Virus record (IMG/VR): IMGVR_UViG_2695420809_000016
Coordinates: 1 to 22,618 of that record
Source: a virus
Taxonomy: Duplodnaviria; Heunggongvirae; Uroviricota; Caudoviricetes
DNA: 22,618 nucleotides
Strand: one strand, 5' to 3'
Program-made: the position numbers and the translations under genes
Part shown: positions 1 through 22,618 of the stretch, in pieces
How the letters are laid out: each line of letters starts with the position of its first letter
How positions within the stretch are numbered: position 1 is the first letter of the stretch
The notes under the pieces: generated by a model
What the model was told of the DNA's origin: nothing
Database searches by the model: none
Seen by the model: only the letters and a program-made list of their open reading frames with translations

Positions 1-573
1 CCAGATGACATCCGGCGCGGTGCTGGTATCTGTTGCCGTCACCGCGTCAATGTAATCCAGCACAGCGTTAAGCCGGGTTGTTTCTGCCTGCGTCAGTTTC
101 CGCCCGGCCTGTAATTTCAGCTGAATCGGACTAATGGAAGCCATTGCTGCATCAATCAGTGACTGGCGCTGTGCTTCTGCCGCTTCTACTGCGGCACCGT
201 GTTGTGCCTCAGTATCTGTCACCCATTTCTCACCATCCCATTTATCATATGGCGTTAACGGTGAAAGCGTGACATAACCGTTTTTGATGGCACCGATATA
301 ATCCACTGTAACAGCAGCACCATTTTCGATTGAGTAAACAGTCTCATTGCGATGGTCTTCTTCATGGCTCCATCCCTTACCTGTAAATACTGCCACTTTT
401 CCCGGAATGTTTTCGCCCGGGTCAATACCAGTGGAACAGGCGGGCATACTTACACCAGTATTAATATATTCATCAGACCAGCCCGTATATTCATACGTTA
501 CTGCATCATAATAAAAACAACGCATATCACCCGGCACTGTAGCCAGTCCATTTTCATCAAAAACAGGTTTCAT
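1..573 (-). CDS. G: Tail fibre assembly protein (gpG-like), 3' end truncated by window edge
   Basis: Minus-strand ATG at 573..571 overlaps the stop of H (ATGA-type overlap). I checked the frame by hand: no stop down to position 1 (191 codons, MKPVFDENGLATVPG...TDTSTAPDVIW). Not in the ORF track because no stop lies inside the window. Confidence 0.8.
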   Translation of the reverse strand, partial: MKPVFDENGLATVPGDMRCFYYDAVTYEYTGWSDEYINTGVSMPACSTGIDPGENIPGKVAVFTGKGWSHEEDHRNETVYSIENGAAVTVDYIGAIKNGYVTLSPLTPYDKWDGEKWVTDTEAQHGAAVEAAEAQRQSLIDAAMASISPIQLKLQAGRKLTQAETTRLNAVLDYIDAVTATDTSTAPDVIW

Positions 574-1856
574 TATTTAGCCCTCACCAGAAAGTTAAAT
601 GCAATGTTACGTGGTCTGACGGCAATAAAATTAACACCATCTCCTACTGAGTTACTGGTGTACTGAAATCGAGAGAAACCTGGCTGGTGTGCTGATATTC
701 CATCGTAATCAGCAATCGCATGGCCGGACCCTTCTGGATAATTACCGCCAAATTGCGATAAAGATGTTGCTGCCTGCCAGCTTAATAATGCTCGCCCACT
801 GTCCGCCCCTCGCCCATCATCCCAGATACGAATGAAATCACCGCGGGCTTCAGGTAATACCAGCGAAGGAAACACTTTTGCCAGCACAGGGTAATCAGAG
901 GCAGAAAATTTCACCCCGTTGAACTTCAAAAACACCATACTGGACCAGCTGTCGATTACGGTATTTGGCATTGCAGCGGACGGCCAGAAGAACGGAACGC
1001 CAATAGCTGGAGCACCTTCTCCCAAACCAAGGTATGCGAGAAGACCGGCAACATCCTTTCCACTCAAATGAGTCAGCGTCTCATCCAGTGGCTGCTTACC
1101 TGACAGCGCATTGTTAATGGTGGTGCTGAATTTCGGGTCATTGTTAATGGCCGCGGCAATTTCTTTCAGTGTATCCAGCGTGGCTGGCGCGCCGTTAATC
1201 AGAGCGGTAATAGCGGCCTGAACAAACGCAGTAGTCGCAATCCGCGTGGTGTTATTTCCTGCGGGAGGTGTCGGCGCTTTTGGTTCTCCGGTAAATGTCG
1301 GATTATGTTTCTGCGCATACTGGGTATGAGGATCCTGTGCGGCAATGTGGTTTCTCATCTGTTCATCCACATACAGCTTTAATTCCAGGACTTCATCATC
1401 CACGTATTTACGGGTCGCCAGTACCACCGACGGGTCGATTTTCAGCGTAATAGCTTCGGTATTCGTGACAACCAGAATCATGCGGATAGTCTGGGTACGA
1501 CCACTGCCTTCCTGCAACTGCGGTTTGTAAGTTTCCGGGCAGTTCGCCACCGCAATGAGTACGCCTTCATCATCATAAAGCCCAATCTCACGGATCCAGA
1601 ATCCGCCCTCGTTCTCAGGGATGATTTGCTCCGCAATAATCTGGCTCTGGTTGTTCGGGTCAACACTCAGAAGATTCAGCGGCGCGATGCGTTTCTGGTT
1701 AATCAGTTTTGTCTGTGCCGGGTCTGGTGTCGGCAAGACACCATTCGCATCACCAACGGCCATTTGCGTCAGATTCAGCTTACTGCCGAGCATCGTCGCG
1801 TTAGCCAGCCGTGCTGCGCCCTGATTAGTCAGAATGGCGTAGTATTTCACTGTCAT
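573..1856 (-). CDS. H: Tail fibre protein (gpH-like), 427 aa, with a tail-collar-like C-terminal region
   Basis: N-terminus (MTVKYYAILTNQGAARLA...MAVGDANG...GGFWIREIGLYDDEGVLIAVAN...SGRTQT) has the conserved P2 gpH architecture. The C-terminal stretch SDYPVLAKVFPSLVLPEARGDFIRIWDDGRGADSGRALLSWQ resembles the phage tail-collar motif. Position between I and G. Confidence 0.9.
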   Translation of the reverse strand: MTVKYYAILTNQGAARLANATMLGSKLNLTQMAVGDANGVLPTPDPAQTKLINQKRIAPLNLLSVDPNNQSQIIAEQIIPENEGGFWIREIGLYDDEGVLIAVANCPETYKPQLQEGSGRTQTIRMILVVTNTEAITLKIDPSVVLATRKYVDDEVLELKLYVDEQMRNHIAAQDPHTQYAQKHNPTFTGEPKAPTPPAGNNTTRIATTAFVQAAITALINGAPATLDTLKEIAAAINNDPKFSTTINNALSGKQPLDETLTHLSGKDVAGLLAYLGLGEGAPAIGVPFFWPSAAMPNTVIDSWSSMVFLKFNGVKFSASDYPVLAKVFPSLVLPEARGDFIRIWDDGRGADSGRALLSWQAATSLSQFGGNYPEGSGHAIADYDGISAHQPGFSRFQYTSNSVGDGVNFIAVRPRNIAFNFLVRAK

Positions 1857-2464
1857 GCGTTTACTCTCAGGTTATCAATTAAATGAATGGCCGAGGCCGG
1901 GAAATAATCCCCTCCGACAATAATGGCCTCCGGGGTGTAGGGATAAACCGTCAGGGAGTCACCGTGATAGCATCCCGCACCGGCAAAAATGTTGCCGGTT
2001 GTACTTAAACTGATAGCCAGTCCCGTCAGATGGCGGCTTGCCGGTTTTGCATCAGCAACGAGGCGCTCCAGCTCCTGATACATTTCCTCGGTAATACCCT
2101 GCTCAAGCACGCCGACAACGATACGGAACGTCCCCGGCTCCTCGTTGAGCTGCCACCACTCCCTTACCTCAATCAGATAGCCGAGCGGCTCCACCACACG
2201 GCGAATCGCACCAATAGTGCCCTTATGACAGTGGATGAAATACGCATCGCGGATAACAGCGCGTTTTGTCGCTTCCGGCCAATTATCATCCCAGCGGTCA
2301 ACCGAAAATGACCACGCCAGCCACGGCAGCAGATTTGCCGGGCAGGTGTCCGGGTTCCACAGCTCACGAATACTGACCGGCGTTTTTTCAATTTCCGCAC
2401 AGGCTTTTGCGGCGGCAACTTCAAGCGGTGATGAGCCGGTCGGCAGCAGTCGCGAATCACTCAT
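1853..2464 (-). CDS. I: Baseplate assembly protein gpI
   Basis: 203-aa ORF, MSDSRLLPTGSSPLEVAAAKA...WNPDTCPANLLPWLAWSFSVDRWDDNWPEATKR, typical gpI N-terminus. Start overlaps the J stop; position J-I-H. Confidence 0.9.
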   Translation of the reverse strand: MSDSRLLPTGSSPLEVAAAKACAEIEKTPVSIRELWNPDTCPANLLPWLAWSFSVDRWDDNWPEATKRAVIRDAYFIHCHKGTIGAIRRVVEPLGYLIEVREWWQLNEEPGTFRIVVGVLEQGITEEMYQELERLVADAKPASRHLTGLAISLSTTGNIFAGAGCYHGDSLTVYPYTPEAIIVGGDYFPASAIHLIDNLRVNA

Positions 2465-3365
2465 CCGAGCCTCCGGTCACAACGCTGTATTCGGTACAGA
2501 AAGACGCCTGCGTATTGTTGAGCACGATGTCGGCCAGTGGTGCAGCCAGTTCGACACGCTGCACGCCTTCCACATGCAAAGCGGCATAAATGGCAGACAG
2601 ACGGATGTCACGCCCCAGCCGGTGCTGTGCCGTGATATACGCTTCCAGTTTTTTCACGGCGGCAGCGCGAATGGGTTCGCTTTCGGGACCAGGGTAAAGG
2701 TAAAGCGTGGCGTTTATCTGGTATTCAACAATGGCGGCAGACTGCACGGTCACGCGGTCGGCTACCGGCCTGACGTCCTCGCCATTAAGGGCATTACGCA
2801 CCACGGCCAGCAGGTCTTCGGATGCAACACCGTTATTTTCACGTGACAGCACAGAGATGGTGACGCAGGCCGGAGACGGACTGGTGACAGAAATATCCGC
2901 GACACGCCCGTCAGCACTGCGACCATGATACTGATAGGCTCCCACCGACCCGGCGACGCTTAAGCCCTCAAACGCCTGCTGAATACGCAGACGATAATCG
3001 GTGTCAGACTCCATCACTGCCGGTGTCGGCGGGATAGTCGAATCATCTGCCGGGGTGATAGTCAGGCGCGTGGTGTTGTAATTGGCACCAATCACATCAA
3101 GGTCATTACCGGCTGCACAGGCCAGCATTACCGCCCGTGCAGCCTCATTCACACGCTGACGCCAGATAAGCTCACGATAAGCATTTTCCTCCAGCAGTTT
3201 GACGAGAGGCTCGGATTCCAGCGTCAGGGTACGGGCGACCGCCTCCTGCTGGTCTTCCGGGTAAAGGGAAACCAGTGTCGCCTTGCGTTCGGCGAGAATG
3301 GTTTCAAAGTCCAGCTCCTCGACCACATCCGGTGCGGGTAGCTGGTTCAGGTCGATAATCGGCAT
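2457..3365 (-). CDS. J: Baseplate assembly protein gpJ
   Basis: 302 aa, the same length as P2 gpJ; lies between W and I. Confidence 0.9.
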   Translation of the reverse strand: MPIIDLNQLPAPDVVEELDFETILAERKATLVSLYPEDQQEAVARTLTLESEPLVKLLEENAYRELIWRQRVNEAARAVMLACAAGNDLDVIGANYNTTRLTITPADDSTIPPTPAVMESDTDYRLRIQQAFEGLSVAGSVGAYQYHGRSADGRVADISVTSPSPACVTISVLSRENNGVASEDLLAVVRNALNGEDVRPVADRVTVQSAAIVEYQINATLYLYPGPESEPIRAAAVKKLEAYITAQHRLGRDIRLSAIYAALHVEGVQRVELAAPLADIVLNNTQASFCTEYSVVTGGSDE

Positions 3366-3369
3366 GGTT

Positions 3370-3717
3370 TCAACTCACAGGGATGGTTAACGAAAGTGGC
3401 TGGCCGGTATCGTTGTGCCGGCCGGTTAACGTGACCGTCATTCGCCCGTCAAAACTGCGCTCAGTGGTGACGGATGACAGGGTGACGCGGGGTTCCCATT
3501 TCAGCACCGCCATGTAACAGGCGACCTTAATCTGCAACTCAAGCGCCGGGGTCTGCGGCTGGTCAATCATTGACGCCAGCAACGAGCCGTAATCACGACG
3601 CATCACCCGTGAGCCGACCGGTGTGCGCAGGATATCGCCGATACTCTGGCTGATATGCTCAAGGTCAGTGACCGTCAGGCCATCACTGCGATTCATTCCG
3701 AGATAACGCGCTGTCAT
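3370..3717 (-). CDS. W: Baseplate wedge protein gpW (gp25-like)
   Basis: 115 aa, same length as P2 gpW; position V-W-J. Confidence 0.9.
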   Translation of the reverse strand: MTARYLGMNRSDGLTVTDLEHISQSIGDILRTPVGSRVMRRDYGSLLASMIDQPQTPALELQIKVACYMAVLKWEPRVTLSSVTTERSFDGRMTVTLTGRHNDTGQPLSLTIPVS

Positions 3718-4355
3718 TTTGTCCCCTGTGTCCAGTTGTCTCCTGACTTAACACCACCGTGACCGTGGTCATCCACCTGAACGCCGTTAGAAGTGAATTT
3801 CCCGTCGGTATGCTCGATGTTGCCGTGCATCTTCCCGCCCTTCTGCACTTCCAGCGTGCCGGTAGTCAGCTTGTTGGTGCAGACCACCTCCGGTGTGTCC
3901 AGGGTGACGCGGGCTGACGCTTTCACCATGACCACCGGCACCGTGGCGGTAACAGAATCAGAAGCCGTCACGCTGGCCGTTTTAATTCCGCTTACCGTGA
4001 GTGCACTGGTTTCGGGTTCATACTCAATCACCGCCCCGTCAGGGAAACGGATATGCAGGGCATCCGCCGACGCAGACGGCGCGGGGTTATCGCCGGAATA
4101 AATCCCCGGCAGAACGAACGCCGTGTCGAGTTCACCGCCCACAGACAGAATCAGCACCTGTTCCCCCACGGAAGGTGCCCACCATGTGCGCGAACGTCCT
4201 GCGCGATGGGTCAGCCACTGAAGCCAGTCGGTGCACATGCCGCCGGTCTGCACGCGGCAGCGACCGGCGTTAAGGTCGGTTTCGACGATAATGCCGGTGC
4301 GAATCATGTTGCGCAGTGCGCGCGCGAGTTCCTGAATATTTGCGAGAGTGTTCAT
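3714..4355 (-). CDS. V: Baseplate spike / central fibre protein gpV
   Basis: The ORF-track start at 4373 is a TTG. The first ATG, at 4355..4353, gives MNTLANIQELARALRNMIR..., which I recognise as the gpV N-terminus (213 aa). Stop overlaps the W start. Confidence 0.85.
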   Translation of the reverse strand: MNTLANIQELARALRNMIRTGIIVETDLNAGRCRVQTGGMCTDWLQWLTHRAGRSRTWWAPSVGEQVLILSVGGELDTAFVLPGIYSGDNPAPSASADALHIRFPDGAVIEYEPETSALTVSGIKTASVTASDSVTATVPVVMVKASARVTLDTPEVVCTNKLTTGTLEVQKGGKMHGNIEHTDGKFTSNGVQVDDHGHGGVKSGDNWTQGTK

Positions 4356-4438
4356 GCATGTGAGATTGCACAATATATAAAAGTTATGCTATCTGGATTC
4401 ATTTGTAGAACTACCAGACAACATTCAAGGAGAGCGTA

Positions 4439-5224
4439 ATGGTCAGCTATAATGTGACTAATGTGTGGGGGCTAATCGTTTTTTTCCTTTGTAGCTTTGC
4501 AGTATTAGCATTTTTTAGCTTTGGTAAAAGTAACCTTATGAGGCTTATTGCACATTATTTCAATTTTGGATATTCAGACAAAAAATTAAAAAGACTGGAC
4601 CGCGAGTGGCGCGACATTCAACTATTTAAAATACTTAACGGAATCAATGTATCAGGCATCGAAGATGTGAGAATGATACAGCAGGGGCTGATTGATGGAA
4701 AACTAAAAACATCGTATTTTTTCCTTACTCGCATCTGGGGTGACATAACAAAAACACCACACATAATTAAAACAATAATCGTAATTCCGGCCAGTATTAT
4801 TTATATTCTCTTCGCATGCTACATACACAATGAACAATCCGCTATAGTAAGGGATGCCATAGGTATACCATATAAAAATATGATGTACTATGTTTATAGT
4901 GACAAAGTTCTTTTATCCTTCAAAAATAAAACAGTTGAATTTAATAAAACTTATAGCCTTGCCGATTGCAAGACCCTGCAAAACGTATTTATAAAAGACA
5001 CACTCCCTGAAATCGCCTGCAATAAGCTCTTACAGCTAAACGAGGAGGACTCCGAATGGTTAAGTCAGGAGATTAAAGATAATAACAGCCACAGAAAAAC
5101 ATTATTAATAATATCCCTAACCTATTTCATTTCAGGTCTGCTTATATTCCTGTCATATACAAAATTCCTTTACGCCAATAAGAAGGTTTTAGAATACAAA
5201 GCATCAAATAAAAACCACTCATAA
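4439..5224 (+). CDS. Hypothetical membrane protein (about 3 predicted TM helices), AT-rich cargo gene at the P2 orf30 position
   Basis: 261-aa ORF on the strand opposite to the flanking tail genes. Strong SD (AAGGAGAG) about 7 nt before the ATG. Hydrophobic segments GLIVFFLCSFAVLAFFSF, IIKTIIVIPASIIYILFACYI and LLIISLTYFISGLLIFLSY. AT-rich by eye compared with the backbone. Confidence 0.75.
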   Translation: MVSYNVTNVWGLIVFFLCSFAVLAFFSFGKSNLMRLIAHYFNFGYSDKKLKRLDREWRDIQLFKILNGINVSGIEDVRMIQQGLIDGKLKTSYFFLTRIWGDITKTPHIIKTIIVIPASIIYILFACYIHNEQSAIVRDAIGIPYKNMMYYVYSDKVLLSFKNKTVEFNKTYSLADCKTLQNVFIKDTLPEIACNKLLQLNEEDSEWLSQEIKDNNSHRKTLLIISLTYFISGLLIFLSYTKFLYANKKVLEYKASNKNHS

Positions 5225-5230
5225 ACCTCT

Positions 5231-5265
5231 AAACATTGAGCGACCAGCACGGCCGCTCAATGTTT
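5231..5265. terminator. Perfect 12-bp inverted repeat (AAACATTGAGCG, 11-nt loop, CGCTCAATGTTT) between convergent genes; likely bidirectional terminator
   Basis: Read directly from the sequence at 5231..5242 and 5254..5265. It lies between the stop of the 4439..5224 ORF and the stop of S. Flanking T-tracts are weak. Confidence 0.45.
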
Positions 5266-5295
5266 AATTGCGCATCAGCCTCTGCCTGGATAAAA

Positions 5296-5748
5296 CTAAC
5301 GCTCAAGGTGAGCCAGGATAATCTCTTCAATCATCTGCACATCCTCACCGGTAAAGCCGAGCAGAGGACGCGCCGGATAATCAATTTTCTTACCGTCTTT
5401 TCGGTTTTCTTCCGACAGACCGAACTGATGCACACTGGCGATTTTCGGTGACTTTCCGCCGTAAAACTCCATTGAGGCCTGTTCAGGGCTGGCGTGGATA
5501 TGCAAAAAACGACTGGTGATAAGTTTCGCAAACATTTTTCGCTTAACGCGACCGGTCTTTTTTCTGGCGCTCTGCTGCTGACGTGGCGCGTAGGGTGTGC
5601 CGTCCGGGGCTTTCTGTGCCATCACCCGACGCTGCTGACTCTGTCGCAGACGCTTCGCCAGTTCGGCACTCAGTCGCCGACGCCCTGACGGTGACAGCGA
5701 TTCAATCAGTCCGGTCAGCCGGTCTTCAAAACGCTTAAACTCATTCAT
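5296..5748 (-). CDS. S: Tail completion protein gpS
   Basis: 150 aa, same length as P2 gpS; start overlaps the stop of R. Confidence 0.9.
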   Translation of the reverse strand: MNEFKRFEDRLTGLIESLSPSGRRRLSAELAKRLRQSQQRRVMAQKAPDGTPYAPRQQQSARKKTGRVKRKMFAKLITSRFLHIHASPEQASMEFYGGKSPKIASVHQFGLSEENRKDGKKIDYPARPLLGFTGEDVQMIEEIILAHLER

Positions 5749-6208
5749 CCCACTTGCTCACCAGTTCGCCATTGATATACAGCTCCATCGGGCGGGTGAC
5801 CGGCTCCGGCGGCGGGGGTTCCGGGATATTCTTCACATGCAGTGCGCCGTCCACCTCACTGACCAGCGCGCGCTCGGTCAGCATCAGGCTGATGCTGATA
5901 TCAAAGCTGCTGTCATTGTTGATATCTGCATAAAACGTGAAGCCCTTTTTCTGGCCTGCGTCGGTGGTCATGATGTCGGGCTGATTTTCCCGCAGCCATG
6001 CCAGCACCGGCACGATGAGCAGGTCAAAATCACCGGTAAAGTCGGTCACAATGACATTGAGCGTGTAACGCTTTTCGAATGACAACGACGCCGCCAGTGT
6101 GGAGGCAATACTCCCGTTATCCACGAATATCCGCAGCATATCGGGGTTAGTTTTCAGCACCGTGACGGCATCAGTCAGCGCCCTGCGCAGGCTTTCGGGT
6201 TTGAGCAT
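5741..6208 (-). CDS. R: Tail completion protein gpR
   Basis: 155 aa, same length as P2 gpR; follows the lysis cassette. Confidence 0.9.
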   Translation of the reverse strand: MLKPESLRRALTDAVTVLKTNPDMLRIFVDNGSIASTLAASLSFEKRYTLNVIVTDFTGDFDLLIVPVLAWLRENQPDIMTTDAGQKKGFTFYADINNDSSFDISISLMLTERALVSEVDGALHVKNIPEPPPPEPVTRPMELYINGELVSKWDE

Positions 6209-6461
6209 CGTTTTCGTCCTGACAGTGTTTAATCATTTTTACCTGGCTGGCACAGCGTGCCAGCGCGTTCTCAAGCTGCCGGATATCAGCACTTAAATCG
6301 CCGTTCGTCTGCGGGTCACTGCCCGGCATCGGGCAAAGGCTCACTTTCGGGCAGGCGTTGGCGACAATCACTGGCGTCTGCGCAGGCGGGGCGCTGGTGC
6401 AACCGGCGCACAGCATCAGGCAGGTCAGCGCCGTACCAGCGGCGAAAATCTTCGTTTTCAT
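6171..6461 (-). CDS. lysC: LysC, outer-membrane spanin (Rz1-like lipoprotein), nested in lysB and overlapping R
   Basis: Internal ATG at 6461..6459 in the alternate frame of lysB gives MKTKIFAAGTALTCLMLCAGCTSAPPAQTPVIVANACPKVSLCPMPGSDPQ: signal peptide, lipobox-like cysteine and a proline-rich body, typical of o-spanins. 96 aa. Confidence 0.7.
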   Translation of the reverse strand: MKTKIFAAGTALTCLMLCAGCTSAPPAQTPVIVANACPKVSLCPMPGSDPQTNGDLSADIRQLENALARCASQVKMIKHCQDENDAQTRKPAQGAD

Positions 6462-6741
6462 TAAGTAACCTCGTGATGGTTTTCTCGCGCTGTGCTTCAC
6501 GCTTCGCGGCGTTCTCCAGCTCCTGACGCAGTGCCACCTGCGCCAGCTCGTTTTTGTCTGCCCTGGTAAGGGCAACATGAAGCTGATTTTTCAGCATGGT
6601 GATGGTCGTCTGCTGTCCGCTGGCGACGCTCTTCGCCCTGTCCAGCGAGGCGCGGAGGCTGGCGTTTTCATGCTTCGCCAGAAACAGCCCCGCCACCGCC
6701 AGCGATAACAACACGACCAGCACAATCATCAGCCTTGACAT
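6316..6741 (-). CDS. lysB: LysB, inner-membrane spanin (Rz-like)
   Basis: 141 aa. N-terminal TM helix (MSRLMIVLVVLLSLAVAGLFLA) followed by a charged coiled-coil-like body; position after lysA. Confidence 0.85.
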   Translation of the reverse strand: MSRLMIVLVVLLSLAVAGLFLAKHENASLRASLDRAKSVASGQQTTITMLKNQLHVALTRADKNELAQVALRQELENAAKREAQREKTITRLLNENEDFRRWYGADLPDAVRRLHQRPACADASDCRQRLPESEPLPDAGQ

Positions 6742-7154
6742 GGTTCCCGCCCCTCAAAACGCTGACGGCAGGCCGTACGTATCAGCCGGAAAAACACCGA
6801 CGCCACAAGATAAATCAGCGCGGTAAAAATCCACCCGGCAGCGACCAGCGCGATAAACGTCGCCACCATCACCACCAGAGCCGCCGCCCGTCTACGCCAC
6901 GGCACCGGCTGCAAAAACAGCGACGTGACAATCTTCACGGCCAGCGATTCCGGCGGCAGCTCCCGTCCGTAGCGTTCCAGTACATACTCAGTGGCATACA
7001 CGCCGATACCACCGGCAACCACACAGATAACCGTCGCCAGAATCGCCCAGGCGGCGACAAAACTGACGGCCACGCTCTGCGGGTAAATCAGGGACAGTGC
7101 CAGCATCAGCGCCAGCGACACATTCAGCATCAGTGAAAGGGATAATTTCTTCAT
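6729..7154 (-). CDS. lysA: LysA, membrane protein of the lysis cassette (lysis timing)
   Basis: 141 aa with several hydrophobic helices; lies between K and lysB. Confidence 0.8.
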   Translation of the reverse strand: MKKLSLSLMLNVSLALMLALSLIYPQSVAVSFVAAWAILATVICVVAGGIGVYATEYVLERYGRELPPESLAVKIVTSLFLQPVPWRRRAAALVVMVATFIALVAAGWIFTALIYLVASVFFRLIRTACRQRFEGREPCQG

Positions 7155-7168
7155 GGTGTTTACTCCGT

Positions 7169-7666
7169 TTAAGCCGGTACGCCGCCAGCGGTACGCCAGA
7201 CGGTGACCAGTTTTTCCAGTGAATGCTCACGCTGACCGTAACCGGCACCCGGCAGGGACGCCCAGATATTGCGACAGCGTGAAATGGCGCGCTCAATGCG
7301 TCCCGCCCGGATGTCATCCAGTGCACCGCGTTCGCGGATCAACTGAATGGCAAGTCTGTCCTGTGACAACGGACTGAAATCCGGCAGGGCAAGCTGTTTG
7401 CGGTAATGCGGCCAGAACAGGTAAAGCTGCTGATAGCGACCGGAGGCCGTGGATTTTTCACCGCGACGGTTAAACACCTTCGCCGGTCGGCCATGCGCGA
7501 ACGGGTGGTCACTGTAGTCGGTGAAGATTTCCGGCTTTCCGTCCAGTCCGGTGACTATCACGTCATAGCCCCGGTTTTTCGTCAGCGGATGGTTCGCCGT
7601 CCCTTCGGACACGGCCAGCATGTCGAGAAAGGCGGCGATATTCTGATGCGTGTTAATAACCGGCAT
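7169..7666 (-). CDS. K: Endolysin gpK
   Basis: 165 aa, same length as P2 gpK; immediately downstream of holin Y. Confidence 0.9.
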   Translation of the reverse strand: MPVINTHQNIAAFLDMLAVSEGTANHPLTKNRGYDVIVTGLDGKPEIFTDYSDHPFAHGRPAKVFNRRGEKSTASGRYQQLYLFWPHYRKQLALPDFSPLSQDRLAIQLIRERGALDDIRAGRIERAISRCRNIWASLPGAGYGQREHSLEKLVTVWRTAGGVPA

Positions 7667-7947
7667 TACTGTTTCCCCCTGCCCTTAAAGCGGCGCTGAA
7701 TGGCAATCTCAATCACCTGATAACCGGCGATACCCAGCATGGAGCCGATGCCGCACACCGCAGGCAGTGACAGGTCAGGAAACTGCACCAGAACAACACC
7801 GGCAACCATCGAGACAAAACCACCGAGCAACATGCGCCCGATAAACAGACGCGGGGTGATGGGTTCACCACCGGCAAGCACCTTGCCGACAACAATCAGC
7901 ACCCCAATCATGAAAAGCGACAGGACGCTTTTTTCTTCTGCTGTCAT
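7666..7947 (-). CDS. Y: Holin gpY
   Basis: 93 aa with hydrophobic helices (VLSLFMIGVLIVVGKVLAGG, LLGGFVSMVAGVVLV) and a charged C-terminus; P2 Y is 93 aa. Confidence 0.9.
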   Translation of the reverse strand: MTAEEKSVLSLFMIGVLIVVGKVLAGGEPITPRLFIGRMLLGGFVSMVAGVVLVQFPDLSLPAVCGIGSMLGIAGYQVIEIAIQRRFKGRGKQ

Positions 7948-7950
7948 GCG

Positions 7951-8154
7951 TTACTCCCACAGATTGACAGTTTCAGCCACGGGCGCGGTCTGAACGTCGG
8001 GCAGTTCGACGGCGGTGCCGTGCGGCAGCACCGCGCCCAGTTCAGCCAGTCCCGGATTTGCGGCGAGCACGGTTTCAACCACGCCCTCAGTGCGCCCGTA
8101 ATACCGGACACAAATGGCGTCGAGCGTGTCGCCCTGTAGCGCAAAGGTCTTCAT
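7951..8154 (-). CDS. X: Tail protein gpX (LysM-like)
   Basis: The ORF-track start is upstream; the ATG at 8154..8152 gives MKTFALQGDTLDAICVRYYGRTEGVVETVLAANPGLAELGAV... (67 aa), the expected gpX size. Overlaps the L stop. Confidence 0.85.
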   Translation of the reverse strand: MKTFALQGDTLDAICVRYYGRTEGVVETVLAANPGLAELGAVLPHGTAVELPDVQTAPVAETVNLWE

Positions 8155-8663
8155 CAGATTTGACTCACGATGCAGCGCGGCTTGTCCTGGATGCGCGCCA
8201 CCGCCCAGCGCATATCCCGCCACAGCTCATCAATGGTGCTGTCAATGCTGTCAGCCTTCTTGTCGCCTTTCGCACTGGCATCCACGCCGCGATAACGCTC
8301 ATAAAGCGACGCGGTCGCCATCGCACACACGGCGCGCTCGTAGTAAAAAACTTTGATGCTTTCACCGTCGATGTCGTCCGCCGGGACGTCCGCCAGACGC
8401 GTAAAACCGGCGGCAATTTTCTGTTCGCGATACTCGTACAGCTCCGCATTTGTCTCCGCCATGCCTGACTTGATAGCCTCACGCAGACGGGCGGGGGCGA
8501 CGGTCTGCTCAAGGCGCATACGTTCCCGGACGCGCTTCGGGTCGATATCGGGAAAAAAGAACGTGTTTTTAATCACCGGCTCGTCGCCTGCCGGTTGCGG
8601 GATGACCACCGTACCCTCACCGGACACGGGAGCCTCCTTTCGCGGAATAATCAGCGTCATCAT
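8154..8663 (-). CDS. L: Head completion / stabilisation protein gpL
   Basis: An internal ATG pair at 8663..8658 gives MMTLIIPRKEAPVSGEG..., 169 aa, the expected gpL size. Confidence 0.85.
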   Translation of the reverse strand: MMTLIIPRKEAPVSGEGTVVIPQPAGDEPVIKNTFFFPDIDPKRVRERMRLEQTVAPARLREAIKSGMAETNAELYEYREQKIAAGFTRLADVPADDIDGESIKVFYYERAVCAMATASLYERYRGVDASAKGDKKADSIDSTIDELWRDMRWAVARIQDKPRCIVSQI

Positions 8664-8762
8664 GACTACCTCTGAAAAGTCGGGCGGTGGACGCCGGTGC
8701 AGTGTCAGGTGATTCACCCTCACTGACCGGCGTGCCGCCCTGGCGCGGGGCGCATTCGGTTG

Positions 8763-9506
8763 TTAACTGGCTTTCTTTTTCGGGCGTCCACGTTTTGCCG
8801 GTGTCACGCTCCGGGTCTTACGCGGAGTGCGGGTGGCCGCTTTGGGCTGCGGCTCCGGCTTCGGTTTCAGCTCCCGCTCCAGTCGTTCAATCTCTTTTTT
8901 GACGCCTGCCTGACAGTCGAGCTGTGTCGCACGTTGCAGGTGAGCCAGCGCACCGGCGGCATCACCACCATCACGCAGAAACAGACCTGTGATTTTGTGC
9001 AGCTTTGCGCGCACTTCATCAGGCATGTCAGCCGTGGCGGTCAGTTCAAGGGTCTCCGTCAGCAGGCGGGTATCCACAGACTCACCGGCAGCGTGAGCAC
9101 GCATGGCCGCGAGCGCCACCTCCTCGGTGAACATGTACGGCGGGGTGCGGCGGTGTTTACCCGGCATGGTCAGACCGTACTTCAGGGCATAACGGGCAAT
9201 CTCCAGCGCACCGGCAATATCGCCGGTATCCAGACGCCACAGCATGACCGTCATCAGAATGTCATCCTGTGCACCTTTGCCCTGCTCCAGCACGCCGTTC
9301 ACCCACGGCAACCAGAACGGCAGCAGTTCGCGTTTTTTCGCGGCCTTCAGCTCTTTTGAATAAATCGCTTTCAGTGTGCGCTGGTCTGCGGCCAGCTTGA
9401 CCAGCATCTGCTCATAGACAGTTGCATGTCGCAGCGGGGCGGCTTCCCGCTGCGCGGTCATCGCTGCCGAGACCCGCATCATGTGGCGCTGTGCGGGACT
9501 CGTCAT
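8763..9506 (-). CDS. M: Terminase endonuclease (small) subunit gpM
   Basis: 247 aa with a basic C-terminal tail (TPRKTRSVTPAKRGRPKKKAS); lies between N and L. Confidence 0.9.
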   Translation of the reverse strand: MTSPAQRHMMRVSAAMTAQREAAPLRHATVYEQMLVKLAADQRTLKAIYSKELKAAKKRELLPFWLPWVNGVLEQGKGAQDDILMTVMLWRLDTGDIAGALEIARYALKYGLTMPGKHRRTPPYMFTEEVALAAMRAHAAGESVDTRLLTETLELTATADMPDEVRAKLHKITGLFLRDGGDAAGALAHLQRATQLDCQAGVKKEIERLERELKPKPEPQPKAATRTPRKTRSVTPAKRGRPKKKAS

Positions 9507-9509
9507 CGG

Positions 9510-10583
9510 TTACGCTCCCGGCTCTGCGGTCGCTTTAGCCGGTGTGGAGAAATCACCGACCTTAATTTTTTCCACCAGACAACCGGCGGCGTAGTCCTCC
9601 ACCACGTAATCAATGTTCATTGACTCGTAGTTCTCCACGCGGTCGAGTTTCGGGTTTTCCTCAATCACGCGGCGATGGCTGTCATCCATGTAGTAGATGG
9701 ACAGGTTTTCCAGCTTCGTGATGAGCATCGCATCCGCCGGGAAGTACGGGACGCGTACCGCTGGCAGGTTGCCGATGCGTTTCTGGCTGATGATGACGTC
9801 AGCGGCCAGCATTTCGCTGTTGTCCTGCTCCTTGTTGACGATGGGAAAATACTTGTCCGCCAGTAGCTGACGTCCCACAATCACCACAAGGTCAGGGTCT
9901 TCCTGATACCACGGCTCAATCAGGTTGTTGGTCGCATCCATCACCAGTGCATCAAGGCTGGCATAATCACCGCCCTTACCCACGCGGATGACCTCAGAGG
10001 TGGTGTGCCCTTCCTCGTCAGTGACCTTGCTCATCACGCGCGCCGGGGCTTCATTGCGGTATTTCTGCAGCCAGCCGACCGCCACATCCTGCAGCATCGG
10101 ATTGCTGCTGCGGTCAGAGGTTTCGGCACGCTTCACGCCGTTAAAACCGGCCATGATGAAATCAAGGGACTGGCGTTTGATAATGGCGTTACGGATACGG
10201 AGCTGGAAATCCTGATAACGCGCCCACAGGTCCAGCGTTTTGTAGCGGATATAAAAATCGAAGTTAATCTGGTCGCATTCGTACTTGTTTGACGCCAGCT
10301 TCGAGAAGTCCTTCGGCTGACGCTCGGTGCCACCGGCGGTGTCGGTGGTGCTGGCGATGGAGCCGGTGACACCGATGCCAATTTTTTCCCCTTTCATTTC
10401 GCTGACCGGCACAATGTTGATGCGGGTCAGGAAATCAGAGGACTCCTGCATGGTGTTCATCAGGGTCTGGGTGACCGACGGTTCAACGGTGAATTTTTTC
10501 GACACATCACCGGCGTCGATGCCGTTCAGTTCGGCAACACGGGACAGGTAGGCATTAAATTTAAAGCGGGTTTCCTGGCGCAT
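9510..10583 (-). CDS. N: Major capsid protein gpN
   Basis: 357 aa, same length as P2 gpN; position O-N-M. Confidence 0.95.
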   Translation of the reverse strand: MRQETRFKFNAYLSRVAELNGIDAGDVSKKFTVEPSVTQTLMNTMQESSDFLTRINIVPVSEMKGEKIGIGVTGSIASTTDTAGGTERQPKDFSKLASNKYECDQINFDFYIRYKTLDLWARYQDFQLRIRNAIIKRQSLDFIMAGFNGVKRAETSDRSSNPMLQDVAVGWLQKYRNEAPARVMSKVTDEEGHTTSEVIRVGKGGDYASLDALVMDATNNLIEPWYQEDPDLVVIVGRQLLADKYFPIVNKEQDNSEMLAADVIISQKRIGNLPAVRVPYFPADAMLITKLENLSIYYMDDSHRRVIEENPKLDRVENYESMNIDYVVEDYAAGCLVEKIKVGDFSTPAKATAEPGA

Positions 10584-10641
10584 AGTTTTTCCTGAAATTA
10601 AGGGTTAATCGTGAAGGTTTTTCCGGACTGACTGACGCCGG

Positions 10642-11496
10642 TCAGCAGTTCGTCATCAGGGCGTCACCGCCACCGCCGGTGGCCTTGCTGCGGCGCTGCT
10701 GGGTCAGACTTTCGGTGTGGTCGAGGCTGTTTTTCAGGCGGGTGAATGCCTGGCTGGTTTCATCCGCCCTGTCAGTCACCTCCTGCTTAAGTGCGGAAAA
10801 GGCGGTTTCCATCTCAGCGAGGCGCTGCTCAGTGGCGCTCAGTTTTTCCTGCACATGTTCAGCAACAGCGGTCACCGCTTCATGCACGTCATTCAGACGG
10901 GCGTCATCGCTGGCCTGTTTGCGGCCAAAAATGGATTTCACCTTTTCGGTCAGGGCGGTGAACACGGTTTCAGGCAGGTCTTCAAATTCCAGCTCAACGG
11001 GCGTTGCCACTGAAATCAGGTTTTCAGGGCTTAATTTGAAGCGGTTCAGGGGGTTGTGTTTTGCCGTGCGGCAGAATTCCAGGTATTCCGTGCCGAGGCT
11101 TGCCGGGTCATCGGTGACGGCCAGACCCACCAGATAACATTTGCCTGTATTGGCAAAGTTCGGCTGAATTTCCATTGAGGTATAGACCTTCTGCGCGGCC
11201 TTGTTCATCGCGATAAGGTCATCGGTCGGGGTGATTTTCGCAAACAGCGCCCATTTGCCTTTCAGCGCCGAATCATCGTCAATTTTTTCGGCCTTCAGTT
11301 CGGCCACATCGCCATAACGTTTAAAAATGCCGTCAGGCAGGATGCCGCGCAGATGTTCCAGGTTAATGCGGCAACCATAGACACGCGGGTCAAAGGTTTC
11401 GGCCATTTCCTGAATATCCTGCGCACTGATGACACGCCCGTCACAGGTGTCACCCTCAACGCCGATACGAAAGAATTTTGAGACTTTTTTTGCCAT
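10642..11496 (-). CDS. O: Capsid scaffolding protein gpO
   Basis: The ATG at 11496..11494 (MAKKVSKFFRIGVEGDTCDGR...) is preceded by AGGA; 284 aa, the expected gpO size. The ORF-track start is further upstream. Confidence 0.9.
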   Translation of the reverse strand: MAKKVSKFFRIGVEGDTCDGRVISAQDIQEMAETFDPRVYGCRINLEHLRGILPDGIFKRYGDVAELKAEKIDDDSALKGKWALFAKITPTDDLIAMNKAAQKVYTSMEIQPNFANTGKCYLVGLAVTDDPASLGTEYLEFCRTAKHNPLNRFKLSPENLISVATPVELEFEDLPETVFTALTEKVKSIFGRKQASDDARLNDVHEAVTAVAEHVQEKLSATEQRLAEMETAFSALKQEVTDRADETSQAFTRLKNSLDHTESLTQQRRSKATGGGGDALMTNC

Positions 11497-11669
11497 TGTC
11501 AGGAGTCCTGAATAGTGATTAGAGGAGTCACATGTCGGCATCAGTTTCCCGACGATGCGCATCCTCCGCCATCAGTCCCGGATGGCTTATCACTGACACA
11601 ACAGCACCTTAGCGAATCGCGGGGCGCGACTCAGTAGCCTTGCCGTGTATTCATCACGGCGAGGTATTC
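11497..11669. promoter_or_regulatory. Divergent late-promoter region for O (minus) and P (plus)
   Basis: Intergenic region between divergent head operons, as in P2. Contains the dyad GTCGG-N10-CCGAC at about 11534..11553. I did not find a canonical Ogr TGT-N12-ACA site by eye. Confidence 0.4.
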
Positions 11670-13442
11670 ATGACCATCACCACAGACACCACTCTTTTAC
11701 ACGACCCGCGTCGTCAGGCGGCGCTGCTGTACTGGCAGGGATTTTCCGTGCCGCAGATTGCCGCCATGTTGCAGATGAAACGCCCGACGGTGCAGAGCTG
11801 GAAACAGCGCGACGGCTGGGACAGCGTTGCCCCCATCAGCCGTGTCGAAATGAGTCTGGAAGCGCGACTGACCCAGCTCATCATCAAACCGCAGAAAACC
11901 GGCGGTGACTTCAAGGAAATTGACCTGCTCGGACGCCAGATTGAACGACTGGCGCGGGTCAACCGCTACAGTCAGACCGGCAACGAGGCAGACCTTAATC
12001 CGAACGTCGCTAACCGCAACAAAGGCGGGCGTCGCAAACCGAAAAAGAATTTTTTCAGTGACGAAGCCATCGAAAAGCTGGAGCAGATTTTCTTTGAGCA
12101 GTCTTTCGACTATCAGTTGCACTGGTATCGCGCCGGGCTTGAGCACCGCATCCGCGATATCCTGAAATCCCGCCAGATTGGCGCGACGTTTTATTTTTCC
12201 CGCGAGGCGCTGCTGCGCGCCCTGAAAACCGGCCATAACCAGATTTTTCTGTCGGCCAGTAAAACGCAGGCGTATGTGTTCCGCGAATACATCATCGCCT
12301 TTGCCCGTCTGGTTGACGTTGACCTGACCGGTGACCCGATTGTCCTGGGCAATAACGGCGCAAAACTAATTTTTCTCGGCACCAACTCCAACACCGCACA
12401 GAGCCATAACGGCGACCTGTACGTCGACGAGATTTTCTGGATCCCGAATTTTCAGGTACTGCGTAAGGTGGCATCAGGTATGGCCTCACAGAGTCACCTG
12501 CGCTCGACCTATTTCTCCACCCCGTCCACGCTGGCGCACGACGCCTACCCGTTCTGGTCGGGTGAACTGTTCAACCGGGGACGCGCCAGCGCCGTCGAAC
12601 GCGTGGAAATCGACGTCAGTCATAACGCCCTTGCCGGTGGGCTTCTCTGTGCGGACGGCCAGTGGCGGCAGATTGTCACCATTGAGGACGCGCTGAAAGG
12701 CGGCTGCACGCTGTTCGACATTGAGCAGCTCAAACGTGAAAACAGCGCCGACGATTTTAAAAACCTGTTCATGTGTGAATTTGTTGACGACAAGGCGTCG
12801 GTGTTCCCGTTCGAGGAGCTGCAACGCTGCATGGTCGACACGCTGGAAGAATGGGAAGACTATGCGCCGTTTGCCGCGAATCCGTTCGGCTCCCGCCCGG
12901 TATGGATTGGTTACGACCCGTCACACCGTGGCGACAGTGCCGGATGCGTGGTGCTGGCACCGCCGGTGGTGGCCGGAGGTAAATTCAGAATACTTGAGCG
13001 TCACCAGTGGAAAGGCATGGACTTTGCCACCCAGGCTGAATCCATCCGCAAACTCACCGAAAAATACAACGTCGAATACATCGGAATTGATGCCACCGGC
13101 CTCGGTGTCGGCGTGTTCCAGCTCGTGCGCTCGTTCTATCCCGCCGCGCGCGACATCCGCTACACGCCGGAAATGAAAACCGCAATGGTGCTCAAGGCAA
13201 AAGACGTCATCCGCCGTGGCTGTCTGGAATATGACGTCAGCGCCACCGACATCACCAGCTCGTTTATGGCTATCCGCAAGACCATGACCAGCAGCGGACG
13301 CAGCGCCACCTATGAGGCCAGCCGCAGCGAGGAAGCCAGCCACGCCGACCTCGCCTGGGCGACCATGCACGCCCTGTTAAATGAGCCACTCACCGCGGGT
13401 ATCAGCACTCCGCTGACATCCACCATTCTGGAGTTTTACTGA
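11670..13442 (+). CDS. P: Terminase ATPase (large) subunit gpP
   Basis: ATG at 11670 preceded by GAGG. Product starts MTITTDTTLLHDPRRQAALLYWQGFSVPQIAAM...; 590 aa, the expected gpP size. Confidence 0.95.
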   Translation: MTITTDTTLLHDPRRQAALLYWQGFSVPQIAAMLQMKRPTVQSWKQRDGWDSVAPISRVEMSLEARLTQLIIKPQKTGGDFKEIDLLGRQIERLARVNRYSQTGNEADLNPNVANRNKGGRRKPKKNFFSDEAIEKLEQIFFEQSFDYQLHWYRAGLEHRIRDILKSRQIGATFYFSREALLRALKTGHNQIFLSASKTQAYVFREYIIAFARLVDVDLTGDPIVLGNNGAKLIFLGTNSNTAQSHNGDLYVDEIFWIPNFQVLRKVASGMASQSHLRSTYFSTPSTLAHDAYPFWSGELFNRGRASAVERVEIDVSHNALAGGLLCADGQWRQIVTIEDALKGGCTLFDIEQLKRENSADDFKNLFMCEFVDDKASVFPFEELQRCMVDTLEEWEDYAPFAANPFGSRPVWIGYDPSHRGDSAGCVVLAPPVVAGGKFRILERHQWKGMDFATQAESIRKLTEKYNVEYIGIDATGLGVGVFQLVRSFYPAARDIRYTPEMKTAMVLKAKDVIRRGCLEYDVSATDITSSFMAIRKTMTSSGRSATYEASRSEEASHADLAWATMHALLNEPLTAGISTPLTSTILEFY

Positions 13443-14476
13443 TGAGCAAGAAAAAAGGGAAAACACCGCGACCAGCGGCAAAAAAAATGACCGCCAGCGC
13501 CCCGAAAATGGAGGCATTCACCTTTGGTGAACCGGTGCCGGTACTCGACCGCCGTGACATTCTGGATTACGTCGAGTGCATCAGTAACGGCAGATGGTAT
13601 GAGCCGCCGGTCAGCTTTACCGGTCTGGCAAAAAGCCTGCGTGCTGCCGTACATCACAGCTCACCGATTTACGTCAAACGTAATATTCTGGCTTCAACGT
13701 TTATTCCGCACCCGTGGCTTTCCCAGCAGGATTTCAGCCGCTTTGTGCTGGATTTTCTGGTGTTCGGTAATGCGTTTCTGGAAAAGCGTTACAGCACCAC
13801 TGGTAAGGTCATCAGACTGGAAACCTCACCGGCAAAATATACCCGCCGTGGCGTGGAAGAGGATGTTTACTGGTGGGTGCCGTCCTTCAACGAGCCGACA
13901 CCTTTCGCGCCCGGCTCCGTGTTTCACCTGCTGGAGCCGGATATTAATCAGGAGCTGTACGGTCTGCCGGAATATCTCAGCGCCCTTAACTCTGCCTGGC
14001 TGAATGAGTCGGCCACGCTGTTTCGCCGCAAGTATTACGAAAACGGCGCGCATGCCGGATACATCATGTACGTCACCGATGCCGTGCAGGACCGCAACGA
14101 TATCGAAATGCTTCGCGAAAACATGGTGAAGTCGAAAGGCCGCAATAACTTTAAAAACCTGTTTCTCTATGCCCCACAGGGGAAAGCCGACGGCATTAAA
14201 ATTATCCCGCTCAGTGAAGTGGCGACGAAGGACGATTTTTTTAATATCAAAAAAGCCAGCGCCGCTGACCTGCTGGACGCGCACCGCATCCCCTTTCAGT
14301 TGATGGGCGGCAAGCCGGAGAACGTCGGGTCGCTGGGTGATATTGAGAAAGTGGCAAAGGTCTTTGTCCGCAATGAGCTTATCCCGCTACAGGACAGGAT
14401 TCGGGAAATAAACGGCTGGCTCGGTCAGGAAGTCATCCGCTTTAAAAACTACTCTCTGGACACTGACAACGACTGA
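13442..14476 (+). CDS. Q: Portal protein gpQ
   Basis: 344 aa, same length as P2 gpQ; start overlaps the P stop; followed by a terminator and cos. Confidence 0.95.
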   Translation: MSKKKGKTPRPAAKKMTASAPKMEAFTFGEPVPVLDRRDILDYVECISNGRWYEPPVSFTGLAKSLRAAVHHSSPIYVKRNILASTFIPHPWLSQQDFSRFVLDFLVFGNAFLEKRYSTTGKVIRLETSPAKYTRRGVEEDVYWWVPSFNEPTPFAPGSVFHLLEPDINQELYGLPEYLSALNSAWLNESATLFRRKYYENGAHAGYIMYVTDAVQDRNDIEMLRENMVKSKGRNNFKNLFLYAPQGKADGIKIIPLSEVATKDDFFNIKKASAADLLDAHRIPFQLMGGKPENVGSLGDIEKVAKVFVRNELIPLQDRIREINGWLGQEVIRFKNYSLDTDND

Positions 14477-14480
14477 ACAT

Positions 14481-14503
14481 CGCCGCCTGCGGGCGGCTTT
14501 TTT
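14481..14503 (+). terminator. Rho-independent terminator after Q
   Basis: GCCGCC-TGCG-GGCGGC stem-loop followed by TTTTTT, directly after the Q stop codon. Confidence 0.6.
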
Positions 14504-14645
14504 ACACCCCGTCATCACGCCCTCACACGCTCATCACCGCACAAAAAATCCCGCAGACACACCAACGCCCCAGCAGGCCAAGTAAACGCCTTCACGACGC
14601 GCTGAGACGCTGAAAAAATAAAATCAGCACCACCGCCAGCGCGCA

Positions 14646-14664
14646 GTGCTTTCCCCGCCTCGCC
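14646..14664. other. cos site (19-nt cohesive-end sequence, P2 type)
   Basis: The sequence GTGCTTTCCCCGCCTCGCC is the reverse complement of the P2 cohesive end GGCGAGGCGGGGAAAGCAC as I recall it, and it sits where expected, just beyond Q. Confidence 0.8.
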
Positions 14665-14810
14665 CGCCCGCTTCGTGGGGCTGTTTTAATGCAGTTGCAT
14701 GAACACTCCAAGAGCACGCCAGCACTGGCGGCGCTCACACGTAACGGGGAAGGAAAACGCATGCGATTCGATGCAGTACTGCATGCAGAGCTGAAAAAGG
14801 CAGAAAATAC

Positions 14811-14850
14811 TGAAAAAACGCATAAAAAACCGGCATTCAGGTTACCGGTT
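14811..14850 (-). terminator. Candidate minus-strand rho-independent terminator between the cargo island and cos
   Basis: AACCGG / CCGGTT stem (14828..14833 and 14845..14850). On the minus strand it is followed by a T-rich run (complement of TGAAAAAACGCATAAAAA). Confidence 0.45.
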
Positions 14851-14978
14851 TGAGTCAGCTTCATTGTGGTTACTTGTCGCGCAATGCGCCAATAATACTA
14901 GTAAGGCAACAAGTGGCAACAATCAGCAAAAAAACCGTTGTCCACGGATTCTCATAAACGAGAGATAACATATTGATA

Positions 14979-15005
14979 TTGATCCTTTTATTGGTACATT
15001 ATAAT
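14979..15005 (+). promoter_or_regulatory. Candidate sigma70 promoter in the AT-rich island
   Basis: Perfect TATAAT at 15000..15005 with TTGATC 15 bp upstream (TTGATA 21 bp upstream). The spacing is not ideal, so this is tentative. Confidence 0.3.
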
Positions 15006-15372
15006 GCGATATTATCGGTCTTTAACAACTTGGCTGAGTTCTATCTTACCAATTTTCGTGATAAGCATTTAATCAATTACGTAGTATGGTTAAAGGCACA
15101 CAAAGGAGAAAAATATGCGAATGCATTTTTTAGACAACCGACTTCCAAAAATCTTTTCAACGTAATACAAAAAAATTACAAACATCTATCAATTACAAAT
15201 TAACAAATATCAACACTACCAGCTTAATTGCAGCAAATATCAGGAGATAACATCACTACAACAATAAATCAAAAACTGTTAGATTTGGCCAGAAATGCCA
15301 ACTCCACACATAACTTCACGCAGATACATAGTTCATAATTAAACAATTTATCGACTTGGAGCGAATAGAATA

Positions 15373-16377
15373 ATGTCAAAAGAAAACACACCAATGGAAC
15401 CAAGCATAAATATAAAGGCAGACTTCACTGAGATATTAAATTCATCGCCAAAGGGCGTTAAGTATATATTCAATATTCTCTTCGGAAAAAAACACGCAGA
15501 GGCCGAGAGAAGGATTAGGCTATCGAACGCTCAAGATTATGCAGATATGAAAAAAATCATATCTGGAGAAGCAACATATGATAATGAGAAGAACCAAATA
15601 ACACCTTCTAACCAAGACATTAAGTCATTAATTGTTAGCGCATTGCAGGATGAGGAAATTACAAATCTTATAGGCTGCATCAGAAGCGCCTCAGAATACA
15701 TTAAAGATGATACTGATAACGATGGTGGTCCATCCCAAGACTTTATTAACAGATGGCGAAGCGATGCGAAACTAATCAGTGAACAGTCTATCCAGTACGT
15801 TTGGGGGCGAATTCTAGCGGAAGAAATAAACACACCTCAAACTGTAAGCGTAAGAACCCTTGATGTAATAAAAAACCTATCAAAAGAAGAGGCTGAATAT
15901 TTCTCAGAGGCACTTGACTTTATATTTTACGATTCTTATTTGATTGATAATGGAGATACCAAAAATCCATTCATCTCACCAGAAAAAGGTCATAAATTGA
16001 GAGATGCAGGATTAATAGTTACTTTTACTCCTGGAATGTATCGCTCCGGGACATGGGATACACAACGTTTTGTTCTCAGCGGAGCCACCATACCAAAAGT
16101 ATTCTACATCAGCAGTTCTGATAAGTATTACTTTATCGATGCAGGCAAAATAACTGACGACCCTAAAATTCTGGTATGGGAGTTAACAAATGCCGGCAAA
16201 GAATTATATGAAATTCTAAAGAAAGATCATAAAACCAAAGAAGAATCAGTAAAAAAAATTATTGACTGGATATTAAATAGCACTAAAGCTTCTGAGTTTT
16301 ACTATGGAGATATTGTTAAGCATTCAGACAATAGTCTGTCAGTTGAGAACTTACTGACTATAAGCAGAAATAGATAG
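15373..16377 (+). CDS. Hypothetical acidic protein (334 aa), cargo gene at the cos–A junction (P2 tin/old hotspot position); candidate anti-phage or accessory function
   Basis: Long ATG-initiated ORF in an AT-rich island, opposite in orientation to the early operon, with GGAG upstream. No Walker A, HNH or obvious PD-(D/E)xK motif seen by eye. I do not recognise the family. Confidence 0.8.
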   Translation: MSKENTPMEPSINIKADFTEILNSSPKGVKYIFNILFGKKHAEAERRIRLSNAQDYADMKKIISGEATYDNEKNQITPSNQDIKSLIVSALQDEEITNLIGCIRSASEYIKDDTDNDGGPSQDFINRWRSDAKLISEQSIQYVWGRILAEEINTPQTVSVRTLDVIKNLSKEEAEYFSEALDFIFYDSYLIDNGDTKNPFISPEKGHKLRDAGLIVTFTPGMYRSGTWDTQRFVLSGATIPKVFYISSSDKYYFIDAGKITDDPKILVWELTNAGKELYEILKKDHKTKEESVKKIIDWILNSTKASEFYYGDIVKHSDNSLSVENLLTISRNR

Positions 16378-16682
16378 AACATTAAAACAAGACCCCATAT
16401 CTAATCAGTATGCGAACAGGCAAGAACATCCGTTTTTGTCTGTTCCTTTCAAAACAACTACCCGCATCTCCATAATACTAAAAGATATTTTCCTTTTATT
16501 CAAACCCACAATAATGTTTACGCTCAATAATAAAAAACATCAGAATATTTTTTAACTCCTACACAGCTTGTTTCTCAATCCCGTTGTGTATATCATCAGG
16601 ACCAAGACATTTCACACCAGTGTTATCCATCACTTGTTCAGAAATCATCGCTACTTTTATGACAGAGTAGTGACTCTATATA

Positions 16683-16889
16683 CTAAGAATTACGACCACC
16701 CTTATTATCCTGACTTTCATCAATAAAGAAAATAATACCGCCAGCTTTATCTCTTGGTGAATAAGGAGGGCCAGTGCTAACCAGATAACTGCCTATATGA
16801 ATTAACTTGTTGTCATTAGCTCCACTCCATTTCTGTTGAATACCCCGGCCACTCATCAGCGACCGCATAACTGAATTTTTTCTCGCCAT
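16683..16889 (-). CDS. Small hypothetical ORF overlapping the 3' end of gene A (P2 orf91 position)
   Basis: 68-aa ORF downstream of and partly overlapping A (A stop at 16816). Position corresponds to orf91 of P2, but I do not recognise the sequence; it may be spurious. Confidence 0.3.
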   Translation of the reverse strand: MARKNSVMRSLMSGRGIQQKWSGANDNKLIHIGSYLVSTGPPYSPRDKAGGIIFFIDESQDNKGGRNS

Positions 16890-19101
16890 ATATCACCGTT
16901 GCACCTCGCGTCAGCGCCTCAAGCTCCCATCGCTGCGGTCTGATACCGTTCTGAGCAAGGTCAACGCGGATAGGGATGATTTGCAATCGTTCAGACCTGG
17001 TCAGTCTGGCCGATGGTGCAATTTCATGTGGTTTTAACGGGCTTCCGTTTCTCTGCTGACGATTTGGTGTTCTCAGCCCGTATTTTAATGCGCCCCTGAG
17101 CGCCCTCACGACCTCCGGGTCATTCCATTCGATAACACCGTCATCAACCAGATTAAGCACTGCTGCGGCGTGCTCAGAAGGCGTGGGAGCCGGTAACGAA
17201 GTATTACCACCGGTGAGCTTTCCACAGTTATTGACAGGACTCCGAGGCGCGGCGATGCCGCTTTTTAAAGTCAAAGGCTCAACGACCGGAACTTTCGGCA
17301 CAATGCGCCAGTCCGTCGTTCTGGTGATATGAATATGACGCGCGCCGAGATGCGGCGCGTAAATGCCGACCACTCTCTCGACTTCTTCCTCGTACTCGTT
17401 AACGTCATCCGACGGGCTACGGGCAACCCTGACAGTCTGACAATCGCGCGGGACATTTGCCCCACCCTGCGCGCTGATATACAACGCAAAATCACCACTG
17501 TCTGCGGCAGCGCGAGCAGCCTCGACGCGTTCGTCAAACTCATCAGCAATACTGACGCCGCGAGGCAATTTGCGTAGTTCACGGTAAGCCCCCATTGTCG
17601 GCAGGCCAACCGTTTTAAATTGCGGAATTCGCCACGTTGACGCCCATGCGGTAACAGCCGCAGCAGTATCTTTCAGCGGCCTGCCGGTATCATTATCGAG
17701 CTGACCATCCAGTGCGTAGCCATCGATGTTTTTTGAGATGTATTTTGCGATATACCCCGCAGCACCGCCCCGGTTAAGATGTTTTGCCTGAAAACGGTTT
17801 CGCGCGGCTCCTCTTTCGTCGCCATCCTCTTTGAGCGCATAGCGACGCATGATTTCGATAATCTGGTTACGCTGGCGTGGATTACAAAAAAGCATCATAT
17901 GCCAGTGCGGCGTTCCGTCGTGGTGTGGCTCGACGACACGCAAACCGTAGACCTGTAAATCATTATCCTTGAATGCCGTGCGCATCAGGCTCCAGATATG
18001 GCAGAGATAACGCTGCGCATCCTTTGGATTAAATGCCTCATCGTTCCAGCCGTGATTTAGCTGGACGGTTTTACTTTCGCCTTTTCCGACCTGACGTGTC
18101 GGGTGATACTTTGACGGCGCGGTAAGCGTGATAAACATCCCCACATCACCCTCTGCGGCGGCGTAACGCTCAATACCGGCAATGGTGTTCATCAGCTCCA
18201 TCCGGCGAATTTCAGGATTAGAAATACTGCCCATCACCTTACTGATAAGGTCGATGCGTTCGCCGGTTTCCCTGTTTTCAAGGTCACACGATTTAAGAAA
18301 TTCCAGATTTGCCTGGCGGCGTGCACGCACATCACGAATGGCATGTTTACTGGCATAAGGAGAACGGCCTTTATTGACCTCCCCGACAGCAATCAGTAAC
18401 GCCTCATGCCAGCGCATACGCTGGCCTTTAAGCTGATGGGTCCACCACTCATCGTTAAACAGACGGGCAATGGCAGAATATGCCTGCCTCGTGGTCATCT
18501 GCCCTTTACGGTATTTTTTCCAGTAGAGAGGGGAAATATTGAAAGCACGTGCAGCACCAGCAACATGACCATAGAGGTGAGCCTGCGCCTCATCCGTAAA
18601 CAGCGATTCTTTTTCGCCATGCGCATCCACCCAGGCATCGCAGAGTTCCTCATACATCATGAAAAGCTGCGATGAGATACGGGCGGCAAACTTTTTCAGC
18701 TCCTTATCATTCATCCCCGGCAGACGCGCATAATGGTCACGTTCTGCCAGAAACAGCAACGACGCGTCGGTGTTCATTTCATGGCGCTGATTCACGCGCT
18801 CAATGCGCGGCCATAAACGACGCTGAAAAGTGGATGTGAGGAAATAAAACCCGTGCACCGGGCTTTTATTGCGCCGGATGTAGTCATAGCGTGAAGTAAA
18901 CAGCGAGCGCAAAAAGTAAGGCAGACGGTTAATCGTGGATAAAACACCTTGCACCTGACGCATCTCGTCACGTGTAAGGGGTCTTTCGCGCCCGACGGCC
19001 TCGCGTGGCGCGTTCCATGCATAAGCACCGGTAAACGCCTTACCGGTGCCTGCGGCAAATGCTGACGGAGGGACAAAACGCCCGGAGGCTTTAACGGCCA
19101 T
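16816..19101 (-). CDS. A: Replication initiation protein gpA (rolling-circle initiator)
   Basis: The ATG at 19101..19099 gives MAVKASGRFVPPSAFAAGTGK...; 761 aa, the expected gpA size. The ORF-track start at 19143 is a TTG. Last gene of the early operon. Confidence 0.95.
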   Translation of the reverse strand: MAVKASGRFVPPSAFAAGTGKAFTGAYAWNAPREAVGRERPLTRDEMRQVQGVLSTINRLPYFLRSLFTSRYDYIRRNKSPVHGFYFLTSTFQRRLWPRIERVNQRHEMNTDASLLFLAERDHYARLPGMNDKELKKFAARISSQLFMMYEELCDAWVDAHGEKESLFTDEAQAHLYGHVAGAARAFNISPLYWKKYRKGQMTTRQAYSAIARLFNDEWWTHQLKGQRMRWHEALLIAVGEVNKGRSPYASKHAIRDVRARRQANLEFLKSCDLENRETGERIDLISKVMGSISNPEIRRMELMNTIAGIERYAAAEGDVGMFITLTAPSKYHPTRQVGKGESKTVQLNHGWNDEAFNPKDAQRYLCHIWSLMRTAFKDNDLQVYGLRVVEPHHDGTPHWHMMLFCNPRQRNQIIEIMRRYALKEDGDERGAARNRFQAKHLNRGGAAGYIAKYISKNIDGYALDGQLDNDTGRPLKDTAAAVTAWASTWRIPQFKTVGLPTMGAYRELRKLPRGVSIADEFDERVEAARAAADSGDFALYISAQGGANVPRDCQTVRVARSPSDDVNEYEEEVERVVGIYAPHLGARHIHITRTTDWRIVPKVPVVEPLTLKSGIAAPRSPVNNCGKLTGGNTSLPAPTPSEHAAAVLNLVDDGVIEWNDPEVVRALRGALKYGLRTPNRQQRNGSPLKPHEIAPSARLTRSERLQIIPIRVDLAQNGIRPQRWELEALTRGATVIYGEKKFSYAVADEWPGYSTEMEWS

Positions 19102-19366
19102 GTGAGCCAAAAGCCTCTGAACAACGCTTGCTGAGTTGCTCAACCTGCGCGTTTAAATCAGCAAAAGACTTTGCGCTTCCGGTAAGGATATCGTGATGCA
19201 CCAGACCGGAAACGAGCTGGCTTAATTTCGGGTAATAACCAACCACCGCCAGCCATTCCTGACCGGCGTTTTTACCGCTTTCAGCTCTCTTTTTCTCGTG
19301 GAGAATAAACTGAAAGCTGTCACTGGTAACAACATAACGTTCGCCAATTTCAATACGAATACTCAT
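19091..19366 (-). CDS. Hypothetical early protein (P2 orf83 position)
   Basis: 91-aa ORF immediately upstream of A in the early operon, overlapping the A start by about 11 nt. Confidence 0.6.
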   Translation of the reverse strand: MSIRIEIGERYVVTSDSFQFILHEKKRAESGKNAGQEWLAVVGYYPKLSQLVSGLVHHDILTGSAKSFADLNAQVEQLSKRCSEAFGSHGR

Positions 19367-19587
19367 GCCGTTCTCCGGTAATGTTTGTTTTTTGCTTCAA
19401 AGACTGACTGACAGGAAACACAACGCGTGGCTGACGGATAAGCCGCACGACGGGCAGCAGGTATTGGCGCATCACATTCTTCGCAAACCAGCGAAGAAAC
19501 ACCGCAATGTTTTACCCTTGCCGCGTTAATCTGGCGCTCCAGTAATTCAGCCTGTTGTTCCTGAATAAAATCTACGTTGTCCGGCAT
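19363..19587 (-). CDS. TraR/DksA-family C4 zinc-finger protein (P2 orf82 position)
   Basis: 74 aa with two CxxC pairs (CEEC ... CVSC) in the arrangement typical of phage TraR/DksA-like proteins. Confidence 0.75.
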   Translation of the reverse strand: MPDNVDFIQEQQAELLERQINAARVKHCGVSSLVCEECDAPIPAARRAAYPSATRCVSCQSVFEAKNKHYRRTA

Positions 19588-19892
19588 TACCAGCTCCTTT
19601 TATCGTTAAGTTTCCTGGATACATCAGCGCAATAGCTGGCAATTTCTGTCGTTAATTTCGTCAGTTCATCCACGGAGGAGATTTGCTTGTGAAATACAGC
19701 GCGTTTAACAAGTAAATTGACCACATCAGACAGGAGATTTAATTCGTTCTGATAAATCGCGATAACAGACTCAGTTATTTCGCGTTTTTCTTTATCAAGA
19801 CCAAGTTGAATAAGAGATAAATCGCCATTTTTCATAACGGTGATTTTTAAGGCGTTATTCAGTAATACAACTGAACGAGAACAGGACATCAA
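19587..19892 (-). CDS. Hypothetical early protein (P2 orf81 position)
   Basis: 101-aa ORF in the early operon; ATGA-type overlap with the neighbouring gene. Confidence 0.6.
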
Positions 19893-20113
19893 AGCACCTC
19901 CCCGCGAGACAATCCGATATTGTGAAATTTTTCCGACTCCTGACTGAGCAGCTCGACTATCTCCACGCGGGATAACTCCGCCTTTGTGATGTGGCGAATC
20001 ATGGCGTCAAGATGAGAAGAAAAGCGCGTCGCAGCGTCGGCCTGTGCTTCGGTTCTGGCCTGTTGCAGCAGTAATGCGTATTTACCGCACTGATTTTCAG
20101 AAACTGTATGCAT
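19889..20113 (-). CDS. Hypothetical early protein (P2 orf80 position)
   Basis: 74-aa ORF directly downstream of B in the early operon. Confidence 0.6.
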
Positions 20114-20176
20114 GACTTTCTCCAGGCAAAAAGAAGCCCCGCACGATTAAGTGCGTTAAAAACTCTGGTTAATTAT

Positions 20177-20677
20177 TTAATGCAGATATTGCTCTGGTTT
20201 AACCGACGTCAGAATTGTCGGTGCATACTCAAACAGGCTGAATAATTCACGTAATGCACGGAATAAAGCATCACGCCAGTAACATGACTCTTCATTAATT
20301 CGCCAGTATGGCTGGTTGAATTCTTTTTCAGTCAATCCGGCATGCATAAATAAAGTACGACGCTGACTGACTGTTAAAAAACTAATATATGCATACTCAC
20401 TTGCGCCAACCTGACGGCGTTTTGAGAATGCACCACGCAATTCATCAATTGCACATACCAGTCGTTCACGTTCGACGTCGTTCATTTCTTCAAAACGCAT
20501 CGTTGCGTGACGCTGTTTTAACTGCGCATGAAAGCAAACCGTTAACCGTTCGCGCTCCATCATCTGATTATAATAATCACATGTATCCTGCCAGCGAGGG
20601 ACGGCCAGATGCTTACCAATTATCCGGCGCATAGTTGCTGGCTGTTTTTCGACGAGATTGAGCGTCATCACTGTCAT
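20177..20677 (-). CDS. B: Replication protein gpB (helicase-loader-like)
   Basis: 166 aa, same length as P2 gpB; position cox-orf78-B. Confidence 0.9.
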   Translation of the reverse strand: MTVMTLNLVEKQPATMRRIIGKHLAVPRWQDTCDYYNQMMERERLTVCFHAQLKQRHATMRFEEMNDVERERLVCAIDELRGAFSKRRQVGASEYAYISFLTVSQRRTLFMHAGLTEKEFNQPYWRINEESCYWRDALFRALRELFSLFEYAPTILTSVKPEQYLH

Positions 20678-20871
20678 TTCCAGACCCTCCGGCTTTTCAG
20701 AAAGGTCAGAGCCTTTTTTAACGGACTCTGTTTTTTGGTGCGGATAATGATTCCCTTGCGACCCTTCCCGTGGGTGATGGTGAAGTCAATCGCCCTGGGG
20801 CTTTCGTTACGCAGTAACTGAGCAATACAACGCGGCTCATTCATAATCACAACCCCATCCACAAAAGCCAT
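20674..20871 (-). CDS. Hypothetical small early protein (P2 orf78 position)
   Basis: 65-aa basic ORF between cox and B; overlaps the cox stop by about 25 nt. Confidence 0.5.
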   Translation of the reverse strand: MAFVDGVVIMNEPRCIAQLLRNESPRAIDFTITHGKGRKGIIIRTKKQSPLKKALTFLKSRRVWK

Positions 20872-21119
20872 GCATCACGCTGTTCAACCGGTCGGTTATA
20901 AAACGCCTCACGTACAGCGCGATTAAACTCAGGAATGAAAACCCACTTCTCACCGACACGAGCGTTCGGCTTACTTGGATCACGAAGCTCAATAACTGGC
21001 AATTTATTCTCTTTTACCATCTTGACTACAGCCGTTTCTGGCTTACCAAGTAACTCTGCAAACTTAACCGTATGTACCGCATCAATAGGGTACTGAATCA
21101 CATAGTCATTGACTTCCAT
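20847..21119 (-). CDS. cox: Cox-like excisionase / early-promoter regulator
   Basis: 90 aa, first gene of the early operon, divergent from C. Pattern ...KLPVIELRDPSKP...WVFIPEFN...RDAWLLWMGL resembles P2 Cox (91 aa) but is clearly diverged. Confidence 0.8.
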   Translation of the reverse strand: MEVNDYVIQYPIDAVHTVKFAELLGKPETAVVKMVKENKLPVIELRDPSKPNARVGEKWVFIPEFNRAVREAFYNRPVEQRDAWLLWMGL

Positions 21120-21271
21120 TGATTAGCCCTTTTTGCTTTCGTGTTACCCTTATTAGATCCAGTCCCTTCTAGGTCGCCCCTGTCCTTTCTAGGGACTGGC
21201 TAACACACTCAAAAGGTCACCAATTCACAACCTTTTGACGAGAATATAAGTCACCAATAGGTTACTGTCAA
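21120..21271. promoter_or_regulatory. Immunity switch region: divergent Pe/Pc promoters with candidate operator repeats
   Basis: Direct repeats AGTCCCTTCTAGG (21161..21173) and TGTCCTTTCTAGG (21181..21193) spaced 20 bp apart, flanked by an inverted element CAGTCCC...GGGACTG. TTGACG at about 21235..21240 is a possible -35 for Pc. Confidence 0.5.
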
Positions 21272-21565
21272 ATGCAGACATTCGAAAAACTGAAAGCGAT
21301 TAGGAAAGCAGAAGGCTTAACACAGGCTAAATTCAGCGAAATTAGCGGGATAGCTCTAGGAACAGTCAAAAATTACGAAAGTGGGCATAAAGACCCAGGT
21401 CTCAGCATCGTGATGCGAGTCACAAATACACCTTTATTTAAAAAATATACGCTCTGGTTAATGACTGGTGATACGTCACCACAAGCTGGTCAGATCGCGC
21501 CGGCTCTCGCACACATTGGGCAAAAACCAACAGAATCAGACCACTCCGGGAAACAGACTGGTTAA
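21272..21565 (+). CDS. C: Immunity repressor C (HTH protein)
   Basis: 97 aa. HTH-like N-terminus (LTQAKFSEISGIALGTVKNYESG) and a C-terminal QIAPALAHIGQ motif resembling P2 C (99 aa). Divergent from cox and upstream of int. Confidence 0.8.
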   Translation: MQTFEKLKAIRKAEGLTQAKFSEISGIALGTVKNYESGHKDPGLSIVMRVTNTPLFKKYTLWLMTGDTSPQAGQIAPALAHIGQKPTESDHSGKQTG

Positions 21566-21634
21566 CACTCTATAAACATTACATTTTCACCATTTGTTAC
21601 CAAGATGGTGAATACAGCGTCAGAGGGCTTTCTT

Positions 21635-22618
21635 ATGTCAATTAAGAAGCTCGATGATGGACGCTATGAAGTGGACATTAGACCTCGCGGTCGCGACGGA
21701 AAACGCATCCGCAGGAAGTTTGAAAGAAAAGCTGAGGCTGTAGCATTTGAGCGATACACAATCGCCAATGCCAGTCAGAAAGAATGGGCAGGCCAGCGAG
21801 CAGACCGCCGAACTTTGACAGAATTGCTCGACATCTGGTGGAAATATCACGGGCAAAACCACGAGCATGGGACAAAAGAGTTTAATCATCTGCTCAAAAC
21901 CATCAGCGGTATAGGTGATATACCTGTGAGCCGGATGAACAAAAGGGCTTTGATGGATTATCGCTCCATGCGACTACGTGATGGCATCAGTGCTGCAACG
22001 ATAAATCGTGACATATACCGATTATCCGGCATGTTCACAAAATTAATTCAACTGGATGAATTTTCCGGGCAACACCCAATTCACGGACTGCCGCCACTGA
22101 CGGAGGCCAACCCTGAAATGACGTTCCTGGAAAAAGCAGAAATCGAAAAACTGTTAAATGTTTTGGCTGGTGATGACTTACTTGTCGCGCTTTTATGTCT
22201 GAGCACTGGAGGAAGATGGACGGAAGTTGCCACGCTAAAACCAGCACAGATTACAAATTGCAGGGTTACCTTCCTGAAAACCAAAAACGGTAAAAAGCGA
22301 ACCGTGCCGATTTCTAAGGAACTGGAGAAAAAAGTTAAAGAGGAGGCCAGTGCCAAATTATTCAAAGTTGATTATGAGAAGTTTTGCGGGATTTTACGCA
22401 GAGTGAAACCTGATATACCACCCAATCAGGCAACCCATATCCTGCGACATACATTCGCAAGTCATTTCATGATGAATGGGGGCAACATAATTGCACTGCA
22501 ACAGATTCTGGGGCATGCGAGCATTCAGCAGACGATGGCCTATGCGCACCTTGCGCCTGATTACCTGCAAAACGCAGTAGCGTTAAACCCACTAAAGGGT
22601 GGTTTAACGATTCGATAA
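21635..22618 (+). CDS. int: Tyrosine integrase (P2 Int-like)
   Basis: The ATG at 21635 gives MSIKKLDDGRYEVDIRPRGRDGKRIRRKF... with C-terminal catalytic signatures (HILRHTFASHF, MAYAHLAP). The ORF-track start at 21605 is upstream. The stop is at the window end. Confidence 0.9.
   Translation: MSIKKLDDGRYEVDIRPRGRDGKRIRRKFERKAEAVAFERYTIANASQKEWAGQRADRRTLTELLDIWWKYHGQNHEHGTKEFNHLLKTISGIGDIPVSRMNKRALMDYRSMRLRDGISAATINRDIYRLSGMFTKLIQLDEFSGQHPIHGLPPLTEANPEMTFLEKAEIEKLLNVLAGDDLLVALLCLSTGGRWTEVATLKPAQITNCRVTFLKTKNGKKRTVPISKELEKKVKEEASAKLFKVDYEKFCGILRRVKPDIPPNQATHILRHTFASHFMMNGGNIIALQQILGHASIQQTMAYAHLAPDYLQNAVALNPLKGGLTIR

What the first reader, a model, noticed from the sequence alone, without database searches (positions are those of the whole stretch)
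4374..5295. Second AT-rich island between V and S encoding a three-helix membrane protein on the opposite strand
Between the baseplate operon (V-W-J-I-H-G) and the end of the head/lysis/tail-completion operon (ending in S) lies a low-GC ORF of 261 aa with a strong SD and three predicted transmembrane segments, transcribed against the flanking late genes. This is the position of orf30 in P2, a known foreign insertion of unknown function. A small phage-borne membrane protein expressed independently of the late genes is the typical profile of a superinfection-exclusion or abortive-infection factor.
Basis: partly seen in the sequence, partly recalled or inferred. Interest (0 to 1): 0.6.

Follow-up and report, generated by a model that had tools for sequence, protein, structure and literature searches.

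The report
Phage P2 orf30 membrane-protein cassette
This AT-rich island is the long-known but still uncharacterised orf30 gene of phage P2: a three-helix inner-membrane protein sitting in a swap-prone slot that in related prophages often holds genes with anti-phage-type domains, so an envelope-level anti-phage role is plausible but unproven.

Summary
A 940-bp island (GC 0.355, flanks about 0.57) fills the whole gap between the gpV start codon and the gpS stop codon. It carries one 261-aa ORF (4439..5224, +) with an AAGGAG Shine-Dalgarno sequence, three hydrophobic segments and a strong terminator hairpin.

It is not merely at the orf30 position. It is P2 orf30 itself: 96% DNA and 93% protein identity, a full-length phrog_2407 match, annotated "nonessential", function unknown.

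Further results:
- **Family.** A deep search shows a wider family (20-34% identity) that links to Pfam DUF6216.
- **Position.** Distant members occupy the same S-V slot, antisense, in other P2-like prophages.
- **The slot.** It is empty in 27 and occupied in 49 of 76 diverse prophages, always by AT-rich cargo. That cargo includes domains typical of phage-defence systems.
- **Regulation.** A 2026 preprint reports that the BL21 DUF6216 gene, which I located in this slot, is H-NS-bound and derepressed without H-NS/StpA.
- **Structure.** The AlphaFold model (pLDDT 83) has no significant structural relative.

Superinfection exclusion or abortive infection remains an inference by association. The gene is already known; its function is not.

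The parts
3714..4355 (-). gpV (baseplate spike), first gene of the V-W-J-I-H-G late operon and left boundary of the island. The true start is the ATG at 4355, not the TTG at 4373 that the ORF lister reports.
   Evidence: Pfam Phage_base_V 1.1e-20 and Phage_spike 3.5e-27. P2 annotation transferred by alignment. Sequence divergence between empty and occupied junctions begins directly after this ATG.
4356..5295 (.). AT-rich orf30 cassette. It makes up the entire S-V intergenic region: 940 bp here, against a 66-bp unrelated spacer in relatives that lack it.
   Evidence: GC 0.355 against about 0.57 in the flanks. Among 80 close relatives the junction is 940 bp with orf30 in 27, 66 bp in 51, and 1039 bp with other cargo in 2. 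Boundaries.
4397..4424 (-). Activator (Ogr) binding site of the divergent late promoter pV, transferred from the P2 annotation. It ends 14 nt upstream of the orf30 ATG.
   Evidence: P2 record AF063097 feature 'activator binding site; activation of pV promoter' at locus L001 1698-1725, which maps to window +2699. The upstream 110 nt are identical to P2. An ACACAAC half-site recurs upstream of distant family members.
4427..4432 (+). Shine-Dalgarno sequence AAGGAG, 6 nt before the start codon.
   Evidence: Read directly from the sequence.
4439..5224 (+). orf30 CDS, 261 aa. Predicted inner-membrane protein, N-terminus out and C-terminus in.
   Evidence: ORF. 244/261 residues identical to P2 Orf30 AAD03281. 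phrog_2407 match over 1-261/261, E 4e-145. dN/dS is 0.22-0.33 in the soluble loops.
4463..4522 (+). TM1 (aa 9-28).
   Evidence: Kyte-Doolittle 19-residue window up to 2.41. AlphaFold helix 6-40.
4523..4762 (+). Loop 1 (aa 29-108), predicted cytoplasmic helical domain. It holds the family's conserved Q61, G68, D76 and G87.
   Evidence: 14 K/R against 8 D/E. Family mean net charge +5.7. Conserved columns in alignment A3. Helices 48-67 and 74-85.
4763..4822 (+). TM2 (aa 109-128).
   Evidence: Hydropathy up to 2.35. Helix 109-134.
4823..5095 (+). Loop 2 (aa 129-219), predicted periplasmic beta/alpha domain carrying the conserved cysteine pair C177/C194.
   Evidence: Net charge about 0 and a mean of about two Cys in this loop across the family (2.1 in A3, 2.0 in A4). 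C194 invariant and C177 at least 90% conserved. Four strands 141-173 plus helices. Both Cys align with the Cys pair of BL21-type DUF6216.
5096..5158 (+). TM3 (aa 220-240), followed by a basic C-terminal tail (aa 241-261) with conserved N247 and K254.
   Evidence: Hydropathy up to 2.15; tail has 5 K/R against 1 D/E. Helix 202-260. Conserved columns.
5230..5266 (.). Hairpin with a 13-bp perfect stem, 5 nt after the orf30 stop codon. P2 annotates it as the rho-independent terminator of the convergent O (head/lysis/R-S) operon. It could plausibly also terminate orf30.
   Evidence: P2 annotation. Folding energy -22.0 kcal/mol (+ strand) and -27.9 (- strand), z = -5.1 and -5.3, with 0 of 200 shuffles folding as well.
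5296..5748 (-). gpS (tail completion), last gene of the O operon and right boundary of the island.
   Evidence: Pfam Phage_tail_S 7e-44. P2 annotation.

Best explanation
SHOWN. The island is the orf30 cassette of a P2-type prophage. It is a self-contained, AT-rich, single-gene accessory module that replaces the whole S-V intergenic spacer.

PREDICTED. The product is a 3-TM membrane protein. From hydropathy, the positive-inside rule and the AlphaFold model, I place the N-terminus outside, an 80-aa helical loop in the cytoplasm, a 90-aa beta/alpha loop with a conserved Cys pair in the periplasm, and a basic tail in the cytoplasm. It belongs to phrog_2407, which links to Pfam DUF6216.

INFERRED. 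The protein serves the lysogen rather than the virion. The most likely role is an envelope-level anti-phage factor of the superinfection-exclusion type. In that model it sits in the inner membrane, its periplasmic domain and membrane helices interfere with genome entry by an incoming phage, and the conserved cytoplasmic domain contacts a host or phage partner. It would probably be kept at low expression by H-NS, as reported for the BL21 gene in the same slot.

Confidence differs by layer. Identity with P2 orf30 is essentially certain. An anti-phage role of any kind is about 0.45. The specific DNA-entry-block mechanism is about 0.3.
For: Identity:
- 96.3% DNA identity to P2 across the island plus flanks.
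- 93% protein identity to P2 Orf30, annotated 'nonessential'.

Real, constrained protein:
- dN/dS is 0.22-0.33 in the loops, and 0.43 overall against 0.036 for gpS at similar dS.
- 38 representatives were found among 1.84 billion proteins, many of them full length at 20-34% identity.
- Conserved columns lie on both sides of the membrane.

Topology:
- Charge bias and cysteine placement are consistent across both subfamilies.
- The AlphaFold model has pLDDT 82.8 and pTM 0.70.

DUF6216 link:
- 10 of 25 family members hit PF19723, best E 8.7e-7.
- hhalign between the two subfamilies gives E 2.6e-5 with the Cys pairs aligned.
- The BL21(DE3) 'DUF6216 family protein' occupies the same antisense S-V slot.

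The slot carries defence-type cargo:
- Of 76 diverse P2-like prophages, 49 carry AT-rich cargo there (49 sequence clusters) and 27 are empty. The Orf30 family is the largest single cluster.
- Cargo domains include RelA_SpoT, AriA/PtuA/Old-like ATPases, RVT, TIR, caspase, AGS_C/cyclase, putAbiC and DUF4917.
- A published survey notes P2 defence hotspots within the tail genes and between int and att (PMC13586616).

Hints that it benefits the lysogen:
- The Pantoea homologue overlaps int by 8 nt on the cI-int strand.
- Intact copies remain in decayed prophages or after prophage loss.

Regulation:
- H-NS ChIP peak on, and hns/stpA-dependent derepression of, the BL21 DUF6216 gene (bioRxiv 10.64898/2026.09.05.749240).
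Against: - There is no direct functional evidence for any member of the family.
- There is no homology to known exclusion or defence proteins. PADLOC gave nothing. PHROGs gave only an unknown-function family. NCBIfam gave nothing. YmfE/Kunado gave hhalign probability 0.1%.
- No convincing or conserved sigma-70 promoter lies upstream, so expression in the lysogen is unproven.
- In the H-NS preprint, hns/stpA deletion did not change T5 or Gostya9 plating in the Eco1-deleted BL21 strain. The derepressed BL21 homologue therefore gives no visible protection against those phages.
- The best-conserved motifs are cytoplasmic. That is not what one expects if target specificity resided only in the periplasmic domain.
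- Guilt by association is weak here, because the slot also carries non-defence cargo (methylase, Hcp-Tlde1, Sel1).
Confidence: 0.4

Rival explanations
1. Abortive-infection effector. Orf30 is a dormant inner-membrane protein that, on sensing an infection cue through its cytoplasmic domain, oligomerises or opens and depolarises the membrane. The infected cell dies before phage release.
For: - Same contextual evidence as the main explanation: a slot carrying defence-type cargo, a single stand-alone gene, an AT-rich H-NS-type island.
- The most conserved motifs (Q61, G68, D76, G87) lie in the predicted cytoplasmic loop, where a sensor would sit.
- H-NS silencing would fit a potentially toxic product.
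Against: - No similarity to any Abi or PADLOC model.
- Three TM helices per monomer and no pore-like features are recognisable in the model.
- No toxicity data exist.
- No partner (antitoxin or sensor) gene is consistently adjacent.
Confidence: 0.15
2. Lysogenic-conversion membrane protein unrelated to phage defence. Candidate roles are immunity to a membrane-targeting bacteriocin, tailocin or T6SS effector, or modulation of an envelope or transport function that aids host fitness.
For: - The slot also carries clearly non-antiviral cargo, such as Hcp + Tlde1 and Sel1-repeat proteins.
- Small polytopic membrane proteins with a periplasmic disulfide are a typical format for immunity proteins. 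This is general knowledge, not tested here.
- One homologue lies next to a divergently oriented DsbA-like gene.
- One homologue lies in a non-phage context.
- The derepressed BL21 homologue gave no protection against T5-like phages.
Against: - No cognate toxin gene accompanies the family.
- There are no significant hits to immunity families. The colicin-K immunity hit, E 0.11 in a single member, is noise.
- Most cargo with recognisable domains at the slot is defence-like.
Confidence: 0.2
3. A phage-benefit function in the lytic cycle, such as fine-tuning lysis timing, tail/baseplate assembly at the membrane, or protecting the producing cell from re-adsorbing progeny.
For: - It lies between the tail-completion and baseplate operons, 14 nt from the pV activator site.
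- The BL21 homologue has a weak holin-family hit, E 0.037, not significant.
Against: - Annotated nonessential in P2.
- Absent from 51 of 80 close relatives and from Wphi, which are viable phages.
- Antisense to both late operons.
- Retained intact in defective prophages that have lost S, portal or head genes.
- A homologue sits beside int at a prophage end.
Confidence: 0.1
4. A selfish or decaying passenger with no current function, retained only because it hitch-hikes in a recombination-prone slot.
For: - Overall dN/dS (0.43) is about 12 times that of gpS.
- dN/dS is at or above 1 in TM1 and TM3.
- No known phenotype has emerged in decades of P2 genetics (PMC2771037).
Against: - All 27 copies from close relatives, plus the P2 and E. 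coli B copies, are full-length 786-nt genes, and the 26 distinct alleles translate without internal stops.
- The loops are under clear purifying selection, 0.22-0.33.
- A family spanning 20-34% identity keeps its length, topology, Cys pair and motifs.
- The gene is present at 482 sites in 464 of 5426 complete E. coli genomes.
Confidence: 0.05

Closest known systems
Bacteriophage P2 Orf30 (AAD03281; PHROG phrog_2407)
   Same: Same gene. It is 93% identical over all 261 residues, lies at the same S-V position in the same antisense orientation, and has an identical upstream 110 nt and the same terminator.
   Different: There are 17 amino-acid substitutions, most of them in or next to the TM segments. 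No E. coli complete genome or phage record in the collections searched carries this exact allele; the best match is 96.2-96.5% DNA identity.
Pfam DUF6216 (PF19723), e.g. E. coli BL21(DE3) WP_000115390.1
   Same: - Same antisense S-V slot in a 186/P2-like prophage remnant.
- Same length class (268 aa) and the same 3-TM, N-out topology with a two-Cys periplasmic loop.
- Same GC, about 0.33.
- Profile-profile match E 2.6e-5 over TM2, loop 2 and TM3.
   Different: - Pairwise BLASTP is not significant.
- The window protein itself has no Pfam hit.
- The cytoplasmic loop is shorter (about 48 against 84 aa) and the C-tail longer.
- The loop-1 motifs are not shared, because the hhalign match starts only at TM2.
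Known inner-membrane superinfection-exclusion proteins, e.g. e14 YmfE/Kunado. T4 Imm, P22 SieA and HK97 gp15 are cited from general knowledge only.
   Same: It has the same format: a small, prophage-encoded polytopic inner-membrane protein, encoded as a single gene in an AT-rich island of the H-NS-silenced type. YmfE was shown to block T5-like phages after adsorption (bioRxiv 10.64898/2026.09.05.749240).
   Different: No sequence relationship exists: hhalign to YmfE gives probability 0.1%, and there are no PHROG or PADLOC hits to annotated exclusion families. No phenotype is known. The derepressed BL21 homologue did not affect T5 or Gostya9.
P2 accessory/defence hotspots (old-tin between gpA and gpQ; Z/fun in the tail region)
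   Same: The S-V junction behaves the same way: a slot with clean boundaries between conserved genes, AT-rich cargo, very high turnover (49 clusters in 49 occupied loci) and cargo with defence-type domains.
   Different: In P2-type coliphages proper it has low diversity, with only three states among 80 close relatives. It is not analysed as a hotspot in Rousset 2022 or in the iLund4u preprint. The cargo replaces the pV promoter and O-operon terminator region rather than sitting next to cos.

Membership tests
P2 Orf30 / phrog_2407 | Full-length match to the family profile | tested here: met
   phrog_2407 E 4.3e-145, residues 1-261 on profile positions 1-261/261. All 25 members of alignment A3 hit the same PHROG.
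P2 Orf30 / phrog_2407 | Located between gpS and gpV, antisense to both | tested here: met
   The same holds for distant members P0006, P0008, P0024 and P0028 and for six genome loci.
Pfam DUF6216 (PF19723) | Score at or above the Pfam gathering threshold (27.3 bits) | tested here: not met
   The window protein has no Pfam hit at E up to 1. The four relatives scored individually are below threshold: P0034 24.3 bits, P0006 17.2 bits, P0043 14.8 bits, P0008 no hit. 10 of 25 relatives hit the family at E up to 1, best 8.7e-7. BL21 WP_000115390.1 passes with 44.5 bits.
Pfam DUF6216 (PF19723) | Profile-level homology to bona fide DUF6216 proteins | tested here: inconclusive
   hhalign of A3 against A4: probability 74.6%, E 2.6e-5, 157 columns, Cys pairs aligned. 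This is supportive but not decisive, and it covers only the C-terminal 60% of the protein.
Pfam DUF6216 (PF19723) | Shared architecture: about 260 aa, 3 TM, N-out, two-Cys loop 2 | tested here: met
   Charge bias and cysteine counts in both alignments. Alignments.
Superinfection-exclusion proteins (functional class) | Inner-membrane localisation | tested here: inconclusive
   Predicted only. Support comes from three hydrophobic helices, the positive-inside rule and the AlphaFold model. There are no experimental data.
Superinfection-exclusion proteins (functional class) | Expressed from the prophage in the lysogenic state | not testable with these tools
   Indirect evidence only. No sigma-70 consensus lies upstream. 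The Pantoea homologue overlaps int on the cI-int strand. The BL21 homologue is H-NS-bound and up-regulated in the hns/stpA mutant.
Superinfection-exclusion proteins (functional class) | Blocks infection after adsorption, at DNA entry, without killing the cell | not testable with these tools
   Needs plating-efficiency, adsorption and DNA-entry assays.
Superinfection-exclusion proteins (functional class) | Homology to a characterised exclusion family | tested here: not met
   PADLOC 0 hits. PHROGs gives only an unknown-function family. YmfE hhalign probability 0.1%. No structural match in PDB or BFVD.
Abortive-infection systems | Match to a known Abi/defence model, or infection-triggered toxicity | tested here: not met
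   No PADLOC or Pfam Abi hit. Toxicity is not testable here.
Cargo of a P2-like accessory/defence hotspot | Slot between conserved core genes with presence/absence polymorphism and diverse AT-rich cargo that includes known defence domains | tested here: met
   Close relatives: 27 orf30, 51 empty, 2 other. Diverse species: 49 occupied and 27 empty, cargo GC 0.31-0.47, 49 clusters among 63 proteins. Defence domains.
Holin / lysis proteins | Match to a holin family and position in the lysis cassette | tested here: not met
   The window protein has no hit. The BL21 homologue gives only E 0.037 to Phage_holin_2_3. The gene lies outside the lysis cassette and antisense to it.

The most novel reading that the evidence does not exclude
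Orf30/phrog_2407 together with DUF6216 forms a widespread, so far unrecognised family of single-gene, H-NS-silenced inner-membrane anti-phage proteins with a fold of their own. Its usual home, the S-V junction, would then be an overlooked defence hotspot of P2-like prophages across Enterobacterales. The family's persistently low GC (0.33-0.35 in every lineage examined, despite only 20-34% protein identity) would be maintained by selection for xenogeneic silencing rather than reflecting recent acquisition.
Probability: 0.3. Interest if true: 0.6.

Novelty: already known. Interest (0 to 1): 0.35.

Why it matters
orf30 is one of the last genes of the model phage P2 without a function. It occurs in about 9% of complete E. 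coli genomes (464 of 5426) and at roughly a quarter of P2-type S-V junctions (482 of 1803 sites).

This analysis turns a vague "foreign ORF" into a set of testable statements:
- a defined topology;
- a conserved periplasmic cysteine pair;
- conserved cytoplasmic motifs;
- a link to Pfam DUF6216;
- an indication from a related gene that lack of phenotype in the laboratory may be due to H-NS silencing.

It also shows that the S-V junction is a rich, little-studied cargo slot carrying genes with defence-type domains. If the anti-phage role holds, this would add a new structural class of envelope-level defence and a further hotspot to mine. If it does not, the gene remains an ordinary, already catalogued accessory gene.

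Tried and rejected
**Single-sequence family searches.** Pfam, NCBIfam and PADLOC gave nothing. The word-indexed protein search found only alleles at 81% identity or higher. The exhaustive phmmer search was needed to reach distant relatives.

**First AlphaFold run.** With five near-identical sequences it was unusable (pLDDT 50). The 25-sequence alignment fixed this.

**Fold searches.**
- Foldseek against PDB and BFVD gave nothing significant.
- The recurring claudin/TARP-like hits have TM-scores of 0.2 or less, and I reject them as evidence.
- The afdb50 library was unavailable.

**PDB sequence-profile search.** Only noise.

**Homology to the Sie-like protein YmfE/Kunado.** Rejected: hhalign probability 0.1%.

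**Promoter search.** The consensus scan finds no site upstream of the ATG. No promoter-like element is conserved among 12 family members.

**H-NS high-affinity motif TCGATAAATT.** No match at 2 mismatches or fewer inside the island, and matches across the window are not enriched over chance. H-NS control of this copy is therefore inferred only from AT-richness and from the BL21 homologue.

**Rfam.** Only a spurious miRNA hit on the terminator hairpin.

**Locating the BL21 gene.** I first looked for the BL21 prophage at yegQ-yegR, where E. coli B-DolR has its P2 remnant. BL21(DE3) has none there. The relevant remnant is at 872-893 kb.

**Positive selection.** dN/dS at or above 1 in TM1 and TM3 rests on few sites and on hydrophobic-for-hydrophobic swaps. 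I do not claim positive selection.

**The 271-aa membrane protein in locus L099.** It is at the Z/fun position and is not a family member.
Full report
**1. The observation**

The ORF lister returns a 261-aa ATG-initiated ORF at 4439..5224 on the + strand. It lies between two minus-strand genes whose products match Pfam Phage_base_V/Phage_spike (gpV) and Phage_tail_S (gpS).

GC drops from 0.56-0.63 in the flanks to 0.34-0.38 in the island.

A stop-free run of this length is not a chance event in such AT-rich DNA. The probability is about 4e-9 from the island's composition, and the longest run in 2000 shuffles was 183 codons against 271 observed.

An AAGGAG Shine-Dalgarno sequence sits 6 nt before the ATG. 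Three segments exceed a Kyte-Doolittle mean of 2.1 over 19 residues: aa 9-28, 109-128 and 220-240.

The V start is the ATG at 4355, so the island is 4356-5295, not 4374-5295.

**2. Identity**

Megablast of 4200-5500 against the phage collection gives 96.3% identity over the full length to bacteriophage P2 (AF063097). There the ORF is annotated "orf30: Orf30, nonessential".

The proteins are 244/261 identical with no gaps. The PHROG match is end to end: phrog_2407, unknown function, E 4e-145.

The 110 nt upstream of the ATG are identical to P2. The P2 annotation therefore transfers directly:
- The Ogr-activator site of the divergent late promoter pV is at 4397-4424.
- The O-operon terminator is at 5230-5266.

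The terminator is a 13-bp perfect hairpin with z about -5 on both strands, so it could terminate the convergent orf30 transcript as well.

The whole window is a P2-species prophage, about 96.8% identical to P2 relatives from position 2028 onward.

The literature describes orf30 as a 786-bp ORF of unknown function inserted between S and V. It is absent from Wphi and L-413C, and the site is one of three loci where P2-like phages carry horizontally acquired genes (PMC2771037; PMC3091744; PMC6823313). I found no paper that assigns it a function.

**3. Presence/absence and boundaries**

Among 80 IMG/VR loci whose gpS is at least 98% identical to this one:
- 51 have a 66-bp S-V spacer;
- 27 have the 940-bp orf30 cassette;
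- 2 have a different 1039-bp AT-rich cargo.

The sequences diverge immediately after the V start codon and re-converge at the S stop codon. The entire intergenic region is therefore exchanged, including the pV promoter region and the terminator. There are no flanking repeats.

In complete E. coli genomes, orf30 is present at 482 sites in 464 of 5426 genomes, always chromosomal. P2-type gpS is present at 1803 sites in 1576 genomes. No record carries this exact allele; the best is 96.2-96.5%.

**4. A wider family and the link to DUF6216**

The word-indexed search found only alleles at 81% identity or higher. An exhaustive phmmer search over 1.84 billion representatives found 38 proteins at E up to 1e-3. 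Many of them are full length, 250-270 aa, at 20-34% identity.

A 25-sequence alignment gives these conserved columns:
- invariant: G68, G87, C194, I212;
- near-invariant: Q61, D76, C177, N247, K254.

All 25 sequences hit phrog_2407. Ten of the 25 hit Pfam DUF6216 (PF19723), best E 8.7e-7. The window protein itself does not, and the four relatives I scored individually fall below the gathering score.

Following a mention of a "DUF6216" gene in a preprint on H-NS and immunity, I located that gene in BL21(DE3). It is WP_000115390.1 (268 aa), and it lies antisense between gpS and gpV of the retron-Eco1-bearing 186/P2-like remnant, which is the same slot.

Pairwise BLASTP between the two proteins is not significant. 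A profile-profile comparison of the two subfamilies gives E 2.6e-5 (probability 75%) over 157 columns. The match spans TM2, loop 2 and TM3, and the two cysteines of each family align.

Both subfamilies share the same charge pattern: a neutral short N-terminus, a strongly positive loop 1, a neutral loop 2 holding a mean of about two Cys, and a positive tail.

I conclude that Orf30 is a divergent branch of a DUF6216 superfamily. I record that formal Pfam membership is not met for this sequence.

**5. Structure**

With the 25-sequence alignment, AlphaFold gives mean pLDDT 82.8 and pTM 0.70. The elements are:
- a long TM1 helix (6-40);
- cytoplasmic helices 48-67 and 74-85;
- TM2 (109-134);
- a four-stranded sheet (141-173) plus two short helices that carry the Cys pair;
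- a very long TM3 helix (202-260).

I found no significant structural relative:
- Foldseek against PDB and BFVD gives nothing at E below 0.03 and no TM-score above 0.25.
- The sequence profile finds no PDB relative.

The fold has no recognisable relative in the libraries available. The full AlphaFold database library could not be searched.

**6. Genomic contexts of distant members**

| Member | Identity to window protein | Context |
|---|---|---|
| P0006 | 32% | Antisense in the S-V junction of another P2-like prophage |
| P0008 | 30% | Same |
| P0024 | 25% | Same |
| P0028 | 19% | Same, beside a DUF4062 protein |
| P0022 + P0036 | 23%, 18% | Tandem pair next to gpV in a truncated prophage |
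| Six further members | not measured | Antisense in the S-V junction, found in a one-genome-per-species sample |
| P0043 (Pantoea) | 24% | At the prophage end, overlapping the 3' end of int by 8 nt, same strand as cI-YebY-int |
| P0045, P0017 | 24%, 23% | Same chromosomal site (Pantoea sp. ARC270 and metagenome contigs) with no prophage genes called beside them |
| P0047 | 25% | Non-phage neighbourhood |
| P0020 | 23% | Next to a divergently oriented DsbA-like gene on a short contig |

E. coli B-DolR keeps an intact orf30 (91% DNA identity) in a P2 remnant whose S and portal genes are truncated.

No partner gene is consistently adjacent, so the family acts as a single-gene module.

Every member examined has GC 0.33-0.35, whatever the flanks (0.51-0.59). 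Against loci L094 and L096, the neighbouring gpV, gpW and gpR are 60-78% identical and gpS is 47% identical, while the Orf30 homologues are only 32-33% identical.

**7. Selection**

Among 26 distinct orf30 alleles, dN/dS is 0.43. For gpS it is 0.036 at about the same dS of 0.13.

| Region | dN/dS |
|---|---|
| TM1 | 1.15 |
| Loop 1 | 0.33 |
| TM2 | 0.48 |
| Loop 2 | 0.22 |
| TM3 | 1.77 |
| Tail | 0.41 |

The soluble domains are under purifying selection, so this is a working protein. The helices change freely. That may be no more than hydrophobic exchange, and I do not claim positive selection.

**8. The S-V junction as a cargo slot**

I sampled 80 P2-like loci, one genome per species, and 76 could be scored. 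The junction is empty (60-76 bp) in 27 and occupied (0.8-4.6 kb, GC 0.31-0.47) in 49.

The 63 cargo proteins of at least 150 aa fall into 49 sequence clusters. The Orf30 family is the largest cluster, with 6 members. Twenty-one of the 63 have at least two predicted TM segments.

Domains found in the cargo:
- RelA_SpoT;
- AAA_15/AAA_21 ATPases that match AriA, PtuA and Old-type PADLOC models;
- DUF4917;
- reverse transcriptase;
- caspase;
- TIR;
- AGS_C/cyclase;
- putAbiC;
- HigB;
- also a cytosine methylase, Hcp + Tlde1, Sel1 repeats and 8xMP membrane proteins.

A 2026 survey of P2 and P4 reports minor P2 defence hotspots "within the tail genes" and between int and att (PMC13586616). Neither that text, Rousset et al. 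2022 nor the iLund4u preprint discusses orf30 or the S-V junction by name.

**9. Expression**

No sigma-70-like site is found upstream of the ATG at the scan's threshold. None is conserved across 12 family members. The island contains no match to the H-NS high-affinity motif.

The only experimental information concerns the BL21 homologue. It has an H-NS ChIP-seq peak and is transcriptionally up-regulated in the hns/stpA mutant.

The same paper reports that hns/stpA deletion did not alter T5 or Gostya9 plating once retron Eco1 was deleted. The derepressed homologue therefore gives no visible protection against those two phages.

**10. Interpretation**

Firmly established:
- the gene's identity;
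- its reality as a constrained coding sequence;
- its family;
- its modular, single-gene nature;
- its position in a high-turnover slot.

Its three-TM membrane topology rests on prediction only.

What it does is inferred. A role for the lysogen rather than the virion is favoured on four grounds:
- It is nonessential and absent from most relatives.
- It is antisense to the late operons.
- It survives in defective prophages.
- One homologue overlaps the 3' end of int on the cI-int strand.

Among lysogen-benefit roles, an anti-phage function is the best supported, because of the company the gene keeps in this slot. An envelope-level block (superinfection exclusion) fits a polytopic inner-membrane protein with a structured periplasmic domain better than an enzymatic mechanism does.

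An abortive membrane effector, a non-antiviral conversion or immunity function, and a subtle lytic-cycle role remain open. I put about 0.45 on anti-phage function overall and about 0.3 on exclusion specifically.

**11. Novelty and score**

The feature is already known and catalogued: P2 orf30, phrog_2407.

What this analysis adds is context:
- the DUF6216 link;
- a confident structural model with no significant structural relative;
- the conserved topology and Cys pair;
- the breadth of S-V cargo;
- a pointer to H-NS silencing.

These additions make the old question of what orf30 does directly testable. They do not answer it. Interest: 0.35.

Noticed in passing
window 15000-16800 (ORF 15373..16377 +): The other AT-rich island (GC 0.33-0.39) lies between the portal-side and gpA-side genes, which is the old/tin hotspot position. 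It encodes a 334-aa DUF2806 protein (E 7e-19) with no PADLOC hit. An exact H-NS high-affinity motif, TCGATAAATT, sits just upstream at 15345-15354.
   Followed up: partly
window 1-2027: Similarity to P2-species phages starts only at about 2028. The first 2 kb has lower GC (0.47-0.52) and includes the C-terminal part of the tail-fibre gene (573..1856 -, Phage_tail_fib N-terminus). This suggests a swapped host-range module.
   Followed up: no
window 4356-4373: The mechanical ORF list extends gpV to a TTG at 4373.
   Followed up: yes
loci L094, L096, L086, L087 and window 4439-5224: Every Orf30/DUF6216 family member examined has GC 0.33-0.35, although the members are only about 20-35% identical to each other and sit in flanks of GC 0.51-0.59. 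Low GC persists over a depth of divergence at which amelioration would be expected. That points either to selection for AT-richness (for example H-NS control) or to repeated re-acquisition from an AT-rich pool.
   Followed up: partly
L100 7001-7771 and 7900-8658: Two divergent Orf30-family paralogues (P0022 and P0036) lie in tandem next to gpV in a truncated P2-like remnant flanked by chromosomal genes.
   Followed up: partly
L087 6974-8777 (Pantoea sp. S-LA4): An Orf30-family gene overlaps the 3' end of the integrase gene by 8 nt, on the same strand as cI-YebY-int, at the very end of a 186-like prophage. Co-transcription with the lysogenic genes is possible but not shown. In a second Pantoea genome (L090) and in metagenome contigs (L181, L182) the gene remains at the same chromosomal site with no prophage genes called beside it.
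   Followed up: partly
L099 5965-6899: In this P2-like prophage the S-V slot also carries a 180-aa protein with an HExxH motif (HEFVH) and a 133-aa DUF7480 protein with a lipoprotein-like signal peptide. Both lie upstream of the Orf30-family gene on the same strand, and they could be a toxin/immunity-like pair.
   Followed up: no
L101-L180 S-V junctions (e.g. L103 5537-6625, L139 5537-7006, L183 6877-8214): Cargo in the S-V slot includes a RelA/SpoT-domain protein, a caspase-domain protein beside an Orf30 homologue, a DUF4062 protein beside another, an Hcp + Tlde1 pair, a reverse transcriptase, and TIR and cyclase/AGS_C proteins. The published hotspot surveys I read do not analyse the slot by name.
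   Followed up: partly
L097 66-1743: One family member (P0020) lies next to a divergently oriented DsbA/thioredoxin-like gene. This is suggestive given the family's conserved periplasmic Cys pair, but it is a single short contig.
   Followed up: no
L025 / L032 S-V junction (1039 bp): Two close P2 relatives carry a different AT-rich cargo at the slot, in the same orientation as orf30. It may correspond to the 741-bp ORF described at this position in phage R18C, and it appears to be interrupted by an in-frame stop.
   Followed up: no

Follow-up and report, generated by a model that had tools for sequence, protein, structure and literature searches.

Belisama is a single-gene anti-phage cassette of the chromosomal integron of Vibrio cholerae N16961, and DUF2806 is the only domain of its product (Darracq et al., bioRxiv 10.1101/2024.07.02.601686). 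It provides phage resistance, with severe culture lysis and no recovery at an MOI of 10. It was moreover toxic when over-expressed, so that induction had to be lowered, and homologues were reported in 70 genera (Darracq et al., bioRxiv 10.1101/2024.07.02.601686). DefenseFinder also reports Belisama in other genomes, including a prophage of Desulfovibrio piger. A second single protein, Abi-alpha (EF2833), encoded by prophage 6 of Enterococcus faecalis V583, causes infections by phage Idefix to abort: the host dies, and lysis occurs about 10 min early (Lossouarn et al., PMC6356687). Its remote similarity to PF10987, the Pfam accession of DUF2806, was pointed out by its authors (PMC6356687) and has been reported in two papers.

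As for genomic location, the gpA-gpQ/cos locus is a documented defense hotspot of P2-like phages, in which three of eight further systems cloned by Rousset et al. (2022, PMC9122126) proved active. Table S5 of that study (PMC9122126) lists, among the Escherichia coli P2 hotspot loci, one annotated as RVT_1 + hypothetical + DUF2806 (WP_001591815). Neither the DUF2806 family nor its anti-phage potential is thus new, and its occurrence in P2 hotspots has already been recorded. What is new here is a somewhat divergent member of this family in a known hotspot, and not a new class of system.

The Cargo Island Between cos and Gene A

The DNA analyzed here, referred to as the window, is a 22,618-nt stretch of viral sequence (IMG/VR record IMGVR_UViG_2695420809_000016) from a P2-like prophage whose host is most likely Salmonella. 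Its layout, i.e., portal gene Q, cos, island and gene A, is as described in the original prediction, which was drawn from the sequence alone. Portal gene Q (13442..14476, plus strand) lies 5' of cos, and a terminator-like hairpin directly follows its end at 14476. The cos site (14646..14664, minus strand) is a single exact match, without any mismatch, to the 19-nt P2/P4 cohesive-end sequence GGCGAGGCGGGGAAAGCAC, for which no occurrence is expected by chance, and in an alignment with the P2 reference it coincides with cosR. On the right, the hotspot is bounded by gene A (16816..19143, minus strand; coordinates from the ORF list), which encodes the replication endonuclease. It is 96% identical to an E. 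coli 'replication endonuclease', and its orthologue in the Salmonella locus L001 is Phage_GPA according to Pfam.

An AT-rich island was indeed found between these borders, with a GC content of 0.352 over 14865-16815, the interval initially proposed as cargo. The first ~140 nt of this interval (14865-15006), however, are conserved backbone, and the cargo extends from ~15007 only. In alignments with E. coli P2-like prophages bearing different cargo, backbone homology reaches ~15006, and the cargo therefore starts at ~15007. E. coli P2-like prophages with other cargo share 90-95% identity with the segment 14665..15006 (GC 0.45), which is thus a conserved cos-proximal arm of the backbone and not part of the cargo. 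Within 5,426 complete E. coli genomes, the nearest DNA spans positions 14700-15006 of the window only, with 90-95% identity, and the cargo DNA had no match at all in these genomes, distant blastn mode included. Among phage records searched in near (megablast) mode, only the cos-proximal backbone of a wider query found matches, and not its cargo.

The cargo island proper (15007..16815) is ~1.8 kb long and stands out by its composition. Its GC content over these coordinates is 0.350, whereas gene A has 0.532 and the sequence left of cos 0.547, and no other stretch of equal length in the 22.6-kb sequence outside the island falls below 0.44. This difference (0.35 versus 0.53) marks the foreign origin of the cargo. 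A transposon-like or RNA element was rejected, as no flanking repeats were found around the island and no Rfam family within it.

The sole ORF longer than 100 aa in the interval (15373..16377, plus strand) starts with ATG and is convergent with gene A, in accordance with the single substantial ORF, opposite to the early operon, that had been predicted. It encodes an acidic, soluble protein of 334 aa (38 kDa, pI 5.2).

A Stand-Alone DUF2806 Protein

This protein had been considered as belonging to no known family. It nevertheless clearly matches Pfam DUF2806 (PF10987), with 68.9 bits versus a gathering cut-off of 24.5 (E 7e-19), and a 99%-identical NCBI protein already bears the name 'DUF2806 domain-containing protein [Salmonella enterica]'. 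DUF2806 was likewise matched by all 46 aligned homologues. The statement that it is neither Old nor Tin holds, in that no such Pfam, NCBIfam or PADLOC match was found, yet its family is a known one. The partial match to NCBIfam TIGR03899 (58.1 bits) lies below the cut-off of 155.65. No match was found in PHROGs, and PADLOC v2 gave noise-level matches only (PDC-S39, E 0.004, 13.8 bits, over 100 of 595 profile positions).

The DUF2806 match pairs residues 96-183 with positions 15-101 of the 221-position profile and goes no further. As it covers the first half of the model only, the C-terminal half of the protein is, as judged by sequence comparison, divergent from the Pfam DUF2806 model. Beyond the Pfam-matched part, conservation in the family alignment nevertheless reaches at least 90% at the DAGL motif (211-214) and at L271/G275. 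The family profile aligns over its full length (about 5-330) to hundreds of representatives, and when 1.84 billion representatives were searched exhaustively with a profile, 8,283 clusters were found at E<=1e-3, including 1,420 at E<=1e-30. The best-scoring members are mostly 300-350 aa long and align end to end, so that a stand-alone architecture is the norm for this very large family.

From a structural point of view, the AF2 model (pLDDT 79 overall, above 90 for residues 170-330) comprises low-confidence helices (1-65), a conserved helical core (~83-183) and a confident alpha/beta domain (~185-334). Structure searches with the window protein revealed no solved structure or structural analogue, and the fold search in BFVD gave one match, to an unnamed viral protein of 229 aa (E 4e-9). 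The protein has no transmembrane segment (maximum 19-residue hydropathy, 0.93), and neither a signal peptide nor a metabolic or enzyme/effector-like domain was found in it.

The relationship with Abi-alpha is a distant one. The window protein and Abi-alpha are both prophage-encoded single proteins of ~270-330 aa, without known catalytic domain; Abi-alpha, however, comes from a Gram-positive host, and the window protein has no match to Pfam Abi_alpha (PF14337, formerly DUF4393) at E<=1. Sub-threshold Abi_alpha matches were found in 14 of the 46 homologues (best E 7.8e-5). Those inspected individually all scored 15-18 bits, versus a gathering score of 29, and in homologue P0055 the Abi_alpha and DUF2806 matches are collinear. 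Such sequence similarities point to a kinship at the superfamily level at best. System 141 of the E. coli P2 hotspot (Table S5, PMC9122126) includes a protein annotated 'Abi_alpha', which was set aside as unrelated: it is a member of the LPO_1073/Vpar_1526 family (PF28206), and hhalign of the DUF2806 family against the latter gave a probability of 0.6% and an E of 0.096.

Proposed Function in Abortive Infection

By its sequence, the window gene corresponds to the description of Belisama as a single gene with a DUF2806 product. Both proteins stand alone, with DUF2806 as their sole recognizable domain, both are encoded in a mobile or accessory locus, and both belong to families that are widespread in Pseudomonadota. 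They differ in their carrier, an integron cassette for Belisama and a P2 prophage hotspot for the window gene, and in their size, since the Belisama call in Oceanimonas is 819 bp long (~272 aa) versus 334 aa here. The DefenseFinder report of Belisama in D. piger fits our D. piger homologue P0072, the link between the two being the species only.

Considered together with the P2 hotspot described below, these comparisons suggest that the island probably provides the prophage with a single-protein defense against phages, of the Belisama/Abi-alpha type, which would act through abortive infection by premature death or lysis. Single-gene defense, as put forward in the original prediction, accordingly remains the best reading of this locus. 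The novelty claimed for it does not, because DUF2806/Belisama is known: the family includes an anti-phage member, Belisama (bioRxiv 10.1101/2024.07.02.601686), and Table S5 of PMC9122126 already includes a DUF2806 gene from the P2 hotspot of E. coli, so that the claim of an undescribed function is not supported.

From a mechanistic point of view, the island would be accessory cargo of the cos-gene A hotspot, and the lysogen would express the DUF2806 gene from its own AT-rich leader, with transcription running from the cos side toward gene A, like that of P2 old-tin. Infection by another phage would then trigger the DUF2806 protein, and the triggered protein would cause premature cell death or lysis before progeny mature. 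Such an early death may protect the clonal population that carries the prophage. We infer that the hotspot-resident DUF2806 clade would share the anti-phage activity of Belisama and Abi-alpha. The helical core (E95, N98, R127, Q141, W144, E151, S159, R161, T162, D164) may constitute the shared module, and the divergent C-terminal alpha/beta, winged-helix-like domain (DAGL 211-214, LTxAG 271-275) may set what is sensed. The sensing and killing steps are hypothetical, as searches of the protein revealed neither an effector-like domain nor a membrane segment or structural analogue.

If active, the gene would extend the DUF2806/Belisama family by a divergent clade and by a second validated type of carrier, the P2 prophage hotspot. 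Abi sensing and killing could moreover be studied in a tractable enterobacterial system (single gene, native leader, well-understood P2 genetics). Its main value would indeed lie there, as a convenient enterobacterial model of a large Abi family that is mechanistically blank. A bolder proposal, which we consider speculative and rather unlikely, would make the hotspot DUF2806 clade a distinct branch of an enzyme-free abortive-infection superfamily (DUF2806/Abi-alpha, ~8,300 clusters), in which the C-terminal domain directly recognizes phage nucleic acid or protein and the helical core triggers premature lysis, with no solved structural precedent.

The same two structural elements, a helix-turn-helix-like core and a winged-helix-like C-terminal domain, could also be those of a nucleic acid-binding protein with an exclusion or regulatory role that does not kill. 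Such a protein would prevent an incoming phage or satellite (e.g., P4) from being replicated, transcribed or packaged, and the host would survive. We consider this explanation unlikely.

Cargo of the P2 Hotspot

The window gene is P2 hotspot cargo: it occupies the variable segment bounded by the portal gene and cos on one side and by gene A on the other. That this position is a known anti-phage hotspot, occupied by old and tin in P2, was confirmed both by the literature (PMC9122126) and by the P2 reference. In the latter, the old-tin mRNA begins ~150 nt from cosR and reads toward gene A. The window gene thus shares with old and tin the same slot and the same polarity, from the cos side toward gene A and convergent with the early operon, as well as a foreign base composition and dispensability for the phage. 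It shows no sequence or domain kinship with them, however, and constitutes here one gene, of a different family. Old itself is an ATPase-Toprim nuclease.

A survey of the cos-A slot in P2-like phages, as advised in the original prediction, revealed a variable content (reverse transcriptase with HTH, old-tin, tum-dinI), while close DUF2806 relatives stay in this slot. The E. coli prophages whose cos arm is closest to that of the window have a retron-type reverse transcriptase and an HTH gene there. The RVT_1 + hypothetical + DUF2806 locus resembles ours, by annotation, in that a P2-like prophage encodes a DUF2806 protein in its gpA-gpQ hotspot, but there it accompanies a reverse transcriptase, whereas the window DUF2806 protein stands alone.

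Residence in this hotspot is suggestive of a defense role. The hotspot is nevertheless also a permissive site, in which a lysogenic-conversion gene with a host-directed role, such as stress tolerance, colonization or competition, could ride. Most of the cloned hotspot systems were indeed inactive in the published screen (PMC9122126), the slot of phage SEN1 contains tum and dinI, which are not defense genes, and a DUF2806 gene is a conserved backbone gene of IncX4 plasmids. The family is however enriched in prophages, defense-island neighborhoods and integron cassettes, one of its members is directly anti-phage, and the window protein lacks the signal peptide, transmembrane segment or metabolic domain looked for, which makes host-directed conversion, in our opinion, distinctly unlikely.

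Distribution of Homologues

All sequences at least 72% identical to the window protein and with readable flanks occupy the same portal-cos-gene A slot, in the same orientation. This count comprises loci from Salmonella (L001, L002) and Enterobacter (L003-L006), taken from NCBI/Logan, and eight IMG/VR contigs (L026-L033). The fullest of these loci read portal gene, 33-aa ORF (see below), DUF2806 gene and gene A, the shorter contigs showing part of this order only. In L033, the slot is kept even though gene A is only 37% identical, and the cassette has therefore also moved between backbones.

Between the window and Enterobacter, identity reaches 78% for DUF2806, 81% for Q and 74% for A. The identity of the cargo gene thus tracks that of Q and A, which indicates, at the sequence level, a long residence of the DUF2806 gene in the slot. 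This co-divergence with the backbone, together with the proximity of cos, might be expected of a gene that serves the phage's own development, through lysis timing, packaging near cos or replication control. We consider such a role highly improbable, as closely related backbones lack the DUF2806 gene and have other genes in the slot, as its GC content (0.35 versus 0.53) denotes a foreign origin, and as homologues are found outside phages, next to resolvases or chromosomal defense genes.

The context of more distant relatives also speaks for an anti-phage gene of the Belisama/Abi-alpha type, which we favor. Distant homologues (26-45% identical) are found elsewhere than in the P2 slot, though likewise on accessory DNA. 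Such homologues, once as tandem paralogues, occur in a Mu-like prophage of D. piger; P0072, located there, is 32% identical over 83% of the query. Another is found at the end of an HP1-like Yersinia prophage, adjoining rpoD, while an Achromobacter homologue has VbhA and a SIR2-HerA pair as its neighbors. The homologues of Pseudomonas putida and of a metagenome contig adjoin resolvases, and two plasmids also carry distant homologues. A scan of species-representative genomes with a narrower family alignment returned nine loci, none of them from Vibrio.

Selection on the Cargo Gene and Flanking Elements

In eight independent loci, the 334 codons are intact, without indels or stops, with a dN/dS of 0.08-0.15 at dS >1. 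Between Salmonella-type and Enterobacter-type copies, dS amounts to 1.2-1.8 and dN/dS to 0.08-0.11. For these reasons, the ORF at 15373..16377 is a real gene under purifying selection. A non-functional relic, in keeping with the visible decay of the small gene after A, is effectively refuted by these eight indel-free copies and by a dN/dS of ~0.1 at saturating dS.

Upstream, the cargo gene is preceded by an AT-rich 5' leader (15007..15372, plus strand; GC 0.32), the first ~70 nt of which are kept in all DUF2806-carrying loci, according to an alignment of seven loci. A GGAG lies 11 nt upstream of the ATG (15373). The best hit of the promoter scan, a 9/12 match at 14973-15002, was no better than those of shuffled sequence. 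A second cargo gene was rejected, as neither the 76-aa ORF starting with TTG (14973..15203) nor the other small ORFs are conserved.

Closer to cos, a 33-aa hydrophobic ORF (MLSLVYENPWTTVFLLIVATCCLTSIIGALRDK; 14870..14971, minus strand) is a backbone element, found at the same place whatever the cargo. It also adjoins cos in the prophages of Salmonella, Enterobacter and E. coli, as well as in phages SEN1, SW9, SI22, FSLSP004 and Midge and in several Klebsiella P2-like phages, and has no PHROG match.

Downstream, a spacer of 438 nt separates the DUF2806 gene from gene A. It holds the decayed remnant (16560..16815, minus strand; ...PRDKAGGIIFFIDES...) of a small gene formerly located after gene A, as deduced from comparison with Enterobacter, L028 and L029. 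The 68-aa ORF that overlaps the end of gene A was accordingly rejected as a cargo gene, since it corresponds to this remnant, for which no homologue was found in the phage collection and no match in Pfam. Its start is lost in the window, and other loci (L028, L029) carry stop codons in it. At the same position, some Enterobacter loci (e.g., L005) have an intact ORF of 56 aa.

Variable and conserved segments of the prophage

Another cargo gene, besides the DUF2806 gene, is carried by this prophage in a further AT-rich island at window positions 4400-5290 (GC 0.32-0.38 versus 0.55-0.61 in the flanks), located between two minus-strand late genes, at a position equivalent to that of orf30 in P2, where V and S are the flanking genes. 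This gene (4439..5224, plus strand), a single 261-aa ORF, lies on the strand opposite to the adjoining late genes. Its product was matched over its full length by phrog_2407, annotated as "unknown function" (E 4e-145), while no match was found in Pfam or PADLOC.

The DUF2806 gene itself may travel together with a regulatory element. At the beginning of the cargo leader, ~60 nt (window 15017-15075) were conserved across all the DUF2806-carrying loci of the seven-locus alignment A6, following the pattern GGTCTTTAACAA..TG...GAGTT.TA.CTTACCAA, and this stretch was retained even in L033, an IMG/VR locus with a very different backbone. It was absent from an E. coli prophage carrying a retron. At the other end of the cargo, immediately past the gene A stop, lies a decaying small-gene remnant (minus strand, 16560-16815, containing PRDKAGGIIFFIDES), which may derive from a gene that held this slot previously. 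In some Enterobacter loci (L003, L005), the corresponding 56-aa ORF is intact; stop codons interrupt the copies in the IMG/VR loci L028 and L029, the window copy has lost its start, and no homologue of the remnant was found in the phage collection.

Two P2-like contigs from IMG/VR that share this DUF2806 gene, L026 (3010-5498) and L028 (3204-5561), had ~2.4 kb of additional DNA separating the portal gene from a 33-aa ORF, an interval of ~0.4 kb in the window, which suggests another variable segment around cos. The hydrophobic 33-aa ORF (MLSLVYENPWTTVFLLIVATCCLTSIIGALRDK; 14870..14971, minus strand) was itself conserved near cos, independently of the hotspot cargo, in many P2/186-like phages and prophages, including SEN1, SW9, SI22, FSLSP004, Midge and Klebsiella P2-likes, where its annotation is frequently missing. 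It had no match in PHROG, and its product could be a small membrane peptide.

DUF2806 genes also occur on other mobile elements. In IncX4 plasmids, a pre-existing DUF2806 gene is the insertion site of the mcr-1.1-pap2 cassette (PMC8221240), so that colistin-resistance plasmids routinely carry an interrupted copy of what is possibly a defense gene. In a Mu-like prophage of Desulfovibrio piger (L023), two paralogues of 331 and 319 aa were found in tandem (6783-7778 and 8001-8960), with the repressor region on one side and the late genes on the other, and the related contig L022 carried a single DUF2806 gene.

What the first reader, a model, noticed from the sequence alone, without database searches (positions are those of the whole stretch)
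15373..16377. The hotspot protein is acidic and lacks recognisable ATPase or nuclease motifs
Reading the translation, the protein is rich in D, E and K, has no hydrophobic helices, no Walker A (GxxxxGK[ST]), no HNH and no obvious PD-(D/E)xK or HEPN Rx4-6H signature. That argues against the common effector classes (Old-like ATPase-nucleases, Gabija, AbiE-type toxins). It is more consistent with a sensor or inhibitor that acts by binding, as Tin does against the T-even ssDNA-binding protein, or with a fold that sequence alone cannot reveal.
Basis: seen in the sequence. Interest (0 to 1): 0.6.

Follow-up and report, generated by a model that had tools for sequence, protein, structure and literature searches.

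The report
DUF2806 abortive-infection-type gene in P2 hotspot
The gene is real and lacks any known enzyme motif, but it is not an orphan: it belongs to the DUF2806 family, related to Abi-alpha, which includes proteins shown to stop phages by killing the infected cell, and here it fills the known defence slot of a P2-like Salmonella prophage.

Summary
ORF 15373-16377 (+) encodes a 334-aa soluble, mildly acidic protein (pI 5.2, net -9). It has no Walker A, HEPN, conserved HNH or PD-(D/E)xK motif and no transmembrane helix.

The Tin-like binder interpretation is only partly supported. The protein is a clear member of Pfam DUF2806 (PF10987, E=7e-19), a large family of about 300-350-aa stand-alone proteins. 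Some members also give weak matches to Pfam Abi_alpha.

Two relatives have been tested experimentally. Belisama is a DUF2806 integron cassette of V. cholerae. Abi-alpha is a prophage gene of E. faecalis. Both give abortive infection with culture lysis, and Belisama is toxic when over-expressed.

The gene is the only conserved ORF in an AT-rich cargo between portal gene Q and replication gene A, next to cos. This is the published P2 old/tin defence hotspot. It is under purifying selection (dN/dS 0.08-0.18). Orthologues occupy the same slot in Salmonella, Enterobacter and eight viral contigs.

The AlphaFold model (pLDDT 86) resembles no solved enzyme fold. The only matches are weak ones to winged-helix domains.

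Best reading: a single-gene, Belisama/Abi-alpha-type abortive-infection protein with a variable sensor half. It is a new member of a known kind, and the family's mechanism is still unknown.

The parts
15373..16377 (+). DUF2806-family gene, 334 aa plus stop. It is the only conserved ORF of the AT-rich cargo.
   Evidence: ORF list. Pfam PF10987 E=7.2e-19. dN/dS 0.08-0.18. The exact protein is in NCBI as a DUF2806 domain-containing protein. GC is 32-37% against about 55% in the backbone.
15421..15693 (+). N-terminal module, aa 17-107. Short helix 19-24, long helix 27-64, small beta-hairpin 68-77, long helix 83-107. It begins with a cationic amphipathic stretch (PKGxKYIFNILFGKK) and lies largely outside the part of the protein that matches the Pfam model (aa 96-183).
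   Evidence: AlphaFold model from the 73-sequence alignment, pLDDT 67-93 in this region. Conserved positions are A53, Q54, D58, I62, E95, N98. Amphipathic moment is 0.55-0.57 and is conserved across the family, but is no higher than that of core helices.
15694..15735 (+). Acidic loop, aa 108-121 (EYIKDDTDNDGGPS). Its sequence varies but its negative charge is conserved.
   Evidence: No secondary structure in either model. Family median net charge -5 and pI about 4.05 for the aligned aa 105-122.
15736..15921 (+). Conserved four-helix core, aa 122-183 (DFINRWRxxAKxIS...QxxWGRILAEE...PxSxSxRTLDVIKNLSKEEAxxF). This is the family signature and the stretch that weakly matches Abi_alpha in other members.
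   Evidence: Most conserved blocks of the alignments: R161 invariant in A1; R127, W144, L148, E151, P155, S159, T162, L163, N168, A174, F177 at 90% or more. The Pfam DUF2806 match covers aa 96-183. Abi_alpha profile positions 44-91 align to this core in other members. pLDDT 92-96.
15928..16374 (+). Variable C-terminal alpha/beta domain, aa 186-334. It carries a MarR-like winged-helix signature (LRDAGLI ... WELTNAGKELY) around a much enlarged beta 'wing'. Proposed specificity or sensor module.
16414..16445 (+). Terminator-like hairpin 37 nt after the stop codon: 14-bp stem, 4-nt loop, followed by CUUUC.
   Evidence: RNA fold -19.5 kcal/mol, z=-4.6 against shuffles. A hairpin at the equivalent place in the Enterobacter locus is followed by UUUUC.
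14973..15002 (+). Sigma-70-like promoter TTGATA-16-TACATT with an extended -10 TG. It is the only promoter-like site on the + strand upstream of the gene and would give a leader of about 370 nt.
   Evidence: Consensus scan. Conserved in the Enterobacter loci. Homology to E. coli P2-like prophages that carry other cargo ends at about 15006, just after the -10. Function is inferred, not shown.
14646..14664 (-). P2-type cos core, the 19-nt cohesive-end sequence GGCGAGGCGGGGAAAGCAC. It marks the cos-proximal hotspot.
   Evidence: Exact match, 0 expected by chance. The identity of the 19-mer as P2 cos is from my own knowledge. Rousset et al. place the hotspot next to cos, between gpQ and gpA (PMC9122126).
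13442..14476 (+). Portal protein gene (P2 Q), the left anchor of the hotspot.
   Evidence: Pfam Phage_portal. About 95% nucleotide identity to Peduovirus portal genes.
16816..19143 (-). Replication protein gene (P2 A), the right anchor of the hotspot.
   Evidence: Pfam Phage_GPA E=4e-124. Homology to other Peduovirus genomes resumes at about 16840.

Best explanation
The ORF encodes a stand-alone anti-phage protein of the DUF2806 family, related to Abi-alpha. It is carried as exchangeable cargo in the cos-proximal defence hotspot, between portal gene Q and replication gene A, of a P2-like (Peduovirus) prophage of Salmonella enterica.

Proposed mechanism, inferred by homology and anatomy and not shown for this protein:
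1. The lysogen makes the protein constitutively, from a promoter next to cos.
2. The poorly conserved C-terminal winged-helix-like domain recognises a component or consequence of infection by a competing phage.
3. This releases the activity of the highly conserved helical core and N-terminal helical hairpin. That activity is non-enzymatic, or at least uses no known catalytic fold.
4. The result is premature lysis or death of the infected cell, that is, abortive infection, which protects the lysogenic population.

Shown here: family membership, genomic position, purifying selection, absence of a partner gene, and absence of known catalytic folds. Inferred: anti-phage function, the abortive outcome, and the division into sensor and effector.
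For: Family:
- Pfam DUF2806 E=7.2e-19, above the curated cut-off. All 55 first-round homologues carry PF10987.
- The family profile finds 8,305 cluster representatives (1,480 at E<1e-30). The best 150 listed are mostly 290-355 aa.
- 16 of 41 members also hit Pfam Abi_alpha, best E=7.8e-5. The hits looked at individually were below its cut-off.

Function of relatives:
- Belisama is described as having a DUF2806 domain with detectable homology to Abi-alpha. It protects V. cholerae, gives unrecoverable culture lysis at high MOI with no phage amplification, and is toxic on induction (bioRxiv 10.1101/2024.07.02.601686).
- Abi-alpha (EF2833, 272 aa, prophage-encoded) drops plaquing below 1e-8, kills infected cells and advances lysis by about 10 min. 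Its authors note similarity to PF10987 (PMC6356687).
- An Abi-alpha-family protein is the most abundant prophage protein in uninfected phiNM1 lysogens (bioRxiv 10.1101/2025.10.23.684294).

Position:
- The gene lies between Q and A beside cos, the published P2 old/tin hotspot (PMC9122126).
- Other Peduovirus genomes carry DUF4238, retron Ec48, Fic/VbhT, DUF3850 or DUF4209 genes at the same slot.
- GC is 32-37% against about 55% in the backbone.
- Orthologues of 72-99% identity sit in the same slot in Salmonella, E. cloacae, E. hormaechei and eight IMG/VR contigs. In L026 the cargo is 96% identical on a backbone that is about 80% identical.
- An Achromobacter homologue lies next to a SIR2-HerA pair.

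Stand-alone gene:
- No neighbouring ORF recurs across 15 diverse loci.
- There is a terminator-like hairpin right after the stop codon.
- No conserved small ORF lies in the 440-bp downstream spacer.

Sensor and effector split:
- Conservation peaks in aa 121-180 and is lowest in aa 186-334.
- DUF4393 (Abi-alpha) genes are predicted targets of programmed inversions (odds ratio 23), alongside specificity determinants such as PilV and tail fibres (PMC9881135).

Real gene: dN/dS 0.08-0.18.
Against: - No experiment exists for this protein or for its Enterobacteriaceae subfamily.
- I could not obtain the Belisama sequence, so direct similarity to the one validated DUF2806 protein was not measured.
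- The link to Abi_alpha is weak at the sequence level. The hits looked at individually scored 15-18 bits against a cut-off of 29. An E. coli P2-hotspot protein labelled Abi_alpha by Rousset et al. did not align with the family profile.
- The protein matches only the first half of the Pfam model (profile positions 15-101 of 221), so its C-terminal half has diverged.
- PADLOC-DB 2.0.0 has no model that recognises it.
- A distant DUF2806 gene is present on about 300 plasmid records, mostly conjugative plasmids of about 33 kb; the one examined is IncX4. The family may therefore have roles other than defence.
- The sensor and effector assignment rests on conservation patterns only. The mechanism of cell death is unknown for the whole family.
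Confidence: 0.6

Rival explanations
1. Tin-like binder. The protein protects without killing the cell, by binding and sequestering a phage protein or nucleic acid stoichiometrically, for example through its winged-helix-like domain or its acidic loop.
For: No catalytic motif or fold was detected. The only fold resemblances are to winged-helix binding domains. An acidic loop is conserved in charge, as in DNA-mimic or decoy proteins. High constitutive abundance of an Abi-alpha-family protein in a lysogen would suit a stoichiometric binder.
Against: Both experimentally studied relatives give abortive phenotypes. Infected cells die or lyse early, no phage is produced at high MOI, and Belisama is toxic when over-expressed. 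A pure inhibitor of a phage protein should let infected cells survive and should not be toxic. The best-conserved part of the family is the core, not a surface expected to track diverse phage targets.
Confidence: 0.15
2. Cryptic enzyme. The conserved helical core (R127, E151, R161, D164, N168, E173 and others) is the active site of a so far undescribed catalytic fold, for example one acting on a nucleotide, lipid or cell-wall precursor. Its product causes the lysis.
For: A cluster of nearly invariant polar and charged residues lies within 60 residues. Relatives are toxic and cause rapid lysis. No structural neighbour is known, so a new fold cannot be excluded.
Against: The core is a small four-helix unit of about 60 aa with HTH-like spacing. 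There is no metal- or nucleotide-binding motif and no His or Cys among the conserved positions. Several conserved residues are hydrophobic (W144, L148, L163, F177, A174) and probably structural. Nothing here tests catalysis.
Confidence: 0.12
3. Not a defence gene. It is a moron with another role, for example a winged-helix regulator of host or prophage genes, or a maintenance or addiction function of mobile elements, as its presence on many conjugative plasmids might suggest.
Against: The slot is a documented defence hotspot where most tested cargo is defensive (PMC9122126; PMC13586616). The protein is acidic overall, which is unusual for a DNA-binding regulator. The putative recognition helix is not conserved. 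A DUF2806 protein has been shown to be anti-phage. Cargo is exchanged between diverged backbones, as defence genes are.
Confidence: 0.1

Closest known systems
Belisama (V. cholerae N16961 superintegron cassette; Darracq et al., bioRxiv 10.1101/2024.07.02.601686)
   Same: A single gene described as carrying a DUF2806 domain. It is carried as small mobile cargo and reported in 70 genera of Pseudomonadota. The expected phenotype is abortive infection, with culture lysis at high MOI, no phage amplification and toxicity on over-expression.
   Different: The carrier differs: an integron cassette against a P2 prophage hotspot. The window protein matches only the N-terminal half of the Pfam model and has its own diverged C-terminal domain. 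The phage range is unknown.
Abi-alpha (EF2833 of E. faecalis V583 prophage 6; Pfam Abi_alpha PF14337, formerly DUF4393; PMC6356687)
   Same: Prophage-encoded, a single protein of about 270-330 aa with no recognisable catalytic domain. Its authors reported similarity to PF10987. It gives abortive infection with premature lysis. The family's conserved core aligns with Abi_alpha profile positions about 44-91.
   Different: It belongs to a different Pfam family. The window protein itself does not hit Abi_alpha; only 16 of 41 relatives do, and the hits looked at individually were below the cut-off. The host is Gram-positive and the target is a Picovirinae phage.
P2 old and tin (the reference cargo of the same hotspot)
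   Same: Same genomic slot between A and Q next to cos. They are expressed from the prophage to exclude other phages (PMC9122126).
   Different: No sequence or domain relationship. Old is an ATPase-TOPRIM nuclease and Tin targets the T-even ssDNA-binding protein (my own knowledge of the P2 literature). The window protein has no ATPase or TOPRIM domain.
DUF4238 single-gene system of P2-like phages (Rousset et al. 2022)
   Same: Another single-gene, domain-of-unknown-function cargo of the same hotspot. It was validated against T7 and is present at the same slot in phage pro483.
   Different: An unrelated domain. In pro483 the gene is on the opposite strand.

Membership tests
Pfam DUF2806 (PF10987) | Score against the Pfam HMM above the curated gathering cut-off (24.5 bits) | tested here: met
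   68.9 bits, E=7.2e-19, aa 96-183 matching profile positions 15-101 of 221. All 41 aligned homologues also match.
Pfam DUF2806 (PF10987) | Full-length domain coverage, including the C-terminal half of the model | tested here: not met
   Only profile positions 15-101 are matched, while distant homologues match positions 1-217. The C-terminal half still aligns with those homologues through the DAGL and LTxAGxEL motifs. It is therefore a diverged version of the domain, not a replacement.
Belisama anti-phage system | Protein sequence similarity to the V. cholerae Belisama protein (the authors defined homologues by blastp) | not testable with these tools
   The sequence and locus tag are absent from the text and supplement held. 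No V. cholerae protein was among the named hits listed in the two homologue searches. What I have is the authors' statement that Belisama has a DUF2806 domain.
Belisama anti-phage system | Single-gene system with no obligatory partner | tested here: met
   It is the only conserved ORF in the cargo. No neighbour recurs across 15 diverse loci. A terminator-like hairpin follows the stop codon.
Belisama anti-phage system | Anti-phage activity with an abortive-infection phenotype | not testable with these tools
   This needs plaque assays and infection time courses.
Pfam Abi_alpha (PF14337) / Abi-alpha | Score against the Abi_alpha HMM above its cut-off (29 bits) | tested here: not met
   The window protein gave no hit even at E<=10. 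16 of 41 relatives hit, best E=7.8e-5, and the hits looked at individually scored 15-18 bits, below the cut-off. This supports a superfamily-level relationship only.
P2-like prophage Q-A defence hotspot cargo (Rousset et al. 2022) | Located between the portal gene gpQ and the replication gene gpA, adjacent to cos, in a P2-like element | tested here: met
   Portal 13442-14476, cos 14646-14664, gene 15373-16377, gpA 16816-19143. The flanks are 93-96% identical to Peduovirus genomes that carry other cargo.
   No motif, no domain hit and no structural match.

The most novel reading that the evidence does not exclude
The DUF2806/Abi-alpha superfamily may represent a mechanistically new class of single-polypeptide abortive-infection proteins that kill without any known enzymatic or pore-forming module. 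In this reading, a variable winged-helix-like domain with a giant wing senses the invader. A small, conserved helical core, together with an N-terminal helical hairpin and an acidic, possibly auto-inhibitory loop, then either hijacks the lysis clock (holin or membrane potential) or carries a new catalytic fold. The P2-hotspot copy would give an E. coli/Salmonella-tractable model for solving the mechanism.
Probability: 0.2. Interest if true: 0.65.

Novelty: new member of a known kind. Interest (0 to 1): 0.33.

Why it matters
It assigns a probable function to an AT-rich gene that public databases label only 'DUF2806 domain-containing protein', on 247 contigs of Salmonella and related Enterobacteriaceae. 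It also adds DUF2806 to the list of cargo types in the P2 Q-A defence hotspot.

The wider value is as a model. How DUF2806 and Abi-alpha proteins cause premature lysis is unknown. This copy sits in a genetically tractable host-phage system with a large phage collection. Escape mutants and suppressors could therefore identify both the trigger and the cellular target.

As a discovery it is modest. The family, its anti-phage activity and the hotspot have all been described already.

Tried and rejected
- Weak one-off hits. PIN-TPR-GreABC (E=0.095), fungal Ago_N_1 (E=0.007), PDC-S39 (E=0.004) and PDC-M35B do not recur among relatives, so I treat them as noise.
- Obtaining Belisama's sequence failed. 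It is not in the paper text or the held supplement. It was not among the named hits listed in the homologue searches. The genome-contig scan returned only 8 loci, none from Vibrio.
- Comparison with an E. coli P2-hotspot protein that Rousset et al. label Abi_alpha. hhalign found no relationship beyond a 17-residue 'ELTxxG' stretch, and the current Pfam does not call that protein Abi_alpha.
- Membrane-active N-terminal amphipathic helix. The amphipathic moment is conserved but is no higher than for buried core helices. In the better model the segment is part of a long helical hairpin. Inconclusive, and not used as evidence.
- Shufflon-type variation of the C-terminal half, suggested by the DUF4393 enrichment in programmed inversions. 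No meaningful inverted or direct repeats lie around the gene.
- Partner gene or antitoxin. No small ORF in the upstream leader or the 440-bp downstream spacer is conserved in the Enterobacter loci. No neighbour recurs.
- Known RNA in the leader. No Rfam family matches anywhere in the window.
- Presence in complete E. coli genomes. No nucleotide match to the gene even in distant mode, although a few draft E. coli assemblies carry the protein.

Full report
WHAT IS THERE

The window is a P2-like (Peduovirus) prophage. Terminase gene P is at 11640-13442 (+) and portal gene Q at 13442-14476 (+). The exact 19-nt P2 cos core is at 14646-14664, and replication gene A is at 16816-19143 (-). I identify the 19-mer as P2 cos from my own knowledge.

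Between cos and A, GC content falls from about 55% to 32-37%. The only ORF longer than 100 aa in this stretch is 15373-16377 (+), 334 aa. Flanking DNA is 93-96% identical to Peduovirus genomes of Yersinia, Salmonella and E. coli. At the same place those genomes carry quite different genes: DUF4238, retron Ec48, Fic/VbhT, DUF3850 and DUF4209. Homology breaks at 14700-15006 on the left and resumes near 16840 on the right. This is the cos-proximal Q-A hotspot that holds old and tin in P2, described by Rousset et al. (PMC9122126).

CHECK OF THE OBSERVATION

- pI is 5.20 and net charge is -9. D, E and K make up 8.1%, 7.5% and 9.0% of residues.
- There is no Walker A and no Rx4-6H.
- The highest 19-residue hydropathy mean is 0.93, so no transmembrane helix is predicted.
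- Loose HNH and PD-(D/E)xK patterns match only in non-conserved positions.
- Acidity is a property of the whole family. Median pI is 5.22 over 73 diverse members. A loop aligned to aa 105-122 varies in sequence but has a median charge of -5.

The gene is functional, not decaying. dN/dS is 0.08-0.09 against orthologues with 76-77% nucleotide identity and 0.15-0.18 between close pairs. The identical protein is on 247 public contigs.

WHAT IT IS

The protein is not an orphan. It matches Pfam DUF2806 (PF10987) at E=7.2e-19, and NCBI already names it 'DUF2806 domain-containing protein'.

A profile of 41 homologues finds 8,305 cluster representatives in 1.8 billion proteins, 1,480 of them at E<1e-30. 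The best 150 listed are mostly 290-355 aa. Named members come from Proteobacteria, Bacteroidota (Mucilaginibacter) and Clostridia.

Sixteen of the 41 homologues also match Pfam Abi_alpha, best E=7.8e-5. The hits looked at individually were below its cut-off, and they fall in the conserved core. PADLOC-DB 2.0.0 and PHROGs do not recognise the protein.

ANATOMY

With a 73-sequence alignment, AlphaFold gives a confident model with pLDDT 86 and pTM 0.78. It shows four parts:
- an N-terminal helical hairpin (helices 27-64 and 83-107, with a small beta-hairpin between them), largely outside the stretch that matches the Pfam model (aa 96-183);
- an unstructured acidic loop (aa 108-121);
- a four-helix core (aa 122-183), the most conserved part of the family, with R161 invariant in the 41-sequence alignment and R127, W144, L148, E151, P155, S159, T162, L163, N168, A174 and F177 at 90% or more;
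- a well-predicted but poorly conserved alpha/beta domain (aa 186-334).

The C-terminal domain carries the pattern LxDAGLI ... (about 50-residue beta insert) ... LTxAGxELY. I read this as a MarR-type winged-helix signature with a much enlarged wing. That reading is my own inference from the sequence.

CONTEXT ELSEWHERE

Orthologues of 72-99% identity occupy the same Q-A slot in Salmonella enterica, Enterobacter cloacae, E. hormaechei and eight IMG/VR P2-like contigs. In L026 the cargo is 96% identical while terminase, portal and gpA are only about 80% identical. In L032 gpA is only 37% identical. The gene therefore moves between diverged backbones.

More distant homologues sit in other settings:
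- next to a SIR2-HerA pair in Achromobacter;
- among resolvases in P. putida;
- in non-P2 viral contigs;
- alone in the C. perfringens chromosome.

No neighbouring ORF recurs across 15 diverse loci. A strong hairpin follows the stop codon here and in Enterobacter. Neither the upstream leader nor the 440-bp downstream spacer holds a conserved small ORF. It is a stand-alone gene.

HOW IT PROBABLY WORKS

Two relatives have been tested.

Belisama is a V. cholerae integron cassette that its authors describe as a DUF2806 protein with homology to Abi-alpha. It protects against phage, gives strong unrecoverable culture lysis at high MOI without phage amplification, and needs reduced induction because it is toxic (bioRxiv 10.1101/2024.07.02.601686).

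Abi-alpha of E. faecalis prophage 6 drops plaquing below 1e-8, kills infected cells and advances lysis by about 10 minutes. Its authors noted similarity to PF10987 (PMC6356687).

Two further observations bear on the family. An Abi-alpha-family protein is the most abundant prophage protein in uninfected phiNM1 lysogens (bioRxiv 10.1101/2025.10.23.684294). DUF4393 genes are predicted targets of programmed inversions (odds ratio 23), listed alongside specificity determinants such as PilV and tail fibres (PMC9881135).

Together with the conservation pattern, this suggests the following. The protein is a constitutively made, single-polypeptide abortive-infection factor. Its variable C-terminal domain senses infection, and its conserved core and N-terminal hairpin deliver the lethal or lytic effect. 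All of this is inference for the window protein. How the cell is killed is unknown for the entire family.

It does not fit the abortive and toxic phenotypes of the relatives. I give it about 0.15. I give a cryptic new enzyme about 0.12 and a non-defence role about 0.10.

EXPRESSION SIGNALS

The only sigma-70-like site on the + strand upstream of the gene is TTGATA-16-TACATT with an extended -10, at 14973-15002. It is conserved in Enterobacter. It lies exactly where homology to E. coli prophages with other cargo stops. The cargo therefore seems to be placed behind a backbone promoter, which gives a leader of about 370 nt. No Rfam family matches anywhere in the window. A GGAG lies 11 nt upstream of the ATG.

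LIMITS

- I could not obtain the Belisama sequence, so membership of that named system rests on the shared Pfam domain only.
- The Abi_alpha link is weak at the sequence level.
- An E. coli hotspot protein labelled Abi_alpha by Rousset et al. did not align with this family.
- The idea of a membrane-active N-terminal amphipathic helix was examined and left inconclusive.
- There are no shufflon repeats at this locus.

VERDICT

The gene is a real, selected, mobile cargo gene of the P2 defence hotspot. It belongs to the DUF2806 family, related to Abi-alpha. It is a new member of a known kind, and the known kind still lacks a mechanism. Interest is modest at 0.33.

Noticed in passing
window 4439-5224 (+): A second AT-rich island (GC about 33%) holds a 261-aa ORF. 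It lies between baseplate gene V (3714-4373, -) and tail-completion gene S (5296-5748, -), on the opposite strand to both. That is the P2 'orf30' position. It has no Pfam, PADLOC or NCBIfam match. It may be another accessory or defence moron of unknown function.
   Followed up: partly
window 14870-14971 (-): A 33-aa hydrophobic ORF (MLSLVYENPWTTVFLLIVATCCLTSIIGALRDK) lies between cos and the cargo. It is conserved at 73-100% in Salmonella, Enterobacter and IMG/VR P2-like elements and was called as a gene in L015. The DNA that holds it is also conserved in E. coli P2-like prophages with other cargo, so it is backbone and not a partner of the DUF2806 gene. It looks like a small membrane peptide, possibly a type I toxin-like gene. 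It has no family match.
   Followed up: partly
window 14973-15006 (+): The left recombination boundary of the cargo, relative to E. coli P2-like prophages, falls just after the -10 of a conserved promoter-like site. This suggests that different cargos are plugged in behind a shared backbone promoter. In other Peduovirus genomes (pro483, vB_YpM_22) homology already ends at 14700-14800.
   Followed up: partly
window 15003-15170 (+): The first 170 nt or so of the leader are conserved at roughly 75-80% (judged by eye from the alignment) between the Salmonella and Enterobacter cargos, and no ORF is retained. The window then has an insertion of about 100 nt. It could be a regulatory 5' UTR. No Rfam family matches.
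   Followed up: no
window 16683-16889 (-), overlapping the 3' end of gene A: The C-terminal part of a 68-aa ORF resembles a 56-aa ORF called just downstream of gpA in Enterobacter loci (shared pattern HIxxG...DK...FxxDE). Here it has no start codon of its own and is reachable only from an ATG inside gene A in another frame. It may be a remnant of the small gene that follows A in P2-like phages.
   Followed up: no
L024 (NZ_MT929275.1, IncX4 plasmid) 2638-3342: A distant DUF2806 gene (31% identity over the core) is found on about 300 plasmid records of E. coli, Salmonella and Klebsiella, mostly conjugative plasmids of about 33 kb. In the IncX4 plasmid examined it lies immediately upstream of mcr-1. 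This explains why DUF2806 appears in papers on mcr-1.
   Followed up: partly
Rousset et al. 2022 supplementary table (PMC9122126, file 6): The E. coli Q-A hotspot catalogue lists an arrangement 'RVT_1 + hypothetical + DUF2806' (NZ_AIAR01000007, WP_001591815). It also lists a two-gene arrangement, 'DUF6358 (2-TM) | Abi_alpha', with 14 occurrences. DUF2806 and Abi-alpha-like genes were therefore already seen in this hotspot. Nothing in the main-text passages I read says they were among the systems tested.
   Followed up: partly
L006 (Achromobacter denitrificans CP036344.1) 8001-13017: The DUF2806 homologue P0026 lies in a small island with a VbhA-like antitoxin gene and a SIR2 plus HerA (DUF87) pair. 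This is a typical defence-island context.
   Followed up: no
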